In this document: positions 1 to 64,000 of the stretch, in pieces
How the letters are laid out: each line of letters starts with the position of its first letter
Numbering within the stretch: position 1 is the first letter of the stretch
From: an uncultured delta proteobacterium
GTDB taxonomy: Bacteria > Desulfobacterota > Binatia > JACPRU01
Direction of reading: 5' to 3'
Length of the DNA stretch: 64,000 bases
Assembly: GCA_963745025.1 (NCBI GenBank)
Contig: CAVUWD010000008.1
Location: 96,001-160,000, forward strand
The notes under the pieces: generated by a model
The model's database searches: none
Seen by the model: the letters and a program-made list of their open reading frames with translations, nothing else
Told to the model about the DNA's origin: nothing
Position numbers and translations under genes: made by a program

Positions 1-228
1 GTCTCGCGGCGGCGGCGAGCGCTGCCGCGGTCGCCGCCGCCCCGCGCATCTCCCCTAGGATTTACACGCTCCAGTCCGCGCAGAATCTACAGGTCGCGTG
101 CAATGGCGACGACGACCCCTCTGACGACTCGGGCTCCGGCGACTCGCAATCGGTCGACTCCGAGGCGTAGCGTGCAACCTCCAGTGCCAGCTCGGTGTTT
201 AAAAGAGCGGTACCCGTTGATGCCAGCG

Positions 229-644
229 ATGAAACGAACCATCTCGCGCGCCCTCGGCCTGCTTCTCGTGGCCGCCTGTCTCCTCGCCGCAGCGCACACC
301 GCTTCGTTCGCCCTTTGGCCGAACGACTTGCGCCAGCCGTCCCTCTACATCATCGAGGGCTATCTCGATCGCGCGCCGCAGGACGCTAAGATCCAGGACC
401 GAATCGACATCACCGCGCACGGTCGGTCACGCGCTATGGGACGCCCGGCGAAACCGGGCTCGATCGCTACCTTTCGCGCGTGATGGCGCAGCCGTTCGCC
501 ATCGAAGGGACGTCCGAGGAGGTCGACCGCCTCGCGGATGCGCCGCCAGGAACGAAGATCGCCGGCATGTTCGCCGCGTACACGCACGGGTCGCCCTGGC
601 TGCTGATCACGGATCTCACCGCTCCTGCTCCGGGGGAGTCGTGA
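229..644 (+). pseudogene. Secreted hypothetical protein, frameshifted near 430
   Basis: Signal-peptide-like MKRTISRALGLLLVAACLL; coding-like sequence continues in another frame (YGTPGETGLDRYLSRVMAQPF...) to TGA 644. Confidence 0.5.
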
Positions 645-1096
645 GGCAGAGCGAGAAGTCAAAGCCGAAGAGATCGAGGCGAAGCTGCGTGACGGCGCCG
701 AGCTTCACCGCGCCTTGCCCGATGTGCTTGGCGGCTGCCCCCCGCGGCTCATGCCCGACGGCGCGGGTGGGGGCAATGACCGAGCTTTGCAACGCCGAAA
801 GGAGCGAAGCGAATCCAACGGAACGCGCCAAATTAGTTCACAGAACTTGTGGAACAGGACACTGGGGCGAGTCCCGCGTTCGGCGCCCGAACGTCCAGTT
901 TTCGCGATTCGAATCGGCTGCTGAATTCAGCACCACTCTGCCGATTTCAGCAGGCGACGCAGACTGCGATGCCGCACCACGTCGAAGGTTGTTGGAGGAA
1001 AGGGAGCTTGGCGCAAAATTTGCTGCCCACCAAAGTAAACCTTCACGCGAAACGGTCCGCGACCGAATCCGTGACCTCGAACGAGAGAATTTGGCC

Positions 1097-1372
1097 ATGA
1101 GCCTCGCCGCAGCGATCCACAGGAGCGATGAAGCGCGCCTCGAGTTCGAGAACCGCGTTTGCTCGTACGGCGACACCGTGTGGTTCGCGCCAACGGCGCG
1201 CGCCGCCGAGGCTCGACAGTGGTTTGTTGATGGCTACTGGCAATGCCCGTTCGCATTTCGAAGCGTTTGCGATCTCCTCGTGCTCGACGCCGAGACCTTG
1301 CTTTTGCCCGTGCTGGACGAGCTCCGCAGCACGCACCGCACACGTCGGCCCTTGGCGAATCGCCCGGGCTGA
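1097..1372 (+). CDS. Hypothetical protein, possibly degenerate
   Basis: EARQWF...WQCPFAFRSVCDLL recalls a small uncharacterised family (W-x-PFSF-xx-IC-xx-L); recognised from memory only. Confidence 0.35.
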   Translation: MSLAAAIHRSDEARLEFENRVCSYGDTVWFAPTARAAEARQWFVDGYWQCPFAFRSVCDLLVLDAETLLLPVLDELRSTHRTRRPLANRPG

Positions 1373-1392
1373 TATCCGAAAGGGATAGTGAG

Positions 1393-1929
1393 ATGACGAA
1401 GACGACTGCCGCCACATCGAAGCTGGCCCCCTACGTAGAGATCATTCTCGGGCTTGTCATTGTCGGAGTCGTCACGCTGTGGGTGAGCGCGGCACATGCC
1501 GAATCGACGGAGCGGCAGCCGCTCCTGATGCCCGTTCTCGTCGGCGACGGCCCCGGTATGCTGATCCCGGTCATCGTCAAAACCGCCGAGCTGACGGAGG
1601 AGCAAGACGCGGCTGTTACCCAGCTGATGGAGAAGGAAAACCCGCCGATGCGCGAGCTTCTGAACGCTCTACAGACCGCCAGTGTCGAGCTCGCCGAGAA
1701 GACCTTCGAGGCCAAGTCTCCGCGACCGACGGACACAGCGCCGCTCCTGCGGCGGATTTCGGAGATCCGGGGGCAACTCATGCAGCGAGAGATGGCGACG
1801 CTGCTGCGCATCCGCGCGCTCTTGAAGCCCGAGCAGCTCGCCAACATAGAGAAGGTGAACGCGGCCGTGATGCAAGAGTCTCGCCGACCGGGACCCTCGC
1901 CCCTCGACCCCGCCATGCCCATCGAGTGA
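1393..1929 (+). CDS. Spy/CpxP-like periplasmic (heavy-metal sensor type) protein
   Basis: Hydrophobic N-terminus; LTEEQ and LKPEQ (LTxxQ) motifs. Confidence 0.7.
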   Translation: MTKTTAATSKLAPYVEIILGLVIVGVVTLWVSAAHAESTERQPLLMPVLVGDGPGMLIPVIVKTAELTEEQDAAVTQLMEKENPPMRELLNALQTASVELAEKTFEAKSPRPTDTAPLLRRISEIRGQLMQREMATLLRIRALLKPEQLANIEKVNAAVMQESRRPGPSPLDPAMPIE

Positions 1930-2454
1930 CGGGATCCTCAGGAGAAAGATGGAGACGGGGCAGATGACGGCTCGAATCCGCGTGCTGATCGACGAGGGAG
2001 TGTACTTCACGCCTCCTCCAGGGATGTAGGTCGTCGCTGGGACAGAGTTCTGAGATCTCACGGAGCTTGTCTTGCTCGTTACGGATCGAGCGCCGGAGGC
2101 GAACCTTCAAGACCCGACTCCGCATTTCGACACTCATGACCTCCGGTATCCGTCATGCGGTCCGGTTTATTTGCCGCGAGTTGGTGCGGGTCGTGTCTGT
2201 CAAGTGGTGGAAAAGTGCAGAACATCATTGTTCGGCGAATTGATCAGTTGATCTTCAGTGGTCCTATGCAGCCTTGTCACGTGGCGTGACGGCGGGCATG
2301 TCCTGCCAGCCAACGATCCGACGAAGTACGACTTGGCCATTGCGCAGCAAGCCGAGGAGCAATAGCAGCACGGCGTCCTCGCCCGGAAGCGATGCCTGCG
2401 TCTTGGTCCGTCGTCGAAACTCCTCGTTGATCCGCTCCAGCGCTCACCAAGCGG

Positions 2455-2510
2455 TGCCTCATCAGCCGGCGGTGCTGTTCCTGGACGAGCCGACGATCGG
2501 TATTGAATGC
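2455..2510 (+). pseudogene. ABC ATPase Walker B fragment
   Basis: Isolated HQPAVLFLDEPTIG peptide. Confidence 0.55.
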
Positions 2511-2595
2511 GGACATATAGGCTAGAGTCAGCCTTCGTGACCTGCGCCGGCGAGGCTGAGAGTCCAGGAGGGTTTCGAAGGGCTTCGGCCGAACG

Positions 2596-3771
2596 ATGAC
2601 CTACGCCGCCGATCTGCGCACGGACCGGCCCGGAAGCCTGCTTCCGCCGTTGGCGCTCTCCATTCTCGTTCACGTGCTCTTTGCACTTCTGTTCGTAGCC
2701 GCATCGCTACGCGTTCCGCAGCCCGCTTCCTCGCCGTTCGAGGTCGAGATTCTGCAGCCGGAGGACGCCGCTCGCGCGAGATCGAAGCCGCGAAGCCAGC
2801 AGGCCCAAGCGGCTGCGCCGTCAGTCGAGCCGCGGGTCGCGCCGCCGAAGACTCAGATCGTAAGCCCGCCCGACAGTCCCGAGCAGACCCCTGACAAAGC
2901 GCGGCTGCTCAGCGATCGCGACAGCCGCGCCGCCGAAGAGATGATCAAGCGCGGCGAGCCGGCCCCTCCCGCGAAGCCCCCGCAGGATGCCGCCAGGCCC
3001 GAGAACGCCAAGCAAGCAACCGCCGACCAGCCGGCGACGAAATCCAAGGGTGATACCCAAGGAGCCGAACGCGCCGCGGCGCTCGCCAAGTCCGACGCTC
3101 GAGCTCGAGAACTGACGACGCACACGGCTCCGCTCGTCGGACTGAGCGACCTCTTCATCCGCCCTTCGGAGCTGGCGCGCGATCCTGCCTTGCGCAAAGG
3201 GGAGTCGGGCGACGGCGATAAGACGGCGGAAGGCGGCAAGCGCGACCTCGCGTCGCTCAGCCGGCCCGACCTCTGGGCAGATCCTGGCCCGCGCGGCTCC
3301 GCCGACTATCTGCCCGACGTTCGTGGGGGCAACTTCACGCTGCTCAATACCAAGGCGGATCGCTTCGCGCCGTTTGTGCGCCGCGTCGGCATGCGTGTGT
3401 TCCAGAGCTTCAGCATGGCGTTCAAGCGGGAGATCTATGCGGGGACGGTGCCGCAAGGTAGAGAGAACGTCGAGATCGAAGCGGTCATGAGCCGCGACGG
3501 CAAGCGCGTAGACGTCTACCTAAAGCAGCACAGCGGCAATCTCTCCGCCGATCGCACGCTGCTCGGGACGCTGAACGACCAGAGCTTCTTCGACGAGAAT
3601 CCACCGGCCGAGGCCGTGGCCGGGGATGGCCGCATTCACTTCGTCTTCGCGCTCGACGCGGAGGTTTTGTCCCGGCGCGACGGCCGAGAAGGAGGAGGGC
3701 GAGAAGGAGGAAGGCGAGGAGGAGGAAGGCAGCCGGACGCGCAGTGGGTATTGGGTGCGGGGCTGCTCTAG
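2596..3771 (+). CDS. TonB/TolA-like membrane-anchored protein
   Basis: N-terminal TM helix with SxxxH (LSILVHVLF), Pro/Ala-rich linker, globular C-terminus. Confidence 0.65.
   Translation: MTYAADLRTDRPGSLLPPLALSILVHVLFALLFVAASLRVPQPASSPFEVEILQPEDAARARSKPRSQQAQAAAPSVEPRVAPPKTQIVSPPDSPEQTPDKARLLSDRDSRAAEEMIKRGEPAPPAKPPQDAARPENAKQATADQPATKSKGDTQGAERAAALAKSDARARELTTHTAPLVGLSDLFIRPSELARDPALRKGESGDGDKTAEGGKRDLASLSRPDLWADPGPRGSADYLPDVRGGNFTLLNTKADRFAPFVRRVGMRVFQSFSMAFKREIYAGTVPQGRENVEIEAVMSRDGKRVDVYLKQHSGNLSADRTLLGTLNDQSFFDENPPAEAVAGDGRIHFVFALDAEVLSRRDGREGGGREGGRRGGGRQPDAQWVLGAGLL
3682..3730 (+). repeat. 15-bp tandem repeat x3 (GREGG/GREGG/RRGGG)
   Basis: ggccgagaaggagga gggcgagaaggagga aggcgaggaggagga. 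Confidence 0.75.
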
Positions 3772-3811
3772 ACCCTATGGAACGACCTACCAAATCACCT
3801 CCGAATTACGT

Positions 3812-3916
3812 CGAACCAGTAGCACCCACGCTCACTCGAAATCCTCGTCCGTTGGCGGAGTTGGTTGTTCCTGGTTCGGCTCCGTCGGGTCCTGTAGAGA
3901 ATTCGTGATCAGCAGG
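3812..3916 (+). repeat. att-associated repeat copy 1, ending in a truncated tRNA-Thr(CGT) fragment
   Basis: Similar to 45381-45510 and 53551-53721; ends attcgtgatcagcagg. Confidence 0.7.
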
Positions 3917-4036
3917 GCGCGCCAACCTGAACGGGACTCCAAGTGGAGTTTGGACGCCGGCGTTCAAACTGGTGTTGAAACATGCTGAATCAAGCGGAAA
4001 CCGGCCGAGTTAACTTCGCGATTTCACGAGATGGCG

Positions 4037-4058
4037 ACGGGTTCGAATCCCGTCGGGG
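4037..4058 (+). other. tRNA-Glu-like 3' fragment (att relic)
   Basis: acgggttcgaatcccgtcgggg T-arm; no 5' half. Confidence 0.55.
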
Positions 4059-4175
4059 GGCCCAGCCTGCGTGTCGTCGCGCGGGGCCGTGGAGAGATCA
4101 GCTACATAAATGGGAGTCGTCATGCCGCGGTCTTGATCCGGCGGATCAAAAAGAAGCTCGGTGCGCAGACGTGTA

Positions 4176-4272
4176 AAATCCCGTCGGGGACGTGAACCCT
4201 CTCCGCAGGGCTGCCGCAACTAGGATACCACCTCTGCGGCAGCCAGCTCGACGACTTTCCCCGAACGCTGCC
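4176..4272 (+). repeat. tRNA-Glu-like 3' fragment plus integrase 3' end, duplicated at 13264-13360
   Basis: aaatcccgtcggggacgtgaacc...gcagggctgccgcaactaggataccacctctgcgg shared. Confidence 0.8.
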
Positions 4273-5428
4273 TTTGATCGTTCCTGAGGATGTCTCGAAG
4301 CCGCAGATCCCATCTCAGGAGAGCATCTTCCTTATCCGAGTCGTACGAGTGCCGGTCGTAGACGGCCGTGACGTCGCGCTCGGCATGATTCAGGATCTTG
4401 CCCACGACGAGCCTCGAGATGCCGATCCCTGTCATGTGGCTCGCCGCCGTGCGGCGCAGATCGTGGAAGCGAAACTCGATCCCCGTTCGCTGACGAAGGC
4501 GCCGCATCGGCTTTTGTAGGTTCGCAATGGGCTCCTCCTTGGAGCCCGGAAAAACGTACGCCGACCCCTCGGACTGTCCCCTGAGTCTTCGGAGAAGATC
4601 GAGGGCTTGCGGAACGAGCGGCACCCGATGCGACATCTTGTTCTTCGCGCGCTCAGCCGGGATAGTCCACCAGCCTGCGTCGAGATCGAGTTCATCCCAT
4701 CGCATCCCGAGCACTTCGCCTCGTCGCTGCGCCGTCAAAAGGGCGAGCTTCAGTGTAGCTGCGATCTGCAGGCGCTCGTGATCGAGCGCCCCCCATACCT
4801 GTCGGATCTCTTCCTCGGTCAGGACGCGGTCCCGCCGCCGCTCCTCACCCGAAATTGGTACGTTGTGGATGGGGTTGTATTCGACGACGCCCCGCTGAAT
4901 GCCGAAGTTGAAGATCTTGCTAGCGAGGGCACGGGTCCGGTTCGCCATGATCCCCGATCCGCGCCCCGCGATCTCGTCGAGCATTGCGATCACGTGCTTC
5001 CGCTTGATCTCGATCGCCTTCCAGTTCTTCCACCGCGGCAGCAGCTCCCGGTTCATCGTCCGCTCGTCTTCGCGCCAGCTCCTCTTCAGAACCTTGGCGT
5101 GCTTCTCGAGGTAGAGTTCAGCCAGCTGGCCGAAAGATTCCGCTCTTCGCTGAGCCTGCTTCTCTCCGGCGGGATCCGCGCCGTGAGCGGCGTCACGCAA
5201 TGCAGCTCGAGCGAGCCGGCGAGCGTCGGCAAGGCTGAGGGTAGGGTAGGCGCCGAGGGTCATTCTTCGGAGCCGGCCGTTGTGCCGATAGATTGTAACC
5301 CAGGACTTCTGTCCTGCCGCGGAGACGCGAAGGCCAAAGCCTGAAGCGTGGGTATCCCAGTAATCGATTTGCCCCTGGTGGGGCGGTTTGACGGAGTCGA
5401 CGAACAGCTTGGTCAGGGGGACGCGCAT
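4220..5428 (-). CDS. P4-like tyrosine recombinase/integrase
   Basis: Arm-binding N-terminus (YWD...GFGLRV...G-KSW...TLG-YP-LSLADAR), TAQRRGE, HDLRRT, LNH, VY catalytic motifs. Confidence 0.95.
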   Translation of the reverse strand: MRVPLTKLFVDSVKPPHQGQIDYWDTHASGFGLRVSAAGQKSWVTIYRHNGRLRRMTLGAYPTLSLADARRLARAALRDAAHGADPAGEKQAQRRAESFGQLAELYLEKHAKVLKRSWREDERTMNRELLPRWKNWKAIEIKRKHVIAMLDEIAGRGSGIMANRTRALASKIFNFGIQRGVVEYNPIHNVPISGEERRRDRVLTEEEIRQVWGALDHERLQIAATLKLALLTAQRRGEVLGMRWDELDLDAGWWTIPAERAKNKMSHRVPLVPQALDLLRRLRGQSEGSAYVFPGSKEEPIANLQKPMRRLRQRTGIEFRFHDLRRTAASHMTGIGISRLVVGKILNHAERDVTAVYDRHSYDSDKEDALLRWDLRLRDILRNDQRQRSGKVVELAAAEVVS

Positions 5429-5460
5429 AGGATCTCCGAAGTCGTTGCCTGGCGTTTCCA

Positions 5461-5480
5461 GGTAACACATAGGTAACAAA
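5461..5480 (+). repeat. Integrase arm-type direct repeat (GGTAACA x2, 11-bp period)
   Basis: ggtaacacataggtaacaaa between integrase start and tRNA fragment. Confidence 0.55.
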
Positions 5481-5607
5481 ATCGCGAGGACTTTGCGGTG
5501 AGCTGCGAGCTGTCGTGAAACAAAAAACACTCAGTAATTCCATATGCTAGCAGGGAACAACCAGTTCAGGATGTTTCAGGAGAAGTCGTAATTATCCTGG
5601 GATCACA

Positions 5608-5652
5608 GATTCGTAATCAGCAGGTCGCCGGTTCGATTCCGGCGGGTGGCTC
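5608..5652 (+). other. tRNA-Thr(CGT) 3' half, att core
   Basis: gattCGTaatcagcaggtcgccggttcgattccggcgggtggctc: anticodon loop, T-arm, acceptor 3' strand; no 5' half. Confidence 0.85.
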
Positions 5653-5690
5653 TTTTATTCCAACTAGTTACGCGGTGCCTGCTCTCATCC

Positions 5691-5710
5691 GTGTGCCACA
5701 CGTGTGCCAT
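5691..5710 (+). repeat. Integrase arm-type direct repeat (GTGTGCCA x2)
   Basis: gtgtgccacacgtgtgccat; near-identical at 54380-54399. Confidence 0.7.
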
Positions 5711-6033
5711 TGGGTCTACCGAGGGAATCGCGAACGGAGCGGGTCGGCACGCTGTCGAGTTTCATTGGGGAGGCGCGGCGCCTCGGCCTCGGCGTGGGTA
5801 GCCCAGCCCATGGGCTGTGACGTGGCGACTAAAATTATCAAGCAGCTGCGGAATCGCGTTGCGCCCGCGCTATCCGGCGGCCCCTGCCGGATGACGCGCT
5901 AACGAGCGCTGGTCAGGTGCAGGGTTATTGAGGGATTGCAGCGGGGTGGGCGCGGTGTGGGGGAATCGATGCCACTTTATCGGGTGTGATAAACGATGGG
6001 TTCGGGCAGGGTGGATTTGCAGGTCAATACGTA

Positions 6034-6040
6034 GTTGGGC
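6034..6040 (+). other. Integron core site GTTRRRY (cassette start; possible attI relic)
   Basis: GTTGGGC is the exact reverse complement of R'' GCCCAAC at 6886-6892. Confidence 0.5.
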
Positions 6041-6153
6041 GGACGCACATCTGGAGGCGCTAGGCAGGAGGAGCGGCAAACGAGGACCGGTGATTGAGTA
6101 CAGATGCTCCTCACCCAACTGATGACAAGACGCTGTTTGCAGAGGTGATCGAG

Positions 6154-6843
6154 ATGGCGACGTTCGTTCTCGTCCACGGTGCGTTCGGCAGCCCCGCCGA
6201 GTTGGCGCCGGTGATTCCCTTGCTCGAGGCGCTCGGTCACCGTGCCATCGCCGTCGACCTGCCGTGCGCGGACCCGGCGGCGACACTTGACGACTACGCC
6301 CGGACGGTGGTCGAGGCGATGGCCGGGATCGAAGGGCCGGTCGTGGTCGTCGGCCATTCGGCGGGCGGCGCGACGATCTCGCTCGTGCCCGGCCGGACCC
6401 GCGTCGACCGCCTGGTCTACGTGACGGCGGTCGTTCCCGAGCCGGGGCGCTCGATCGCAGACGTCGTTGGCGCCGACGTTCGCGAGACGATGCTGTCGGT
6501 CTCACATGACGACGGCAACGGCTGCCGGTCGTTTGACCTGGAGATGCTGGCCTCGCTCGCGCCACCGGAGGAGCGGGAGGCGTATCTTGCCTTCCTCAGA
6601 GCCACGCAGCGCCCCCAGGGCTGGGCAGCGTTGGAACAGCCCTGGCCCGGCCGGTCACTTCCCGACGTGCCCCGCACCTACGTGCTCTGCACGGAGGACA
6701 AGATTATACCGCCCGCGAAACAGCGCGAGATGGCGGCGCGCCTGGGCGTGGAGCCCATCGAGATCGCCTCCGAACATGCGGTCTTCGCCCTCCAGCCCCG
6801 CGAGCTCGCCGCGGTGTTAGCGGCGCAGGGCCGATCCACGTGA
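6154..6843 (+). CDS. Alpha/beta fold hydrolase
   Basis: FVLVHG, GHSAGG nucleophile, TEDKII, SEH. Confidence 0.9.
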   Translation: MATFVLVHGAFGSPAELAPVIPLLEALGHRAIAVDLPCADPAATLDDYARTVVEAMAGIEGPVVVVGHSAGGATISLVPGRTRVDRLVYVTAVVPEPGRSIADVVGADVRETMLSVSHDDGNGCRSFDLEMLASLAPPEEREAYLAFLRATQRPQGWAALEQPWPGRSLPDVPRTYVLCTEDKIIPPAKQREMAARLGVEPIEIASEHAVFALQPRELAAVLAAQGRST

Positions 6844-6885
6844 GCTCCCAGGATTCGGAAGCTCAAGCACTGCACGTGAGGCGCT

Positions 6886-6946
6886 GCCCAACCCGGCGAT
6901 GCAGCGGACCGGTTTCGCCGGCCGCTGATCACCTAGGCCGTTAGAT
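6886..6946 (+). other. Integron attC site (61 bp)
   Basis: R'' GCCCAAC, R' GTTAGAT; stem gat(g)cagcgg(a)ccgg/ccggccgctgatc with two extrahelical bases. Confidence 0.88.
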
Positions 6947-7181
6947 GGCGCAAAGAAGAAGACTGATCGCCACGCTGCGATGGATTGTTGAACGGCTCGT
7001 AACGCTCGCCATCGCCGTTCCAATTCAGCTCGGCGCGTTGCTGGTCTGGGCGATTGTCGTGGGCAGGCTCCAAGACGCGGTGGCCGGTGTCCTCGGTCAT
7101 CCCGTTCTCGATCCTGACGACGAGTTCACAACGAGGGTCACTTTGCGAGCGGCGCCATCTCCTAAGAAACAACGACAGTAG
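6945..7181 (+). CDS. Small membrane protein gene cassette; 3' end altered by IS110 insertion
   Basis: Starts in R' (gttagATG); gttagatggcgc complements reconstructed gcgccatctaac. Confidence 0.6.
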   Translation: MAQRRRLIATLRWIVERLVTLAIAVPIQLGALLVWAIVVGRLQDAVAGVLGHPVLDPDDEFTTRVTLRAAPSPKKQRQ

Positions 7182-8483
7182 GGGTTTGTAATTGCACGAG
7201 TTGGAAGCCGAGAGAGGCGGCGCGCTTGGAGAGAGAGCGGACGGTGCGCTCGCGGAATTTGAGTTCGTAGTAATCGATGCCGAGATCTTTGTAGGGTTGG
7301 CGGTGCTTCCACATTCGGTAGAAGATGCGCGAGAGCTTGTGGGCGGTGGCGGTGATGGCCTTGGGGGGCCCGAGTCGGGCGCGCATGCGGCGATGAAAGG
7401 CACCCAGAGCGGTGTGGCTGTTGCCGGCAGACTGAGCGGCTCGGCGTAAGGCAGTGGCCACACGGTTGGAGGCTTTTCGGGTCTTGGAGCTTTTCACTTC
7501 TCCTCCGGTGACACGGTTGTCGGGGCACAGCGCAAGCCAGGAGGCGAAGTGCTTCTCGGAGGGAAACTTCGAGGGATCGAGGCCGACCTCGGAAAGGATG
7601 GTCTGCACGGTGAGGGCATCGAACCCCGTGATGGCGGTGAAGTCGACGCCTGAGATTCGATAGAGGTGGGTGCGCAGGTCGAAGCCAGCCTCGTTGCGCT
7701 GGGGCTTGCGGTGGGTGGCCTTGGGTTGTCCCAGGGGCGTGAGAGCAGGGTCGACTTGGGTGTCGAAGCCGCCCAGGCATTGCTCGATCCGCAGGTCGCA
7801 GTCGGCAATCATGCTGCGGTAGGTGTCATAGAGCGAGAGGCATTGCTCAAGTGCGAAGAGGTGCTCGGGTCGGTAGTCGCCCTGGAGGGATTGGGCGATG
7901 CGCTCGGAGGTGCTCTTGATGCGATGATCGCGCATCGCGGCCAGAAGCTGTGGATCTCGCTCACCGGCGAGGATGGAGCGAATGATTCTCATGCCGCTGA
8001 CGCCGGTGATGTCACTGATGACCTTGTGAAGCTGGATGTTCATCTGGGTCAGGGCCTTCTGCATGCGCTGCACGTGAGCGGCCGCGTCGCGGATGAGAGT
8101 ATCGCGCTGGCGGATGTAGCTGCGCAGCACGCAGGTCTGATCGTCGGGACGAAACGATCCCGAGAGTAGACCAAAGGTGTGCAGCTGCTGGAGCCACTGG
8201 CAGTCCTGGATGTCGCTCTTTCTGCCGGGCAGGTTTTTGACGTGGCGGGCGTTGACGAGCTTGACCTCTCCTAAACGGGATAACCCTCCGTGCGAGGGAG
8301 GGCTTCACCAATGAAACAACCGCAAGCCCCCCGGAACCATGCTAACCCACGGGCGCGAAGGCACCATTGGCGCTACGGTCTTAGCTACCCGAGCACATCC
8401 CGGTGTACTCGACGCACACCGGCGCAGCAAAGACACTCAGGTTTCTTCCATCAACAACACCGCGCCTCGCGCGGGGTCAAATG
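7161..8483 (-). mobile_element. IS110-family element copy 1, with 366-bp internal deletion
   Basis: Near-identical to 60014-61702; flanked by CT at 7159-7160 and 8484-8485; lacks transposase N-terminus. Confidence 0.93.
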
Positions 8484-8531
8484 CTAACAAGGCGCACAAC
8501 CTGCTCGCTGCGCGCTCCGCTCCGTTTCGCT

Positions 8532-8567
8532 TGCGGGCTCCGCGCGAGGGCGGCCTCGCGCGGAGCC
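8532..8567. repeat. GC-rich hairpin (REP/terminator-like)
   Basis: ggctccgcgcgagg gcgg cctcgcgcggagcc. Confidence 0.55.
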
Positions 8568-8671
8568 GTCTGCCGGCCCATGAGCGGTGAGCCGGATGCT
8601 GCAAGGCCGAGCGATAGCCGCCCCGAGCGAGGTCGCAAGCGCCGTCGGCGCGCGCAGCCGAGCGTAGTCAA

Positions 8672-9334
8672 TCAGACGCGCCGCCGGCGGGCGCTCGCCT
8701 TGTACTGCGTGAAGCGCTCGGCGTCGCCGGGCCGGAGCGGGTCGCGCCCCGAGAGGAACAGCTCGAGATAGGCCAGGTCGTCGAAGCCCCAGAAGAGCTC
8801 CCCGTCGACCGCGAAGGTCGGCACGCCCCACACCCCGAGGCGCACCGCGGCGTCTGTCGCCTCGCGCAAACGGGCCTTCACCTGGTCGCCGGCGGCCTCC
8901 GCGACGAGCGCGTCGCCGTCCAGCCCGGCCACGCGCGCAGCCTGCGCCACGACCTTCGGATCGCTGATGTCCTGCGACTCCGCCCAGGCGGCGCGGAACA
9001 GCGCGTCGATCAGAAGGCGGCGCGGCTCGCCGGCGGGCGCGGCCCACGTCGCGCGCAGCGCGAGCAGCGGCGGGAACGGGTGCGTGGCCGGCGGCGCAAT
9101 CGGGATCCCGAGCAGCCGCGCCTTGCGCGCGACGTTCAGCATCATCCAGCGCGCCTTCGGCGCGACTTCCGCCGGCCCGAGCTGGCCGTGCGCGTTCAGG
9201 AGCCCCGCGAACAACACCGGCACCGGCTCGATCGCGCGCCCACAGCGCTCCGCGAGCGGGCCGAGCTGCACCCACGCCAGGTATGCATTGTGCGAGATGT
9301 AGTCGAAGTAGAACCGGATCGCTGAGCCGCTCAC
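8672..9334 (-). CDS. 2-hydroxychromene-2-carboxylate isomerase / DsbA family
   Basis: FYFDYISHNAYL, GVWGVPTF-VDGELFWGFD. Confidence 0.9.
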   Translation of the reverse strand: MSGSAIRFYFDYISHNAYLAWVQLGPLAERCGRAIEPVPVLFAGLLNAHGQLGPAEVAPKARWMMLNVARKARLLGIPIAPPATHPFPPLLALRATWAAPAGEPRRLLIDALFRAAWAESQDISDPKVVAQAARVAGLDGDALVAEAAGDQVKARLREATDAAVRLGVWGVPTFAVDGELFWGFDDLAYLELFLSGRDPLRPGDAERFTQYKASARRRRV

Positions 9335-10153
9335 GCGGCGAGTGTACCAGCTCGCAGCGGCTTGAGGTACGATCGGCGCGCGATGAAGTTCGTCTCCGCG
9401 CTCGGGGAGAGTGCGGCCGTCGGTGCGGCACTCGATCAGGTGATGCCCGAGATCGCGCCGAGGCCGCCCTTGAACAGCGCCTCGTCGGCCGCGCGCAGCA
9501 GCGCCTCGGGCGCGATCTCCGACAGACAGGTGAGCAGGCGCAGGAACAGGGCATAGGGTGTGGTCTCGTCCGCGTGCTGCACTACGCCCAGCACGCCGAC
9601 CGGCTCGGCGTCGATCATGTGGCCGACGTAGTCGAGGCCGTCGAGGCGCGCCAGCGGCTGGCCGGTGCTGCCCGAGACGGACAAGGGTCTTAGCCGGGCA
9701 GCGTCCAGGTGATCTCCCGGCCCTTCAGCTCGCGGTAGCGGCGCGCGTGCGCGCGTAAGCTCGCAGGATCTGACATGCCACGCGACAGCCAATCCCGATC
9801 GAGCCGCGCCGCAGCGTCGATTGCGGCCATTGTCGTCGCCTGCAGGGCGCGCTTCGCGAACGCGTAGGCCGGGTAGCAGTCTGGTGGCACGAGAGCAGAC
9901 CAGGTCACCGCGTCATCCAGTAGTCGGCCTGGCGCCGCCGTCTTGCCGACCACACCCATCTTCACGACCGCCGCGAGATCGTACGCCTGACCGAGCAGCG
10001 TCAGCTGCTTGCGTGGCCCGTGGAGCGTCGCCGGCGTCGTCCGCACGAAGGAGCTCTGACGGCCGCCCGTGTGGGGGATTGGGTGGAGACGATCGTCAAG
10101 AAGCGCGGCTTATGCCGAGCTCGGCATAAGCCTGGGCTAAGCGGGCAAAGCCT

Positions 10154-12907
10154 TCATGCCGTCGCCTCGGCTTCCGACCTTCCGCGGGCAAAATACGCAC
10201 CCTTTCCAGCCTCGAGCAGCTTTGTCGAATCGAGCATTCCGAAGAGCTGAATGAGATACGCTACCCCGCCCGTCCATCCCGTCTGGTGGCTCGCGCCCAG
10301 CCCCGCCCCGTTATCCCCGTGGAAGTACTCATAGAACAGGACGTGGTCGCGCCAGTGGGGGTCGGTCTGGAACTTCTCGTTTCCACCGTAGACGGCCCGC
10401 CGGCCACGCTCGTCGCGCAGGAAGATCCGCGTGAGCCGGTCGGAGATCTCCTTGGCGACCTCGAAGAGGTTCATCATCTTGCCTGAACCGGTCGGGCATT
10501 CGATCTTGAAGTTATCGCCGTAGTACGCGTAGAAGTTCCCGAGCGCCCTGAGAAGAATGATATTGACCGGCATCCAGACCGGCCCCCGCCAGTTGGAGTT
10601 GCCGCCGAACATGCCGGTATTTGATTCGGCCGGCAGATAGTCCACGCGGTACTCCTGGCCGCCCACGTGAAACACGTACGGGTGCTGCTCGTGGAACTTG
10701 GAGATCGAGCGGATGCCGTAGGGGCTCAGGAACTCGTTCTCATCGAGCATCTTGGAGAGGATCCGGCGCAGCCGCTCCGGGTTGACCAGGGCGAGAATCC
10801 CCCGCTCGGCCACGCCGAAATGCCCCGGGCCCGTGGGGTGGATGGACTCCAGGAGCTCGGGCATCTGGCGCAGGCGTGCATAAACCGCGGCCGCGGCCCG
10901 CGGGACGCGCTCGCGCTGCGCCTTCTCGACCACCGTCGTGGCGCACAGGGGCAGGAGCCCCACCATCGAGCGCACCTTGAGCCGCGTGGCGCTGCCGTCG
11001 GGGAGCCGCAAGAGGTCGTAGTAGAAGCCGTCCTCCTCATCCCACATGCCGTCCTGCCCGGGCTTGTTCATGGCCGCGGCGATAAAGGTGAAGTGCTCCA
11101 TGAACTTGACGACCATGTCCTCGTAGCTGGGGTCGTGGGCGGCGAGCTCCGTGGCGAGCTCGAGCATGCTCTGCGTGAAGAAGGCCATCCACGACGTGCC
11201 GTCCGCCTGCTCCAGATAGCCGCCGGTCGGCAGCGGGGCGCTCCGGTCGAAGACGCCGATGTTGTCGAGACCGAGGAAGCCGCCCTCGAAGACGTTCTTG
11301 CCGAACCGATCCTTGCGATTCACCCACCAGGTGAAGTTCAGCGCGAGCTTGTTGAAGGCGGACTTGAGGAACTCGATATCCGCCTCGCCGCGCAGGGCCA
11401 GCTCGGTGCGGTGGAGGACCAAGGTCGCAAAGGCGTGCACCGGGGGGTTCACGTCGCTGAAGTTCCACTCATAGGCGGGGATCTGGCCGCTGGGGTGGAG
11501 GTACATCCCGCCGAGCATCAGTTTGAGCTGCTGCTTGGCGAAGTCGGGGTCCACGATCCCGATCGGCAGCGTGTGGAAGGCGAGGTCCCAGGCCGCGTAC
11601 CAGGGGTACTCCCACTTGTCGGGCATGGAGATAATGTCGTCGTTGATCATGTGGAACCACTCCCGGTTCCGGAAGTCGCGGCTGCCGCGATGGAGGGGGT
11701 GGGCGTGGTGCTCCTCCAGCCACGCATTGCCGTCCCAGTAGTAGTACTGCTTAGACCAGAGCATGCCGGCGATGGCCTGGCGCATCACATTGGCGGCATC
11801 CGGGGAGACCGATGGCGGAGTCACCGACTCGTAGAACGCGTCAGCCTCCCGCAGGCGGGCGGCCACTGTCTCGTCGAAGTCTTTCCCGAAGGGGACGGCG
11901 CCCCCTTCTGTCGGCGTGCGCGACCCGGCCGGAGCCTGGGCGGTGAGACGCAGCCGCACCGTCGCCGAGCGGCCGGGGCCGATCTTCAGCCGGTAGTGCG
12001 CGGCGGCCTTGGTGCCGCGCCGCTCGGGATTCACCCTCTCGTGCTGACCCTGGACCACGTAGTCGCTGATGCCGTCCTTGAGGTACGGGCCCACGTCCGG
12101 GTAGTCGAGGTGGAGTTTGGCGTGGTTGGTCGAGTTCTCGGTAAAGAGCAGCGGCGCATCACCTTCGCAGTACAGGCAGTACGACCCCAGTACGGGATGG
12201 GTTGCCGCAATGGTACTCGCGCCTGCCCGTCCCTCGAGCTGATTGAGCATCGGCTTCTCGGCGGGGTGGGTGATCCACGACGCCCAGTCGTTGCGGAACC
12301 ACAGGGTCGGCAGCACGTGCAGCTCGGCCTCCTCCGGTCCCCGATTGGCTGCCGTGATCTGCACCAGGATGTCTTCTGGGCCCGCCTTGGCGTATTCCAC
12401 GAAGACATCAAAATACCGGTCCCGCTCGAAAACCCCGGTGTCGAGGAGCTCGTACTCCATCTCGTTGCGGCTGCGCCGCCGGTTCGTCTCCACCAGGTCG
12501 GCGTAGGGATACGGTGCCTGCGGGTACTTGTATAGGAATTTCATGTACGAGTGGGTCGGCGTGCTGTCGAGGTAGAAGTAGTACTCCTTGACGTCCTCGC
12601 CGTGGTTGCCTTCGCTGTTCGTGAGCCCGAAGAGCCGCTCCTTCAGGATCGGGTCTTTGCCGTTCCACAGGGCGAGGGCGAAGCAGAGGCGCTGCTTGTC
12701 GTCGGAGATCCCGCCCAGGCCGTCCTCGCCCCAGCGATACGCCCGGGAACGGGCGTGATCATGGGTGAAGAAGTTCCAGGCATCTCCGTTTGCGCTGTAA
12801 TCCTCGCGCACCGTCCCCCACTGCCGGTCCGAGAGATACGGTCCCCATTTCCGCCAGGGAACCTCCTTGGTGCGGGCTTCTTCCAGACGACCATGCTCGA
12901 CGTCCAC
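10154..12907 (-). CDS. GH63 / MGH1-like glucosidase
   Basis: [48 protein letters not shown]. Confidence 0.93.
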
Positions 12908-12974
12908 CTGTTGCCTCCTTCACTTCCCGACCTCTTGTCCTTCGTTCGTTTCCGCGCTCCGGGCGGACCGGGAA

Positions 12975-13002
12975 TAGGCCGTATTAGCTAGGCCGTATTA
13001 GC
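12975..13002. repeat. Perfect 14-bp tandem duplication
   Basis: taggccgtattagc x2 upstream of the glucosidase. Confidence 0.85.
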
Positions 13003-13255
13003 GCCCTCTAAGGCTCGACCACAAACGCGCAAAGCCCCACTGCTGCCCCGGAATGTCCCTTTTCTGCGGAGCACACAAGGCGCTTGTCAACCAGCTCGGG
13101 CTGAAGTGATGGTGTTCCTGTCGCCCCTAGCGCTGGGCACGTAGCGCGAGCCGCTGAGCGGCTATAGAAACGCCACCCGTGGCGTTTCCGGGGAGTTTTA
13201 AGGGCTTTCCGGAGCAGCCTAGACCGGAAATTCTGTTGGATTCTCGGAGACGACT

Positions 13256-13360
13256 ACGGGTTCAAATCCCGTCGGGGACGTGAACCATCTTCGCAGGGCT
13301 GCCGCAACTAGGATACCACCTCTGCGGTGGCCGGCTCGGCGACTTTCCCTGAGCGTTGCC
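13256..13360 (+). repeat. tRNA-Glu-like 3' fragment plus relic integrase 3' end
   Basis: acgggttcaaatcccgtcggggacg then homology to 4193-4272. Confidence 0.8.
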
Positions 13361-13362
13361 GC

Positions 13363-13623
13363 TCACCACACGCCACGTAACAGGCGCCAGGGTACCGCCT
13401 GCATATAGGCGCGATAGGCGTCCCCGCGCGCCGTAATGAGGCGGCCTTCCTCGATCGGGATGAAGAAGATGAACGTCGCGCCGATCATCAGGCTCCACAG
13501 AAGTTGGCCGAGATTACAGTGCAGGAAAAGAGTGCAGACGGCCGCGCCGGTGGCGGCCCGGTACATCGGGTGACGGACTTGGGCGTACTGTCCCTCGGTC
13601 AACAGAGGAGTCTGGCCTTCCAT
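13363..13623 (-). pseudogene. Isoprenylcysteine methyltransferase-family C-terminal fragment
   Basis: L-TEG-YA-VRHPMY, IPIEEGRL...YRAY motifs; no N-terminus. Confidence 0.75.
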
Positions 13624-13869
13624 ACGGTCTCCTTGGCGCTGGCGGGGCTGTCTACATCCTCAACCGCGAACGCGTCCATCCGCTGAATATTCCGTTCACG
13701 GAGGCGATCAAGTCCATCTCCCGTTGGGGTTCGGGAGCGAAGGACCTGGTAGCCGCCATGGAGTCACCGAAAACTTGACGCTCTCTTCATCCTTGGACAA
13801 GTCGGAATTCTCCGCCGCCGTTATCCGCCGTGTCCTGGGAATGCTCAGCGCACCGAGGAACGATCCGTT

Positions 13870-13985
13870 CATATCCAGCGTTCGCCTGCCGACGAGGCCG
13901 ATCGCCGGCATCGGCAGCTGCCGCCCTCCCGTGGCGAGCGGCCAAGAAGCTGCCGCACCACCCAGCAAACGACAACTGCGACGTC
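13870..13985 (-). pseudogene. ABC substrate-binding protein N-terminal fragment
   Basis: LLGGAAASWPLA...MPAIGL signal-type sequence. Confidence 0.5.
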
Positions 13986-13991
13986 TCAGAA

Positions 13992-15726
13992 CTATTTCCG
14001 ATCAAAATGCCACGAGCCATCCCAATCGGCGGCAAGCGGACTTTTCTCTAAGCTCTCGACCCGGCTCAATAGTGTCATCGAGGGCCCGTCGCCGGGGACG
14101 GCTTCGAGTGCCGCAGCAAAGGAGCGGCGCGCTTCATCCCAGCGACCCGCTCGATACGCGACAACACCCTCAGAATACCGAGTCCGCAACATACTTTCTT
14201 CCGGCCTTAGTTCCCCCTTTCGGCCCATGATCTCAAACACGACCTGCGGCCGCGTCTGGCCAACCACTACCACGCGATCAATTTCGCGCACCTCAATGGC
14301 TGTTCCGGCGGCAGCGATAGTGGCTTCCGAGACCAAGGATCGACTGCCGTATGCCTTGTTCGCCGTCTCGAGCCGCGCCGCGAGATTCACCGTGTCACCC
14401 ATGACGGTGTAGCTCATCATAAATTCCGAACCGATGCTGCCGACCAGCGCTTCGCCGGTGGCGATACCGATCCGAATGTCGCATTCTATGGGCATGGCAC
14501 GCACCCCCAGCAGTTCAGGCAGCTCCTTACGCAACGTCGCTACTCGATCAATCATGTCGATCGCGGCCAGACATGCGAAACGGGCCTGGTCTGTTTCTTC
14601 GATAAATGGGGCACCCCAGTATGCCATTATGGCATCACCAATGTACTTGTCGATGATGCCCCGATGATTGCGAATTGGTTCCGACATGGTCGCCAGGTAG
14701 CGGTTCATGACTTTGACGAGACCCTGTGGCGTCATGCCTTCGCTCAGGGCTGTGAACCCCTTCATGTCGCAGAACATAACGGTCATGATCCGACGCCGAC
14801 CCTCAGTGGCAGCCAACGCCGGCTGATCAATCAATCCTTCCACGACCCGCGGGTCGATGTATCTGCCGAAGGTTTCACGGATTCGCTCGTTGTGACGCAA
14901 TTGCTCGATCATGCGATTAAACGCCGTCGACAGTTGGCCTATCTCGTCCCGAGTGGTGACATCGATGGATCTACCTAGATGTCCGGCTTCGACGTCTCGT
15001 GTGCCCTCTAGCAAGCGCTGAACCGGACGGGTGATGCCACTGCTGACGAGTGTCGCGACAGCCAGCCCGACGATTGCAGCGAGTCGCTGTCACAATCGCA
15101 GAGATCACTATCGCGCGTCGCTGACCGCCCATCGCGGTCGAGGCGCTGGCAATGACCTGTTTCAGCATGTCAGCTCGGATCGTATCGATCTTCTGGTTGA
15201 ATTCGTCGCGAAGTGAATCTACTCGCGCGAGGCCCAGTCTGACTTCCGCGAAATCCCGCGCTTCGAGATGGGAAAGTAGTTGGGATATCTCTTGATTCAT
15301 ACGACGGCGGAGATCATTGCTTGCGGCATCGATTCGTGTCTCGATACGCGCCAGCGCAGCATTATCTGAGGGCGTGCTGACGTCATCGATGATCGCGATG
15401 ATGAGCTTACGCGCGGCCTCCGATTCCTGATCGATTTCGGGACCATTCTGTTCAAACATCTTCAGACGAGCGGCATAGTCTGTTTCATCTGGCGGAATCT
15501 GCATTTTGGCGATGACCATCCGGCGAAGCGCCAGGGCGCGTTCTAGTGACCGGACATTCATCCGTGCCAAATGACTATAGGCCGGGACGTATTTGGTCGT
15601 CAACTCATCGAGCAATTGACCGACTCTGGCCGCCATTAGCATCGACAGCGCCGACGTGATCACCATCAGAACGATCAGTCCAACGGCTATACTGACGATT
15701 TTCCTCTTGATTGATCGCCGGAACAT
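13992..15726 (-). pseudogene. HAMP-adenylate/guanylate cyclase, frameshifted near 15085
   Basis: Sensor ORF 14971-15726 plus HAMP (DEIGQLS-AFN-M) and cyclase (DKYIGDA, GDTVNLAARLE) ORF. Confidence 0.88.
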
Positions 15727-16564
15727 CAAAGGGCGCTCGTTGGCGTCATACGTCTCAGCTGAGGGGCGTCTGACCTGCCCGGCAAGGCGATGGCAGTATC
15801 GCAACCGTATGCGAGTGTGCAACGGAGTATAGTGTGGCTCTTGCCGTGTGGAAACTCGTGCATCGGGCTAGGGTAACGAGCGCAATCCGCCAAGGGACAT
15901 CCGGTCATAAGTTTCGAGCATTTTCGAGCTTCATCATGCTCAGTGCCACCAAGACGCGACAGAAGGACGCCTAAGAGCAACACGCCGCTCAGCGCCAATC
16001 GCCCCTTAAATATCATCGTCGTTGTGCCTCTTCCCGATGGCGATAGATCGGGACGCTCTCGGAGATTCGACTGTATTGGCGAGGCAACCGCACACTCAAT
16101 GGCTCGCCCCAGCGCATATCACCGATCTGTTCGTACAGGGAAACGCTCAACCGAGCGGGACGGCAAGAGCCGGTCACCGTAGAGCGATGCGGCGCACTCC
16201 TCGATTGTCTCGGGTTCGCCTGTGTGGAGTGAGCCCAGCGCACGACTCTTCTCGGATTCGAGTCCGGCGATGTGCGCGCTCGAATACTCAACAACGCCGC
16301 CGTTGCCGATCTCGATCGGCCCGTCGCCACTCCCTGTCGTCGGTCACCAGGCGCGACGGGCACTGGGAGGTCGCCGAAACGTCTCAGAAGGGGCGGGCTG
16401 TGCCCGAACTGTGCCAACCACGCGGGCTACTCGACCACGCGGTGTCCGTTTGCGGGGGCGTGGGCGACTTTGCTCCTGTGAATCCCTTCCTGCCCTGGAC
16501 GAACGCAGGCTCGGCGGCGAGTCGACACGATCGGGCCGACGAGACTAAATAGAAGCGCAGAGCG

Positions 16565-17290
16565 ATGCCGAACCTGTACAATCTCGGGGACCGCGCGACC
16601 AGCCGATCGCAACGAGCGCTGCAGGCCGTGCGCTCGCACGTGCAGCCGGGCTCGTTCCCGCTGCTCCTCGTTGCGGGCCTGCTCGCCTACATATTGAACG
16701 GGCTGGCGGCCGACTCGACCGCAAGTGCGATACTCGTGCAGGTCGGCCGCGCCGGTGTGATCTGCGCGGGCCTCTACGTGCTGAGCGCAAACCGCGTCAC
16801 GGTGTGGCTCGGGGTCTTAGTGACGGGGCTCTTCATCACGCTCCAAGCTCGGTTGTGGCCGCTCGATCCGCAGGTCAGGCGGGTGTTGGAGGATTCGGTC
16901 GCGATGGGCTTCGTCTTCTGGGTCCTCGTCGTCGTGCTTCGCGAGGTCTTCCGTTCCACCACGACGGAGAGGAACGCGATCGTCGGGGCGCTGTGCGGCT
17001 TCGTGCTCATCGTCTCGGTCTTCACGCGTCTGCACAGCCTGATCGAGGCGCTGTGGCCGGGCTCGTATCACACGGACGGTCCGCCGCTTTTGGAGCGCTC
17101 GGACATGATGCTGACCGCCGTCTTCCAGTACTTCAGCACCATCACCGTAACCACGGTCGGGTTCGGTGACATCGTTCCCGTCACGCCAGCCGCCAGGCTC
17201 GCGACGGGGCTGGAGGCGATCGTGGGTCAGCTCTACCTGGCGGTCGTGATCGCGACCCTCGTCGGGCGGGTCGCCGCTCGCCGAGACTGA
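16565..17290 (+). CDS. Potassium channel family membrane protein
   Basis: YFSTITVTTVGFGDIVP pore motif. Confidence 0.9.
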   Translation: MPNLYNLGDRATSRSQRALQAVRSHVQPGSFPLLLVAGLLAYILNGLAADSTASAILVQVGRAGVICAGLYVLSANRVTVWLGVLVTGLFITLQARLWPLDPQVRRVLEDSVAMGFVFWVLVVVLREVFRSTTTERNAIVGALCGFVLIVSVFTRLHSLIEALWPGSYHTDGPPLLERSDMMLTAVFQYFSTITVTTVGFGDIVPVTPAARLATGLEAIVGQLYLAVVIATLVGRVAARRD

Positions 17291-17329
17291 CGTCACGCCG
17301 TGGCGTCGTTGTCACGCTGGGGCGACCCC

Positions 17330-17720
17330 CTGCTGTCCAAGACAGTTCTGAAGGGGTACGGCGTCCATCGTGATGTTCGGGATTTTTGGCGGACAGGAGC
17401 ACGAATGCGGCGGCCAGGCCCCCGGTCTGCTGTCCAGGATTCAGGCAAGGGCAGCTCTGCCTGAAGCGGCTCGGGAATCTCGGGCGGCGTCTCGAAGGGA
17501 CGATCCAGCCAGGACCACAGATCGCGGTGAACGAAGAGATTCATGCGCAACAGCGCCACGAGATTGGAGAGCGACCAGCCAAGCGCGATCGCAACTGCAG
17601 GAAGTGAAGGACGAGGATGGCGATCAGCGCCGTCCAGATCTGCACGCGAAGCGCATTCGGCGAGGTGCCGACGAAGGTTTTGATCTTGAGATTCTGCTTG
17701 AGCGCCTTGAAGAAGGGTTC
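17330..17720 (-). mobile_element. IS4-family transposase C-terminal remnant
   Basis: FFKALKQNLKIKTFVGTSPNALRVQIWTALI; LRMNLFVHRDLWSWLD. Confidence 0.85.
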
Positions 17721-17894
17721 GAAGCGGCGCGTGCGCACACGGGTAGCCGCCGTGGCCGAGGATGATCTAGATCGACGGGGGCCAGACCGTACGTCGCGGC
17801 GGTCGCCACCGAGCTGCGCGCCATTGCCCCATAGGTACTTCTCCATCGCCGCTGCACCGCCGTCGGTGCCGGCGTCGGCGGCGTCGACGGCGGA

Positions 17895-18017
17895 CACCGC
17901 GTGCTCGCTTCGCAGTTGCTCCATCCCTTCGCGGCTCGTCGGCGCCTCTCCGCGTGCCACGACCTTCCCATCCTCGTCTTCGATGACGAACACGCTCTGC
18001 TTGCTGTGAACGTCTAG
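17895..18017 (-). pseudogene. Second IS110-family transposase, N-terminal fragment
   Basis: LDVHSKQSVFVIEDEDGKVVARGE; joins in frame to 35352-35373. Confidence 0.8.
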
Positions 18018-19933
18018 TCAGAAGTTCCTCGACTTCCCAGTCTTGAAGTCTGGAGGAAGGGTCGAGGAGTCAGGGGGTTAGCGATTTTATGCCCCTGCAT
18101 TGTGTAGCCATGTAGATTCGTGTGTGTGGCTTGAAAAGATGGCATCAATGTGTATAATGCACCCATGCATGTCGATGTGGTGCCGAACCGCGGTTCTCGC
18201 CCGGCGTATCTGCTGCGTGAATCGTTCCGCGAAGGCGCCAAAGTCAGAAAGCGCACCCTCGCCAACCTCTCCTCCCTGCCCGATGAGCAGATCTTCGCCA
18301 TCCGTGCGATCTTGCGAGGCGAGAAGCTTCACCCCGCCGATGAGCTCTTCGAGGCCATTGCCTCGAGGCCTCACGGTCACATCGAAGCCGTGCGTGTAGC
18401 CATGCAGCAACTCGGTTTCGAGCCGCTCGTGGCCTCACGTGGGTGTCGGGAGCGCGATCTGGTGTGCGCGATGGTGGCCGCTCGCATCATCGCCCCGCAC
18501 ACCAAGCTCGCCACCACCCGCTGGTGGCACACCACCACCTTGGCCGAGGACCTCCGTGTGGCCGATGCCGACGAGGACGATCTCTACGCGGCGATGGACT
18601 GGCTGCTCGAGCGTCAGGGGACGATCGAGAAGAAGCTCGCCACGCGCCATCTCGGCGAGGGGAGCCTGGTGCTGTACGACTTGAGCTCGAGCTACTTCGA
18701 GGGGACGACCTGTTCGCTGGCCAAGCTCGGGCACGATCGCGACGGCAAGAAGGGCAAGCTGCAGGTGAACTACGGGCTGCTCACCGATCGGCGTGGTTGC
18801 CCGGTGGCGGTGTCGGTCTACGACGGCAATACCAGCGACCCCAAGACCCTCATGCCGCAAGTCCACAAGCTCAAGAAGGACTTCGGCATCCAGACCCTGG
18901 TCCTGGTCGGCGACCGAGGGATGATTTCACAGAAGGCCATCGACGAGCTGCGGGAGCAGGACCAAGTCGCCTGGATCACGGCGCTCAAGACCCGTCAGAT
19001 TCGAGCGCTGGTGGAAGGGGGGCAGCTTCAGCTCGGGCTCTTCGACGAGAAGAACCTCTTCGAGCTCTCGCACCCGGACTTTCCTGCCGAGCGCCTGATC
19101 GCATGCCGCAACCCGCAGCTAGCGAAGCTGCGCAATCACAAGCGGCAGTCCCTGCTCGATGCCACCGAGAAGGAGCTCGAGAAGGTCAGGGGCATGGTCG
19201 AGCGGGGGCGCCTTTCGGGCCGCGACGCTATCGGCGTGCGCGTGGGCAAGGTCGTCAACAAGTACAAGGTCGCCAAGCACTTCGCGCTCGACATCGAGGA
19301 GCACCGCTTCGGCTTCCATCGGCTCGAGGACGACATCGCTTCGGAAGCGGCCCTCGACGGCATCTACATCATCCGCACGAGCCTCGGGAAAAAGCAGATG
19401 ACGGCCGCCGACTGCGTGCGTAACTACAAGTCCCTGGCTCAGGTCGAGCGGGCGTTTCGATCGCTGAAGACCATCGATCTGAAGATCCGCCCCATCCACC
19501 ATCACCTCGCCGACCGCGTCAGAAGCCACATCTTCCTCTGCATGCTCGCCTACTATGTCGAGTGGCACATGCGAGAGGCCTGGCGCCCCTTGCTCTTCGC
19601 CGACGAGGATCCACTCGCCAAGACCGCCAAGCGCTCCGCGGCCGCCGAGGCCAAGGCCGCCTCTCATCTCCTCGACGACGGCACCCCCGCCCACAGCTTC
19701 TCCACCCTTCAACAGGAACTCGCCACCATCGTCCGCAACACCTGCCGCGCCCCCCACGCCGGCGACGACGCCCCAACCTTCAAGATCACCACTACTCCCA
19801 ACCCGAAGCAGCGTCGCGCCCTCGAACTCCTCAACGCCATCCACTTGTAGACAGAAACTCGCACACCTGATTCGGTCTATCTCCCCGAATCATGAAAGGA
19901 TTCCGCTCGAACCAGCGGGGAACTTTAGTCTAG
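18014..19933 (+). mobile_element. IS1634-family element copy 1 (transposase 18150-19850)
   Basis: LYDLSSSYFEG, VGDRGM, VERAFRSLK; imperfect terminal IRs ending in CTAG; 21-bp in-frame deletion relative to copy 2. Confidence 0.93.
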
Positions 19934-19934
19934 C

Positions 19935-20375
19935 CTCGACGGACAGTATGCCAATCTCGAGCAGCCGACCTCTGTCGTCTTCAACGGACGCCCCGAGGCC
20001 CTCTACGGACAGCGCGCGATCGGAGTGCTCGGCGGCCCGATCCGGGCCGGAGAAACGGTGCGGCTCTTCGTGGGTGACATCGGTCCGAACCTCGCCTCGA
20101 GCTTTCACATGATCGGCGCGATGTTCGACAAGGTCTACGTCGAAGGATCGTTCGGCCTGGTGAACACGGACGTGCAGATCACGCTGATCCTGTCTGGTGG
20201 AGCGGTCGCCGTGGAGACGAAGTTCGTGATCCCCGGCGACTACCTGATCGTTGACCACTCGATCTTTCGACTCCACAAGGGGGCCTCCGCAGTCGTCCAC
20301 GTCGAGGGTCCTGAGAACAAGTCGATCTTCGAGCCAAAGGGCTACAGCGAGGGAATCCGAGAGGGGATCCAGTAG
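19935..20375 (+). pseudogene. nirK: Copper nitrite reductase (NirK/AniA type), 3' part only
   Basis: VVFNG, GETVRLFVG-GPNL-SSFH-IG-FDKVY, PGDYLIVDHS-FR; truncated by IS1634. Confidence 0.88.
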
Positions 20376-20436
20376 GCGGCCGAAGCGACGGCGATCCAAT
20401 GCCGACGCGACAACTGCGACGCGCAGGAGGGAGCAC

Positions 20437-20934
20437 CTGCCCAAACTCATTCACGGGTTCCTGAGTCGGGACCATAAGCGGCTCGACGCGCTGCTCGCTC
20501 GGGCGACCTCTGCCCACGAGAACATCGACATGGCTGCCTACGACGAGTTTCGCGCAGGCCTGCTCAGGCACATCGCGATGGAGGAGAAGGTTCTCCTCCC
20601 CGCCGTGCAGGAGTCGCACGGCGGCCTGCCCCTGCCGGTCGCAAAGCGATTGCGCCTCGTTCACGGCGCGTTGGCGGCGCTGCTGGTGCCGACCCCGACT
20701 GCCGCGATTGTGGCGACGATCCAACGCATCCTGAGGGAACACAAACGAGTCGAAGAGAGGCCGGGAGGCGTCTACGAGACCTGCGAGCGGCTGGCCGGCT
20801 CCGGCGTTGAGAACCTGCTCTTGCGTCTGCGAGCAGTGTCCGCGGTTCCGGTCGCCAGGCACAAGGACGGCCCCCTTGTGATGGACGCCGCCCGCCGGGC
20901 CCTCCTGCGGGCTGGCTACAGCCTCGATCAATGA
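20437..20934 (+). CDS. Hemerythrin-domain protein
   Basis: DHKRLD, LLRHIAMEEKVLLP, REHKRVEE; CTG start after aggagg. Confidence 0.8.
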   Translation: MPKLIHGFLSRDHKRLDALLARATSAHENIDMAAYDEFRAGLLRHIAMEEKVLLPAVQESHGGLPLPVAKRLRLVHGALAALLVPTPTAAIVATIQRILREHKRVEERPGGVYETCERLAGSGVENLLLRLRAVSAVPVARHKDGPLVMDAARRALLRAGYSLDQ

Positions 20935-21288
20935 TCCCGCGAGGCATCGACTCCGTGTAGAGCTATGGTTCGCCTTCGGGTGATCGAGGCCGGAGATTCG
21001 TTCCGCGGGGTTGATGGCGGTGGGCTTTGGCGACCACAGCAATCATCTTCTGACCGCAAAACACCCGCATCGGTAAAGAGCTAGAAGCGTCGGGGCGACC
21101 TCCGAATCTGGAGGTCGAAACTAGGACGCTCGCTGCTCGAGGAATGGCGCGATGCCGACGCCGCCCGCACCGAGCCGCCGCGGGTTTTGTCGATGCACTT
21201 TCGGCAAAGAGAAGCGCAACCATGATGACCCGCGCCGCACGCGGCCTTTCAACGCCGAGGCCTACGCCGCGCGAGCGCATTGACGCGC

Positions 21289-21597
21289 TCAGGCGTACCG
21301 AGGGATCGGGCCGTTGTGCGGTGTCGTGCGACCAGAGAAATCGAAAGAGACCTCGTCGACATAGCACCAGCCCCAACCTTCCGGCGGGTCATAGCCTTCG
21401 ATGATGGGATGACGGGTAGCGTGGAAGTGCTTGGTGGCGTGACGGTTCGGCGAGCTGTCGCAACAGCCCACATGGCCGCACGTCCGGCAGAGGCGAAGAT
21501 GGACCCACACCGAACCGATTTTCAGACACTCCTCGCAACCCAGCGCGCTGGGGGTCACCTGGCGGATGCTCGCCGTATGGGTGCATTCCTTATCCAT
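21289..21597 (-). CDS. UBP-type zinc finger protein
   Basis: CEECL...HLRLCRTCGHVGCCDSSPNRHATKH. Confidence 0.92.
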   Translation of the reverse strand: MDKECTHTASIRQVTPSALGCEECLKIGSVWVHLRLCRTCGHVGCCDSSPNRHATKHFHATRHPIIEGYDPPEGWGWCYVDEVSFDFSGRTTPHNGPIPRYA

Positions 21598-23300
21598 TAA
21601 GCCCTCCTGGGATTGGCGATGATGGCGGAGTGATCGCCGCTCTCGGCCAGAAAGGCGTGAAGCGTTGCCACCACCTGGGCACCTTCGCCGACGGCAGCGG
21701 CCACCCGCTTGACCGATCCGGCCCGCACGTCGCCGATCGCAAATACGCCGTGGCGACTCGTCTCGAGCGGTCGGTGCCCATTTTCGAGCTCTGCGCCCGT
21801 TCGCACGAAGCCTTTGTCGTCGAGCGCCAGATCGGATTGCGACAACCATCCGGTATTCGGCTCCGCACCGATGAACAGAAAGATGTGGCGGGTGGGCCGC
21901 CGTGTCTCTTGGCCCGAGGGCAGGTGGCGCCAGCGGATCGCTTCCAGGATGCCCCCTTGTCCCTCGAGCGCAGAGACTTCCGTTTGCACCAGCACCTCGA
22001 CATTGGGCAGCACGGCGATGCGATCGACAAGATAACGCGACATGCTGGCTTCCAAGCCGGATCCGCGCACGAGCAGCCGGACCTTGGCTACGTGGCCCGC
22101 CAGATACACCACTGCCTGGCCCGCGGAGTTGCCGCCGCCCACCAGCGCCACCTCTTGCCCGGCGCACAGCTTTCCCTCCAAGGGCGAGGCCCAGTAATGG
22201 ACGCTCGAGCCCTCGAAGGCCTGGAGGTTCGCGACGTCGAGACGCCGGTAGCGGGCGCCGCTGGCGATCACCACGGCGCGGGCGCGCACCTCTTCGCCGT
22301 TTGCGAGCCTCAGTTGGAACCGCGCGCCGTCAGGGTCCCCGCGGCACTCCAACCGCACGACCTCGTCCGGTATCGCGAACTCGACGCCGAATTTCTCACC
22401 TTGGTTGTGGGCTCGGGCCATCAGGGCCATGCCGGAGATTCCGGTCGGAAAGCCGAGATAGTTTTCGATCCGTGCCGACGCGCCCGCCTGGCCGCCGAAG
22501 GCACGGCTATCGAGCACGATCACCGATAGACCTTCGGACGCTCCGTACACCGCAGCGGCGAGGCCGGCCGGTCCGGCGCCGACGATGGCGACGTCGTAGA
22601 CTTTGGCGGCATCGATCGGTCGGACGAGGCCGAGCGAGCGAGCGAGCTCGCCTTCGCGCGGATTGCGCAGCATCTGCCCATTCGCGAGGAGCACGATCGG
22701 GAGATCGGACGGCTCGATGCGGAAGCGCTCAACGAGCGTCTTCGCACAGGAGTCGGTCTCGGGATCGAGCCGTTGGTATGGATGGCCATTGCGCGAGAGG
22801 AACCCTGCCAGCCGAAGGACGTGGCCATCGTCCGCAGGGCCGATGATCACGGGTCCCGCGATACCGCCTTGGAGAAGGCCGACGCGACGCAGGATGAGCG
22901 CGCGCATGATGCGCTCCCCCAGCTCGGCTTCCGCCACCAGAACGTCGCGGACCCTGAGCGAAGGAATCACGAGCGCCTCGGTTGGCTTCGTCGCGCGCGC
23001 GTCGACCAACGAAGGACGACCGGAGAGCTGCGCGAGCTCTCCCATGAGCGCGCCCGAGCCGTGCGTGATGATCGGGTGATCGCGATCGAGCACGTTGTGC
23101 TGGGTGACCGCGACCTCTCCCGACAGAATGATGAACATGCCCGGACTGACCTCGCCGGTCGCCAGCAGAGCTTCGCCCGTCCCGTAGCTCCGCGGCTCGC
23201 CGAAATGCCGCAGCCGCTCGATCTCCGCGAGCTCCAAGGCGGGAAACATCTGCTCATATCGGGTCTCGATGACCGGACGCCCAGATGCAGCCATGGTCAA
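21597..23300 (-). CDS. cNMP-binding domain plus thioredoxin-reductase-like FAD oxidoreductase
   Basis: GELAQLSGRPS; GAGPAG, GGQAG-S-RIENYLGFPTG, VGGGNSAGQ, GDVRAGSVKRVA. Confidence 0.93.
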   Translation of the reverse strand: MTMAASGRPVIETRYEQMFPALELAEIERLRHFGEPRSYGTGEALLATGEVSPGMFIILSGEVAVTQHNVLDRDHPIITHGSGALMGELAQLSGRPSLVDARATKPTEALVIPSLRVRDVLVAEAELGERIMRALILRRVGLLQGGIAGPVIIGPADDGHVLRLAGFLSRNGHPYQRLDPETDSCAKTLVERFRIEPSDLPIVLLANGQMLRNPREGELARSLGLVRPIDAAKVYDVAIVGAGPAGLAAAVYGASEGLSVIVLDSRAFGGQAGASARIENYLGFPTGISGMALMARAHNQGEKFGVEFAIPDEVVRLECRGDPDGARFQLRLANGEEVRARAVVIASGARYRRLDVANLQAFEGSSVHYWASPLEGKLCAGQEVALVGGGNSAGQAVVYLAGHVAKVRLLVRGSGLEASMSRYLVDRIAVLPNVEVLVQTEVSALEGQGGILEAIRWRHLPSGQETRRPTRHIFLFIGAEPNTGWLSQSDLALDDKGFVRTGAELENGHRPLETSRHGVFAIGDVRAGSVKRVAAAVGEGAQVVATLHAFLAESGDHSAIIANPRRA

Positions 23301-23804
23301 TTCCTCGAGGACGTCGTTGCGGACAAACGTGCCGACGTCGCTGGCGGCTTTACGGACGATACGCCTCTTTTGCCGATCTCGCTATGGCCTACCGAAAATG
23401 GAAGGCGATCACAGCTTGGCTTCGGGTTCGACGAAGTCGCGCGCTATCTGCTCCAAACGCTTCACCATCTCGCTCGGCCGGCGGCACGTCGACGACGACC
23501 AACGCGACTCCGTCGGCGCCGGCGTCGCGATAGCGCTTCAGGTCATCGGTCTTGATCGGCTTCGTATACGGCTATACCGCGGGCTCGACGTCAGAGGGTC
23601 GAGGTTGTTCGGGTGCTTTGCGAGCCCGCGCACCGCCAAAGATGCCGATGACTCCTGGTAGGGCTTAACGAGCGTCTTCTCGAGCTCCTTCTCTTCCCAC
23701 GGTCGTAGCGACTTGAGGCGGACGTTGAGCTGCGGGCCGTCGCGATCGTGTAGGCGAATTGGGCAGCTTGGCGAGGACGCGCAGCTGACCCGGCCCCATG
23801 GTGA

Positions 23805-24335
23805 TCAGTCGATCGTCTGTGGCGGATCCGTGAACTCCGCCGGGTGGATCGGCGGGTCGGCCGGAGCTTTGGCGATCTCAGCCTTGACGAGCCGCTCGTG
23901 CTCGCCCTCCTCTTCGCGGAGCTCGGCGAAGAGGCGCGCCACGTCAGCATTGGCGATCGCGGGCAACGCGGCGGCGAAGAAGGCGCCGGCTTTCTCCTCG
24001 GCTCGCAGAGCGGCCGCGAGGGACTCGCGCACGGTCATGAAGGCGCGCACTTCGTCGTACTCGGGCGCCTCGACATCGAAGAGCATCGCGCGCGTGACGT
24101 GACTCGGCTCGACTCCGAAGCTCTCCGCGCGGCGTGTGGCGAGGACCACGCGATGCTTCTCTTCGTTGCCGGCCATGAGGCGGAAAAAGCGCGCCGCTTC
24201 GAAGCTCCGGTGGATCTCCATTTGATCGGCGAACTCGACGTAGCGATCGCGCGCCTCTTCCTCGATGAGGATGGCAAGATCCAGCGCGTCGCGCAACTCG
24301 AGGTGCGCGAAGTCGATGCCTTGGGTTGTGTTCAT
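23805..24335 (-). CDS. Ferritin/rubrerythrin-family protein
   Basis: AILIEEEA-DRY, NEEKH, AEEKA--FF, EEGEH di-iron motifs. Confidence 0.88.
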   Translation of the reverse strand: MNTTQGIDFAHLELRDALDLAILIEEEARDRYVEFADQMEIHRSFEAARFFRLMAGNEEKHRVVLATRRAESFGVEPSHVTRAMLFDVEAPEYDEVRAFMTVRESLAAALRAEEKAGAFFAAALPAIANADVARLFAELREEEGEHERLVKAEIAKAPADPPIHPAEFTDPPQTID

Positions 24336-24352
24336 CGTTCCCTCCTGCAAGT

Positions 24353-25234
24353 TCAGTGCTGCACGAAGCGATCGAGGATGCGCTCGCGCGGCACGGCGTC
24401 CGGAGCGAGGGTCGCTTGCCGCTCGCGCACCAGCACTTCGAGCGGCGGCGGCGGCTGCGGATTGCGGTAGAGGACGCCGGTGTAGAGCTCGCGGCCATAG
24501 TCCTGCGCCAGCGCCAGCGCGCGCATGTGATCGGACGGGTCGTGCCCGAGCGCGGCGAGCGGCTTCATCATCGTCTTGTGCACCTTCATCTGCTGGTGGT
24601 GCTCGCCGTACGTGACGCACGGGGACTGCACGTTGACGAAGGAGAAGCCGGGGTAGCGGATCGCCGCTTCGAGGATGAGCGCGAGGCCGGGCATGTCCGC
24701 GGGCGTGCCCTGCGCGACGAAGCCGGCGCCGTACGCGAGCACGTACGCGAGCGGGTTCACCGGGCACTCGAAGCTACCGTAGGGCGAGGTCACGGTCTCG
24801 AGACCGCGCGGCGAGGTCGGCGAGAGCTGGCCCTTGGTGAGCCCGTAGATCTGGTTGTCCATCACGATGTAGGTGAGGTCCGGGTTCCGGCGGACCGCGT
24901 GCGCGACGTGGCCACCGCCGATCGAGAAGCCGTCGCCATCGCCGCCGGCGACGAGGACCAAGAGGTCGGGGCGCGCGAGCTTGACACCTTGGGCAATCGG
25001 CAGCGACCGGCCGTGCACGCTGTTGAAGCCGTAGGCCGTCGTGTAGCCGGGGATGCGCGAGGAGCAGCCGATGCCGGAAATGAAGGCGATATCGTGCGGC
25101 AAACGCCCGATGGCAGCGAGCGCGCGGTAGACCGCCTGGAGGACGCCGAAGTCGCCGCAGCCCGGGCACCAGATGGGCTTGAGCTCGCTCTTGAAGTCTT
25201 TTTGGCCTGGGCCCTGGAGTGGGTTCGAGCTCAT
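24353..25234 (-). CDS. korB: 2-oxoacid:ferredoxin oxidoreductase beta subunit
   Basis: WCPGCGD, SGIGCSS, GGDGD, YGLTKGQ. Confidence 0.93.
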   Translation of the reverse strand: MSSNPLQGPGQKDFKSELKPIWCPGCGDFGVLQAVYRALAAIGRLPHDIAFISGIGCSSRIPGYTTAYGFNSVHGRSLPIAQGVKLARPDLLVLVAGGDGDGFSIGGGHVAHAVRRNPDLTYIVMDNQIYGLTKGQLSPTSPRGLETVTSPYGSFECPVNPLAYVLAYGAGFVAQGTPADMPGLALILEAAIRYPGFSFVNVQSPCVTYGEHHQQMKVHKTMMKPLAALGHDPSDHMRALALAQDYGRELYTGVLYRNPQPPPPLEVLVRERQATLAPDAVPRERILDRFVQH

Positions 25235-25268
25235 GGGGTCGTGATCTCCGTGCGAGTGTGACTTGATT

Positions 25269-27062
25269 TCATTCATGCGACGGCCGTGACTCGCCGCCCC
25301 GCAGCTGGAGCGCCATCGCCAGTTCGCTGAGGCGCGCGAGCACCTCCGTTGGCTGGAAGGGATTGGCACCGCTGCGCGTGAAGGAAACGATGCCGGGCGG
25401 CACATCCAACATCATGCGCAGGATGCGATAGAGCTGGCCCTGGTGCGATTGCTCGACCACGAGCCCAGCCTCCACGCCCTCGAAGAACTCGCGGTAGACG
25501 CCCTCGGCGACGGGGTAAATGAGCTGCGGCACACAGAGCTTCACGCGCAGGTGTTGCGCGGTCGCGAGGTGCAGCGCTTCGCGACAGACGCCGCCGACCG
25601 AGCCCCAGCCGATGAGGGCCAACGGGGCGCGCGGATCGCCCTCGATGATGAAGAGGTCGCGGCGACCCTGGAGCGGCGCGAGCTTCTTGAAGCGCTTGGC
25701 GTTCATGCGCCCGTGGACTTTGCCGCTAACGGTGGGATCGCCGTGCTCGTTGTGCTCGATGCCGGCCGCGAGATAGGTGCCGCCGGGCATGCCCGGATGG
25801 CTGATCGGGCTCACCCCCGAGCCATCGTCGGCGAAGCGCTGGTAGTTCTTGAGCTCGGCAGCCGTTGGACGCTTGCGCTCGATCAGCGCGAAGCGCGAGA
25901 GGTCGAAGGGCTCGACGGTCTCTTTGCGCTGGGCGATCTCCTGGTCCGACAAGATGATGACTGGGGTCTGATACTGCTCGGCCAGGTTGAAGGCCTCGAC
26001 CGTCACGGCAAACGTGTCGGCGACCGAGGTCGGCGCGAGCACCGGCCGGACGACGTCGCCGTGCGCCGAGAACGCGGCCTGGAAGAGGTCGGACTGCTCG
26101 GGCTTGGTCGGAGTGCCGGTCGATGGGCCGCCGCGCTGGACATTGAGCAAGACCAGCGGCAGCTCGGCGATCGTCGCGAGCCCGAGCATCTCAGTCTTGA
26201 GCGACATGCCCGGACCCGAGGTCGCGGTCATCGCCTTCTTGCCGGCGAACGAGGCCCCGACCGCGACGCCGATGCCGGCGATCTCGTCCTCCACCTGAAG
26301 CACCGCGCCGCCGTACTTCCAGATCTCGCGCGCGAGCGTCTGCATGACCTCGGTCGACGGCGTGATCGGGTAGCCACCGAAGACATCGCAGCCCGCGAAG
26401 AGCGCGGCCGAGGCGCACATGTCGTTGCCGTCGAGAAGCAGCTGTTTGCCGGCGCGCTCGGGCGGCGCCAGATCGAGTGTGCGCGGGACGGCCAGCGGGC
26501 GCGAAGCGGCATGGGTGTACCCGAGGTTGAAGGCACGTTCGTTGGCCTCGATGAGCGCCGCGCCCTTGTCGGCCCAGGTCTTGGCCATGCCGCGCAGGAT
26601 GGCCGCCGCGGGGATACCAAACCACTCGGCGAGCAGGCCGAGGACGACGCTGTTCTTGGCGCGCTCGGTGCCGGTCGCCTCGCGCGCCAGCTCGCCGATC
26701 GGCACGGCGAAGACCTGCTCGGGCACGATGCCAGGCAGCGGAAGCTGGTCCGGGGCGACGCCGCTCTTCTCCTCATAGATGACGACGGTGCGGCCGCCGA
26801 CTGGAAGCTCGGCCCCGAACTTCAGGAAGTCACCCCAGTCGAGCGACACGGCCACATCGAGCACGCCGCCCGGACCGAACAGGGGATCGACCGCAATGCG
26901 CACGCGGCACGAGGACTCTCCGCCGCGAATCTGCGACCCGAAGCTCTTGGTCATCATCGCGTGGTAGCCCTCGGAGGCTGCGGCGGAGATCAGCGACTCG
27001 CCGGCGCTGACGATACCGTCGCCGCCCGACCCTGCCATTCCGATCACGAGGTCGCGAGCCAT
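25269..27062 (-). CDS. korA: 2-oxoacid:ferredoxin oxidoreductase alpha subunit
   Basis: IRGGES, YPITPS, QVEDEI, TATSGPG, QRGGPSTG. Confidence 0.93.
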   Translation of the reverse strand: MARDLVIGMAGSGGDGIVSAGESLISAAASEGYHAMMTKSFGSQIRGGESSCRVRIAVDPLFGPGGVLDVAVSLDWGDFLKFGAELPVGGRTVVIYEEKSGVAPDQLPLPGIVPEQVFAVPIGELAREATGTERAKNSVVLGLLAEWFGIPAAAILRGMAKTWADKGAALIEANERAFNLGYTHAASRPLAVPRTLDLAPPERAGKQLLLDGNDMCASAALFAGCDVFGGYPITPSTEVMQTLAREIWKYGGAVLQVEDEIAGIGVAVGASFAGKKAMTATSGPGMSLKTEMLGLATIAELPLVLLNVQRGGPSTGTPTKPEQSDLFQAAFSAHGDVVRPVLAPTSVADTFAVTVEAFNLAEQYQTPVIILSDQEIAQRKETVEPFDLSRFALIERKRPTAAELKNYQRFADDGSGVSPISHPGMPGGTYLAAGIEHNEHGDPTVSGKVHGRMNAKRFKKLAPLQGRRDLFIIEGDPRAPLALIGWGSVGGVCREALHLATAQHLRVKLCVPQLIYPVAEGVYREFFEGVEAGLVVEQSHQGQLYRILRMMLDVPPGIVSFTRSGANPFQPTEVLARLSELAMALQLRGGESRPSHE

Positions 27063-27511
27063 GGATCCTTCTTCGTCAGACCCCACCAGCGTTGCACTAC
27101 GATCGCCCGACCACAAGCGAACTCGCGGGTCAGACCTGCCCGCTATCGCCGGATTCCATGCGGGATGGAGGCGTATCGCCCGAGCTTTTGTTCGGTGGTC
27201 CGTTCGCCACAGCGGGCAAGCGCTGGGCGGGGCGCGCATGGATATCGAGCTCAACCTGCGGCACGATGCAGATCGCGGCCGTCGTTCCACGCGGGATTCA
27301 CTCGCTTTGCGGCCCGCAGCTTTGCTCGAAGAACCTTTCGTCCTCCTTTACCCAGGGCTCCGGCAAACGGGATCGCTTCCACTAACCGCCCGGGTTACTA
27401 TGGAAGTGTACCGACAACTCTTCCAGCGGAACTCTCATCCGCTGGGCATCTGCGCCTTCGTAGCGCACTCTCGGATTGAGGTTAGTCTCCAGGTTGCTCT
27501 GGAGAAAAGTC

Positions 27512-28825
27512 ATGACGACCCAGCAGAAGAAGATGGCCATCCTCGTAGCAGGCGAACCTGCACCCGGCATCAACAGCGTGATCAGCGCCGCGACCATCCG
27601 CGGCGAGCTCGAAGGAGTCGACGTTATCGGTATCCAGGACGGCTTCGAGTGGCTCATGCAGGGCAACATCGATTACGTCACCCCGCTGACCATCGAGAAC
27701 GTGAGCCGCATCCACTTCCGTGGTGGGTCGTACATCGGCATCTCACGTGCCAACCCTACCCTCAAGCCCGCTCACCTCGAGAACACGATCATCTCACTTC
27801 TGCGCTTGAACGTCTCGCAGCTCATCACGATCGGCGGCGACGACACGGCCTTCTCTGCCATGAAGCTCGAGGAGCAGTCGCAAGGGCGGATCCGCGTGGT
27901 GCATGTGCCCAAGACGATCGACAATGACCTCGTCCTGCCCGCTTATGTCGATACGTTCGGCTTCCAAACCGCACGCCACTACGGCGTCGACATCGTCAAG
28001 AACCTGATGGTCGACGCAGAGACGACTTCACGATGGTACTTCATCATCACGATGGGCCGGAAGGCCGGCCATCTGGCACTCGGCATCGGCAAAGCGGCGG
28101 GCGCCACGCTGACACTCATCCCCGAGGAGTTTGCCGGCCAGCCGCTCCGGCTGAATGCGATCGTCGACACGCTCGTGGGCGCCATCATCAAACGCCTGAG
28201 TTACGGGCGACGTGACGGCAGCGCGATCATCGCCGAGGGTCTCGTCCTCGACCTGGACCCACAGGATGTGACGCAGCTCGAGGGCGTCGAGCGCGACGAT
28301 TACGGAAACCTTCGGGCCGCTGAAGTGACCATCGGCGAGATCCTCAAGGCCCAGGCGAACAAGCGACTCAACGAATTTGGCATCAAGACGACGATCGTCG
28401 CGAAAAATATCGGCTACGAGCTTCGCTGTGCCGACCCCATCCCCTACGACATGGAGTACACGCGTGACCTCGGGTACTGCGCGGCCAAGTACCTGCTCTC
28501 CGGCGGCACTGGGGTGATGATTTCGATGCAAGGCGGGCGCTTCGTCCCGGTGCCGCTCGGAAGTCTCATCGATGCAGCTACGGGGCGGACCCGGATCCGC
28601 TTGGTCGACATTCACTCGACACGCTACGCGATTGCCCGCCGCTACATGCTCCGCTTGCGCCGCGATGACTTCGAGGATCCCCACGAGCTCGCAAGGTTTG
28701 CAGCGACGGCGCACATGTCTCTCGAGGAATTTCGGAAGCAGTTCGAGCACCTCGTGCACAGTGAGCCACCGCCCCTCGCGCTCGACCTGGGGATCGAGGA
28801 GCCGCTGGGCGAACATGGCCGGTGA
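27512..28825 (+). CDS. pfp: PPi-dependent phosphofructokinase
   Basis: GGDDT, PKTIDND, MGR, GYELRC. Confidence 0.88.
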   Translation: MTTQQKKMAILVAGEPAPGINSVISAATIRGELEGVDVIGIQDGFEWLMQGNIDYVTPLTIENVSRIHFRGGSYIGISRANPTLKPAHLENTIISLLRLNVSQLITIGGDDTAFSAMKLEEQSQGRIRVVHVPKTIDNDLVLPAYVDTFGFQTARHYGVDIVKNLMVDAETTSRWYFIITMGRKAGHLALGIGKAAGATLTLIPEEFAGQPLRLNAIVDTLVGAIIKRLSYGRRDGSAIIAEGLVLDLDPQDVTQLEGVERDDYGNLRAAEVTIGEILKAQANKRLNEFGIKTTIVAKNIGYELRCADPIPYDMEYTRDLGYCAAKYLLSGGTGVMISMQGGRFVPVPLGSLIDAATGRTRIRLVDIHSTRYAIARRYMLRLRRDDFEDPHELARFAATAHMSLEEFRKQFEHLVHSEPPPLALDLGIEEPLGEHGR

Positions 28826-29016
28826 GTCGGCTCTGCGAGTGGAAACGCTCATCGGTTCCCGCGGGAAGTCGGCCGCGCCCGGGGCGACCGTCGGCATAGC
28901 TGGAACACAGAGAACTCCGGTGGTTGCATCCCGTCGTCACCGCGCTCGCCACGATCGGGAGCACGCGCTTTTCGGAGAGTATAACGATTCTGAAGGCATC
29001 AGAGAGGGACGTACGC

Positions 29017-32000
29017 ATGAGCCGAGCAATTGCCACGATCGATGGGAACGAAGCGGTGGCCGCGGTTGCCCATCGTCTCAACGAAGTGATCGCCATCTAT
29101 CCGATCACCCCGTCGTCGCCGATGGGGGAGTGGGCCGACCAGTGGGCGTCGGAGGGCACGCCGAACATTTGGGGGGCGGTGCCGTCGGTCGTCGAGATGC
29201 AGAGCGAAGCCGGTGCGGCCGGCGCGGTGCATGGCGCGCTGCAGACCGGGGCATTGACGACGACGTTCACTGCATCGCAGGGCCTCCTGCTGATGATCCC
29301 CGACATGTACAAGATCGCCGGCGAGTTGACGGCGACGGTGTTCCACGTTGCAGCGCGCTCACTGGCGGCGCAGGGGCTGTCGATCTTCGGCGACCACAGC
29401 GACGTGATGGCCGCGCGCGCCACCGGCTTCGCAATGCTGTGCTCGGCTTCGGTCCAAGAGGCCATGGACTTCGCCGCCATCGCGCAGATGGCGACGCTGG
29501 AGAGCCGCATTCCGTTTCTGCACTTCTTCGACGGCTTCCGTACCTCGCATGAGGTGGCGAAGATCGAGCTGCTGTCGGACGATGATCTGCGTGCGCTTAT
29601 CGACGACACGCTCGTGCTGCAACACCGCAGCCGCGCGCTGTCGCCGGATCATCCGGTGCTACGCGGCACGACACAGAATCCGGACGTCTACTTCCAGGCG
29701 CGCGAGACGGTGAATCCGTACTACGCGGCGTGTCCCGACATCACCGAGCGAGCGATGGAAAAGTTCGCCCGACTCGTCGGCCGTGCCTACCGGCTCTACG
29801 AGTACCACGGCGCCCCCGACGCTGAGCGCATTCTCGTTCTGATGGGCTCCGGCGCCGAAGCCGTGCATGAGACGGTGGACGTCCTCAACGCCGGCGGCGG
29901 GCGCGTGGGTGTGTTGAAGGTACGCCTCTACCGCCCCTTTGACTCGCGCCGTTTCGTCGAGACGCTGCCTGCAACGACGACGGCGATTGCCGTGCTTGAT
30001 CGGACGAAGGAGCCCGGCAGCGCCGGCGAGCCACTGTACCTCGACTGCGTGAACGCGATCCACGAAGGGATCACCAACTGTTGGGGTGCGTTGCACTCGT
30101 ACCCGAACCTCGTCGGTGGTCGCTACGGGTTGTCGTCCAAAGAGTTCACACCGGCAATGATCAAAGGGCTGTTCGACCACCTCCGCAGCGAACGGCCGAA
30201 GAACCACTTTACTATCGGCATCAACGACGACGTCTCGCATACCAGCATCGACTACGATCCCGAGTTCTCGATCGAGCCGGACAGCGTCGTCCGCGGGCTG
30301 TTCTACGGTTTGGGGGCGGACGGCACGGTGGGCGCCAACAAGAACTCCATCAAGATCATTGGCGAGGATTCTGATCACTACGCGCAAGGCTACTTCGTCT
30401 ACGACTCGAAGAAGGCCGGCGCCGTGACTGTGTCGCACCTGCGCTTCGGTCCCCAGCCGATCCACTCCACCTACCTCATCACCCGCGCCAACTTCGTCGG
30501 CTGCCACCAGTGGGTGTTCCTCGAGCGCTACGACATGCTCAAGAACCTCGTACCGGGTGGGACGTTCCTACTGAACAGCGCCTACGGACCGGGCGACGTA
30601 TGGGCGTATCTGCCGCGCACGGCGCAGGAGCACATCATCGCCAAGGGCCTCAAGTTCTATGTCATTGACGCCTACAAGGTGGCGCGGGAGAGCGGCATGG
30701 GCGGGCGCATCAACACCGTCATGCAGGTGTGCTTCTTCGCAATCTCCGGTGTGCTGCCGAAGGATGACGCCATTGCCGCGATCAAGAAGTCGATCGAGAA
30801 GACATACGGGAACAAGGGCGCGGAGATCGTGCAGATGAACTTTGCCGCCGTCGACAAGACACTGGCGCACCTGTTCGATGTGACGGTTCCCGACCACGTG
30901 ACCAGCACGATCACCATGCCACCGCCAGTGTCACCGCAGGCGCCGCAGTTCGTACAGGAGGCCACGGCGCGTATGATCGCCGGCATGGGTGACAGCTTGC
31001 CGGTGAGCGCGCTGCCGGCGGACGGCACCTATCCCACCGGCACCGCGAAATGGGAAAAGCGCAACATCGCGCAGGAGATCCCGGTGTGGGATTCGGACGT
31101 ATGCATCGAGTGCGGCAAGTGCGCCATGGTGTGCCCGCACGGCGTCATTCGCATCAAGGTGTACGACCCGCAGCACCTCGCCGGCGCGCCGGCGACGTTC
31201 AAGTCGTGCGACGCGCGCGACCGTGAGTGGCAGGGGCTGAAGTACACGATCCAGGTGGCGCCGGAGGACTGCACGGGCTGTGGCATCTGCGTCGACATCT
31301 GCCCCGCCAAGAACAAGTCGCAGACGCGGCTAAAGGCGATCAACATGAGCCCGCAGCCGCCGCTGCGCGAGCCGCAGCGCGAGAACTGGAATTTCTTCCT
31401 GACGATCCCCGAGATCGACCGCCGCCACGTGAAGGCCAGGACGATCCGCCAGCAGCAGGTGCAAGCAGCCGCTGTTCGAGTTCTCCAGCGCCTGCTCCGG
31501 CTGCGGCGAGACGCCATACATCAAGCTGGCGACCCAGCTCTTCGGCGATCGCATGATCGTCGCCAACGCCACCGGGTGCTCGTCCATCTACGGCGGTAAC
31601 CTGCCGACGACGCCGTGGACACAGAACGGCGACGGTCGCGGACCGGCATGGTCGAACTCCCTGTTCGAAGACAACGCCGAGTTCGGACTCGGCTACCGTC
31701 TGTCGATCGACTATCAGCGGACATTCGCCTCCGAGCTGCTGAAGAAGTTAGCCGGCACCGTTGGCGACGATCTGGCGCACGCCATCCTGACCGGGGAGCA
31801 GAAAGACGAAGCCGACATTTTCGAGCAGCGCGACCGCGTCGCCGCATTGAAGGAAAAGCTGCGCGGCACGGACTCCTACGATGCGCGGCAGCTGTTGAGC
31901 GTCGCCGACATGCTGGTGAAGAAGAGCGTGTGGATCATCGGCGGTGACGGCTGGGGCTACGACATCGGCTTCGGCGGCCTCGACCACGTGCTCGCCAGCG

Positions 32001-32587
32001 GGCGCGACGTGAACGTACTGCTGCTCGACACCGAGGTCTATTCGAATACCGGCGGGCAGGCGTCGAAGGCGACGCCGCGTGGCGCCGTCGCCAAGTTCGC
32101 CGCCGGCGGCAAGCAGGCACCGAAGAAGGACCTCGGGATGATTGCCATGAGCTACGGCACCGTCTATGTCGCCCGCGTCGCCATGGGCGCGAAGGACGAG
32201 CACACGCTGCGCGCCTTTCTCGAAGCCGAGGCGTATCCCGGCGCCTCGCTGATCATCGCTTACAGCCACTGCATCGCCCACGGCATCAACATGGCCACGG
32301 CGATGCAGAACCAGAAAGCCGCCGTCGATTCGGGGCAATGGCTGCTCTACCGCTACAACCCCGAGCGCGCCGCGAAAGGCGAGAACCCGCTGCAGCTCGA
32401 CTCGCAGGCGCCGAAGATCCCGCTGGAGAAGTACATGTACATGGAGAACCGGTTCAAGATGCTTACCAAGAGCAAGCCGGGAGATGCGAAGCGGCTGCTG
32501 CAGGAGGCGCAGGACGACGTCGACACGCGCTGGAAGCTGTACGAGTACCTGGCAGCGAGGAAAGGAGACGTTCCTCGTGAAGCGTGA
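29017..32587 (+). pseudogene. nifJ: Pyruvate:ferredoxin/flavodoxin oxidoreductase, frameshift near 31463
   Basis: YPITPSS, two 4Fe-4S motifs, FEFS-AC-GCGETPY in shifted frame, GGDGW. Confidence 0.93.
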
Positions 32588-32643
32588 AGCGTATCGCATC
32601 CGCTGACTCCGACGAGATACGCTTCACGTGCGAAGGAGCCACG

Positions 32644-33256
32644 ATGGATTTCACCACATCATACGTGGGCCTGACGCTGCGCTCGCCGCTCGTGCCCTCG
32701 GCGTCGCCGTTGTCGGAAGAGATCGACAACATCCGGCGCATGGAGGAGGCCGGTGCGGCGGCGGTGGTGCTGTACTCGCTGTTCGAGGAGCAGTTGGTGC
32801 TCGACCGCTTCGAGCTGCACCACCACCTCACCGCGGGTACGGAGAGCTTCGCGAAGGCGTTGACCTAGTTTTCCGAGCCGACGGAGTTTCACCTCGGACC
32901 CGAGGACTACCTCAACCACATCCGCCAGGCGAAGGAGGCGGTCGACATCCCCATCATCGCCATGCTTGAACGGCACCTCGCTCGGTGGTTGGACCAACTA
33001 TGCGAAGCTGATGCAGGAGGCGGGGGCCGACGCGCTCGAGCTCAACGTCTCCTACATCCCCACCGACATGCAGCAGACCGCCGAGCAGGTGGAGCAAGCC
33101 TATGTGGACATCTTGCACGCGGTGAAGTCGGTGGTGACCATCCCGGTGGTGCTGAAGCTCGGTCCGTTCTCCAGCAACATGGCCCGCATGGCGAAGCGGC
33201 TCGACGACGCCGGCGCCAACGCGCTGGTGCTCTTCAACCGCTTCTATCAACCCGAG
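32644..33256 (+). pseudogene. Dihydroorotate dehydrogenase-like protein (nifJ-associated)
   Basis: [28 protein letters not shown]; TAG at 32866, frameshift near 32963, truncated. Confidence 0.88.
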
Positions 33257-33287
33257 GGCGAGCTCGGAGCCAAAAAAGAATGATGGA

Positions 33288-33330
33288 GCGGCAGCAGCCC
33301 GAGGCACGAGGCCTCGCGACTGCTGCCGCT
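33288..33330. repeat. Hairpin resembling an attC interior
   Basis: agcggcagcag/ctgctgccgct stem; no R boxes. Confidence 0.4.
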
Positions 33331-33374
33331 GAACGATGGGTAAGAGGGGTAGGAAGGGATGAGGGAACGAGGGA

Positions 33375-33418
33375 TCGTCTTCGATGACGAACACGCTCTG
33401 CTTGCTGTGAACGTCTAG
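33375..33418. repeat. 44-bp IS110 stub identical to 17974-18017
   Basis: tcgtcttcgatgacgaacacgctctgcttgctgtgaacgtctag. Confidence 0.9.
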
Positions 33419-35355
33419 ACAGAAGTTCCTCGACTTCCCAGTCTTGAAGTCTGGAGGAAGGGTCGAGGAGTCAGGGGGTTAGCGATTTTATGCCCCTGCA
33501 TTGTGTAGCCATGTAGATTCGTGTGTGTGGCTTGAAAAGATGGCATCAATGTGTATAATGCACCCATGCATGTCGATGTGGTGCCGAACCGCGGTTCTCG
33601 CCCGGCGTATCTGCTGCGTGAATCGTTCCGCGAAGGCGCCAAAGTCAGAAAGCGCACCCTCGCCAACCTCTCCTCCCTGCCCGATGAGCAGATCTTCGCC
33701 ATCCGTGCGATCTTGCGAGGCGAGAAGCTTCACCCCGCCGATGAGCTCTTCGAGGCCATTGCCTCGAGGCCTCACGGTCACGTCGAAGCCGTGCGTGTAG
33801 CCATGCAGCAACTCGGTTTCGAGCCGCTCGTGGCCTCACGTGGGTGTCGGGAGCGCGATCTGGTGTGCGCGATGGTGGCCGCTCGCATCATCGCCCCGCA
33901 CACCAAGCTCGCCACCACCCGCTGGTGGCACACCACCACCTTGGCCGAGGACCTCGGTGTGGCCGATGCCGACGAGGACGATCTCTACGCGGCGATGGAC
34001 TGGCTGCTCGAGCGTCAGGGGACGATCGAGAAGAAGCTCGCCACGCGCCATCTCGGCGAGGGGAGCCTGGTGCTGTACGACTTGAGCTCGAGCTACTTCG
34101 AGGGGACGACCTGTTCGCTGGCCAAGCTCGGGCACGATCGCGACGGCAAGAAGGGCAAGCTGCAGGTGAACTACGGGCTGCTCACCGATCGGCGCGGTTG
34201 CCCGGTGGCGGTGTCGGTCTACGACGGCAATACCAGCGACCCCAAGACCCTCATGCCGCAAGTCCACAAGCTCAAGAAGGACTTCGGCATCCAGACCCTG
34301 GTCCTGGTCGGCGACCGAGGGATGATTTCACAGAAGGCCATCGACGAGCTGCGGGAGCAGGACCAAGTCGCCTGGATCACGGCGCTCAAGACCCGTCAGA
34401 TTCGAGCGCTGGTGGAAGGGGGGCAGCTTCAGCTCGGGCTCTTCGACGAGAAGAACCTCTTCGAGCTCTCGCACCCGGACTTTCCTGCCGAGCGCCTGAT
34501 CGCATGCCGCAACCCGCAGCTAGCGAAGCTGCGCAATCACAAGCGGCAGTCCCTGCTCGATGCCACCGAGAAGGAGCTCGAGAAGGTCAGGGGCATGGTC
34601 GAGCGGGGGCGCCTTTCGGGCCGCGACGCTATCGGCGTGCGCGTCGGCAAGGTCGTCAACAAGTACAAGGTCGCCAAGCACTTCGCGCTCGACATCGAGG
34701 AGCACCGCTTCGGCTTCCATCGGCTCGAGGACGACATCGCTTCGGAAGCGGCCCTCGACGGCATCTACATCATCCGCACGAGCCTCGGGAAAAAGCAGAT
34801 GACGGCCGCCGACTGCGTGCGTAACTACAAGTCCCTGGCTCAGGTCGAGCGGGCGTTTCGATCGCTGAAGACCATCGATCTGAAGATCCGCCCCATCCAC
34901 CATCACCTCGCCGACCGCGTCAGAAGCCACATCTTCCTCTGCATGCTCGCCTACTATGTCGAGTGGCACATGCGAGAGGCCTGGCGCCCCTTGCTCTTCG
35001 CCGACGAGGATCCACTCGCCAAGACTACGCGCGATCCGGTGGCGCCCGCCAAGCGCTCCGCGGCCGCCGAAGCCAAGGCCGCCTCTCATCTCCTCGACGA
35101 CGGCACCCCCGCCCACAGCTTCTCCACCCTTCAACAGGAGCTCGCTACCATCGTCCGCAACACCTGCCGCGCCCCCCACGCCGGCGACGACGCCCCAACC
35201 TTCAAGATCACCACTACTCCCAACCCGAAGCAGCGTCGCGCCCTCGAACTCCTCAACGCCATCCACTTGTAGACAGAAACTCGCACACCTGACTCGGCCT
35301 ATCTGCACGAATTATCAAAGGAATCCCCTCGAAGCAGCGAGGAACTTCCGTCTAG
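33415..35355 (+). mobile_element. IS1634-family element copy 2 (transposase 33551-35272)
   Basis: Near-identical CDS to copy 1; IRs ctagacagaagttcctcg / cgaggaacttccgtctag. Confidence 0.95.
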
Positions 35356-35373
35356 TCCCACGTACAGTTTCAT
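35352..35373 (-). pseudogene. Start of the second IS110 transposase (MKLYVGL)
   Basis: gggagga RBS upstream; completes MKLYVG-LDVHSKQ across CTAG. Confidence 0.8.
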
Positions 35374-35889
35374 CGGGTTCATCCTCCCTTCTCGATTGGG
35401 ACACCCCTGCGGTGATCCCGTGGTCCGCCGTAGACCTTACTGCGGCCTGCGGGGAGGACATCCCACCTTCTTCGATACGGTAAATCGCAACACTCTCGCC
35501 GCGCGTTATCGGACCCTGGCACCCGGCCCGCCTGCGAAGCAGCTTTCTCCGCCCTCCGGACAAATAACGAGCATCGTCGTGCGCTTCCCGCAGCCTTCTA
35601 CTCCGATCGTATATTCGGCTCGCTGGACGCCGGAGACGAGAGGCCCTTGGACCGCAGGCTGAGTTATCTCCCTTGAGAGCACTTGCCCCGCCGCCTGCGG
35701 ACTCGCCTTTGGCATTGCGGGAACCCTAGAGTCTCTCTACCTGCTTGCCGGAGGAACGGTCCCGGGGACGATCATCAACGCCATCTATATGCCAACCATA
35801 GAACTGATGTGAGGAGGGAAAGCGGCGACAGGGCGACATTGGTCGGTGCGCCTAGCGCTGGCGTCGCGGGACCTCTCCCTGCGCGGAAC

Positions 35890-36228
35890 TTGAGCATGGC
35901 GTGGCTGGAACGGCGAGCATCGGCCGGTACGTGCCGATGAAGGCCTTCTCGTCCGGCCAGAGGATGTGGGCGGTGTCGCGGATCGCCTGGCCCAGCTCCT
36001 CGACCGACATGTCGATCCAGAACTCGGCGATGCCGTCGTAGGGCGGTGCCTCGTCCCCGCGACCAGCCGCGCGTGTCGAGTGGTAGGCCGACGTTGGTCA
36101 CGTACTTGATGATTTTGTCCCCGAAAGTCTTCTTGACGAGCGGCGCATGGACTTCCGTCCAGTGGCGGACCGCTTGTTCGTGCGTCATATCGGGCCGGCG
36201 CGTCCAAAGCTCGAAGAGCTTGATAATG
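35890..36228 (-). pseudogene. EthD-domain protein, frameshifted
   Basis: RRPDMTHEQ--RHW-EVHAPL; PPYDGIAEFW in another frame. Confidence 0.75.
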
Positions 36229-36390
36229 GATTCGTTCCTTCGTTCGTCGTCCGCATCTCAGTTCCACAGCCGGCTCGTCAAGGCGATCCGGGCTTCGGAT
36301 GAAGTCGCGAAGCCCAAATCATGCTATGAGCCAACCGCCCTCGGGAGGGGTCTTACCGCGCAAGCGAGAACCGTAACGACCGCGACAGGT

Positions 36391-37053
36391 TTGGTCCACG
36401 TAGCGGGCATCAAGGACCTTGCAGAGGCAAAGATGCTCGTCGAGTGCGGCGTCTCGTTTCTGGGTTTCCCGCTGGTTCTCGACGTTAACCGGGAGGACCT
36501 CACGGTGAACGAGGCCGCAGCAATCGTGGCGGCGATGCGCAGTCGCGCCACGTTCTTTCTGATCACGTACCTGGCTCGCTCGGCGGAGATTCTGGACCTT
36601 TGCCAGCGGTTGGGGGTTGGCATGGTGCAACTGCATGCCGCTACTGACGTAGCGGACCTCAAGCGTCTGCGCGAGAAGCGGCCGGGGCTCCGTATTGTGA
36701 AGAGCCTCATCGTGCATTCCGACAATTGCGATGAGCTGGCGGATGAAGTGGAGCGCTTCGCGCCGTGGGTCGATGCGTTCATCACCGATACGTACGACCC
36801 TGCCACCGGCGCGAGCGGCGCAACGGGCAAGACCCACGACTGGTCGGTGAGCCGTCGGTTGGTACGCCTGTCGCCGAGGCCGATCGTCCTGGCCGGTGGG
36901 CTCAATCCCGGAAACGTTCGTGCGGCGATCGCCGCCGTGCGCCCCGCCGGAGTCGACGTACACACCGGCATCGAGGGGCCCGACGGGCGCAAACGCGGGG
37001 ATCTGACCGAGCAGTTCGTAGCGGAGGCCCAGGCAGGGTTCGCGCGTGGGTGA
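36391..37053 (+). CDS. trpF: Phosphoribosylanthranilate isomerase (start uncertain)
   Basis: VQLH, GATGKTHDW, LAGGLNPGNV, GVDVHTGIE. Confidence 0.85.
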   Translation: MVHVAGIKDLAEAKMLVECGVSFLGFPLVLDVNREDLTVNEAAAIVAAMRSRATFFLITYLARSAEILDLCQRLGVGMVQLHAATDVADLKRLREKRPGLRIVKSLIVHSDNCDELADEVERFAPWVDAFITDTYDPATGASGATGKTHDWSVSRRLVRLSPRPIVLAGGLNPGNVRAAIAAVRPAGVDVHTGIEGPDGRKRGDLTEQFVAEAQAGFARG

Positions 37054-37379
37054 GGGCGGAGGCCTTGCCCGTAGTCCAACACCGCATTTGCCGCAAAAAC
37101 GCTCGTCCGGCTGATTGCTCGCGCCGCACCCGAACGCGATCGCGCTTCGGATCGGCGGGAGGCTCATAGAAGTATTGCGAAGTGACGTCGCCGGGATTCT
37201 CGCCGACGATGAGGCATCGGAGAGGCTTTGGCATCCATCGACGCTCAACCTGCCAGCGATCCCAAGGGTGAGAAGCAGCATCACAACAGCTAGCCATCGA
37301 GATCTCTCCCTAGCGGCCGTCTAGTACCTCCAGGCCGGAGAAGTCGAGTCTCTTGCTCACCTCTCGCATCCCGGTAGGT

Positions 37380-37530
37380 CCCCGGTCCTGGCGGCGATTG
37401 AATCCGCGACCAGCTCGTCGAGCTCATCGGTGATCGTCGTCTCCGCGTAGTGTGGTGCTCGATCATCTCCAGACGGGTTCCGGTCTGCCGGGCGACGAAG
37501 AGCGCATCAACACCGCCGACGTCAACGAGA
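37380..37530 (-). pseudogene. Tyrosine integrase C-terminal remnant
   Basis: LFVARQTGTRLEMIEHH. Confidence 0.6.
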
Positions 37531-37866
37531 GTGCTGAAGATACAGCGACCGTCTCCGCCCATCGGCATCCGTGGGCGCCGATTCTTCGAGGTCATCGTTC
37601 ACAGCCGCATCCGGGTCGGCTTGCGGCAAGACGTTGAGCGTCGACCGGCCCTGATTCGGCATGATCTGCAGCGGCCGCTTCTCGAGCATCAAAGAGGGTG
37701 GCGGGACTTGCACCTCGGGTCGACGCAGCTTCGGTCCGGAGGGGGTGGGGACCACGAGTGGACGTGGCTCGGAGTCCATGACTCCAGCCACCACGCCACG
37801 GGCCGAGAGCAACGACAGCCATCCGATGGTCAGACCCCTCAATAGGCGCCGCACTGGACGTTCCAT
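37522..37866 (-). CDS. Hypothetical Pro-rich secreted protein
   Basis: Signal-like N-terminus only. Confidence 0.3.
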   Translation of the reverse strand: MERPVRRLLRGLTIGWLSLLSARGVVAGVMDSEPRPLVVPTPSGPKLRRPEVQVPPPSLMLEKRPLQIMPNQGRSTLNVLPQADPDAAVNDDLEESAPTDADGRRRSLYLQHSR

Positions 37867-38059
37867 CCCGCTGTGACGAGGTCAGCGTCGATCCGCTCGC
37901 GGGCTGCCGCTTCCGGGCCCTTGGGCGGGGTCATGGGGAGCCGCTCGGGGTTTCAGGCGTTGCGGCCATCGAGAGTCGGATCTTACCGAGGCCGCGCTAC
38001 GCCGCTCAAGTCTCGCAGCAGGTGCTTACGGAGCGGCTGAACCAGCAGGGGTGAACGGA

Positions 38060-38320
38060 ACTGACCGCTGAGCATCTTGAGCGTCTCGGGGCAGACTCGA
38101 AGCTGCTCGTATACGCCCTTGGTGAGCACGACCAACGTGGCGCCGTGCTCCAGCAACTCGGTGACCTCGTAGGGCTGGATTTCGGGCACGTGAGCAGTAT
38201 CGGTCTCCGACCAGTCCCACTCTCTCGCTCCGCCGGGAAAGAGCTTGGCGTCCTTGAATGCGGGCCGACCCTCGACCTCGAGGTGGCCCCAGGAAAGACG
38301 GGTGATCTTCGGAGAACGAG
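38060..38320 (-). pseudogene. Mth938/AAMDC-like protein, truncated
   Basis: SPKITRLSWG, FKDAKLFPGG-REWDW-ET. Confidence 0.8.
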
Positions 38321-38355
38321 CGCTGCGGACAGACGATCGTGCTCCGAGGCCGCGA

Positions 38356-38560
38356 CTACGCCGCTCGGCGTGGAACGTATGCATCGTGTTCCGCAGAGAG
38401 GGTGTGCTCAGGCTGCCGTTTCTCGATCCATGCCTCTATGGCCGACCACTTGAAAATCGGCCGCCCGGGCCGCTTCCCTCGACCTGGCGTGCGGAAAAAG
38501 TGCGTACCTTCGATCAACTCGCCGCGGTGCATGTAGGCGCGGATCGCCGCCGCACTTAGG
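38356..38560 (-). CDS. Excisionase-like small DNA-binding protein
   Basis: AIRAYMHRGELIEGTHFF...PIFKWSAIEAWI. Confidence 0.6.
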
Positions 38561-38579
38561 GTGAGCGTAGAAGCGCACC

Positions 38580-38690
38580 ACATGTCTCGACGCGGTCGCC
38601 GACCTCGGCGGCGATCTCGGTAAGTGGCTTGCCGGCCTTGAGCGAACGGGTCACGAACGAGTGGCGGAGATCATAGAGCCCGTGCGCAAG
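38580..38690 (-). pseudogene. Tyrosine integrase C-terminal remnant
   Basis: GLYDLRHSFVTRSLKAG. Confidence 0.7.
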
Positions 38691-39495
38691 CCCGGGTTGC
38701 CAGGAGCGTATCCAACCCGACACTCGTCCACCCGCGATCGTCGAGCAGGCGCAGTAGCTCCGGCAGAGCCCGCACGGACGCCGGTTCGAAGTCGTCGTGC
38801 TCGGAGGCATCGTGGAGCATCACGATGGCACCGTCGGTCACGCTGCGCGCGACGCGCGCAACGACGGCCTCCGACGTTCGCCCCCGGATGCCGTCGAGGC
38901 CTCGGGTGGACCAGCCGACGACGACCATCCCCGCGCGACGCACGCCCCAGGTGGTGGTGATGCTCGTGTGACCGAGCGGCGGACGGAAGAAGCGGGGGCG
39001 GAGGCCCGTCGCGTGCTCGACTGCCCTCGCCGCCCGGAGGAGCTCGTCGTGCACGCGCCACGGCATGCGGAAGGCGTGGAACCGGTCGTGACGATCGCCA
39101 TGCACCCCGAGCGTATGGCCGGCCGCATGAATCTCCCGAACCACGTCCGGATGACGACGCGCCTTCGCGCCTAGCACGAAGAACGTCGCGCGATGGCGGG
39201 TCGCGGCGAGCACGGCGAGAATACGGCGCGTCGTCACCGGATGCGGCCCGTCGTCGAACGTTAACGCCACTGACCGCCGACCGGCGGGACCACGCGATAC
39301 GATCGGGCCGTACATCTCGAGCCTCGGGAAGAATACCCCGACGGTGGCAACGGCGTACCACGCGGCAGACATGGCCCCGAGCCGTAGCAGATCGAGCTGA
39401 CCGCGCACGGCGGCCAGCCCGGCCAACATCCCGAGCGCCGTGCTCCACGCGAGAAATGCGATGCGAGCCGGGCTGCGTGTGCATCCCGTGACCAT
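38671..39495 (-). CDS. Polysaccharide deacetylase (NodB family)
   Basis: ALTFDDGP, ATFFVLG, FRPP-G, IVMLHD. Confidence 0.9.
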   Translation of the reverse strand: MVTGCTRSPARIAFLAWSTALGMLAGLAAVRGQLDLLRLGAMSAAWYAVATVGVFFPRLEMYGPIVSRGPAGRRSVALTFDDGPHPVTTRRILAVLAATRHRATFFVLGAKARRHPDVVREIHAAGHTLGVHGDRHDRFHAFRMPWRVHDELLRAARAVEHATGLRPRFFRPPLGHTSITTTWGVRRAGMVVVGWSTRGLDGIRGRTSEAVVARVARSVTDGAIVMLHDASEHDDFEPASVRALPELLRLLDDRGWTSVGLDTLLATRACARAL

Positions 39496-39693
39496 ATTTC
39501 TGGAGAGGCCGCCCCGTCTCCCCCATCGTCGTTTCAGATTACCGAATTCGCGCATAGACGGCATCGGCAGATGGGGATCGCCGGGCGGTTTGACCTGCGC
39601 AGCGCCGCGTTCGAAGCGACGATGCGTTTCTGCGAGCGACTCGTGCGACCGAAGCCGGCACAACGGCTGATCTTCGACGACACGTGGCCTCCG

Positions 39694-40434
39694 TCACGGC
39701 CGGCGGCAGGCGAGCAGCAGCTCGCCGACGCCCGCGACGTCGATCAGGCCGGTACGCCACTCGAGCCGCCGCTGGATCAGGAGTCCGAGGGGAAGCAGTA
39801 CGGCATTGTACCAACGCAACGCCCGCACGCGCCGCTTGGTGAGGCCCCACACCGCGAAGTCGAGCAGCCATCGGCTCCGCAGCTCCATCCCGAATACGGC
39901 GGTGCGCTCGAGCACCAAGCCGTGCTCGCGCAGGAGGACGAGGAGGTGGTCGGGCTCGTAGCGCCGTACGTGACCGACTAGTGCGTCGAACGCGGTCCAG
40001 CGGACCTGATGGAGCGGCGCGGAAAGCACCACGCTGGCGCCACGCCTCGCGACGCGGCTCAGCTCGGCGAACACCCGGCGGTCGTCTTCCACGTGCTCTA
40101 CGATGTCGAAGGCGCACACGAGATCGAACACCCGATCGCGGTAGGGGAGCGCGGTGACATCGCTCAGCGTCGCGAGGCCGCCGCGCTCCCGCAGCCGCGC
40201 GAGCGCCGGTGCGCTGACGTCGACGAAGTGCGTGCCGCACACCGGTAGCCGAGGATGCAGACCCGGACCGACCTCGAGCCGAGCGGTCGCCATGGCAGCA
40301 AGCACGGAAAGTTCCGGCCACGTATTGAAGCGGTGCGGGGGGACCAGGTACCCCGCCGACCAGAGCGTGTCGTAGAAGCGACGATTGGCCGCCCGTACCC
40401 TACGCGCCGCATCGGTATCCTCGGGCAATGACAT
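39694..40434 (-). CDS. Class I SAM-dependent methyltransferase
   Basis: LEVGPG, LPY-D--FDLVCAFDIVEHV. Confidence 0.88.
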   Translation of the reverse strand: MSLPEDTDAARRVRAANRRFYDTLWSAGYLVPPHRFNTWPELSVLAAMATARLEVGPGLHPRLPVCGTHFVDVSAPALARLRERGGLATLSDVTALPYRDRVFDLVCAFDIVEHVEDDRRVFAELSRVARRGASVVLSAPLHQVRWTAFDALVGHVRRYEPDHLLVLLREHGLVLERTAVFGMELRSRWLLDFAVWGLTKRRVRALRWYNAVLLPLGLLIQRRLEWRTGLIDVAGVGELLLACRRP

Positions 40435-40804
40435 GAAGTCGAGCGCGGCGGACCGCCTCTGGGCCTATCTAGCGGCGTTCGACGGCGCCGAAAAGGCCTT
40501 TCTCGCGGCGGAGCTCGTGGCCCCGAGAAATCTCGACCGTCTTCCCGTGCCCCTGTTTCGTTGACAACCCCTACTAGCTCGGCTGGGCCGGTTGATTAGC
40601 CCGCCGGCGCATTCTCGCCCCCTGAGATCGCCAGAGGCTCGCAAGCAATCGCTGAGAACCCGTAGGGGGCACGAGGGGTTAAGCCTCGGTCGCTGACCGG
40701 AAATCAGCGGGTCCGCTCCACGGTCGAGACGCGCTCGCGCAGGTGCGGAGGATACGATAGTGGTACGTTGCAGAGCCATTGTTGGCGAACGGAGGAGGAC
40801 CGAT

Positions 40805-41425
40805 ATGACCATGCGGTCGAATCGAATGTGCGCACTGCTCATCATGCTCGGGGTCGTGGCCGCCGTGGGTGAGTCGGTACCAACCCACGCTGAGGACACG
40901 GAACAGATGATCACCTTGAACCCGGAGACATTGAAGTTTACGCCGATCCCCGACATGCCCGCCTGTGCGTCTGCGGCGATTCTTCGCGGCAATCCGCGCT
41001 GTGGGCCAGCATGGGTGCTCCTGAAGCTGGCTTCAGGCTGCCGAGTCCCGTGGCACTGGCACACGGCGAACGAGACTCTGGTGGTCATCAGCGGGCGGGG
41101 TACCGTGGCGATGAAGGACGGTCCGCCCCTCCAGTTCGTGCCCGGCGCATACGCCTCCCTGCCCAGTCATCACATGCACCAGGCCAGCTGCTCTCGCACG
41201 TGTCTGCTCTTCAACGGCGCCGATGCTGCCTTCGACATCCACTACGTGGATGCGAGCGGGGAAGAGATCTCCGCCGACGAGGCACTGAGACGTCCGCAAG
41301 GGCGAAGGGGAAGAAGAAATGACGGGTCATCCGCCCGCTCCGCGCCGTCGGGTGAAGATACCGGTCCAGCCACGCAAGGGTGGCCTGCCATGCGTGGGTC
41401 GCCTGCTGCGGCTGACGGAAGTTGA
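40805..41425 (+). CDS. Secreted cupin-domain protein (3' end uncertain)
   Basis: PWHWHT-E...VISG, H-H motifs. Confidence 0.8.
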   Translation: MTMRSNRMCALLIMLGVVAAVGESVPTHAEDTEQMITLNPETLKFTPIPDMPACASAAILRGNPRCGPAWVLLKLASGCRVPWHWHTANETLVVISGRGTVAMKDGPPLQFVPGAYASLPSHHMHQASCSRTCLLFNGADAAFDIHYVDASGEEISADEALRRPQGRRGRRNDGSSARSAPSGEDTGPATQGWPAMRGSPAAADGS

Positions 41426-42200
41426 ACAGGCGCCCTCCGTCAGGCACGACCAGCACCTCCGTGGTGTCGCCGGAGGCCTTCAGACGTTCGGCCATGCGCT
41501 CCGATTCCTCCAGGGGGCAGCAGCGTATCGTGTGCTCCGTGCACGAACAGGACGGGGGCGCGAACGAACTCGGCCATGTACAAGGGCGATGCCAGCCGTA
41601 GCATCGTTTGGAAGTCGTCGTCGTTGGAAGCGCCGGATTCGACCCGCATCTGCCAGCGCGCCAAGGCGAAGAGAGCGCGTGCAAGAGAGGCCGGAGCGCT
41701 CGCCCGCATACCAATACGGGAAAGTCGGTGATCGGGTAGTAGGCCACGACCGCCTTGATGCGATCGGGATCATGCGCGGCCATGAGCAAGCTGACGACCG
41801 CGCCTTCCGAGAAGCCGAGCGCACCGATGCGGTTCTGATCGACCTCCGGGTATGCGCGCGTCGCATCGATGATCAACGTGAGGTCGCCGGTCGATTGCCA
41901 GGCGAACATGCTCGGGCGGTATTTCCCCTCGATGCGGCGTTGATAGTCAGCGGCGATCGCGACGTATCCGCGCGCCGCGAGATCCCAGATCACTCCGTGC
42001 ATGTCGGAGGCTGTCGCCTCTTCCTCCGGAAGAACGATCACCGTGGGGAACGGTCCTATACCGGGCGGACGCGCCCCCTCGATGTGCACCTTGAGCTCAT
42101 CGCGGGCGAAGTCGGCCGACCAGACGATTACCTCCGGAGCCGCTTGGGGGGGATGGATGAGATGGTGATTCGTCTGCGCACAACCCACGAGAAGGATCAT
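41327..42200 (-). pseudogene. Dienelactone hydrolase/peptidase S9-like lipoprotein, frameshifted
   Basis: GALGFSEGA; PVLFVHGAHD in shifted frame. Confidence 0.78.
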
Positions 42201-42459
42201 GCCGATTCCGAGCAAGGTCGGCGCGCGAGCACGGATCCCTCGCCGCCATCTTGGCGGGTCGTCGTCTCGGTGGACCAGTCCCGACGGCAGGGAGGGTGGT
42301 CGATCCGAGACAGCGCGACACGTCTGGGGACCGTCCGTGATCATGGAACCTCACCTTCCAGCCGGAGCGCGTCACTCCATGCATTCCCGGTGACGATCCG
42401 TTGCAGCCCGCTTTCCCACGCAGCTACGGTGGCGTCATGTATCTGCCCACTTCATGCGT

Positions 42460-42705
42460 CGGGTCCACGCCTCCAGAAGGCCGAGAATTGCAAGTGAGCA
42501 CAGAATCCGTACCGACAATAGTGTAGTGCGGTCTTTCAATCTGAAGAAGATCGGCTCGCCGGGCGCCATCGTCTTCATCGGCCGGATTGACTTGGGTGAC
42601 CAGAAATTGACCTCGTCCATGCGTCCGCGCTCCGCATGCGCGAACAAGAAATCGAACCACGCCTTGTCCGTGAGCGCGATGCAGGGCTGGAGCGCCAATA
42701 CGACT
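42460..42705 (-). pseudogene. N-terminal fragment of an HNH restriction-type endonuclease
   Basis: IALTDKAWFDFL...EVNFWSP...GEPIFFRLK. Confidence 0.6.
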
Positions 42706-43059
42706 CCCTCGCCAAGGCATATCAACGTCCGGGACGAGCTTTCCAGTTTTTGCGGCGAGGTAGCCGCCGTGGTATCCGCTCGTGAGTGGGGGTCGGCCAC
42801 CACCATGCTGGGCTACCAGGGTCGCCGGCCTTCGCTCTACGACCTCACCGAGGAGATCAAGCGCGTCGACGTGCCGACGCCGCAGCGCGCTGTCACCCCC
42901 AATCAATCATGTAGGACAGCAGGCGCGGGTCTGCGGCGTCGTCGCGAGTGCGCAGCTAGCGGCCGACGCGCGGGAGCTCCTCGAGCAAGGAGTCCACGTC
43001 TGTCGTGCTGAGCAGGGGGATGTACCGGCGCCACGCGCGCGCCCACGCCGAGAACGCGA

Positions 43060-43884
43060 TGGCGTCCATTCGACGACCTGGACCTGCGAGAGCTTCGCCG
43101 AGCTCTACGGGCGATACCTTCCGGGTTGGCGGAACGACCCGTTCTCGCTCCGCTACGCGATCGGCATCCCGAAGGCCGAGATCTGGGAGGCGCACGCGGA
43201 GGCCAAGAGGCGGCTCCTCGACGAGGCGGCGAGGCACGGCCACTCTGGACTCCGCTACGAGGCGTTCACGATCGGGTTCGCGCGCCGGGCAGCGTACAAG
43301 CGCGCTGACCTCGTCTTCTCCGACCCGGGGCGCCTTGCGGCCATCGCCGAGGTTGTCGGACCGCTTAGCTCGTCTTCGCAGGAAAGGCACACCCGCGCGA
43401 CGCAGAGGGGAAAGATCTCATCCGGCGGGTATTCCGCTTCGCAAACCACCTCCGCGGCCGCGTCACCGTCGTCTATCTCGCCGAGTATGATCTCGAGCTC
43501 GCGAAGCTTGTCGTCTCCGGGGTCGACCTCTGGCTGAACACGCCCCTGGCGCCGCTCGAGGCTTCGGGTACCTCGGGCATGAAAGCGGCGCACAATGGCG
43601 TGCCGAGCCTGAGCACGCTCGACGGTTGGTGGGTCGAGGGGCACGTCGAAGGAGTGACCGGCTGGTCGATCGGCGGCGGGCCGGAGGCTTCGAGCCCTGC
43701 GGAGGAGCGGAGGAAGCAGGATGCGGACGACCTCTATCGGAAGCTCGGCGAAATCATCGTGCCGATGTTCTACCGCGATCGCGAGCGCTGGCTCGACGTG
43801 ATGCGCCAGACGATCGCGTTCAACGCCTCGTTCTTCAACACCCATAGGATGGTTCAGCAGTATGTCGCCAACGCATACCTATAG
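43060..43884 (+). pseudogene. glgP: Alpha-glucan phosphorylase 3' fragment, frameshifted
   Basis: IGFARR-A-YKR, EASGTSGMKAAHNGVPSLSTLDGWW, FFNTHRMV. Confidence 0.88.
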
Positions 43885-44198
43885 TCGTCGGTCGCGCTCG
43901 GAGGCCGGCGAGGTTGAGTCGCTCGCCGCCCTTCTCGACGAGAAGGGAGAGGTCAGTTGAGCAGAGGCAACATGCCCTGCGGATCTCAGCGAGTTTACCG
44001 CCGAAACAGGCACGCCGACCATCGCGGCCGGCTTACCCGGCTCCCGCCTTTGGGAACCCGGCGAGCGTTCCTTCCCAATTTGCAGAAGGACAGAAGCTGA
44101 GGCTGCAGAAATCCGTGATCTCGGAGCGGTATAACCCTTGCGAGGGCTATCCTTGTCCGCATCCCGCGGACCAGAACAGGGTAAAGGAGATTGGGAAA

Positions 44199-44570
44199 AT
44201 GAGCAGATTCCAAAGACGCATAGGGCTCGTCGTGTTGGTCTTCGCGGCGCTATCGCTCGCGGCCACGAGAAGCTTTGCTGCCGAAGACTTCGACGTCGAC
44301 AAGGCAATCGCCACGGCCAAGACCCCCGCGGACCATGAGGCCATCGCGGCCTATTACGACAAGGAGGCGGCAGAGGCCCAGGCGAAGGCCGAAAGCCACT
44401 CCAAGATGGGAGAGGAGTACAAGAAGGCGAGCGGCCATTTGACAGAGAAGTTGCACATCGACCAGCACTGCGAGCGGTTGACCAAGAGCTACGCGAGAGC
44501 AGCAGACGAAGCGAAGGCGCTCGCGGCCGCTCACCGCGAGATGGCGAAGCAGGCAGAGAAGCAAAAGTAG
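44199..44570 (+). CDS. Secreted helical hypothetical protein
   Basis: RBS aaggag, signal peptide, AKTPADHEAIAAYY. Confidence 0.75.
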   Translation: MSRFQRRIGLVVLVFAALSLAATRSFAAEDFDVDKAIATAKTPADHEAIAAYYDKEAAEAQAKAESHSKMGEEYKKASGHLTEKLHIDQHCERLTKSYARAADEAKALAAAHREMAKQAEKQK

Positions 44571-44728
44571 TCGTCGCGAAGGACGTGGCGATACCGGAGG
44601 TCGCTACGGGAATCGTCGGCTGGATCGAACGAACCGCTCGGAGCGATCTTCCGACCGTTCCTCGTCGGCAGCGATGAGCGATCTCGTTTTCACGAGCCCT
44701 TTTTGCTGACAGGAAGGAGCATGTCGCA

Positions 44729-45343
44729 ATGAGAACGATGCGCATGTGGAAGACACTTGCCCTGATCGGAGTCCTCGCGCTGGCCGCATGTGGCGGTGGA
44801 GGCGGCGGCTCTACCGGAGGCGGCAGCTCTGCCGAAACGAACATCACGGGCCAGGTCGCCAACCGAACCGCGAGGGCCGTGCCGGCGGGGCGGCAGAGGC
44901 CCACGAGCCGCTCGTGGCTGGCGCGGTTGAGCTCCGTCGGGGTCGCTTACGCTCACAGCGGAGTGAATGCCCTCGACGTGTGCGCCGAGACGTGCCCTTC
45001 CGGACTCGATTCTTCGGGTCGCTGCCCCGATCCGCAGCCGACGGGCTTCTGTTCCCAAACCGATGACATGGGCTCCTTCAGGGTGCAGGGGGACATGAGC
45101 GGGGACCTTTGTGTCCATTTCACCGACCCGGACGATTCCAGCTTCACGCCGACGGCGTGCGTTCGCGGCGTTCCGCAGGGCGCACAGGTCAGCATGAACG
45201 GAATGAGCTGCTCCCACGGCAACGAGACTTGCACGTCCGGCCAGATCGAGATGACAGACCCCATGGGAAACCACTCGAGCTGGGATGGAAACCGGCACCA
45301 ATGGGACGGCGGCGGCCAGCAGGGAATGAACGGAATGAGATGA
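44729..45343 (+). CDS. Cys-rich lipoprotein
   Basis: Lipobox LAAC, Gly linker, paired Cys. Confidence 0.7.
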   Translation: MRTMRMWKTLALIGVLALAACGGGGGGSTGGGSSAETNITGQVANRTARAVPAGRQRPTSRSWLARLSSVGVAYAHSGVNALDVCAETCPSGLDSSGRCPDPQPTGFCSQTDDMGSFRVQGDMSGDLCVHFTDPDDSSFTPTACVRGVPQGAQVSMNGMSCSHGNETCTSGQIEMTDPMGNHSSWDGNRHQWDGGGQQGMNGMR

Positions 45344-45380
45344 CGAGCCTCCCCCTATCGGGCGAGGTCGGAAAACGAAA

Positions 45381-45510
45381 CCTGCTACCGCTCTGCTACC
45401 ACGCCAGGACCAACCACCCCGAACCAGGAGCAACTCGTATCACTCGGAATCCTCGTCCGTAGGCGGAGTTGGTTGCTCCTGGTTGCTCTCCGTCGCTCCG
45501 CTGATTCTGA
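45381..45510 (+). repeat. att-associated repeat copy 2
   Basis: cctgctaccgctctgctacc...ggaatcctcgtccgtagg shared with 53551-53677. Confidence 0.8.
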
Positions 45511-45637
45511 AGCTCAGCGTTGACAACCCGTTTCGCGGCGTCGATTTCTTCGAGACCGAGTGCGGCGGGTTGGAGATCGGCGGGTAGGCTCGCGGGGCCT
45601 GCGGCAACATGATGCGAGTGGTCGACATCGGCGCCGT

Positions 45638-45672
45638 GCCAGTATCGGCGTCCGGGATCGACCGTTACGTAG
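45638..45672 (+). repeat. 35-bp direct repeat A (partner 46769-46803)
   Basis: 33/35 identical. Confidence 0.85.
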
Positions 45673-45732
45673 CTTTCCGGCCCTTATAACCGCTATGCTC
45701 ACCGACCGCATGGCGCAAACGAGAGCGAGAAC

Positions 45733-45954
45733 ATGCGCGTGACCGAGCGGATCACGCGAATCGACGAGGACACGCTCGAGTACTCGTTCACGGTCGTCGA
45801 TCCCGACACGTGGGGCGAGCCTTGGGGCGGCGTCTATCCGCTGACGGGACTGAACGGCCTGCTGTTCGAGTACGCGTGCACGGAGGGCAACTACGGCATG
45901 GCGAGCATTCTGTCCGGTCAGCGCGTTGCGGAAAGAGAAGCGGCGAAGAAGTAG
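45733..45954 (+). pseudogene. C-terminal fragment of a conserved hypothetical protein
   Basis: VTERITR-D-DTL-Y-FTV-DP...FEYACTEGN. Confidence 0.65.
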
Positions 45955-45968
45955 TCGAAAGCGTGTCG

Positions 45969-46580
45969 ATGCGCGCAATCGTGCTAAAGCTGACCGGCGT
46001 CGTCCTCACGGCCTCGCTGCTCGTCGTGGCCCCCGCGAACGCCGTCGAGGTCAAGTTCATCGCGTTCTCCGCGGCGGACCAGTGGGACGCCCGCACCTAT
46101 CGCGCGATCTGGGAAGAGTCCGGCGAACGCATCGTGGCGGCGTTCGAGGCCGTGACCTGTCTCCCCTTCGCCGAATCGATCGTGCCCGCGGTGGTGGCCG
46201 AGGACGTGAGCAACTCCGGCGGGCCCGAGCATCCGATGCAACTGCGCGCGAGCTATGTCCGTGCGGTGAAGCAAGCCACGCTCGTCCACGAGCTCGGCCA
46301 CCGTGATCTGTGGCAGCTCACCAAACGGCTCGGTGGCGTCGACGGGCATATGACGCTCTATCTCGTCCTCGACCGCGTGTGGGCGTACGTGTGGGGCGAG
46401 AAGTTCGCGGAGGAGCGCATCCGAGACGAATCCGGCTGGCGCGCGAGTTACGCCTACGGCGCGGCCTGGAAGTGGGCGCGCTCGCTCGGACGCGCAGAGC
46501 GCGTGCGGCTGTGGAACGAGCTGCTGATCAAGAACGGCTTCCCGGGCGGCTGCAACGGCTCGCTCGACGGCGCCGGCTGA
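45969..46580 (+). CDS. Secreted HExxH metallopeptidase-like protein
   Basis: Signal peptide, LVHELGH. Confidence 0.65.
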   Translation: MRAIVLKLTGVVLTASLLVVAPANAVEVKFIAFSAADQWDARTYRAIWEESGERIVAAFEAVTCLPFAESIVPAVVAEDVSNSGGPEHPMQLRASYVRAVKQATLVHELGHRDLWQLTKRLGGVDGHMTLYLVLDRVWAYVWGEKFAEERIRDESGWRASYAYGAAWKWARSLGRAERVRLWNELLIKNGFPGGCNGSLDGAG

Positions 46581-46768
46581 CAGCACGCCCGCTGACGATC
46601 GTTCGAAATCGCGGTCACTGTCCGCGCGGTTCGCTCGACATCGCGGCGCGCCAGTCGCTCCAGCCCGAGTCCATGCCGTACGGCACGGCTGCAGCACGGA
46701 TTCCCGTTCGATGCCGGGCTCCGAGCACGCGCGGCGCGGCGTACCGTCAAAACGGGCCGTAGAGCCCG

Positions 46769-46803
46769 GCCAGTATCGGCGTCCGATATCGACCGTTACG
46801 TAG
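46769..46803 (+). repeat. 35-bp direct repeat B
   Basis: gccagtatcggcgtccgatatcgaccgttacgtag. Confidence 0.85.
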
Positions 46804-46824
46804 GGCGGGCCGCCACGCGCAGTT

Positions 46825-46900
46825 AAAGAATCCTCCGCACCACCGACGGATCCTCGATCGTGGCAAGCAAGCGGAGCCTTCCGCCGCAGGCATCGGGCGT
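46825..46900 (-). mobile_element. IS91-family (HUH) transposase C-terminal remnant
   Basis: CGGRLRLLATIEDPSVVRRIL. Confidence 0.65.
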
Positions 46901-47220
46901 GATGCACCCGTAGGCAAAGACAGTGCCACGAACGGCGGGTGTTCAACTCCGCTATTTACACTTCTGAGTCCCCGCCCGCACTGGTGGTGGTGGCCGAACT
47001 TTCCGCAGATCCGGTCAGAGCCGTCGGAGCGGACCTCGCCGGCTCGGGAGGGGCTGTCCTTCGCCAGAATCGCATCCGACTTCTTGGCGACGGTCCGTGC
47101 TCTTGCGACGGTCACCACACGCCAGGAGGCCGGTGACAGGTGTCCGACGTCGTTTCGGTGAGGGACAGACCTCGACCTGAATGAACGCTAATGAGCGCGG
47201 CCGCGCTTACGGCGCGCGCT

Positions 47221-47469
47221 CTACGTGAAGATCCCGAGCGCCTTCAGGAGGAAGATCAGGACCGCAGCGCCGATCACCGCCACCACCCATCCCATGATGG
47301 GGCCACCCACCGAAAGCCCCAGCACGCCGGCGAGCCAGAACCCCAGGCTCGAGCCGATGATCCCGACGATGACGTTGGCGATGATGCCCATCTGGGCGTT
47401 GGTCTTCATCACCATGCTTCCCAGCCAGCCGACAATCCCGCCCACGACGATCGTGATGATCCAGTTCAT
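47221..47469 (-). CDS. GlsB/YeaQ/YmgE stress-response membrane protein
   Basis: WIITIVVGGIVGWL...GIIANVIVGIIGS. Confidence 0.92.
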   Translation of the reverse strand: MNWIITIVVGGIVGWLGSMVMKTNAQMGIIANVIVGIIGSSLGFWLAGVLGLSVGGPIMGWVVAVIGAAVLIFLLKALGIFT

Positions 47470-47691
47470 CAGTCTTCTCCTCCAGTTCTTGCGGGTGAGG
47501 CTACGGGTCCGGCCTTGGGGCGGAATCCGCGGAGAGAGTGTCCTCCTTCGTGGTTTCGCGCGCAACAGGTATTTGGGGCAGCGAGGGGAAGAAGGGCTAT
47601 CGGCCACTCGCCTCCGTCTTGGCAACCTCTCTCGGCATCTTTGGGGCACACGGCGTCAAGAGATGCTCACCGAAGCGTTCGCTCGAGCGGA

Positions 47692-47723
47692 GAGGATAGC
47701 CGGGATAAGCGGCCGAGTTGACG
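47692..47723. repeat. 32-bp perfect direct repeat A
   Basis: gaggatagccgggataagcggccgagttgacg. Confidence 0.92.
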
Positions 47724-47849
47724 TAAAGCCTCAATATCTGACGCTGCCCAAACACGAGACGCCTCGTTTCTACGGGGCGCATAGTTCGATCTGTCCTTCC
47801 GTACCGCCCGGAAGGGCACTTGGGAGCCCATAGAGAGCCGTGCGGTTAC

Positions 47850-48651
47850 TCATTCCACCCGGAAGACACCTCTGACAAGCCGGATCTGGCCCTCCTGAAG
47901 ACTGCGCCGCGCGTTCGCGGCCTTTTGCGCGAGATTGTCGACGTACACCCCCAAGGTCAGCGGACTCGGTGCGGCGTCTGCGGTAGTCCTGCTCAGATGA
48001 GCGTCGCTGGTATCCTCGAAGAGTTCAGCGATGAATCCACTCTCGCCGAGAACCGAGCGCAGTCTCTTCGGCAGAGACAAGGAAGCTGTCGGCAGGGTCG
48101 GTGGCCCACGGAAGCGGAAAATAGGACGTAGCCGCTTCCCCGGCGGCCATCTCCTGGAAGGCGTACCGGCCGCCCGGCTTGAGGACCCGGTGGATCTCCC
48201 CGTAGAGCTTCCGCTTGTCCGCGATGTTCATGCCGACATTTTGCATCCAGACGACATCGAACGAATCGTCGGGAAAGGGCAGGTCGAGAGCGCTGCCCTT
48301 GTGCACTTCGATTCGGTCGTCGAGGCCGGTCAGCCGATTCAGCAGTACCGCACCGGCGCAGAAATCGGGCGACAATTCGAGGCAGTCGACGCGGCAGCCG
48401 AGCGCGGAAGCGAGCAGCCGGGCGGGACCGGCCAGCCCGGCTCCAATATCGAGAACGCGATCTTCGGCCCGAATCTGCGCCAGCTCCAGCAACTCGCGTG
48501 AAGCGCGGAGTCCGCCCGTGTGGAAATGGTCGAGCGCCCCCAGCTCCTCGGGCGACAGGCGTTGCTCGGGATTCAATCCGGCCGCGCGGACGGCCGCCAG
48601 GATTCGCGCCTCGATGTCGCGGGCCGAATAGTGTGCTTCCAGACCAGCCAT
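47850..48651 (-). pseudogene. SAM-dependent methyltransferase, frameshift near 48060
   Basis: DHFHTGG, VLDIGAGLAG, LKPGG; C-terminus in ORF 47850-48080. Confidence 0.85.
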
Positions 48652-48759
48652 GAACAACCTCTCCTCAAGATCCGCCGTGTTCGGCACGCGCCGATTGCAT
48701 GCCACAGGCCCAACTACCATTCGCCTCCCGAACAAACTCTGCAACCCCCGCGAGGCCCG

Positions 48760-48825
48760 AGCATCTCCTGGGTCTCGGCGATGCCGCCGATCACCGAGCC
48801 CACGACCGCCTTGCGCCCCGAACAC
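48760..48825 (-). pseudogene. Zn alcohol dehydrogenase fragment
   Basis: GSVIGGIAETQEML. Confidence 0.6.
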
Positions 48826-48841
48826 CAACAGAGCGGTGTTG

Positions 48842-48873
48842 GAGGATAGCCGGGATAAGCGGCCGAGTTGACG
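48842..48873. repeat. 32-bp perfect direct repeat B
   Basis: Identical to 47692-47723. Confidence 0.92.
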
Positions 48874-49200
48874 GCAGTGCGCCGAGGTCGATCAGCTCGT
48901 GAACGCGGGCGCGAAATGCCTCCGGCCGCGCCGCCTCCACGTCCGCGAACCAGTAAATCCAGGTGGCGCCTGGGCGTGCGCCGCCTGGTAGTTGTCGACC
49001 GCAAGCAGGGTCTTGCGATCGGCGGGCGCGAGCTTTCCCTGGTCGACCACGATCGCGCGCCACGGTTGGAGGTTCCCTGGGCAGGTGGTCCCCACCCGCA
49101 CGACCTCGAGGACCCGCTGAATCTTCTCCCGCTCGACCGCTCGCTTCGCATCGAAGATCCGAATGCTTCTGCGGAGACCGCAAACGTCCAGGAACTCCAC
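48874..49200 (-). pseudogene. Nitroreductase, frameshifted and truncated at the repeat
   Basis: RRSIRIF, CPGNLQPW. Confidence 0.78.
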
Positions 49201-49333
49201 GAGGCACCTCCCTTGCGACCGGCCTCGGCCGGTCGATCCGCTCAATGCGGCTTCACGATCTGGATGAAGCGCGTCTTGTGCTCGCTCCGGGGCGGCTCGT
49301 TCGGCTCGAGCCGTGCGATGCCTTCGGCCACGG

Positions 49334-50416
49334 CTAGCGGAAGGCGGGCATCACCATTTCGGCGAAATCCCTGATCACCTTGCGCTCGCAGTCCATCGGT
49401 GGCCACAGCGTGATTTCCCGAACGCCGACCTTCTCGATGGCGCGCAGTTGCGCGATGATTTCTTCCGGAGTTCCGACCAGGCAACCGGCGCGAATCGCCT
49501 CCGGGGTCACGAATCCGCGCTCCGCGGGCTGGAGGTACACCAGGTGGCCGTCGTGAATCTGCCGGAAGCGAGCCTTCTCGGGTAGGCTGAAGCGATTCAC
49601 GTGCTCGAGATAGTCGCTCCATACGTTGGCGAAATAGGGCGGGATCAGTTCGCCCTTCTCGCCCGAGTCTTTCCAGAGTTCATAGAAGAAATGCAGCTCG
49701 CACATCACCCAAGAGCCGGTTTCGTTGATCACGCGCTCGTCGGTGAGCTTCTCCCCGGGGCGGAGCACGCAGCTCGTAGTGATGAAGGCGGTGTGGAAAT
49801 CAGCGGGCAACGAGCGTCCGGCCCGCTCGGCGCCGCGTCGAATCAGTTCCAGCTTGGGCCCGGCGACTTCCGGCTTTCCGCCCACGGTAATCCATCCGTC
49901 GGCGAGAGCCCCGGTGGCCTCAAGCGCCTTGGGTCCGTTGGCCGCCGCGTAGATCGGGATGTGATTGTCGAGATTGATGAAGTAGCGGTCGCGATGGATG
50001 AACTGGATCTCGCGGGCCTTGCCCCGGTAGGTGTAGTCGACCGCCTGGCCGTCGAGCAGCGTACGCACCACGCGCAAGTATTCGCGGAACTCGCTGGTCT
50101 TCATCGGATCCTGACCCATCACGCGCATCGCCGTATGGCCGGTTCCGAGTCCCAGGAAGACCCGACCCGGCGCAATCTGGTTGATGCTCGCAATCGAGTG
50201 TGCGGTCACCGGCGCGATCCGCGTTCCGGCGATCGCGACCCCGCTGCCGATCTTGATCCGTTTCGTATGGTGCGCCGCGAGCGCCATCGTCGCGTAGCAA
50301 TCGGACCAGATCATCTGCGAATCGCCGACCCACGCGCGGTCGTAGCCGAGCTCCTCGAGGTAACGAATGATGTCCCAGTTCGTTATGTGGGCGCTGACGC
50401 CGAGACCGAATTCCAT
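49334..50416 (-). CDS. LLM-class flavin/F420-dependent oxidoreductase
   Basis: WVGDSQ, APGRV-LGLGTG, IYAAANGPK. Confidence 0.92.
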   Translation of the reverse strand: MEFGLGVSAHITNWDIIRYLEELGYDRAWVGDSQMIWSDCYATMALAAHHTKRIKIGSGVAIAGTRIAPVTAHSIASINQIAPGRVFLGLGTGHTAMRVMGQDPMKTSEFREYLRVVRTLLDGQAVDYTYRGKAREIQFIHRDRYFINLDNHIPIYAAANGPKALEATGALADGWITVGGKPEVAGPKLELIRRGAERAGRSLPADFHTAFITTSCVLRPGEKLTDERVINETGSWVMCELHFFYELWKDSGEKGELIPPYFANVWSDYLEHVNRFSLPEKARFRQIHDGHLVYLQPAERGFVTPEAIRAGCLVGTPEEIIAQLRAIEKVGVREITLWPPMDCERKVIRDFAEMVMPAFR

Positions 50417-50994
50417 TGGGCGCTCCTCGCATCATCGAGCGGTTTGGGGGTCGGTACCACAGGGAGTTCGATCCGTCAAAATGGCGCGTCCCTAGGGCTA
50501 CGATCGAGCGTCGGTTTGTCAACGACCTTGGCCTCGCCGCCGCGTCTGCGGGTCAGGCCGGCGTTGCCGGAGCCTTGCGAGAACGGACGGACGTCGCGCC
50601 GTCCGGACGGACAGGTGCTGCTCAGAAAACGCCACCACTCCGCTAGACCGCGCGTCCAGGTGGGCGGGACGTAGTGCACTCCGCGCGCGAACCAGAACAC
50701 GCTGCGGCGCGCGAAGGCGTCACACCGGGCGCTGTCGTCGAGTCGCGGCGGCGGCGCGCAGCGGTAGATGACGCGCGGATCGCTGTGATAGAAGCGGATC
50801 GCCGCGGCATCGACGAAGGCGGGCAGTCCCTCCCCGGCGCCGCGGGCTCACCCCTCCTCGAGGAAGCTCTCGAGGTGCTTCAGCGGGGCCGGTGGGCTGC
50901 GCTGTTCCGGCTTCCCACCTCGCCCGCCCAGTGAGCACCTCCAGCACTCGATGGAGTGTCCTACGGATGCGCGCGTTCACGCGGTACCTCGAAG

Positions 50995-51086
50995 AAGAAC
51001 ATGGCCACCAGGTTCTCCCTGCGGCGCAGGTCGATCAGCACGTCCTTCCAGACGAGCACACGCAAGCTGGCCCAGGCGCCGGTCAT
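50995..51086 (-). pseudogene. ccmB: Heme exporter CcmB N-terminal fragment
   Basis: LVWKDVLIDLRRRENLVAMFFF. Confidence 0.6.
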
Positions 51087-52102
51087 GCCGCCTCCTCGAT
51101 TCCCAGGGCGCCGAAGAAGCGCAGGGCCGCGGGTGCCAGGCTCGGCACGTGGTAGCCGCCTTCCTGCAACACGAGGAGCGGGGTGCCCAGTTGCGCGATG
51201 CGCGCCGCCATGGGGCGGAAGTCCTCCACATTCAGCTTGAACGCGCCAATGGGATCGTTCGCCAGCGTGTCGAAGCCCAAGCTCACGATCACTGCCGCGG
51301 GACCGAACGCTGCCACCTTCTCCAGCGCCGTCTCCAGGGCGTGTTGATAGGCCGCCCACGCTGTACCGCCGGGGAGCGGCAGGTTCAGGTTGCAGCCGGC
51401 ACCCCGACCCGTGCCCGTCTCGTCCGCTGCCCCGGCGACATAAGGATAGGCTTCCGTGGGGTCGCAGTGCAGGGAGACATAGAGCACGTCGTCCCGGTCA
51501 TAGAAGATGTCTTGCGTCCCGTTGCCGTGGTGAAAGTCCACGTCCAGGATGGCCACCTTGCCCAGGCGCAGCAGGTGCGCCGCCGCCAGCGCGGCGTTGT
51601 TGAAGATGCAGTAGCCTGCATAGTAGGCCTTGCCCGCGTGATGCCCCGGCGGCCGTGCGAGCGCATAGACCAACCGGTCGCCCGACGCCACCGTTTCCGC
51701 CGCCGCCTGGGCGGTCGCCGCCGCACCGAGCGCCGCTGCCAGCGTCGTGGGCAGCAGCGGCGTGCTGGTGTCGATGGCGTAGTAGCCCATGCGGATGCGG
51801 GCATAGCGGGACTTGAGCAGCAACGTGATCTGCTGGCCGTTCTGTGGGAAGAACTGCTCCTGCGGCTTCAGCCGGCCGCACACTTCCTCCACTGTGCGCA
51901 GGAAGCCCGCGCTGTGCACGGCCTCCAGCGCGGACGTATCCAACGCGGGCGGCGTTACCAGTTCCGCACCGCGCATGCGCCGCACAGCGCCTAGCAGTTG
52001 CTCCGTGCGCTCCGGTATCTCCGGGTACATCGTGAACCGCCCGCCATAAAAGCTGCGGTCGGGCCGGTAGTCCTGCTCCGCCGGATGGTAGAAGACCTTC
52101 AT
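51083..52102 (-). CDS. HDAC family / acetylpolyamine amidohydrolase
   Basis: RPPGHHA, DVDFHHGNGTQ, QEGGY. Confidence 0.93.
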   Translation of the reverse strand: MKVFYHPAEQDYRPDRSFYGGRFTMYPEIPERTEQLLGAVRRMRGAELVTPPALDTSALEAVHSAGFLRTVEEVCGRLKPQEQFFPQNGQQITLLLKSRYARIRMGYYAIDTSTPLLPTTLAAALGAAATAQAAAETVASGDRLVYALARPPGHHAGKAYYAGYCIFNNAALAAAHLLRLGKVAILDVDFHHGNGTQDIFYDRDDVLYVSLHCDPTEAYPYVAGAADETGTGRGAGCNLNLPLPGGTAWAAYQHALETALEKVAAFGPAAVIVSLGFDTLANDPIGAFKLNVEDFRPMAARIAQLGTPLLVLQEGGYHVPSLAPAALRFFGALGIEEAA

Positions 52103-52134
52103 CGCAGTCTCATCCGATCAACGCGACCAGGAGC

Positions 52135-52260
52135 AAGCTCGTGGACGCCCATGGCCAGGGTCAGTTCAATGTCCGCCGTGCGCGAGGCGCAGTTCACGAA
52201 GACCAGGTTCGTGGGGACTGACCCTTGGTAGACGCCGCTGCGAATGAAGTCCAGCATGCG
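52135..52260 (-). pseudogene. LutC/YkgG C-terminal fragment
   Basis: SRTADIELTLAMGVH. Confidence 0.6.
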
Positions 52261-52279
52261 CGGGTGCAGGCGGCGCCTG

Positions 52280-52450
52280 GTCCACGATGGCCGGGATCTT
52301 CCCGTTGGGGTTCACCGCGCGGTAGCTGGCCTCGTGTTGTGCGCCGCCGGTGATGTCGATGGGAATCAGCCGATAAGGAATCACCAGTTCCTCGACCAGG
52401 ATGTGCACCTTGTGCCCATTGGGTGCCGGCCATGTGTAAAGATCGATCAT
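52280..52450 (-). pseudogene. Glutathione S-transferase N-terminal fragment
   Basis: MIDLYTWPAPNGHKV...NPNGKIPAIVD. Confidence 0.85.
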
Positions 52451-52459
52451 GACCGCGCG

Positions 52460-53233
52460 TCACCGCTTGTGCATGATCTCCTGGCGGCGGCGATCCTGGG
52501 CGCGCCGGTTTCCTTCGTCGCTCATGCCGGCGGGCAGGCGTTCGTCCAGGGCCACCGTTCGCTCCTCAATCTGCCTCAGCACGCCATCCTGCAGGGCCTT
52601 TTTTGACATCGCGTAGGCCGTGTTGCAATCCGGCGTGATGCATCGAGCGTAGTTGATCGCTGTCGGAAGCAGCCTGTCGGGCTCGACGACCTCATGGAAA
52701 AAGCCAAGCCGAGCCGCCTCCTCAAGGTCGTACAATTTTCCGCGCAGTGTGGCCAGCACTCCAACCTGCTCGCCCAAGGCGTACTTGATGATCTCGACGT
52801 AGGCCGCCGGCATCGGGATGCCGATGGGCACTTCGTTGAGCCCGAAGCGCACGGGTTTGCGCGCCGCGATCCGGAAATCGCAGTCGAGCGCCGTGATCAA
52901 CCCGCCAGCGATGGCGTGGCCGTTCACGGCGGCCACCGTCGGCCGTGGGTAGCGGAAGATGCGCAGGTTCGTTTCGCGGTACACGCGGTACCACTCGCGT
53001 ATCTTGTCGAGGCTCCCACTGCCGAAGATCTCGAAGCTGTATTGGAAGTCGATCCCGGCCGAGAACACATCGCCCTGACCCGTCAGCACGACCGGCAGTT
53101 GGCTGAACTCGCGCTCGAGCCGGTCGAAGACCCCGTGCAGATCGGCGAAGAACCGGGCATTCTGGACGATCGCCTTATTGGTGTTCATGCGCACGACGGC
53201 GCATTCGTCCACCACCTCGATATCCCATGCCAT
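52460..53233 (-). CDS. Enoyl-CoA hydratase/isomerase family
   Basis: FSAGID, AVNGHAIAGG, GLNEV-IG. Confidence 0.92.
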   Translation of the reverse strand: MAWDIEVVDECAVVRMNTNKAIVQNARFFADLHGVFDRLEREFSQLPVVLTGQGDVFSAGIDFQYSFEIFGSGSLDKIREWYRVYRETNLRIFRYPRPTVAAVNGHAIAGGLITALDCDFRIAARKPVRFGLNEVPIGIPMPAAYVEIIKYALGEQVGVLATLRGKLYDLEEAARLGFFHEVVEPDRLLPTAINYARCITPDCNTAYAMSKKALQDGVLRQIEERTVALDERLPAGMSDEGNRRAQDRRRQEIMHKR

Positions 53234-53550
53234 GTCGTCTCCTTGAGGTCTGTGGTAGAGGTGACCTGTATTTCAATCAGAGTAGCGGGCACTCGATCGG
53301 GGGCTGTCGTCAAGACGATAAGAGCCGTCGCCGTGCTCCTCGATGCGCTTGATGACTTCCTTGTCGGCGAGGATCTCGAACGCTAGCCACCCCTCCGACG
53401 TCTCCCACGCTACGCCCGTTTTTACGGAGCGCACAAGGGGCTCGTCAGCCGATAGTGCTCGCCGAGCGGAGCGCGACAGCAGCCGACTGATTCGTAGAGC
53501 TGCCTGGGTCGGTGCGCGACGGCTCTGTTCTTCCGCGCCCGAAAACAGCG

Positions 53551-53721
53551 CCTGCTACCGCTCTGCTACCACACCAAGACCAACCGCCCGAACGAGGAGC
53601 TACTCTTCCGTGTCGGAATCCTCGTCCGTAGGTGGACTCGGTTCTTCCTGGGTGCTCTCCGTTGGGCTCCGCAGAGAATTCGTAGTCAGCAGGTCGACGG
53701 TTCGAATCCGGCGGGTGGCTC
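53551..53721 (+). repeat. att-associated repeat copy 3 with tRNA-Thr(CGT) 3' half (53678-53721)
   Basis: CTGCTACC x2 arm repeat; attcgtagtcagcaggtcgacggttcgaatccggcgggtggctc. Confidence 0.85.
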
Positions 53722-53734
53722 TGTTGGTTTCACT

Positions 53735-53830
53735 CGGAAGCTGAAGCAGGTCGTGGCCGATGTGACAGTGGACAAGCAGATCCTGAAGAAGGCGTTGGGA
53801 AAGAAGTGGTAGGGCCAGCCCGAAGATGGC
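53735..53830 (+). mobile_element. IS3-family orfA/orfB junction remnant
   Basis: KLKQVVADVTVDKQILKKALGKKW* with degenerate A-rich slip site. Confidence 0.7.
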
Positions 53831-53971
53831 GTCCGTCGGACATCCGAGTTGGTAGTTCCTCCCAAGCCGGTTCGGTTGTCGATCACACCCAAAGGGGGCA
53901 CGATCTCCGTCACAAGGAGATCGCGCCATCGGACCCGCCACGATACGTAAGATCAGAATTCAGGAGAAAGT

Positions 53972-54277
53972 ATGGCCGGACCCGTGGATCAATGGGGCGA
54001 CATCGCCAACCGCTTTCTGTTTGAGAACGACCGCGTCAAAGTGTGGAGCCTCGACCTGGCTCCGGGCGAAGCCAGTGCCTGGCACTGCCACGATCGCGAC
54101 TATGTGATTGTCGTGCTCGAATCCGACGGCGGGTTAGTAGCCGAGGAGAAGGGCGGCGAAGACGTCAGCCGCGGCATGAAACCCGGCGACGTCGCCTTCC
54201 GGGAAAAAGGCGAGATCCACCGCGCGGTCAATAAAGGGAGGGAGCGGTATCGAAATATCCTGATTGAGTTGAAGTAG
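53972..54277 (+). CDS. Cupin-domain protein
   Basis: LFENDRVKVW-L-LAPGE, WH-H-RDY, H--VN-G. Confidence 0.88.
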   Translation: MAGPVDQWGDIANRFLFENDRVKVWSLDLAPGEASAWHCHDRDYVIVVLESDGGLVAEEKGGEDVSRGMKPGDVAFREKGEIHRAVNKGRERYRNILIELK

Positions 54278-54318
54278 TCCTCTCTGATGGGCGGTGCTTG
54301 GCGGACGCTCATCCTTCG

Positions 54319-54399
54319 GATTCGTAGTCGGCAGGTCACCGGTTCGATTCCGGCGGGTGGCTTACGTTTTTTTGTTCGCGTATGCCAAACGTGTGCCAT
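54319..54399 (+). other. tRNA-Thr(CGT) 3' half plus GTGTGCCA arm repeat
   Basis: Matches 5608-5652 and 5691-5710. Confidence 0.85.
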
Positions 54400-54523
54400 C
54401 CGACGCGAGTCGAACGCCGCTACAAGCAACGAGATCAGGGCAATCCACACGCCTTGGGATCGGATTGCCGGCGCGATACCATCAGTCGTAGAGCCTCAGA
54501 CGTGAATCGGAAGAGGCATTGCC

Positions 54524-55111
54524 ATGAACGGCCGGTTGCGGCTCCCTGCATTCTTGTTCTTCCTCGCCGCCTCGTGCGCGACGCCCCACCCCGCGCCGCC
54601 ACCGATCAGCCGGGGCCAGGTGATCGCCGTACTGCCGCCCAACAACCAGACCGGAAATCCGCTTTTCGTATCCGGCACCTCGTCCCTCGACCAGTCCGCC
54701 TTTGATGCCGAGCCCGTCACGGTCGGCGACCTGCTCGTGCGTGAAGCGCGCAGCCAGCTCGCGGGGCGTGGCTTCCGCGTGACGCCGGCAGAAACGGTGA
54801 ACGCGGCGGCCGAAGGACACGTGGCGCGCACCCCGCACGCGGCGGCGGAGATCGCCGCCCACGGTAAGCTCGATGGTCTGGCGCTCTACCTGGAGATCGA
54901 CCGGTGGGAGCCTGATGCCCCCGTTCACACCCAGCACGTCATCGTGGGCCTCTCGGCGAGCCTCGTCGACCCGCCAACCCGGAACGTCGTCTGGGAGTTC
55001 TATCGCCAGCCAGAGGCGGTTGCGACGCCAGGCGAGGTCACGCTCGAGGAGGTCTACGAGGCCGCAGCCCGGAAGGTCATCGCACAGGTCTTGGAGGGGT
55101 TTAGTCCGTAG
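54524..55111 (+). CDS. Lipoprotein, DUF799-like
   Basis: Lipobox AASC, IAVLPPNNQT. Confidence 0.7.
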   Translation: MNGRLRLPAFLFFLAASCATPHPAPPPISRGQVIAVLPPNNQTGNPLFVSGTSSLDQSAFDAEPVTVGDLLVREARSQLAGRGFRVTPAETVNAAAEGHVARTPHAAAEIAAHGKLDGLALYLEIDRWEPDAPVHTQHVIVGLSASLVDPPTRNVVWEFYRQPEAVATPGEVTLEEVYEAAARKVIAQVLEGFSP

Positions 55112-55172
55112 CGGCTATATGCGGCGGCCGAGGAGCGGTAGGCACCGGCGGCTCAACCGCAGGACGTTAAAC
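55105..55172 (+). other. Degenerate attC-like site
   Basis: gcggctcaaccgcaggacGTTAAAC right half; left half eroded. Confidence 0.45.
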
Positions 55173-55194
55173 GGTGGATGAAGCGAGGCGAGGC

Positions 55195-55228
55195 GTGAAC
55201 CCCTCTTCCCTGTGAACCCCTCTTCCCT
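55195..55228. repeat. 17-bp tandem duplication
   Basis: gtgaacccctcttccct x2. Confidence 0.8.
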
Positions 55229-55425
55229 TGCCTTCCGGCACGGGGCCTCCGTACGATCTTCGGTGGAGAACTCCGGTGTCGTCAGCTGATTCTGAGCGAA
55301 TCGCAGTTGGAGTAGCTGCTCTGCGCAGTCGCAACGGCAGGCGGGGCTCCATCGCGTGCGCGAGGCGCTTCGGCTTCGCCATCGGAGCCCGAAGATCAAG
55401 AAGGCCTACGCCGGCTGTGCACCCG

Positions 55426-55827
55426 GTGATTTCGAATGGATCCTATAAGGCTGGCGAGCCATCGCCTCGGGCCGATGGGCGAGCCGCGCGTGGCAGCCGC
55501 TGGTACGCTCTCGCCGTGGTCCTCGCCCTGCTGTTTGGCTGCGGCAAGTCGAGCACGCGCCCGACGGGCGGCACTGCGGCGGAACCCAAGCCGCAGGAAG
55601 AGACCAAGAGCACTGGCGCAATAAGCCCCGTCAACCGCGATCTGATGCGGGTCCAGCGCCGGCTGAAGGAGCTCGGCCACGATCCCGGCCCGATCGACGG
55701 CCGGTTAGGCCTACAGACGAAGGCTGCGCTGAAGGCCTTCCAAACGGACTACGGGCTGGCCGCGACGGGCGAGATCGACGCTGAGACGCGGGCGGCGCTC
55801 GGGCTCGGCAGGAAGGGACCGCCGTGA
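55426..55827 (+). CDS. Peptidoglycan-binding domain lipoprotein (start uncertain)
   Basis: LFGC; VQRRLKELGHDPGPIDG-LG-QT-AAL-AFQ. Confidence 0.82.
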   Translation: MISNGSYKAGEPSPRADGRAARGSRWYALAVVLALLFGCGKSSTRPTGGTAAEPKPQEETKSTGAISPVNRDLMRVQRRLKELGHDPGPIDGRLGLQTKAALKAFQTDYGLAATGEIDAETRAALGLGRKGPP

Positions 55828-56744
55828 GCATGCGCTGCGTTCGCTGCGCGATCGACCACCCTGACGACAAGCGATTATGTATGGCCTGCGGCGATCCGCT
55901 GGCCTCGACCGATGAAACGAGTCCGCCGTTTCCGCGCTGCTCCAACTGCGGCGATGCGGTCTCCGCCACCGACCATTTCTGTCCCGGATGCGGCACGCGC
56001 CACGGTGACGAGCCGCTAACCGCGCCCGCGGCTAGCGCACCTCCTACTCGAGAGTTCGTGCTTTGTCCCGCCTGCAGCGGGCACGCGTCCCTCACCGACC
56101 GGATCTGCGATCTTTGCGGCGCTGATCTGACGCGGGACCAGCCGCCCGGCGACTCCGAAGAGGCTCTGTTCGCGATTCTGCGGCGCCGGGACGAGAAACG
56201 CCGTGAGCTACGCCGTGCGAACAGGTTCGGGGTGGTCTCGGCGCTCGTCCTGGCGCTGCTTCTCGCCCTCGGTGTCAACGTGTACCGCTCGCGCGGCGGG
56301 CGCGTCGCGGTGGCTCCAGTGCCTTCCGCCACTTCGCAGCTAGCGATCGGCCAGGTCGCCACGGCGGACGACATCGGCATCAAGATCGCCGGCGCGGGAG
56401 CAGCCGACCCGGGGCGGTCCGAGGCGGTGATCAGGCACACCGTCGAGCAGCATTTCGCCGAGCTGCAGCAGAGCTATCTCAGCGCACTGGAGACCGATTC
56501 CAACGCCGAGGGCGTGGTGACGCTGCACATGACGGTCGCCGCCGACGGCACGGTCGCGTACGTGCGCTCGACTCCTCTCGGGCTCGCCGACCGCGGGTTC
56601 GTCACAATCGTCGAGCGGCAGGCTGCGGCCTGGCGCTTCGTTCCTTTCCGGGTGGGGCTGGTGAGCGTGCACTATCCGCTGGTCTTCCACCTAGGGAAGA
56701 CCGACCCGCACGAGCTCGTCCTCCGCCTGCGAGAGTCGAGTTGA
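55824..56744 (+). CDS. Zinc-ribbon, TM and TonB-C/AgmX-PglI-like C-terminal protein
   Basis: Six CxxC motifs, TM helix, G-V-L-MTVAADGTV...W-F...YPLVF. Confidence 0.75.
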   Translation: MSMRCVRCAIDHPDDKRLCMACGDPLASTDETSPPFPRCSNCGDAVSATDHFCPGCGTRHGDEPLTAPAASAPPTREFVLCPACSGHASLTDRICDLCGADLTRDQPPGDSEEALFAILRRRDEKRRELRRANRFGVVSALVLALLLALGVNVYRSRGGRVAVAPVPSATSQLAIGQVATADDIGIKIAGAGAADPGRSEAVIRHTVEQHFAELQQSYLSALETDSNAEGVVTLHMTVAADGTVAYVRSTPLGLADRGFVTIVERQAAAWRFVPFRVGLVSVHYPLVFHLGKTDPHELVLRLRESS

Positions 56745-56950
56745 CCCGTGGCGGGGGCTGAGCGGCAGGCGGGATCTCCCCGGCGGTTTCGGGGTCAGAA
56801 CCATGTCTCGGTCGAAGACTCCGATGATCGTCGCCTTCGCCTTCGGCACGGCCCTTTTCACGGCGCGGCGTAGATCGTGTTAATAGCTGCGCAGCTAGTC
56901 GGGCCGGATCGTCGAGAGGCGGCTACCGAAGGCGAGTCCGAGTGAGCGTC

Positions 56951-57511
56951 CTACGCTCTTGGCGCTGCGGAGGCGGCCACCTCGAGCGACGGCACAAGCA
57001 GGTCCTCGAGAAAGAATGCGGCCAGCTCCGCCCGACCGGCGAGCCCCGCTTTCGCGTACACCGCGAGCGCCTGCTGCCGGACGGTGCGCTCGCCCGCACC
57101 GCGCACGGCGGCAACCTCCTTGAAAGTCAACCCCTTCAGCAAGAGGAACGCGACCTCCTTCTCCGCCGGGGTCAGCTGCCATTCATCGAGCTGGCGATCG
57201 ATCGCAGCCGAGAGTCCGCGGAGCACGTCGGCATGTCGCGCCCGCCAATGCTCGGCTTCCGCTCTCGCCCGCTCGATCGAGCCGCCGGCTTCGGACAGTC
57301 GCGTCCGCACCTGGAGGTAGCGGATCCAGAGACGCGCGACTCCGAGTGCCGCGAGGGCGGCGACCGCGAGCTCGATCGCCAGGTGCAGCGGCGAGCCGCC
57401 GCTCTCCCAGTCGCCGGCCGCATCCGCGAACATGAGCAGCGCCACCGCCGCGAGGATCACGGTCACGACCAGCCGGCTGCTGAGCGAGAACCGTTCCCCG
57501 TCGTCCGTCAT
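56951..57511 (-). CDS. Membrane-anchored LuxR-type HTH regulator
   Basis: Two TMs; LTPAEKEVAFLLLKGL-FKEVA...VYAK. Confidence 0.88.
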   Translation of the reverse strand: MTDDGERFSLSSRLVVTVILAAVALLMFADAAGDWESGGSPLHLAIELAVAALAALGVARLWIRYLQVRTRLSEAGGSIERARAEAEHWRARHADVLRGLSAAIDRQLDEWQLTPAEKEVAFLLLKGLTFKEVAAVRGAGERTVRQQALAVYAKAGLAGRAELAAFFLEDLLVPSLEVAASAAPRA

Positions 57512-57608
57512 CCGCCCGATGTCTCCGCGAATCGGCCCTTGTACGTCACTTGACGGATGGATCGTGTGCCCACCCGGCCGCATAATCCGCGGCAAGGAGG
57601 ATTACCCT

Positions 57609-58151
57609 ATGCTCAGCATCTCACCCGCGCAAGTTCACCTTGCCCTCAATCACCTGCCGGTCGTCGGCGCCTTGCTCGCCTCGGCCGTGCTCGCGCTCGC
57701 GGCGCTCGTCAGACACGCGCCGCTGCGCCACTTCGGGCTCGGTTTGCTCGTGTTCGCGATGGTCGCCGCGCTGCCCGTGTACTTCAGCGGCGAGCCGGCG
57801 GAAAAACGCATCGAGCACCTACCGGCCGTCTCGGAGCAGACGATCGAGCATCACGAGGACGCCGCGCTCACGGCGCTCATCGCGATTCTCGTGGGTGGCT
57901 CGATCGCCGGTGCGGCGCTGCTCGCGGCCGGTATGCGGCGAGACAAGGCGGCGCAGGCGCTCTTCGCGCTCGCCCTCGTCTCGTCCGTCACCGCGACGGC
58001 GCTGCTCGCCCGCGCAGCCCACCTCGGAGGGCAGATCCGTCACGACGAGCTCCGCGCGCCGACTGACGCGGGCGCACGCCTCGAGTCCGGGCACGGAAGC
58101 TCGCGAACGCCGGCCAGCGCGGCGCGCACTGACGACGACGATGACGATTGA
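57609..58151 (+). CDS. His-containing membrane protein (DUF2231-like)
   Basis: HLALNHLPVVG, IEHHED, HLGGQIRH. Confidence 0.75.
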   Translation: MLSISPAQVHLALNHLPVVGALLASAVLALAALVRHAPLRHFGLGLLVFAMVAALPVYFSGEPAEKRIEHLPAVSEQTIEHHEDAALTALIAILVGGSIAGAALLAAGMRRDKAAQALFALALVSSVTATALLARAAHLGGQIRHDELRAPTDAGARLESGHGSSRTPASAARTDDDDDD

Positions 58152-58164
58152 AGGCGATCAGGAT

Positions 58165-58336
58165 GCTGCGGGGCCGGTCCCTACTTCCAGGCTTCATCGA
58201 CGCTCACTGCCAGATCGCGTTTCTCGGAACCTTCCTTGGGGGCATCAACTGCAATACGCCCGGCATGGAGTCTGTCGAGAGGATCGTGGCTGCAATCCGA
58301 GATCGAGCCGTTGATCCCTCTGACGGCGAAGCCTAA
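58165..58336 (+). pseudogene. Amidohydrolase fragment
   Basis: GRSLLPGFIDAH. Confidence 0.7.
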
Positions 58337-58348
58337 AGTTCGCCTGTC

Positions 58349-58532
58349 ATGTACGAGCGAATCCTCCGGCGGATGCGCCAGAAGGTCCGCGCCGCCCTGG
58401 ACTACGTGGTAACGACGCACGCGGAAGAAGAGATGAAACGACGACGATCTCACCATTCTCGATATCGAGCACGCGATCTTGAGTGGTAAGATTCTTGAGC
58501 GGCAACGCGATGCCGAGATCCCGGGTCGTTGA
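58349..58532 (+). pseudogene. DUF4258-like protein, frameshifted and truncated
   Basis: YVVTTHAEEEM / DDDLTILDIEHAILSG-I-ERQRD. Confidence 0.65.
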
Positions 58533-58710
58533 TATGGCGGGTCCTGTCAATTGCTGGCAGTAATCCCGCCTCACGGATCCGTGAGTTTCTATGGTCGTCG
58601 AGACGCGCTTTTCGGCGGCGCCGTGTTCTAGCGACGATTGATCCTGCTGCCATGGACCTGCCTCCTTGCATTGTGGCTCTGTGCTCGAGAGCCGGTTCAC
58701 ACAACCGCGA

Positions 58711-58775
58711 GCATAACCCACGGCCTGCAGGAGGCAGTCCTCTTTAGCTCTCAACCATCCTGTCTAGGCCGCTTC
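58711..58775 (+). other. Degenerate attC / start of antiporter cassette
   Basis: gcataac...ctcaacc...taggccgcttc; last 11 nt complement gaagcggccta at the cassette end. Confidence 0.5.
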
Positions 58776-58804
58776 GACCCCGTCCACTTTTCTTTGCTAC
58801 CACC

Positions 58805-60034
58805 GTGCACCACGAAACCACACTGATCGCCACCATCGCTGTTAGTCTAGCCTTTGCCCTCGCCGGAGGCTTCATCGCTATCCGGCTGCGCCTGCCGTCT
58901 CTCGTCGGCTACTTACTGGCTGGCGTTGCTGTTGGGCCGTTCACTCCAGGGTTTGTCGCCGACGCGAAGCTTGCGCCACAACTGGCTGAGATCGGGGTCG
59001 TACTACTCATGTTTGGTGTCGGGATGCACATCTCGGTGCGCGACCTTTTGGCGGTTCGCGCGATAGCGGTGCCCGGTGCGGTTGTTCAGATCGCGGCAGC
59101 GACGGCGCTTGGTGTCGGTGTCGCTTTGCTGTGGGGCTGGTCGTTGGGCGCCGGTCTTGTCTTTGGGCTGTCCCTCTCGGTGGCCAGCACGGTCGTGCTC
59201 CTCCGTGCGCTCGGGGCATGGGGCATCCTGGACTCGAGCAATGGCCGCGTGGCGGTCGGCTGGCTCGTCGTCGAAGACCTCGTGATGGTTCTTACACTCG
59301 TGTTGCTCCCAGCGTTAGCAGGGTCGCTTGGCGGACAGCCGTCCAGCCACGCCAACGTTGGCACCGCATCACAGAATCTGTTGGCTATAGTAGCTCTGAC
59401 CTTTGGCAAGGTGGCGGCGTTTATCGTCCTGATGCTGCTGGTTGGCACGCGCGTCTTTCCGTGGTTGCTCGAGCGGATCGAGGAGACTGGGTCGCGAGAG
59501 CTGTTCACACTCGCCGTGGTTGCTCTCGCTTTGGGCGTCGCCTTCGGCTCGGCGGAGCTCTTCGGGGTATCGTTTGCTCTCGGAGCTTTCTTTGCCGGCG
59601 TGGTTATCAACGAGTCTGATTTGAGCCACCGCGCGGCAACCGATTTGCGGCCTTTGGAGGACGCCTTCGCCGTCCTCTTCTTCGTGGCGGTCGGTATGCT
59701 CTTCGACCCAAGCATCCTGCTGCGTCAGCCCCTTCAAGTTGTTACGGTCGTCGCAATCATTGTTCTCGGCAAGTCAGTAGCCGCTGGGGCCATCGTGTTG
59801 GCGTTCCGGTACCCTCTCGATGCGGCGCTGACGGTTTCCGCGGCGCTGGCGCAGATCGGCGAGTTCTCTTTTATCCTCGCTGCGCTGGGCGTCAGCCTCG
59901 GGCTCCTGCCAGCGGAGGCGCACAACCTGATCGTGGCGGGTGCGCTCGTCTCGATCACCGTTAATCCGCTTCTCTTTTCCGCAATCGCCAACGTGTACCC
60001 CGGGAAGCGGCCTCCTAAGAAACAACGACAGTAG
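58805..60034 (+). CDS. CPA2 cation:proton antiporter (YbaL/KefC-like membrane domain)
   Basis: GPFTPG, AEIGVVLLMFGVG, LSVASTVV, AQIGEFSFIL; last codons derive from the IS. Confidence 0.92.
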   Translation: MHHETTLIATIAVSLAFALAGGFIAIRLRLPSLVGYLLAGVAVGPFTPGFVADAKLAPQLAEIGVVLLMFGVGMHISVRDLLAVRAIAVPGAVVQIAAATALGVGVALLWGWSLGAGLVFGLSLSVASTVVLLRALGAWGILDSSNGRVAVGWLVVEDLVMVLTLVLLPALAGSLGGQPSSHANVGTASQNLLAIVALTFGKVAAFIVLMLLVGTRVFPWLLERIEETGSRELFTLAVVALALGVAFGSAELFGVSFALGAFFAGVVINESDLSHRAATDLRPLEDAFAVLFFVAVGMLFDPSILLRQPLQVVTVVAIIVLGKSVAAGAIVLAFRYPLDAALTVSAALAQIGEFSFILAALGVSLGLLPAEAHNLIVAGALVSITVNPLLFSAIANVYPGKRPPKKQRQ

Positions 60035-60038
60035 GGGT

Positions 60039-61436
60039 TTATAATTGCACGAGTTGGAAGCCGAGAGAGGCGGCGCGCTTGGAGAGAGAGCGGACGGTGC
60101 GCTCGCGGAATTTGAGTTCGTAGTAATCGATGCCGAGATCTTTGTAGGGTTGGCGGTGCTTCCACATTCGGTAGAAGATGCGCGAGAGCTTGTGGGCGGT
60201 GGCGGTGATGGCCTTGGGGGGCCCGAGTCGGGCGCGCATGCGGCGATGAAAGGCACCCAGAGCGGTGTGGCTGTTGCCGGCAGACTGAGCGGCTCGGCGT
60301 AAGGCAGTGGCCACACGGTTGGAGGCTTTTCGGGTCTTGGAGCTTTTCACTTCTCCTCCGGTGACACGGTTGTCGGGGCACAGCGCAAGCCAGGAGGCGA
60401 AGTGCTTCTCGGAGGGAAACTTCGAGGGATCGAGGCCGACCTCGGAAAGGATGGTCTGCACGGTGAGGGCATCGAACCCCGTGATGGCGGTGAAGTCGAC
60501 GCCTGAGATTCGATAGAGGTGGGTGCGCAGGTCGAAGCCAGCCTCGTTGCGCTGGGGCTTGCGGTGGGTGGCCTTGGGTTGTCCCAGGGGCGTGAGAGCA
60601 GGGTCGACTTGGGTGTCGAAGCCGCCCAGGCATTGCTCGATCCGCAGGTCGCAGTCGGCAATCATGCTGCGGTAGGTGTCATAGAGCGAGAGGCATTGCT
60701 CAAGTGCGAAGAGGTGCTCGGGTCGGTAGTCGCCCTGGAGGGATTGGGCGATGCGCTCGGAGGTGCTCTTGATGCGATGATCGCGCATCGCGGCCAGAAG
60801 CTGTGGATCTCGCTCACCGGCGAGGATGGAGCGAATGATTCTCATGCCGCTGACGCCGGTGATGTCACTGATGACCTTGTGAAGCTGGATGTTCATCTGG
60901 GTCAGGGCCTTCTGCATGCGCTGCACGTGAGCGGCCGCGTCGCGGATGAGAGTATCGCGCTGGCGGATGTAGCTGCGCAGCACGCAGGTCTGATCGTCGG
61001 GACGAAACGATCCCGAGAGTAGACCAAAGGTGTGCAGCTGCTGGAGCCACTGGCAGTCCTGGATGTCGCTCTTTCTGCCGGGCAGGTTTTTGACGTGGCG
61101 GGCGTTGACGAGCTTGACCTCGAAGCCGCGCGTCTCGAGGATCTGAAAGAGCGGGATCCAGTAGACTCCGGTGGATTCCATGACCACGGTGTCGACTCCG
61201 CACTGCTCGAGCCAGTCAGCCAGACGGTGCAAATCGGCGGTGAAGCACTCGAAGCGGCGCACGGGCTGCGGATCGCGGTCCTCGGGAACCGCCACGTAGT
61301 GCTCGGCGGATCCGACATCGATGCCGGCGGCGTTGAGGTGCACAGCCTTGAGGCTCGCGGGCAACCCCGTTCCTCGCGCGACGCTCTTTCTCTTTCGGCC
61401 TGCGCCGGGTTTGATAGACTCCTTCATCGAGTACAC
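60039..61436 (-). CDS. IS110 DEDD recombinase/transposase
   Basis: AGIDVGS, MESTGVYW, KSDIQD, FASWLALCP. Confidence 0.95.
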   Translation of the reverse strand: MYSMKESIKPGAGRKRKSVARGTGLPASLKAVHLNAAGIDVGSAEHYVAVPEDRDPQPVRRFECFTADLHRLADWLEQCGVDTVVMESTGVYWIPLFQILETRGFEVKLVNARHVKNLPGRKSDIQDCQWLQQLHTFGLLSGSFRPDDQTCVLRSYIRQRDTLIRDAAAHVQRMQKALTQMNIQLHKVISDITGVSGMRIIRSILAGERDPQLLAAMRDHRIKSTSERIAQSLQGDYRPEHLFALEQCLSLYDTYRSMIADCDLRIEQCLGGFDTQVDPALTPLGQPKATHRKPQRNEAGFDLRTHLYRISGVDFTAITGFDALTVQTILSEVGLDPSKFPSEKHFASWLALCPDNRVTGGEVKSSKTRKASNRVATALRRAAQSAGNSHTALGAFHRRMRARLGPPKAITATAHKLSRIFYRMWKHRQPYKDLGIDYYELKFRERTVRSLSKRAASLGFQLVQL

Positions 61437-61660
61437 CTCCTTGGAGTTGGGATGTGCTCGGGCCGGGTGGGTCGAAGGTGAGAAATCTCCTAAACGGGAT
61501 AACCCTCCGTGCGAGGGAGGGCTTCACCAATGAAACAACCGCAAGCCCCCCGGAACCATGCTAACCCACGGGCGCGAAGGCACCATTGGCGCTACGGTCT
61601 TAGCTACCCGAGCACATCCCGGTGTACTCGACGCACACCGGCGCAGCAAAGACACTCAGG
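61437..61660 (-). ncRNA. Predicted bridge/seek RNA
   Basis: 14-bp closing stem 61449-61462/61607-61620; motifs matching target and donor; boundaries approximate. Confidence 0.7.
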
Positions 61661-61702
61661 TTTCTTCCATCAACAACACCGCGCCTCGCGCGGGGTCAAA
61701 TG

Positions 61703-61795
61703 CTAACACGGCGTTGGAACGGCCCCGCGCATGAACGGCGAGTCATCAAGGCGAGCCGCGGTGGGCGCGAGCCGCTCAACCTTCGGTCGTTGATA
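61703..61795 (+). other. Integron attC site, split by IS110 in R''
   Basis: (gc)CTAAC...gttg(g)aacggc/gccgctcaac...GTTGATA. Confidence 0.8.
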
Positions 61796-62010
61796 TGGCT
61801 GACCCGACACACCCCTCTGGAGGTACCGTGGACGAGATCGAACTAGCCCAAGAACTTGCTACAGAGCTGGGTTGGAGTATCCAGGCCACCTATCCTGGGC
61901 TTCGAGCGGTCCACGCCCTCGGACGCGCCATCGACGCCGCACGCACGATCCACCTCCGCCCCGCCGGCCTGGTCGGCCGTCAGGGGCGGTTCACGCCTGC
62001 CTGACCGGGC

Positions 62011-62460
62011 TCAGGACTCGATCAGCTCGATCCGCACCTTCGCCACGCCGCGACGGACCATACCGAGGACGCGGGCCGCGCCGTAGGACAGGTCGATCGC
62101 GCGGCGGTAACGGTACGGCCCCCGGTCGTTGATCGTCACCAGGACCGAGCGGCCGTTGCGCAGGTTCGTCACCCGCACCTTGCTGCCGAGGGGCAGGGTC
62201 GGGTGGGCGCCGGTCAGGTCCTGCGGGTCGAACTCCTCGCCACTGGCGGTACGCCGGCGCGCGAACTCCTGACCGTACCAGGATGCCTGTCCGATCTGGG
62301 CCCCGTCCGTCGGCAGCTCATCCGCACGAGCAGGCGGGGCGAACGCCAGCAGGGTGACGAACGCAACCCAGGCGCAAACGCACCGTAACGCGAGCCGCTG
62401 GCCGGCATCGAAGTAGGGACCGGAGTTTGCTCCGAGGCCCCCGGACGAGGCAGTTTGCAT
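62011..62460 (-). CDS. rlpA: RlpA-family lytic transglycosylase (DPBB domain)
   Basis: GQASWYG, TASGE, AHPTLPLG, INDRGPY, IDLS. Confidence 0.93.
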   Translation of the reverse strand: MQTASSGGLGANSGPYFDAGQRLALRCVCAWVAFVTLLAFAPPARADELPTDGAQIGQASWYGQEFARRRTASGEEFDPQDLTGAHPTLPLGSKVRVTNLRNGRSVLVTINDRGPYRYRRAIDLSYGAARVLGMVRRGVAKVRIELIES

Positions 62461-62476
62461 CGTTGGGCTCCTTGAA

Positions 62477-62597
62477 CGCCGGCGAAGTTAGCTGACGGGT
62501 TCGGGCTCAAAGAGCGTAGCCCGTCCGGGTCCGTTGCCGCGACCCGGATTAGCCCCAAGACGCTGGGTCCTCCGCTCCCCTTCCGGGGATTAGGCGC
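62477..62597 (-). promoter_or_regulatory. c-di-AMP (ydaO/yuaA) riboswitch
   Basis: Minus strand: aatcc...ggaggaccca...ttggggctaatcc...cccgaacccgtcagctaacttcg, matching family hallmarks. Confidence 0.88.
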
Positions 62598-62751
62598 GTA
62601 TTATGGGCGCTATTGCCGCAAAGCTGGGACCCCGTCAACGCCCGTGGAGGATGAACCTGGGCGCGTCCGGCGTAAATTGAGCTTATTCAGCCCCTTAGCG
62701 TGCGGTCGAGGAACCCGTCGGTCTCCCGAGTGTGCGGGGCAGGCGCGATCG

Positions 62752-63783
62752 TCAGCCCAATTTGGGCATGACGTGTCGCGCGAAAAGCTCCATCGATCGA
62801 AGCGTCTTCTTCGGATCGTTCCCCGGCATCGACATGTACGTCACGAGGTGCGAGCCCGGGGAACGCGCCAGGTAGTCCTGAAGCCCGGCCCTGACCTCGT
62901 CGGGCGTGCCGACGAAGGCCGGCTCGCCGAAGAACTCCCCCTTCTGTTCCTTGCGAAACTGTGCGGGCGTGGGCACTGCCTGCCCTTCGACGTCGCCCGT
63001 GATGTCGCCCGAAGCGACCGCCCAGTCGTGGTAATATTTGAGCACGTGGTGGAAGCCGTCGGCGATGTCGTCCCACGCCCCTTCGTGCGTATCGGCGCAA
63101 TAGCACAAGACGAGCTGGAGGATCTTGAAATCGGCAGGATTGCGGCCATGGCGCTCGAGCGCCGCGATGTACTTGGCGCGGTGATGTCCCACTCCGACGG
63201 AGGCGAAATGGAAGCCGAGACGCGCGGCGCGATCGATGGCCTTGTCGGCGCGCGCGCCCACCCAGATCGGAAGGTTCTGTTGCACGGGCGGCGGCGCGAT
63301 CTGGATGTTGTCCAGGTGGTTGTGTTCGCCTTGGAAGCTGAACTTCTCCCCGCTCAGCAGCCCGCGAAGAACGTGCAAGCCCTCCTCCATGCGGCGGGCG
63401 CGCTGGCCGTGGCGGATGCCGCGGGGGTCGAACTCGTAGGGGACGTAGCCCTGGCCGACACCGAGGTCGAAACGCCCGTTCGATATGATGTCCACCGTGG
63501 CGGCATTCTCCGCCACCGCGATCGGATCGTGCAGCGGCAAGAGCACCACGAACGTCCCGATACGAATCCTGCTCGTCCGCGCCGCCACCGCTCCGGCGAT
63601 CGCCATCAGCGAAGGCGAATAGCCGTCGGCGGCGAAATGATGCTCGGTGAGCCAGACGTGACCGTAGCCGAGCTTCTCGGACTCGACGATCAGGTCGAGA
63701 TCATCCCGGTAGAGGTCCGGCCACGGACGCTTTTTGAACGGCGGATTGCGAAATCCGAAGAGAACGCCACAATCGATGGCCAT
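62752..63783 (-). CDS. LLM-class flavin-dependent oxidoreductase
   Basis: WLTEHH, AENAATVD-ISNGRFDLGVG-GY. Confidence 0.92.
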   Translation of the reverse strand: MAIDCGVLFGFRNPPFKKRPWPDLYRDDLDLIVESEKLGYGHVWLTEHHFAADGYSPSLMAIAGAVAARTSRIRIGTFVVLLPLHDPIAVAENAATVDIISNGRFDLGVGQGYVPYEFDPRGIRHGQRARRMEEGLHVLRGLLSGEKFSFQGEHNHLDNIQIAPPPVQQNLPIWVGARADKAIDRAARLGFHFASVGVGHHRAKYIAALERHGRNPADFKILQLVLCYCADTHEGAWDDIADGFHHVLKYYHDWAVASGDITGDVEGQAVPTPAQFRKEQKGEFFGEPAFVGTPDEVRAGLQDYLARSPGSHLVTYMSMPGNDPKKTLRSMELFARHVMPKLG

Positions 63784-64000
63784 AGAATTCTCCGAAGAGG
63801 GGTGTCTGCGAGCCGGACTCTCCCTTCCTCCTTGCCGCCGCCGTTCTACGGTGGTCGGCGGGATACTTCAACGCCAGTCCCTGCTCGTCTCGATCCGCGC
63901 GTCACAATCCCGAGAATCGTTGCTTGACCATCATGCGTGAGATGCGGTAGGCGCGATCGTTCGGTAGTGGCACGGGAGAATCGATGGCAAACGAGTCCTC

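Follow-up and report, generated by a model that had tools for sequence, protein, structure and literature searches.

The window, by which we mean the whole 64,000-nucleotide stretch of DNA analysed here, carries two copies (A and B) of an IS110-group insertion sequence of ~1.7 kb, 1691 bp including one CT core. Copy A lies at the end of a Na+/H+ exchanger gene and interrupts an attC site, and copy B is defective. The genes and features of the two loci are as follows.

6886..6949, plus strand: short attC-like site that ends GTTAGAT (model R1, described below: 26.2 bits, E 2.2e-4)
7161..8485, minus strand: IS copy B, defective, with a 366-bp internal deletion (blastn, A against B)
58805..60034, plus strand: Na+/H+ exchanger gene (PF00999, 1.2e-50), whose last ~10 codons are IS sequence
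60014..61704, minus strand: IS copy A, 1691 bp with one CT core (body 60014-61702; second CT at 60012-13)
60017-60023, plus strand: AAGAAAC, the right-end arm of a 7-bp inverted repeat, with its partner GTTTCTT at 61660-61666
60039..61427, minus strand: DEDD transposase gene, 462 aa in copy A (Pfam PF01548 and PF02371)
61451..61618, minus strand: predicted bridge RNA core of 168 nt, with a 12-bp outer stem GATGTGCTCGGG/CCCGAGCACATC and a minimum free energy of -75.7 kcal/mol
61485..61498, minus strand: left donor guide (LD) and core, CCCG-TTTAGG-AG-AT, matching the right end ...TTAGG-AG
61558..61569, minus strand: left target guide (LT), core and three further bases, GTGGGTT-AG-CAT in the RNA sense, equivalent to CT-AACCC on the plus strand
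61588..61593, minus strand: tentative right target guide AGCGCC, just 5' of CAATGGTG
61701..61798, plus strand: attC site A, with R'' CTAAC, L'' GTTGGAACGGC, L' GCCGCTCAAC and R' GTTGATA

In the genome as a whole, the element is present in five full-length copies (A to E, of which B is internally deleted) and one fragment. Four of the copies are 99.9-100% identical, which argues for recent transposition within this genome rather than co-arrival. All five share identical ends, CTCCTAAG...AAATGCTAAC, with CT...CT-AAC flanks, and all five lie at the insertion motif CT|AAC. On the plus strand the two CT dinucleotides are found at 60012-13 and 61703-04 in copy A and at 7159-60 and 8484-85 in copy B. 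As the first-pass annotation had reported for these two copies, removal of the body and one CT restores gcggcCTAACacggcg at site A and gccatCTAACaaggcg at site B, both of which match RYYYAAC, and the two elements are co-oriented. These restored sites are reconstructions, since no empty site was recovered anywhere: the contigs of four public runs, which break at the IS ends (60011/60014 and 61707) with one spanning the left junction at site A, contained neither an empty site nor a circle joint.

The 2-nt core, CT at both junctions of all five copies, reads AG in every relative, and there is no longer target duplication. In four related multi-copy elements, the edges obtained from copy-to-copy boundaries are N-AG-CA on the left and LD-AG on the right, and the relatives' internal guide segments match LT plus core at the left end and LD plus core at the right end. 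The single-CT boundary is thus independently supported by the exact ends shared among the five copies and by the guide matches in relatives.

The non-coding end upstream of the transposase gene comprises 275 nt (61428-61702), and the stop codon is followed by 25 nt in copy A and by ~1-3 nt in copies B-E, where it is the TAG within the terminal TTAGG; in copies C and E, a G for A at 60041 leads to eight extra codons. An upstream non-coding region and a stop codon at or near the element end had both been described from the sequence, and both descriptions hold. The same account had the element devoid of inverted repeats, which is not entirely accurate: the 7-bp inverted repeat covaries in 21 of 22 distinct related elements (left-end +30..+43 against right-end -12..-5, antisense), and it is placed asymmetrically, its arms being separated from the right and left ends by 4 nt and 36 nt, respectively. 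The deletion in copy B corresponds to approximately 61121-61486 of copy A and removed the 3' part of the RNA region, the ribosome site and ~102 codons. We considered whether the recombinase itself had made this deletion at the donor-guide DNA and rejected the idea; the junction, TTTAGG-AG-AG-GTC, shows a 2-nt microhomology and retains two AGs, and is therefore not the product of a conservative single-core exchange.

The transposase, 462-470 aa across the copies, combines an N-terminal RuvC-like DEDD domain (PF01548, 5.8e-22) with a C-terminal Transposase_20 domain (PF02371, 5.4e-11). In a tree of 24 sequences, built with a quick method without IS621 and with ISEc21 on a very long branch, it belongs to a clade of 17 members (SH-aLRT 99) that branches with support of 91-99 part from ISKpn4 and ISPa62. 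Similarity to these two elements by tblastn is confined to the C-terminal domain (25-28%, E 0.05-0.09). The transposase thus lies clearly outside the IS1111-attC clade; a placement within that clade is what the first-pass annotation had named as counting against its reading. Its assignment to the IS110 group rather than to IS1111-attC stands on this clade, on protein length (462-470 aa as against 347 aa), on the upstream position of the non-coding region and on a different cut point; an RNA-guided, IS110-group architecture is supported. The clade is widespread and includes elements of Wolbachia and of a Citrobacter plasmid.

The predicted bridge RNA is conserved as a structure. Across 18 relatives, RNAalifold retained the outer stem, a GACC/GGTT stem and a CCGG/CCGG stem, with compensatory changes in 15 of the 27 pairs of the consensus fold; an Rfam search with the RNA returned no family matches. 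The target-guide scaffold CCCG-N6-AG-CAT-GG is likewise conserved across relatives. Among 22 distinct elements, the five nucleotides that precede AG equal the left flank at a mean of 4.77 of 5 positions as against 1.62 after shuffling (highest mean in 2000 shuffles, 2.64), and the donor guide covaries in all 22 with the last five nucleotides of the right end (5.0 of 5 as against 2.75 shuffled); these statistics are partly circular, as the boundaries of single-copy relatives were set via the guide copies, allowing at most one mismatch. At the element's own sites A-E the left guide matches 4, 3, 4, 4 and 5 of 5 positions. No right donor guide emerged, as antisense matches to the left end were not consistent among the relatives. 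Of the target guide, only CT-AAC(CC) is confidently readable.

The closest sister is an element of a Candidatus Binatia MAG (L019-L021; 78% identity), which has the same scaffold, donor guide and putative right guide, and a target guide that likewise starts with CT-AAC. Its target guide, TTGTT-AG, reads CT-AACAA, and its three copies lie among GTTGTT/AACAAC palindromic repeats, with no R1 match at the insertion sites. Searches of 60 further genomes of the class for copies of the element itself yielded nothing beyond two partial, distant matches, and an exact 21-mer of the left end matched two JGI metagenome contigs, both of which carry different elements that share the terminal hairpin. When empty sites were sought in relatives, the exchanger homologues were only 68-76% identical and had no attC downstream, and are therefore uninformative on this point.

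The R'' box of a cassette is interrupted by three of the five copies (A, B and C). We scored the sites with a local attC covariance model, R1, made from four 96-nt hairpins with R''/L''/L'/R' boxes, whose folds (-41 to -56 kcal/mol) leave a single G of L'' unpaired; the local R'' regions read GCGGTCTAAC, GCGGCCTAAC and CCGCCTAACCC, and R'' takes the form GYCTAAC. R1 gave four consecutive matches beside an IntI gene (470 bits) in a genome of the same family (L115). Matches beside IntI were found in two of eight stretches of relatives (four in L115, three in L111), with one weak match in L112. The model is narrow (class-1 attC sites score at most 11.5 bits), and Rfam gave no match for the attC sites. 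Site pairs occur ~0.6 kb apart on contigs C12 and C6.

Sites A and C are attC sites, with R1 scores of 80-105 bits. Site A itself, whose score is high by construction since it is among the four training sequences, reaches 80.1 bits (E 1.6e-18), with a hairpin of -40.9 kcal/mol. The CT of its R'' is the element core (61703-04) and the flank supplies only AAC (61705-07); its R', GTTGATA, deviates from GTTRRRY. The restored exchanger frame continues into this attC, and the nearest DNA relatives of the exchanger gene (70-76%) belong to other families of the class, none of them to the same genus. At site C, three C(T/C)AAC pentamers stand in tandem and the element occupies one of them, 11 nt beyond the pairing R'', so that the R'' that pairs with the cassette 5' end is not the one occupied.

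The first-pass annotation had placed copies A and B in two different attC sites, and this is borne out in part: a strong attC is present at site A (80 bits), and copy B lies in a cassette R'' that no recognisable attC remainder follows. The short attC-like site at 6886-6949, which resembles a site at 423123-423257 on contig C6, starts a cassette that terminates at the ATCTAAC box cut by copy B, and this box and the GTTAGAT lying 219 nt upstream are exactly complementary (8-mer complement). To the right of copy B there is no GTTRRRY within 200 nt and no R1 match better than E 0.5. R1 found nothing significant at B-right, D and E (the right flank of D extends only 5 nt to the contig end), a result that says little against attC at these sites, because the narrow model misses class-1 attC. 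Copy B preserves the TAG of a convergent 356-aa ORF, copy C lies 8 nt past a stop codon and copy E lies between divergent genes; each of the five insertions lies at a gene end, past one or between genes. A search of the window for tRNA genes found none.

The pentamer CTAAC is rare, with 819 occurrences on both strands of the 5.6-Mb genome, and the presence of two copies at it is thus a matter of the element's target and not of chance. Under a naive null, at least two of five copies would fall in the 7-8 attC sites with P = 7e-4 to 9e-4, a figure that rests on five insertion sites in a MAG of 20 contigs with 7.6% contamination. The claim that this is an attC-homing element accordingly survives in reduced form: two to three of the five sites are attC-associated (P ~1e-3 under that naive null), the readable guide specifies CT-AAC(CC) and no more, and D and E do not lie in recognisable attC DNA. 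To the question whether most other insertions lie in non-attC CTAAC, which had been put forward as the finding that would speak against homing, the three other copies return two non-attC sites (D and E) and one attC (C). We therefore regard attC preference as a modest hint only.

We favour, with a probability of about 0.6, the reading in which an IS110-group element, active now or until recently, carries a short guide for CT|AAC and often strikes R'' boxes. A bridge RNA, presumably expressed from the 275-nt left end, would guide the DEDD recombinase; one of its loop strands, GGGTT-AG-CAT, matches the left side of the target and the core, and another, TTAGG-AG, matches the right terminus of the element itself. 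On the model of IS621 and ISEc21, the element would move via a circular form, the junction of which would read ...GTTTCTTAGG-AG-CATTTGACC... in the transposase sense. The confidently specified target is short, CT|AAC and at best CT|AACCC, on the strand opposite the transposase. Frequent landing in R'' may then follow from the fact that R'' (GYCTAAC) contains the CT|AAC motif, and copies D and E would represent the same pentamer in ordinary DNA. The attC should be disabled, since the insertion separates R'' from the rest of the site.

Three other explanations were weighed against this reading. It is possible, at appreciably lower odds, that the element is an attC-homing specialist. On this view CTAAC would be only part of what is recognised, whether by the bridge RNA or by the recombinase acting with folded attC; the additional recognition could come from a right guide that reads AGCG(G)C ahead of the core or from the hairpin, with D and E as off-target events. 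Three of five copies in cassette R'' boxes, set against 819 genomic CTAAC, are in line with this, as is an orientation relative to the cassettes shared with ISKpn4 and ISPa62. Joined to the left guide, the tentative right guide gives AGCGC-CT-AACCC, which contains the R'' consensus GCCTAAC found in the local R'' regions given above; site A fits the right guide at 6 of 8 positions in one register, and complementarity between the equivalent 6-mer and the right flank is seen in Wolbachia (3-5 of 5 positions, seven of nine copies), Acidobacteriota and a few other elements. The same candidate, however, fits only a minority of relatives, for which two registers are required, and matches at most 3 of 7 positions at sites B-E. 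When the genomic CT sites were ranked against the combined guide "ideal", the used sites scored 5-9 of 14, while 214 sites scored 10-12, and since the used sites do not stand high in this ranking we keep the right guide as tentative only. Moreover, the best-matching attC, on contig C4 (reading CCGCCTAACCC and one of 80 CTAACCC sites in the genome), is unoccupied, the Binatia sister with the same putative right guide sits in its palindromic repeats rather than in R1-type attC, and sites D and E are not attC-like.

An indirect association, by which the element inserts at any CT|AAC and survives where it is harmless, or spreads with cassettes, appears improbable. It would account for the position of all five sites at or beyond gene ends or between genes and, if some one-tenth of the 819 CTAAC were harmless (an assumed rather than computed fraction), P for two of five copies would be ~0.02. 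The exchanger's closest relatives (70-76%), which lie outside the genus and family, fit acquired DNA; near-identity among four copies speaks against co-arrival, however, and three hits among a handful of R'' boxes exceed what a tolerance filter would predict. Membership in the known IS1111-attC group, with which the element has in common the association with attC and an orientation antisense to the cassettes, is refuted by the weak, C-terminal tblastn similarity, the tree and the different insertion point, and the upstream non-coding region, the longer protein and the lack of 11-bp GGACTCTCCCC-type sub-terminal repeats agree in making it extremely improbable. As regards an integron integrase, none of the 17 IntI matches in this genome passes the curated cut-off (best 73.9 bits against 265); across the class, 37 of 151 genomes have an integrase that does.

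If the attC preference is true, attC targeting would have evolved more than once among bridge/seek-RNA elements, with an RNA position and a cut site that differ from those of the IS1111-attC group. As a tentative extension, one might see here a second independent origin of attC homing, in an IS110-proper lineage with a left-end RNA tuned to the R'' core and a cut inside R''; that folded attC or a weak right guide is also used, and that the tandem C(T/C)AAC at site C records repeat visits, is a similarly speculative part of this scenario. Were it correct, at least two RNA-guided IS lineages would have converged on policing cassette arrays, both with the same polarity relative to the cassettes. 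Insertion in R'' should freeze a cassette in place, and such elements would in this way shape the cassette arrays of environmental bacteria. The clade also offers a compact, readable scaffold, CCCG-N6-AG, alike for target and donor guides, whose natural reprogramming is visible in more than 20 elements.

Group IIC-attC introns are mobile elements that home to attC sites; they are retroelements, whereas the element described here is a recombinase-based insertion sequence. In the literature, taken without the 2024 supplements, a search for attC-targeting elements of the IS110 group (non-IS1111) brought up only the IS1111 group and the group IIC introns. The IS1111-attC group is reportedly also the subject of work by Tetu and Holmes in 2008 and by Post and Hall in 2009. 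Like its members, among which we count ISPa62 by genomic context, our element belongs to the RNA-guided DEDD type and occurs at the R'' end of attC, with a transposase antisense to the cassette genes, a left end that faces the L''/R' side and a right end that faces the cassette gene. The guide RNA of that group, however, lies downstream of the transposase gene (~270 nt in ISKpn4 and ISPa62) rather than upstream, and ISKpn4 and ISPa62 encode 347 aa and have 11-bp sub-terminal repeats, GGACTCTCCCC/GGGGAGAGTCC. They also leave GTTAGA intact, 4-6 nt from the IS, whereas here CT|AAC is split within R''. Typical of the group are transposases of 330-350 aa and, close to the two ends, sub-terminal inverted repeats measuring 7-17 bp. 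It forms a separate, well-supported clade, and its attC specificity has been shown experimentally (ISKpn4, ISPst6 and ISPa25; Siddiquee et al. 2024, PMC11187229), while that of the present element is a hint from its sites.

ISEc21 (PMC11187229), a seekRNA element of IS110 type, also has an upstream non-coding region with short matches to both target strands; it differs in its length of 358 aa, its very long branch in our tree and its target inside IS3-family transposase genes. In size, the transposase described here is close to IS110 proper (395-455 aa) as opposed to the IS621/IS492 branch (315-330 aa; PMC11187229). The nearest parallel in mechanism is provided by the bridge-RNA elements of the IS621/IS110 group (Durrant et al. 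2024, PMC11208160), which likewise combine a DEDD plus Tnp-domain recombinase with a long left end encoding a structured RNA, loops that repeat the left side of target and donor together with the core, a 2-nt core at both junctions and an inverted repeat that is short only. Unlike in IS621, the core here is AG in the transposase sense, and the flank-matching segments are both on the 3' strand of the loops, after CCCG. The element is thus a well-resolved example of the RNA-guided mechanism published in 2024.

The host metagenome-assembled genome (GCA_963745025.1; 5.6 Mb, 66% G+C, 20 contigs, completeness 92.65%, contamination 7.6%) carries five full-length copies, A to E, and one fragment of an IS110-group insertion sequence, as detected by a blastn search of this genome with the element. 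Copies A, C and E share 99.9-100% identity and copy B is identical except for a 366-bp internal deletion; copy D, 98% identical with at least six indels in the gene and an unchanged RNA region, is a pseudogene. A G-to-A change at 60041, found in copy A only, creates an early TAA eight codons before the ancestral TAG. In the remaining copies the ORF is eight codons longer and its TAG lies inside the terminal TTAGG, as it does in the sister element of a Candidatus Binatia MAG. One public run shows a loose end similar to that of the contig C20 fragment.

Transposase gene of copy A and blastn positions of the other copies (window coordinates unless a contig of the host genome is named)
60039-61427, minus strand: transposase ORF of 462 aa with PF01548 (5.8e-22) and PF02371 (5.4e-11), both domains of IS110-family transposases, within the element at 60012-61704
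7159-8485: copy B
C12, 72177-73869: copy C
C12, 115256-116952: copy D, ending 8 nt short of the contig end
C16, 890224-891916: copy E
C20, 1-260: fragment of a sixth copy; the contig begins inside this copy, spans the RNA region and the first ~33 codons, then continues into unrelated DNA

On the + strand, the five copies have exactly the same limits, CTCCTAAG...AAATGCTAAC, with flanks that diverge right outside, and the copies alone cannot assign CTAAC to element or target because every right flank (5 of 5) starts with AAC. A similarity search returned 80 related loci from many phyla (protein identity 44-78%), the nearest being that of the Binatia MAG (78%, three copies); Wolbachia elements stand at 57%. 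Boundaries were compared within the genome for four multi-copy relatives, from the Binatia MAG (three copies), Wolbachia (eight of nine with an intact left end), a Dehalococcoidia MAG (seven) and an Acidobacteriota MAG (two). In the transposase sense, the edges of all four read N-AG-CA... on the left and ...LD-AG on the right, and the Wolbachia copies differ in the bases preceding the left AG (GTT, GTA, ATT). The core is therefore AG in the transposase sense, that is, CT on the + strand of the window; AAC is part of the target, and the element is 1691 bp long counting one core (copy A, 60014-61704). These copy-to-copy edges bear out the boundary drawn in the first-pass annotation, namely the element plus one CT; its observation of copies A and B is confirmed.

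The 275 nt at the left end align over 18 diverse relatives with a conserved scaffold, ...GACC-G-N-[6 nt]-CAnTGGTG-hairpin-GCCCG-[6 nt]-AG-CAT-GGTT...CCGG...CATTGGTGA-hairpin-TCCCG-[6 nt]-AG-AT..., and the RNAalifold consensus keeps an outer stem, a GACC/GGTT stem and a CCGG/CCGG stem, with compensatory changes in 15 of 27 predicted pairs. No Rfam family matched this RNA region. The variable 5-6 nt preceding the first AG repeat the bases to the left of the element, and those preceding the second AG the final bases of its right end. The CAT after the first core equals the first three bases of the element, and we take it to be the 'handshake' segment, a name from Hiraizumi et al. 2024.

Predicted RNA features and terminal repeat of copy A
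61607-61618 with 61451-61462: RNA outer stem GATGTGCTCGGG/CCCGAGCACATC (RNAalifold)
61558-61569: target guide GTGGGTT-AG-CAT, for the bases left of the element (4 of 5 matched at site A)
61485-61498: donor guide TTTAGG-AG, matching the right end
61660-61666 and 60017-60023: inverted repeat arms GTTTCTT and AAGAAAC (covariation in relatives)

Among 81 sequences scanned, 54 contained the scaffold and an upstream guide copy, and a filter on right end and plausible length left 39 loci representing 22 distinct elements. Over these 22, mean identity of guide to left flank was 4.77 of 5 (shuffled 1.62, maximum 2.64 in 2000 shuffles) and of guide to right end 5.0 of 5 (shuffled 2.75), figures that are inflated by construction, single-copy boundaries having been found via a guide copy with at most one mismatch; the independently found boundaries, those of the four multi-copy families and the present element, agree with the guide/flank match. 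This layout is that described for IS621 in the available parts of Durrant et al. (PMC11208160), where the left target guide and left donor guide both contain the core. The element had also been said to have no inverted repeats, which needs qualifying: a 6-8-nt inverted repeat between left-end positions +30 to +43 and right-end positions -12 to -5 covaries in 21 of the 22 elements.

Removal of the body and one CT restores five target sites, in which AAC is invariant and the left guide matches 4, 3, 4, 4 and 5 of five bases at A to E, respectively; the genome holds 819 CTAAC and 80 CTAACCC on both strands.

Restored target sites, + strand
Site A: GAAGCGGC-CT-AACACGG
Site B: GGCGCCAT-CT-AACAAGG
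Site C: ACCCCAAC-CT-AACCTAA
Site D: ATGGAACG-CT-AACCTGT
Site E: TTTGTCAA-CT-AACCCGA

A regular-expression scan for integron attC sites gave 16 matches, from which four near-identical 96-nt imperfect palindromes were picked by eye: sites A and C, a third 2.3 kb upstream of C, and a fourth on contig C6. They follow the pattern TCTAAC-N4-GGTTGGAGCGG...CCGCTCAACC-N7-GTTAGC; their first inner box leaves a single G unpaired, and their folding energies range from -41 to -56 kcal/mol. A covariance model trained on these four (R1) found at least three further sites in the genome (37-44 bits; 150 of about 10,000 first-look candidates scored), one of them on the strand of the C6 site and 0.6 kb away from it. 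With filters off, the only R1 matches in the window below E 0.05 were site A, whose 80 bits follow from its place in the training set, and a short site scoring 26 bits (6886-6949, E 2e-4). The host genome has no integron integrase over the TIGR02249 cut-off (best 73.9 bits vs 265); 37 of 151 genomes of the class have one, two of these being from the same family. R1 was run on eight stretches adjoining such integrases, and in a same-family genome (L115, G007:C248) it gave four consecutive matches of 82, 38, 29 and 21 bits, directly downstream of the integrase and on its strand, a same-strand array that we take to be the 'inverted integrase' arrangement. Stretch L111 gave three matches, L112 one weak match and the remaining five none with this model, which is narrow: class-1 attC sites from two plasmid integrons reach no more than 11.5 bits with it. 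We conclude that A and C are genuine attC sites belonging to the integrons of this lineage, with no integrase seen in this genome.

At site A a canonical R'' box is split, in an attC that comes after a Na+/H+ exchanger gene (PF00999), which loses ~10 codons. A 15-nt direct repeat, GGTCGTTGATATGGC, flanks exchanger gene, IS and attC A (58524-58538 and 61785-61799); no attC precedes its upstream copy, and the repeat may mark the boundary of a cassette that went into a secondary site. At site C an 82-aa ORF ends in GGTCTAAC, and the 14 bases CAGAGCGGTCTAAC exactly complement the cassette 5' end. The element lies 11 nt beyond, in the second of three extra tandem pentamers (CCAAC-CTAAC-CTAAC) ahead of the normal AAGC-GGTTGG; copy C therefore falls within the R'' region, yet away from the homologous base. 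At this locus (L009:6150-6180 and 7866-7885) four C(T/C)AAC pentamers in tandem, absent from the other attC sites, surround the IS, and the sister copies (flanks of L019-L021) are likewise ringed by repeated GTTGTT/AACAAC units; such repeats may have been left by successive rounds of insertion and excision, or may form a separate repeat family.

The split box of site B, ATCTAAC, exactly complements the GTTAGAT that ends the 6886-6949 site, 219 nt upstream, and a small ORF starting at 6945 between the two boxes gives cassette geometry. On its right side, a convergent 356-aa ORF with no Pfam match comes to its 3' end, the TAG stop being made up of the target's T and the core. No GTTRRRY was found within 200 nt on that side and no match to the narrow R1 model, and the remainder of the attC appears to be missing or replaced. 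A perfect 14-bp GC-rich hairpin, GGCTCCGCGCGAGG...CCTCGCGCGGAGCC (8530-8580), stands ~50 nt right of copy B in the 3' part of the same ORF. Positions 5560-5650, just before an alpha/beta-hydrolase gene and the 6886-6949 site, resemble the T-arm and acceptor end of a tRNA gene, its 3' half, and may represent what is left of an old attachment site bordering acquired DNA; ARAGORN found no tRNA over the window. Site D is near the end of a 423-aa ORF, with a right flank of 5 nt only, and site E is flanked by DUF2254 and serine-dehydratase-like genes, its CTAAC including the TAA of a 70-codon frame.

Of the two different attC sites named in the first-pass annotation, A holds as a strong attC, whereas B holds for an R'' that complements the cassette 5' end but not for the rest of the site. 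The attC homing proposed with them is likewise upheld in part: three of the five copies lie in cassette R'' boxes, which is suggestive but does not establish homing, and the confidently predicted guide covers CT-AAC(CC) only. Under uniform choice among the 819 CTAAC, the probability that at least two of five copies fall in 7-8 attC sites is 7e-4 to 9e-4, a naive null, since genes, in which insertions would be lost, contain most CTAAC; the value is ~0.02 if about a tenth of them, an assumed value, are tolerable. The best attC match to the guide(s), the R'' region CCGCCTAACCC of an attC-like site (44 bits; C4:8079-8171), is unoccupied, and the three sister copies sit amid GTTGTT/AACAAC palindromic repeats, not R1-type attC sites.

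By position, the 6 nt preceding CAnTGGTG would be the right target guide: in Wolbachia this 6-mer, AUCUUC, is complementary to core-G plus AAGAT, with 3-5 of those five bases present in seven of nine copies, and the Acidobacteriota group (five loci) and a few others also fit, but many relatives do not and two registers are required. The present element's 6-mer, AGCGCC, joined with the left guide would spell AGCGC-CT-AACCC, containing the R'' consensus GCCTAAC. It fits site A at 6/8 in one register and sites B-E at no more than 3/7, and against the combined guide ideal the occupied sites score 5-9 of 14, as compared with 10-12 for 214 genomic CT sites. We keep this guide as tentative because A alone fits and the used sites are outscored; no consistent right donor guide was found across relatives.

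Plasmid tblastn searches returned many full-length relatives, all annotated as IS110 family. A clade member ~50% identical to the element (446 aa; L120, a Citrobacter freundii plasmid) is common on clinical Citrobacter, Klebsiella and Enterobacter plasmids, and the one plasmid case looked at adjoins IS66, not within an integron. In a maximum-likelihood tree of 24 sequences (quick search, LG+G4; IS621 and ISEc11 not included), the element falls within a 17-member clade (SH-aLRT 99), sister to two actinobacterial IS110-type transposases (91). ISKpn4 and ISPa62, of the IS1111-attC group, are set apart (99) and grouped with ISSaen1 and ISShdy1 (99), and ISEc21 is on a very long branch. The available sections of Siddiquee et al. 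(PMC11187229) put transposases of 395-455 aa into the subgroup of IS110 itself and give the IS110 type an upstream non-coding region. In the full-text literature available, supplements and the founding IS1111-attC papers aside, only the IS1111 group and group IIC introns are named as attC-targeting. The element is a new IS110-group member with a readable, predicted bridge RNA and not an IS1111-attC one, and the same assignment in the first-pass annotation is supported by the separate tree clade, the upstream non-coding end and the cut inside R''.

ISKpn4 and ISPa62, of 347 aa each, lie in class 1 integrons directly after the qacL and aadA1 cassettes, and match the element in the C-terminal domain only (25-28%, E 0.05-0.09, tblastn). 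They carry an 11-bp sub-terminal inverted repeat and, downstream of tnp, ~270 nt of non-coding sequence, whereas the non-coding end of the present element is upstream; they also leave the R'' box (GTTAGA, locus strand) intact, 4-6 nt from the IS end, whereas the present element cuts inside R''. Common to all three is their polarity: relative to the cassette genes the transposase is antisense, and the left end points to the inner boxes.

Follow-up and report, generated by a model that had tools for sequence, protein, structure and literature searches.

A predicted bridge RNA guide map for an ISPpu9-like IS110 element, with one donor guide that likely reads a site inside the element's own left end

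Judged by published descriptions, the closest studied system to the element described here is ISPpu9 of Pseudomonas putida KT2440, together with ISPsy35 and ISWpi13. ISPpu9 has a left box of 41-43 bp with a palindrome, a right box of 16 bp and circles joined at AG, and it has a long structured leader, a native promoter about 85 nt inside the element and hairpin-repeat targets; its published boxes also contain a short inverted repeat, CAAACA / TGTTTG (PMC12288879, PMC8450116). In the parts of these two papers covered here, no guides are mapped, subterminal repeats are said to be absent and the palindrome is left unexplained. Statements on other published systems refer likewise to the covered parts of the sources cited.

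The element lies in a window of 64,000 nt, which is the whole stretch of DNA that was analysed, and is defined by the following features.

60012-61704, minus strand: IS110 element, with the AG core at 61704-61703 and at 60013-60012, 1691 nt from core to core; five copies have common boundaries.
60039-61436, minus strand: IS110 recombinase open reading frame, 465 aa from GTG, with PF01548 and PF02371; NF033542.

Like ISPpu9, this element is bounded on either side by an AG core, its left box contains a palindrome (43 nt counted through the inverted repeat, with a hairpin) and its right box is short. In Supplementary Table 1 of Durrant, the row that holds ISPpu9, ISPsy35 and ISWpi13 has a representative whose N-terminal domain is, by eye, closely like that of this protein (PMC11208160). 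The targets differ, being an attC-like repeat here and the P. putida REP in ISPpu9. No extra copies of the left-end box are found in this genome, hence no ssr9-like module.

The likeness to IS621 and ISCro4 (IS622) lies in a left-end RNA in which the target loop precedes the donor loop (PMC11208160, PMC11208158). As in IS621, the loops form a pair of similar build, a 5′ and a 3′ guide flanking the inner stem of each, and handshake bases come after the 3′ guide, whose last bases are the core (PMC11208160, PMC11208158). The sequence-only reading rightly matched the target-then-donor order to that of IS621. Inside each loop the order of the 5′ and 3′ guides is the opposite: in IS621 the 5′ side pairs with the bottom strand and the 3′ side with the top strand, and here this is reversed (PMC11208160, PMC11208158). 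The core on the gene strand is CT in IS621, while this element carries AG and thus lacks the IS621-type core (PMC11208160). The IS621 donor arms abut the core on opposite strands, whereas the second arm here would lie 26-33 nt away on the same strand; IS621 also has a junction promoter and a protein of 328 aa, as against about 462 aa here (PMC11208160, PMC11208158).

The seekRNAs of the IS1111 group (ISEc11, ISKpn4, ISPst6, ISPa11) resemble the RNA described here in that the top-strand complement stands 5′ of the bottom-strand complement in the target loop (PMC11187229). The group also has subterminal inverted repeats (7 bp here, exact in 28/31 clusters), and attC sites are the targets of ISKpn4 and ISPst6 (PMC11187229). 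In the IS1111 group, however, the RNA lies downstream of the gene and the protein has 330-350 aa, while here the RNA lies upstream, the right end is 27 nt long and the protein has about 462 aa (PMC11187229). Unlike the repeat of that group, the left repeat here is 37 nt in, behind a hairpin.

The IS110 bridge RNA family is known and the ISPpu9 clade has been studied; here a fourth guide, judged by the pattern of sequence change across relatives, likely points about 30 bases into the element's own left end. A guide map for the ISPpu9-like clade, or a displaced same-strand donor guide, was not found in the literature searched (PMC12288879, PMC8450116, PMC11208160, PMC11208158, PMC11187229, PMC13626964, PMC3205602), coverage of which stops short of figures, bioRxiv supplements and parts of the Durrant tables. 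Nor was either found in the covered text of Sun 2025, Xie 2026, Hu 2026, the IS622 and ISPpu10 work or the October 2026 non-coding atlas preprint, whose Fig. S12, on deviant bridge RNA structures, lay outside this coverage.

The genome holds five copies of the element with both ends, and one fragment at a contig edge. All five copies start after GTTAG and finish at TTAGGAG. Their left flanks are gtgttAG, ttgttAG, aggttAG (twice) and gggttAG, and their right flanks (gccg, atgg, cgtt, gttg and ttga) have nothing in common. When the empty site of the window copy at 60012-61704 is rebuilt, it aligns over the junction to an intact 91-nt palindromic paralogous repeat on contig C6 (77.6% over 85 nt), so that GTGTT is target sequence and AG is the core. 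The start of the left end is confirmed by joints with a single AG, right end straight to left end, in the relatives L039, L130, L199 and L203; for the present element no joint of this kind was seen. The presence of AG at both ends of the five copies bears out the AG core in element orientation that had been proposed from the letters.

61703-61709, minus strand: left target arm and core (gtgttAG), part of an attC-like palindromic repeat that extends to about 61781.
7159-8485, minus strand: the window's second copy; its two ends are intact, and 366 nt are deleted from a point just past the 3′ donor guide into the open reading frame.

The deletion in the second copy begins one base past the DNA of the 3′ donor guide, which mimics the right end, and rejoins the open reading frame at a GA microhomology. 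With both of its ends intact, this copy is a candidate non-autonomous element. Repeats of the target family are palindromes of about 90 nt with RYYTAAC and GTTAG boxes, found at C6:422430-422530, on C12 near 71528-71617 and 73870-73960, and on C4, C7 and C8; the family hosts two of the five element copies. In the C12 copy, GTTAG-like 5-6-mers are repeated on either side of the junction. On their sequence these repeats are called attC-like only. A link to integrons was rejected, as no integron integrase scores above the TIGR02249 cut-off in this genome (93% complete), the strict attC box test is passed by one of the five rebuilt sites, and two of the five align to the attC-like family. Membership of an IS1111-attC group was likewise set aside: the element is not of the IS1111 type, no integrase passed the cut-off, and only two of five copies sit in attC-like repeats.

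Two neighbours of the element may be noted. A CPA2 antiporter open reading frame of 409 aa at 58805-60034 (plus strand) takes its last codons and stop from the right end of the element; in the rebuilt empty site its end would fall within the attC-like repeat. A c-di-AMP riboswitch at 62463-62606 (minus strand; 87.8 bits against a gathering threshold of 38) stands directly upstream of a gene for a DPBB_1 / RlpA-like lytic transglycosylase at 62011-62460 (minus strand).

The recombinase has the IS110-family domains, a DEDD RuvC-like domain and a Tnp domain with a hydroxyl nucleophile, and scores 276 bits against NF033542 (cut-off 140). Its residues D40, E87, D124 and D127 are in place, and Thr359 stands where IS621 has the catalytic serine; Thr replaces Ser at this position in 47 of the 81 clade loci read. 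The protein is 57% identical to Wolbachia IS110 proteins. A likelier start than the GTG is the ATG at 61427, which follows an AAGGAGG box.

The three motifs singled out in the sequence-only reading are present on the minus strand, GGGTTAG at 61561-61567, GTTGTTTC at 61532-61539 and TTAGGAG at 61487-61493, and a perfect 14-bp stem does enclose them. That reading placed the bridge RNA in 61437-61660, a segment that holds the predicted RNA within bounds that are too broad.

61449-61620, minus strand: predicted bridge RNA, 172 nt, closed by the perfect 14-bp stem 61607-61620 / 61449-61462.
61621-61649, minus strand: weak candidate for an internal promoter, TTGCTG and TACACC spaced by 17 nt, selected by eye.

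The fold of 61449-61620 has an energy of -82.3 kcal/mol (z -4.1, with 0/200 shuffles as good). It has two twin loops, each with a 5′ side, TGGTG opening the inner stem, CCCG, an 8-nt 3′ side that ends in AG, and a closing stem. By computation this is the structured end RNA with two internal loops that is characteristic of the IS110 family. In the minimum-energy fold much of the guide sequence is paired internally, and Rfam has no match within the predicted RNA. Across relatives, 86% of the cells of the named helices are paired, compared with 80.4% in shuffles and 31-53% when the helices are slid; the helices of the inner loops are almost invariant and therefore give little covariation support. 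The position of the putative promoter agrees with the mapped ISPpu9 start about 85 nt inside the element. A scan for consensus promoters found none, and the scoring script favoured another site in the window copy at 60012-61704. The best -10-like box follows the left repeat in 30/35 clusters, in a scanned stretch that lies mostly on that side. With transcription in ISPpu9 beginning about 85 nt in and the stem of the present element opening at +83, the transcript probably does not include the left box.

The guides were compared with their DNA across relatives fetched as 79 genome and 80 metagenome loci. Among 162 loci with the 5′ part, the five own copies included, 108 fit the two-loop motif and 105 gave both loops, and these 105 form 38 clusters at 85% RNA identity; the 57 unparsed loci, which are truncated or more divergent, are not counted. 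The left core was called blind to the guide, as the AG (preferably AGC) nearest to 33 nt before the inverted repeat, and the target test omits five loci whose left flank resembles the right end of an element. The tree contrasts rest on 28 independent pairs in a FastTree of 56 proteins, and a change is counted when the DNA follows both letters at the changed guide positions.

61561-61567, minus strand: 3′ target guide GGGUUAG, same sense as the left target and core.
61588-61591, minus strand: 5′ target guide CGCC, antisense to the core G and right target +1 to +3.
61559-61560, minus strand: handshake bases CA, identical to left end +1 and +2.
61487-61493, minus strand: 3′ donor guide UUAGGAG, same sense as the right end and core.

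Agreement of the 3′ target guide with the 5 nt leading up to the left core is 0.73-0.92, position by position, compared with 0.31-0.39 (85 loci, 30 clusters, 0/2000), in a set that includes 38 distinct 5-mers; in the tree contrasts the flank follows at 35/48 changed positions and at 1-2 when slid. In this genome GGGUUAG matches gtgttAG at 6/7 and ttgttAG at 5/7, and over the five targets 20/25 non-core positions match, with GTT invariant in 5/5. The 5′ target guide agrees with right target +1 to +3 at 0.58, 0.51 and 0.52, against about 0.26, with 10/26 tree contrasts. It is little used in this genome, where 5/15 positions match. The handshake bases track left end +1 and +2 (0.97 and 0.82 against 0.86 and 0.46; 5/9 contrasts). 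A handshake of the donor loop against the right target gave a weak signal (101/2000) and was rejected. The 3′ donor guide agrees with the right end at 4.78, against 3.96 (0/2000), with 6/7 tree contrasts. Both assignments of the sequence-only reading, GGGUUAG as a target guide and UUAGGAG as a donor guide, are thus upheld by covariation, as in 30-34 clusters of relatives both guides vary in concert with the DNA they match (0/2000). The antisense target guide, the handshake bases, the reversed guide order and the kinship to ISPpu9 had been overlooked. Loops and DNA covary around a shared core, as is characteristic of the IS110 family, and it is very probable that the motifs form a largely readable guide map of a bridge RNA of known family and studied clade.

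The 5′ side of the donor loop does not follow this pattern. The right end spells GTTGTTTC-TTAGG-AG at 60026-60012 (minus strand), and the donor match had accordingly been described as two same-strand blocks, which it is, that together form one contiguous 15-nt guide, which is not borne out: GUUGUUUC agrees with the right end at 3.55 against 3.61 (94 loci, 34 clusters), 1341/2000 permutations being as high, follows it in 1/45 tree contrasts, and in the later loci falls below the null (2.04 against 2.55). The split right-end guide was rejected on this absence of covariation. The full 8/8 match to the right end occurs only in this element; the other loci of the 94 tested reach at most 6/8, and the four or five closest relatives have 4-6/8. 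In 3000 dinucleotide shuffles of the 172-nt RNA, TTAGGAG appears in 42, GTTGTTTC in 16, and some 8-mer of the 72-nt end junction, on either strand, in 792, so that an 8-nt match to an end without covariation is weak evidence. A second donor arm in the style of IS621, antisense to left end +1 to +6, was rejected as well (1.43 against 1.42; z 3 exceeded in no cell; outscored by the internal site, described below, in 26/31 clusters).

61532-61539, minus strand: 5′ donor guide GUUGUUUC, same sense as the internal site of the left end.
61670-61677, minus strand: internal site of the left end, GTTGTTGA, at +26 to +33, with which the 5′ donor guide covaries; 6/8 in this element.

When every position of the loop sides was compared without prior bias with every end and flank position, in both senses, ten cells rose above z 3, and five of them lie on one diagonal. 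These five relate the 5′ side of the donor loop to the stretch from 10 to 6 bases ahead of the left inverted repeat, read in the same sense (z 5.7, 5.1, 4.2, 3.3 and 3.1). In a fixed register the 5′ donor guide matches the internal site at 5.12 of 8, against 2.92 (98 loci, 35 clusters, 0/3000), and at 1.65-2.52 in registers slid by 1-3; in the tree contrasts 19/57 changed guide positions are followed, and 1-4 when slid. A later set of 29 further loci (viral, phylum sample, plasmids), 23 of them parsed, gives 4.50 against 2.73 (23 loci, 18 guides, 0/5000) with a parser that was fixed once after the sequences had been seen; the earlier parser, which misplaced the inverted repeat in many loci, gave 2.95 against 2.26 (31/5000). 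Within this set, in the fixed register, the 11 AG-core loci match at 4-7/8 (one needs a one-base shift) and the 12 AA-core proteobacterial loci at 2-5/8. In the sisters L199 and L203, whose proteins are 88% identical, one guide base and the DNA site change together, and the match is kept at a fixed distance from the inverted repeat among proteins that are 45-80% identical. Based on this covariation, the 5′ side of the donor loop likely reads the left-end stretch from +26 to +33, on the strand that the right-end guide also reads.

The donor register is about one base off that of the target loop. Mismatches at guide positions 2-6 comprise 24 of the wobble type for bottom-strand pairing and 5 anti-wobble, a split chosen after the fact; over positions 1-6 the two kinds are even, 20 to 19. 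As proof of the strand the wobble asymmetry was rejected, being soft and favourable only at positions 2-6.

61679-61693, no strand assigned: DNA hairpin in the left end, 6-bp G-C stem with a 3-nt loop, extendable; -9.6 kcal/mol, z -3.5, 0/200 shuffles.
61660-61666, minus strand: left subterminal inverted repeat AAGAAAC, +37 to +43.
60017-60023, minus strand: right subterminal inverted repeat GTTTCTT, 3 nt before the core.

The internal site sits between the hairpin and the 7-bp subterminal inverted repeat. Across clusters the left repeat is 29-45 nt from the left core, and its exact complementarity to the right-end box in 28/31 clusters compares with a permuted mean of 9.0 and maximum of 16. 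With five loci of doubtful core omitted, the inner hairpin has z below -1 in 20/30 clusters and below -2 in 11/30; it is weak (z above -1) in 10/30, Wolbachia included. The folded end junction of this element has a 7-bp stem, a bubble of about 9 by 11 nt that contains most of both guide-bound stretches, and the hairpin.

This architecture leads us to favour, as a fairly probable reading, a single-strand donor, in which both donor guides pair with the element's bottom strand, folded back at the left end. The layout would be that of IS621 with the DNA frame turned round, CT being on the strand opposite the gene, and cleavage and exchange would begin on this CT-bearing strand. Each target-loop guide would bind the strand whose 5′ to 3′ direction leads away from the core. 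Because the donor guides are same-sense, the bottom strand would have to make a U-turn if the donor loop is to behave like the target loop. In the end-to-end junction, the bottom strand would pair its two 7-nt inverted repeats and form the G-C hairpin, leaving a bubble with the core and the right-end arm on one side and the internal site opposite, in the usual place of the second strand. CT is missing from the returning arm, so exchange would be limited to one strand and replication would complete the transfer, a copy-out followed by a single-strand paste-in. Integron attC sites are likewise folded single-strand substrates in which one strand is exchanged and replication completes the process. 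The weak match of the AA-core loci (2-5/8) and the weak hairpins in a third of the clusters speak against a folded donor. The one-base offset of the donor register, the internal pairing of guide sequence in the minimum-energy RNA fold, the duplex preference of CazIS110-1 and the circles formed by the ISPpu9 palindrome mutant (both described below) also count against it.

Whether IS110 circles are double- or single-stranded, and whether one or both strands are exchanged, is disputed between Hiraizumi 2024 (PMC11208158) and 2026 on the one side and Sun 2025 and Xie 2026 on the other. Single-strand excision and one-strand insertion have been reported for IS621 and CazIS110-1, and in CazIS110-1 a double-stranded donor is preferred about 20-fold at one junction (10.64898/2026.08.31.748434; 10.1101/2025.10.25.684509). 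The single-strand models for these two elements have a normal donor, with adjacent arms on opposite strands, which differs from the arrangement proposed here (10.64898/2026.08.31.748434; 10.1101/2025.10.25.684509). In ISPpu10 the hairpin is in the target (10.64898/2026.03.19.712850), whereas here the fold would be in the element's own end. Common to the arrangement proposed here and to the work on ISPpu10, IS621 and CazIS110-1 is that DNA secondary structure and one-strand exchange matter in bridge recombination.

The 5′ donor guide could read the internal site while a stable folded single-strand donor is unnecessary. The site would then be caught in an unwound or protein-looped left end, perhaps for excision only or as a check of end identity, and insertion would proceed via the right-end half-match alone. 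The covariation would be identical to that of the folded single-strand donor, and the hairpins that are weak in a third of the clusters suit this alternative. So do published results: IS621 works with donor half-matches according to the cited literature, and ISPpu9 with a mutated left-box palindrome still formed correct circles in end-point PCR (PMC12288879), so the inner hairpin is dispensable for excision in ISPpu9. Deletion of the left box stops circle formation in ISPpu9, whose 41-nt left box lies upstream of the mapped start (PMC12288879, PMC8450116), and its authors regard a role of the palindrome in efficiency or integration as possible (PMC12288879). Against the alternative, the two ends covary in their inverted repeats, and in most folds these repeats close a bubble with the guide-bound stretches facing each other. 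Duplex DNA, moreover, is hard to bend into a U-turn within 30 bp. We consider this explanation somewhat unlikely.

The identity between donor loop and left end could also stem from something other than guide pairing, namely an ancient duplication within the element, recurrent sequence conversion or a regulatory contact of the kind an Asr9-like antisense RNA would make. The DNA that codes for their own guides can serve these elements as a recombination site, to judge by the insertion of L033 into the donor guide of a sibling, an antisense RNA lies over the corresponding region in ISPpu9 (PMC8450116, PMC12288879), and the match fades within the AA-core subgroup. Nevertheless, the match keeps its fixed distance from the inverted repeat among proteins 45-80% identical, recurs in independent tree pairs, and falls on the loop side whose counterpart in the twin target loop is a guide. 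A search for a third strand able to pair with both guide and internal site, the common partner such a contact would have, stayed within the null (41 and 36 of 300 permutations reached as high a value), and this origin of the identity is quite improbable. The single 15-nt right-end guide of GUUGUUUC plus UUAGGAG, despite its 8/8 and 7/7 identity in this element and the rarity of the exact 8-mer in shuffles, is extremely improbable given the absence of covariation described above.

If the folded single-strand donor is correct, the hairpin and the inverted repeats would build a duplex-like substrate, which would explain the A box of ISPpu9. In ISPpu9 itself, the 8 nt before TGGTG of the donor loop should resemble the sequence immediately upstream of the left-box repeat, roughly CGCTGTCG with a tolerance of one base in register. 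The case is evenly balanced that a widespread clade has turned its donor into an attC-like folded single strand, with both guides on one strand and one-strand exchange obligatory; together with this reading, and at the same even level, the clade concerned would include Deltaproteobacteria-like, Acidobacteria, Chloroflexi, cyanobacteria, Wolbachia and Proteobacteria members and ISPpu9. A clade whose donor guides can both pair only on a folded-back strand would be evolutionary evidence for the single-strand route, and would provide a natural RNA-programmed system to insert single-stranded DNA cargo. The guide map offers a basis for reprogramming the ISPpu9-like clade, and with its 5-nt left guide and almost unused right guide the element appears to be a natural half-match targeter. 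Pipelines that rebuild the donor from 25-nt windows would mostly miss the site at +26 to +33, which may explain the lack of an earlier report.

Some relatives have distinctive targets. In the AA-core subgroup (L188-L198, L201, L205 and L218, from proteobacterial plasmids and genomes) the target guide is a run of A and insertion is at A6 runs. These A6 targets resemble IS3-family frameshift sites, and an IS3 is annotated beside L191. In Wolbachia, the L033 element sits at an AG within the donor-guide DNA of a related IS110 element. In L039, L121, L186, L199 and L203 the target guide has the sequence of a right end from the element's own family, and each element stands directly after such an end, so that these five appear to target sibling elements or themselves.
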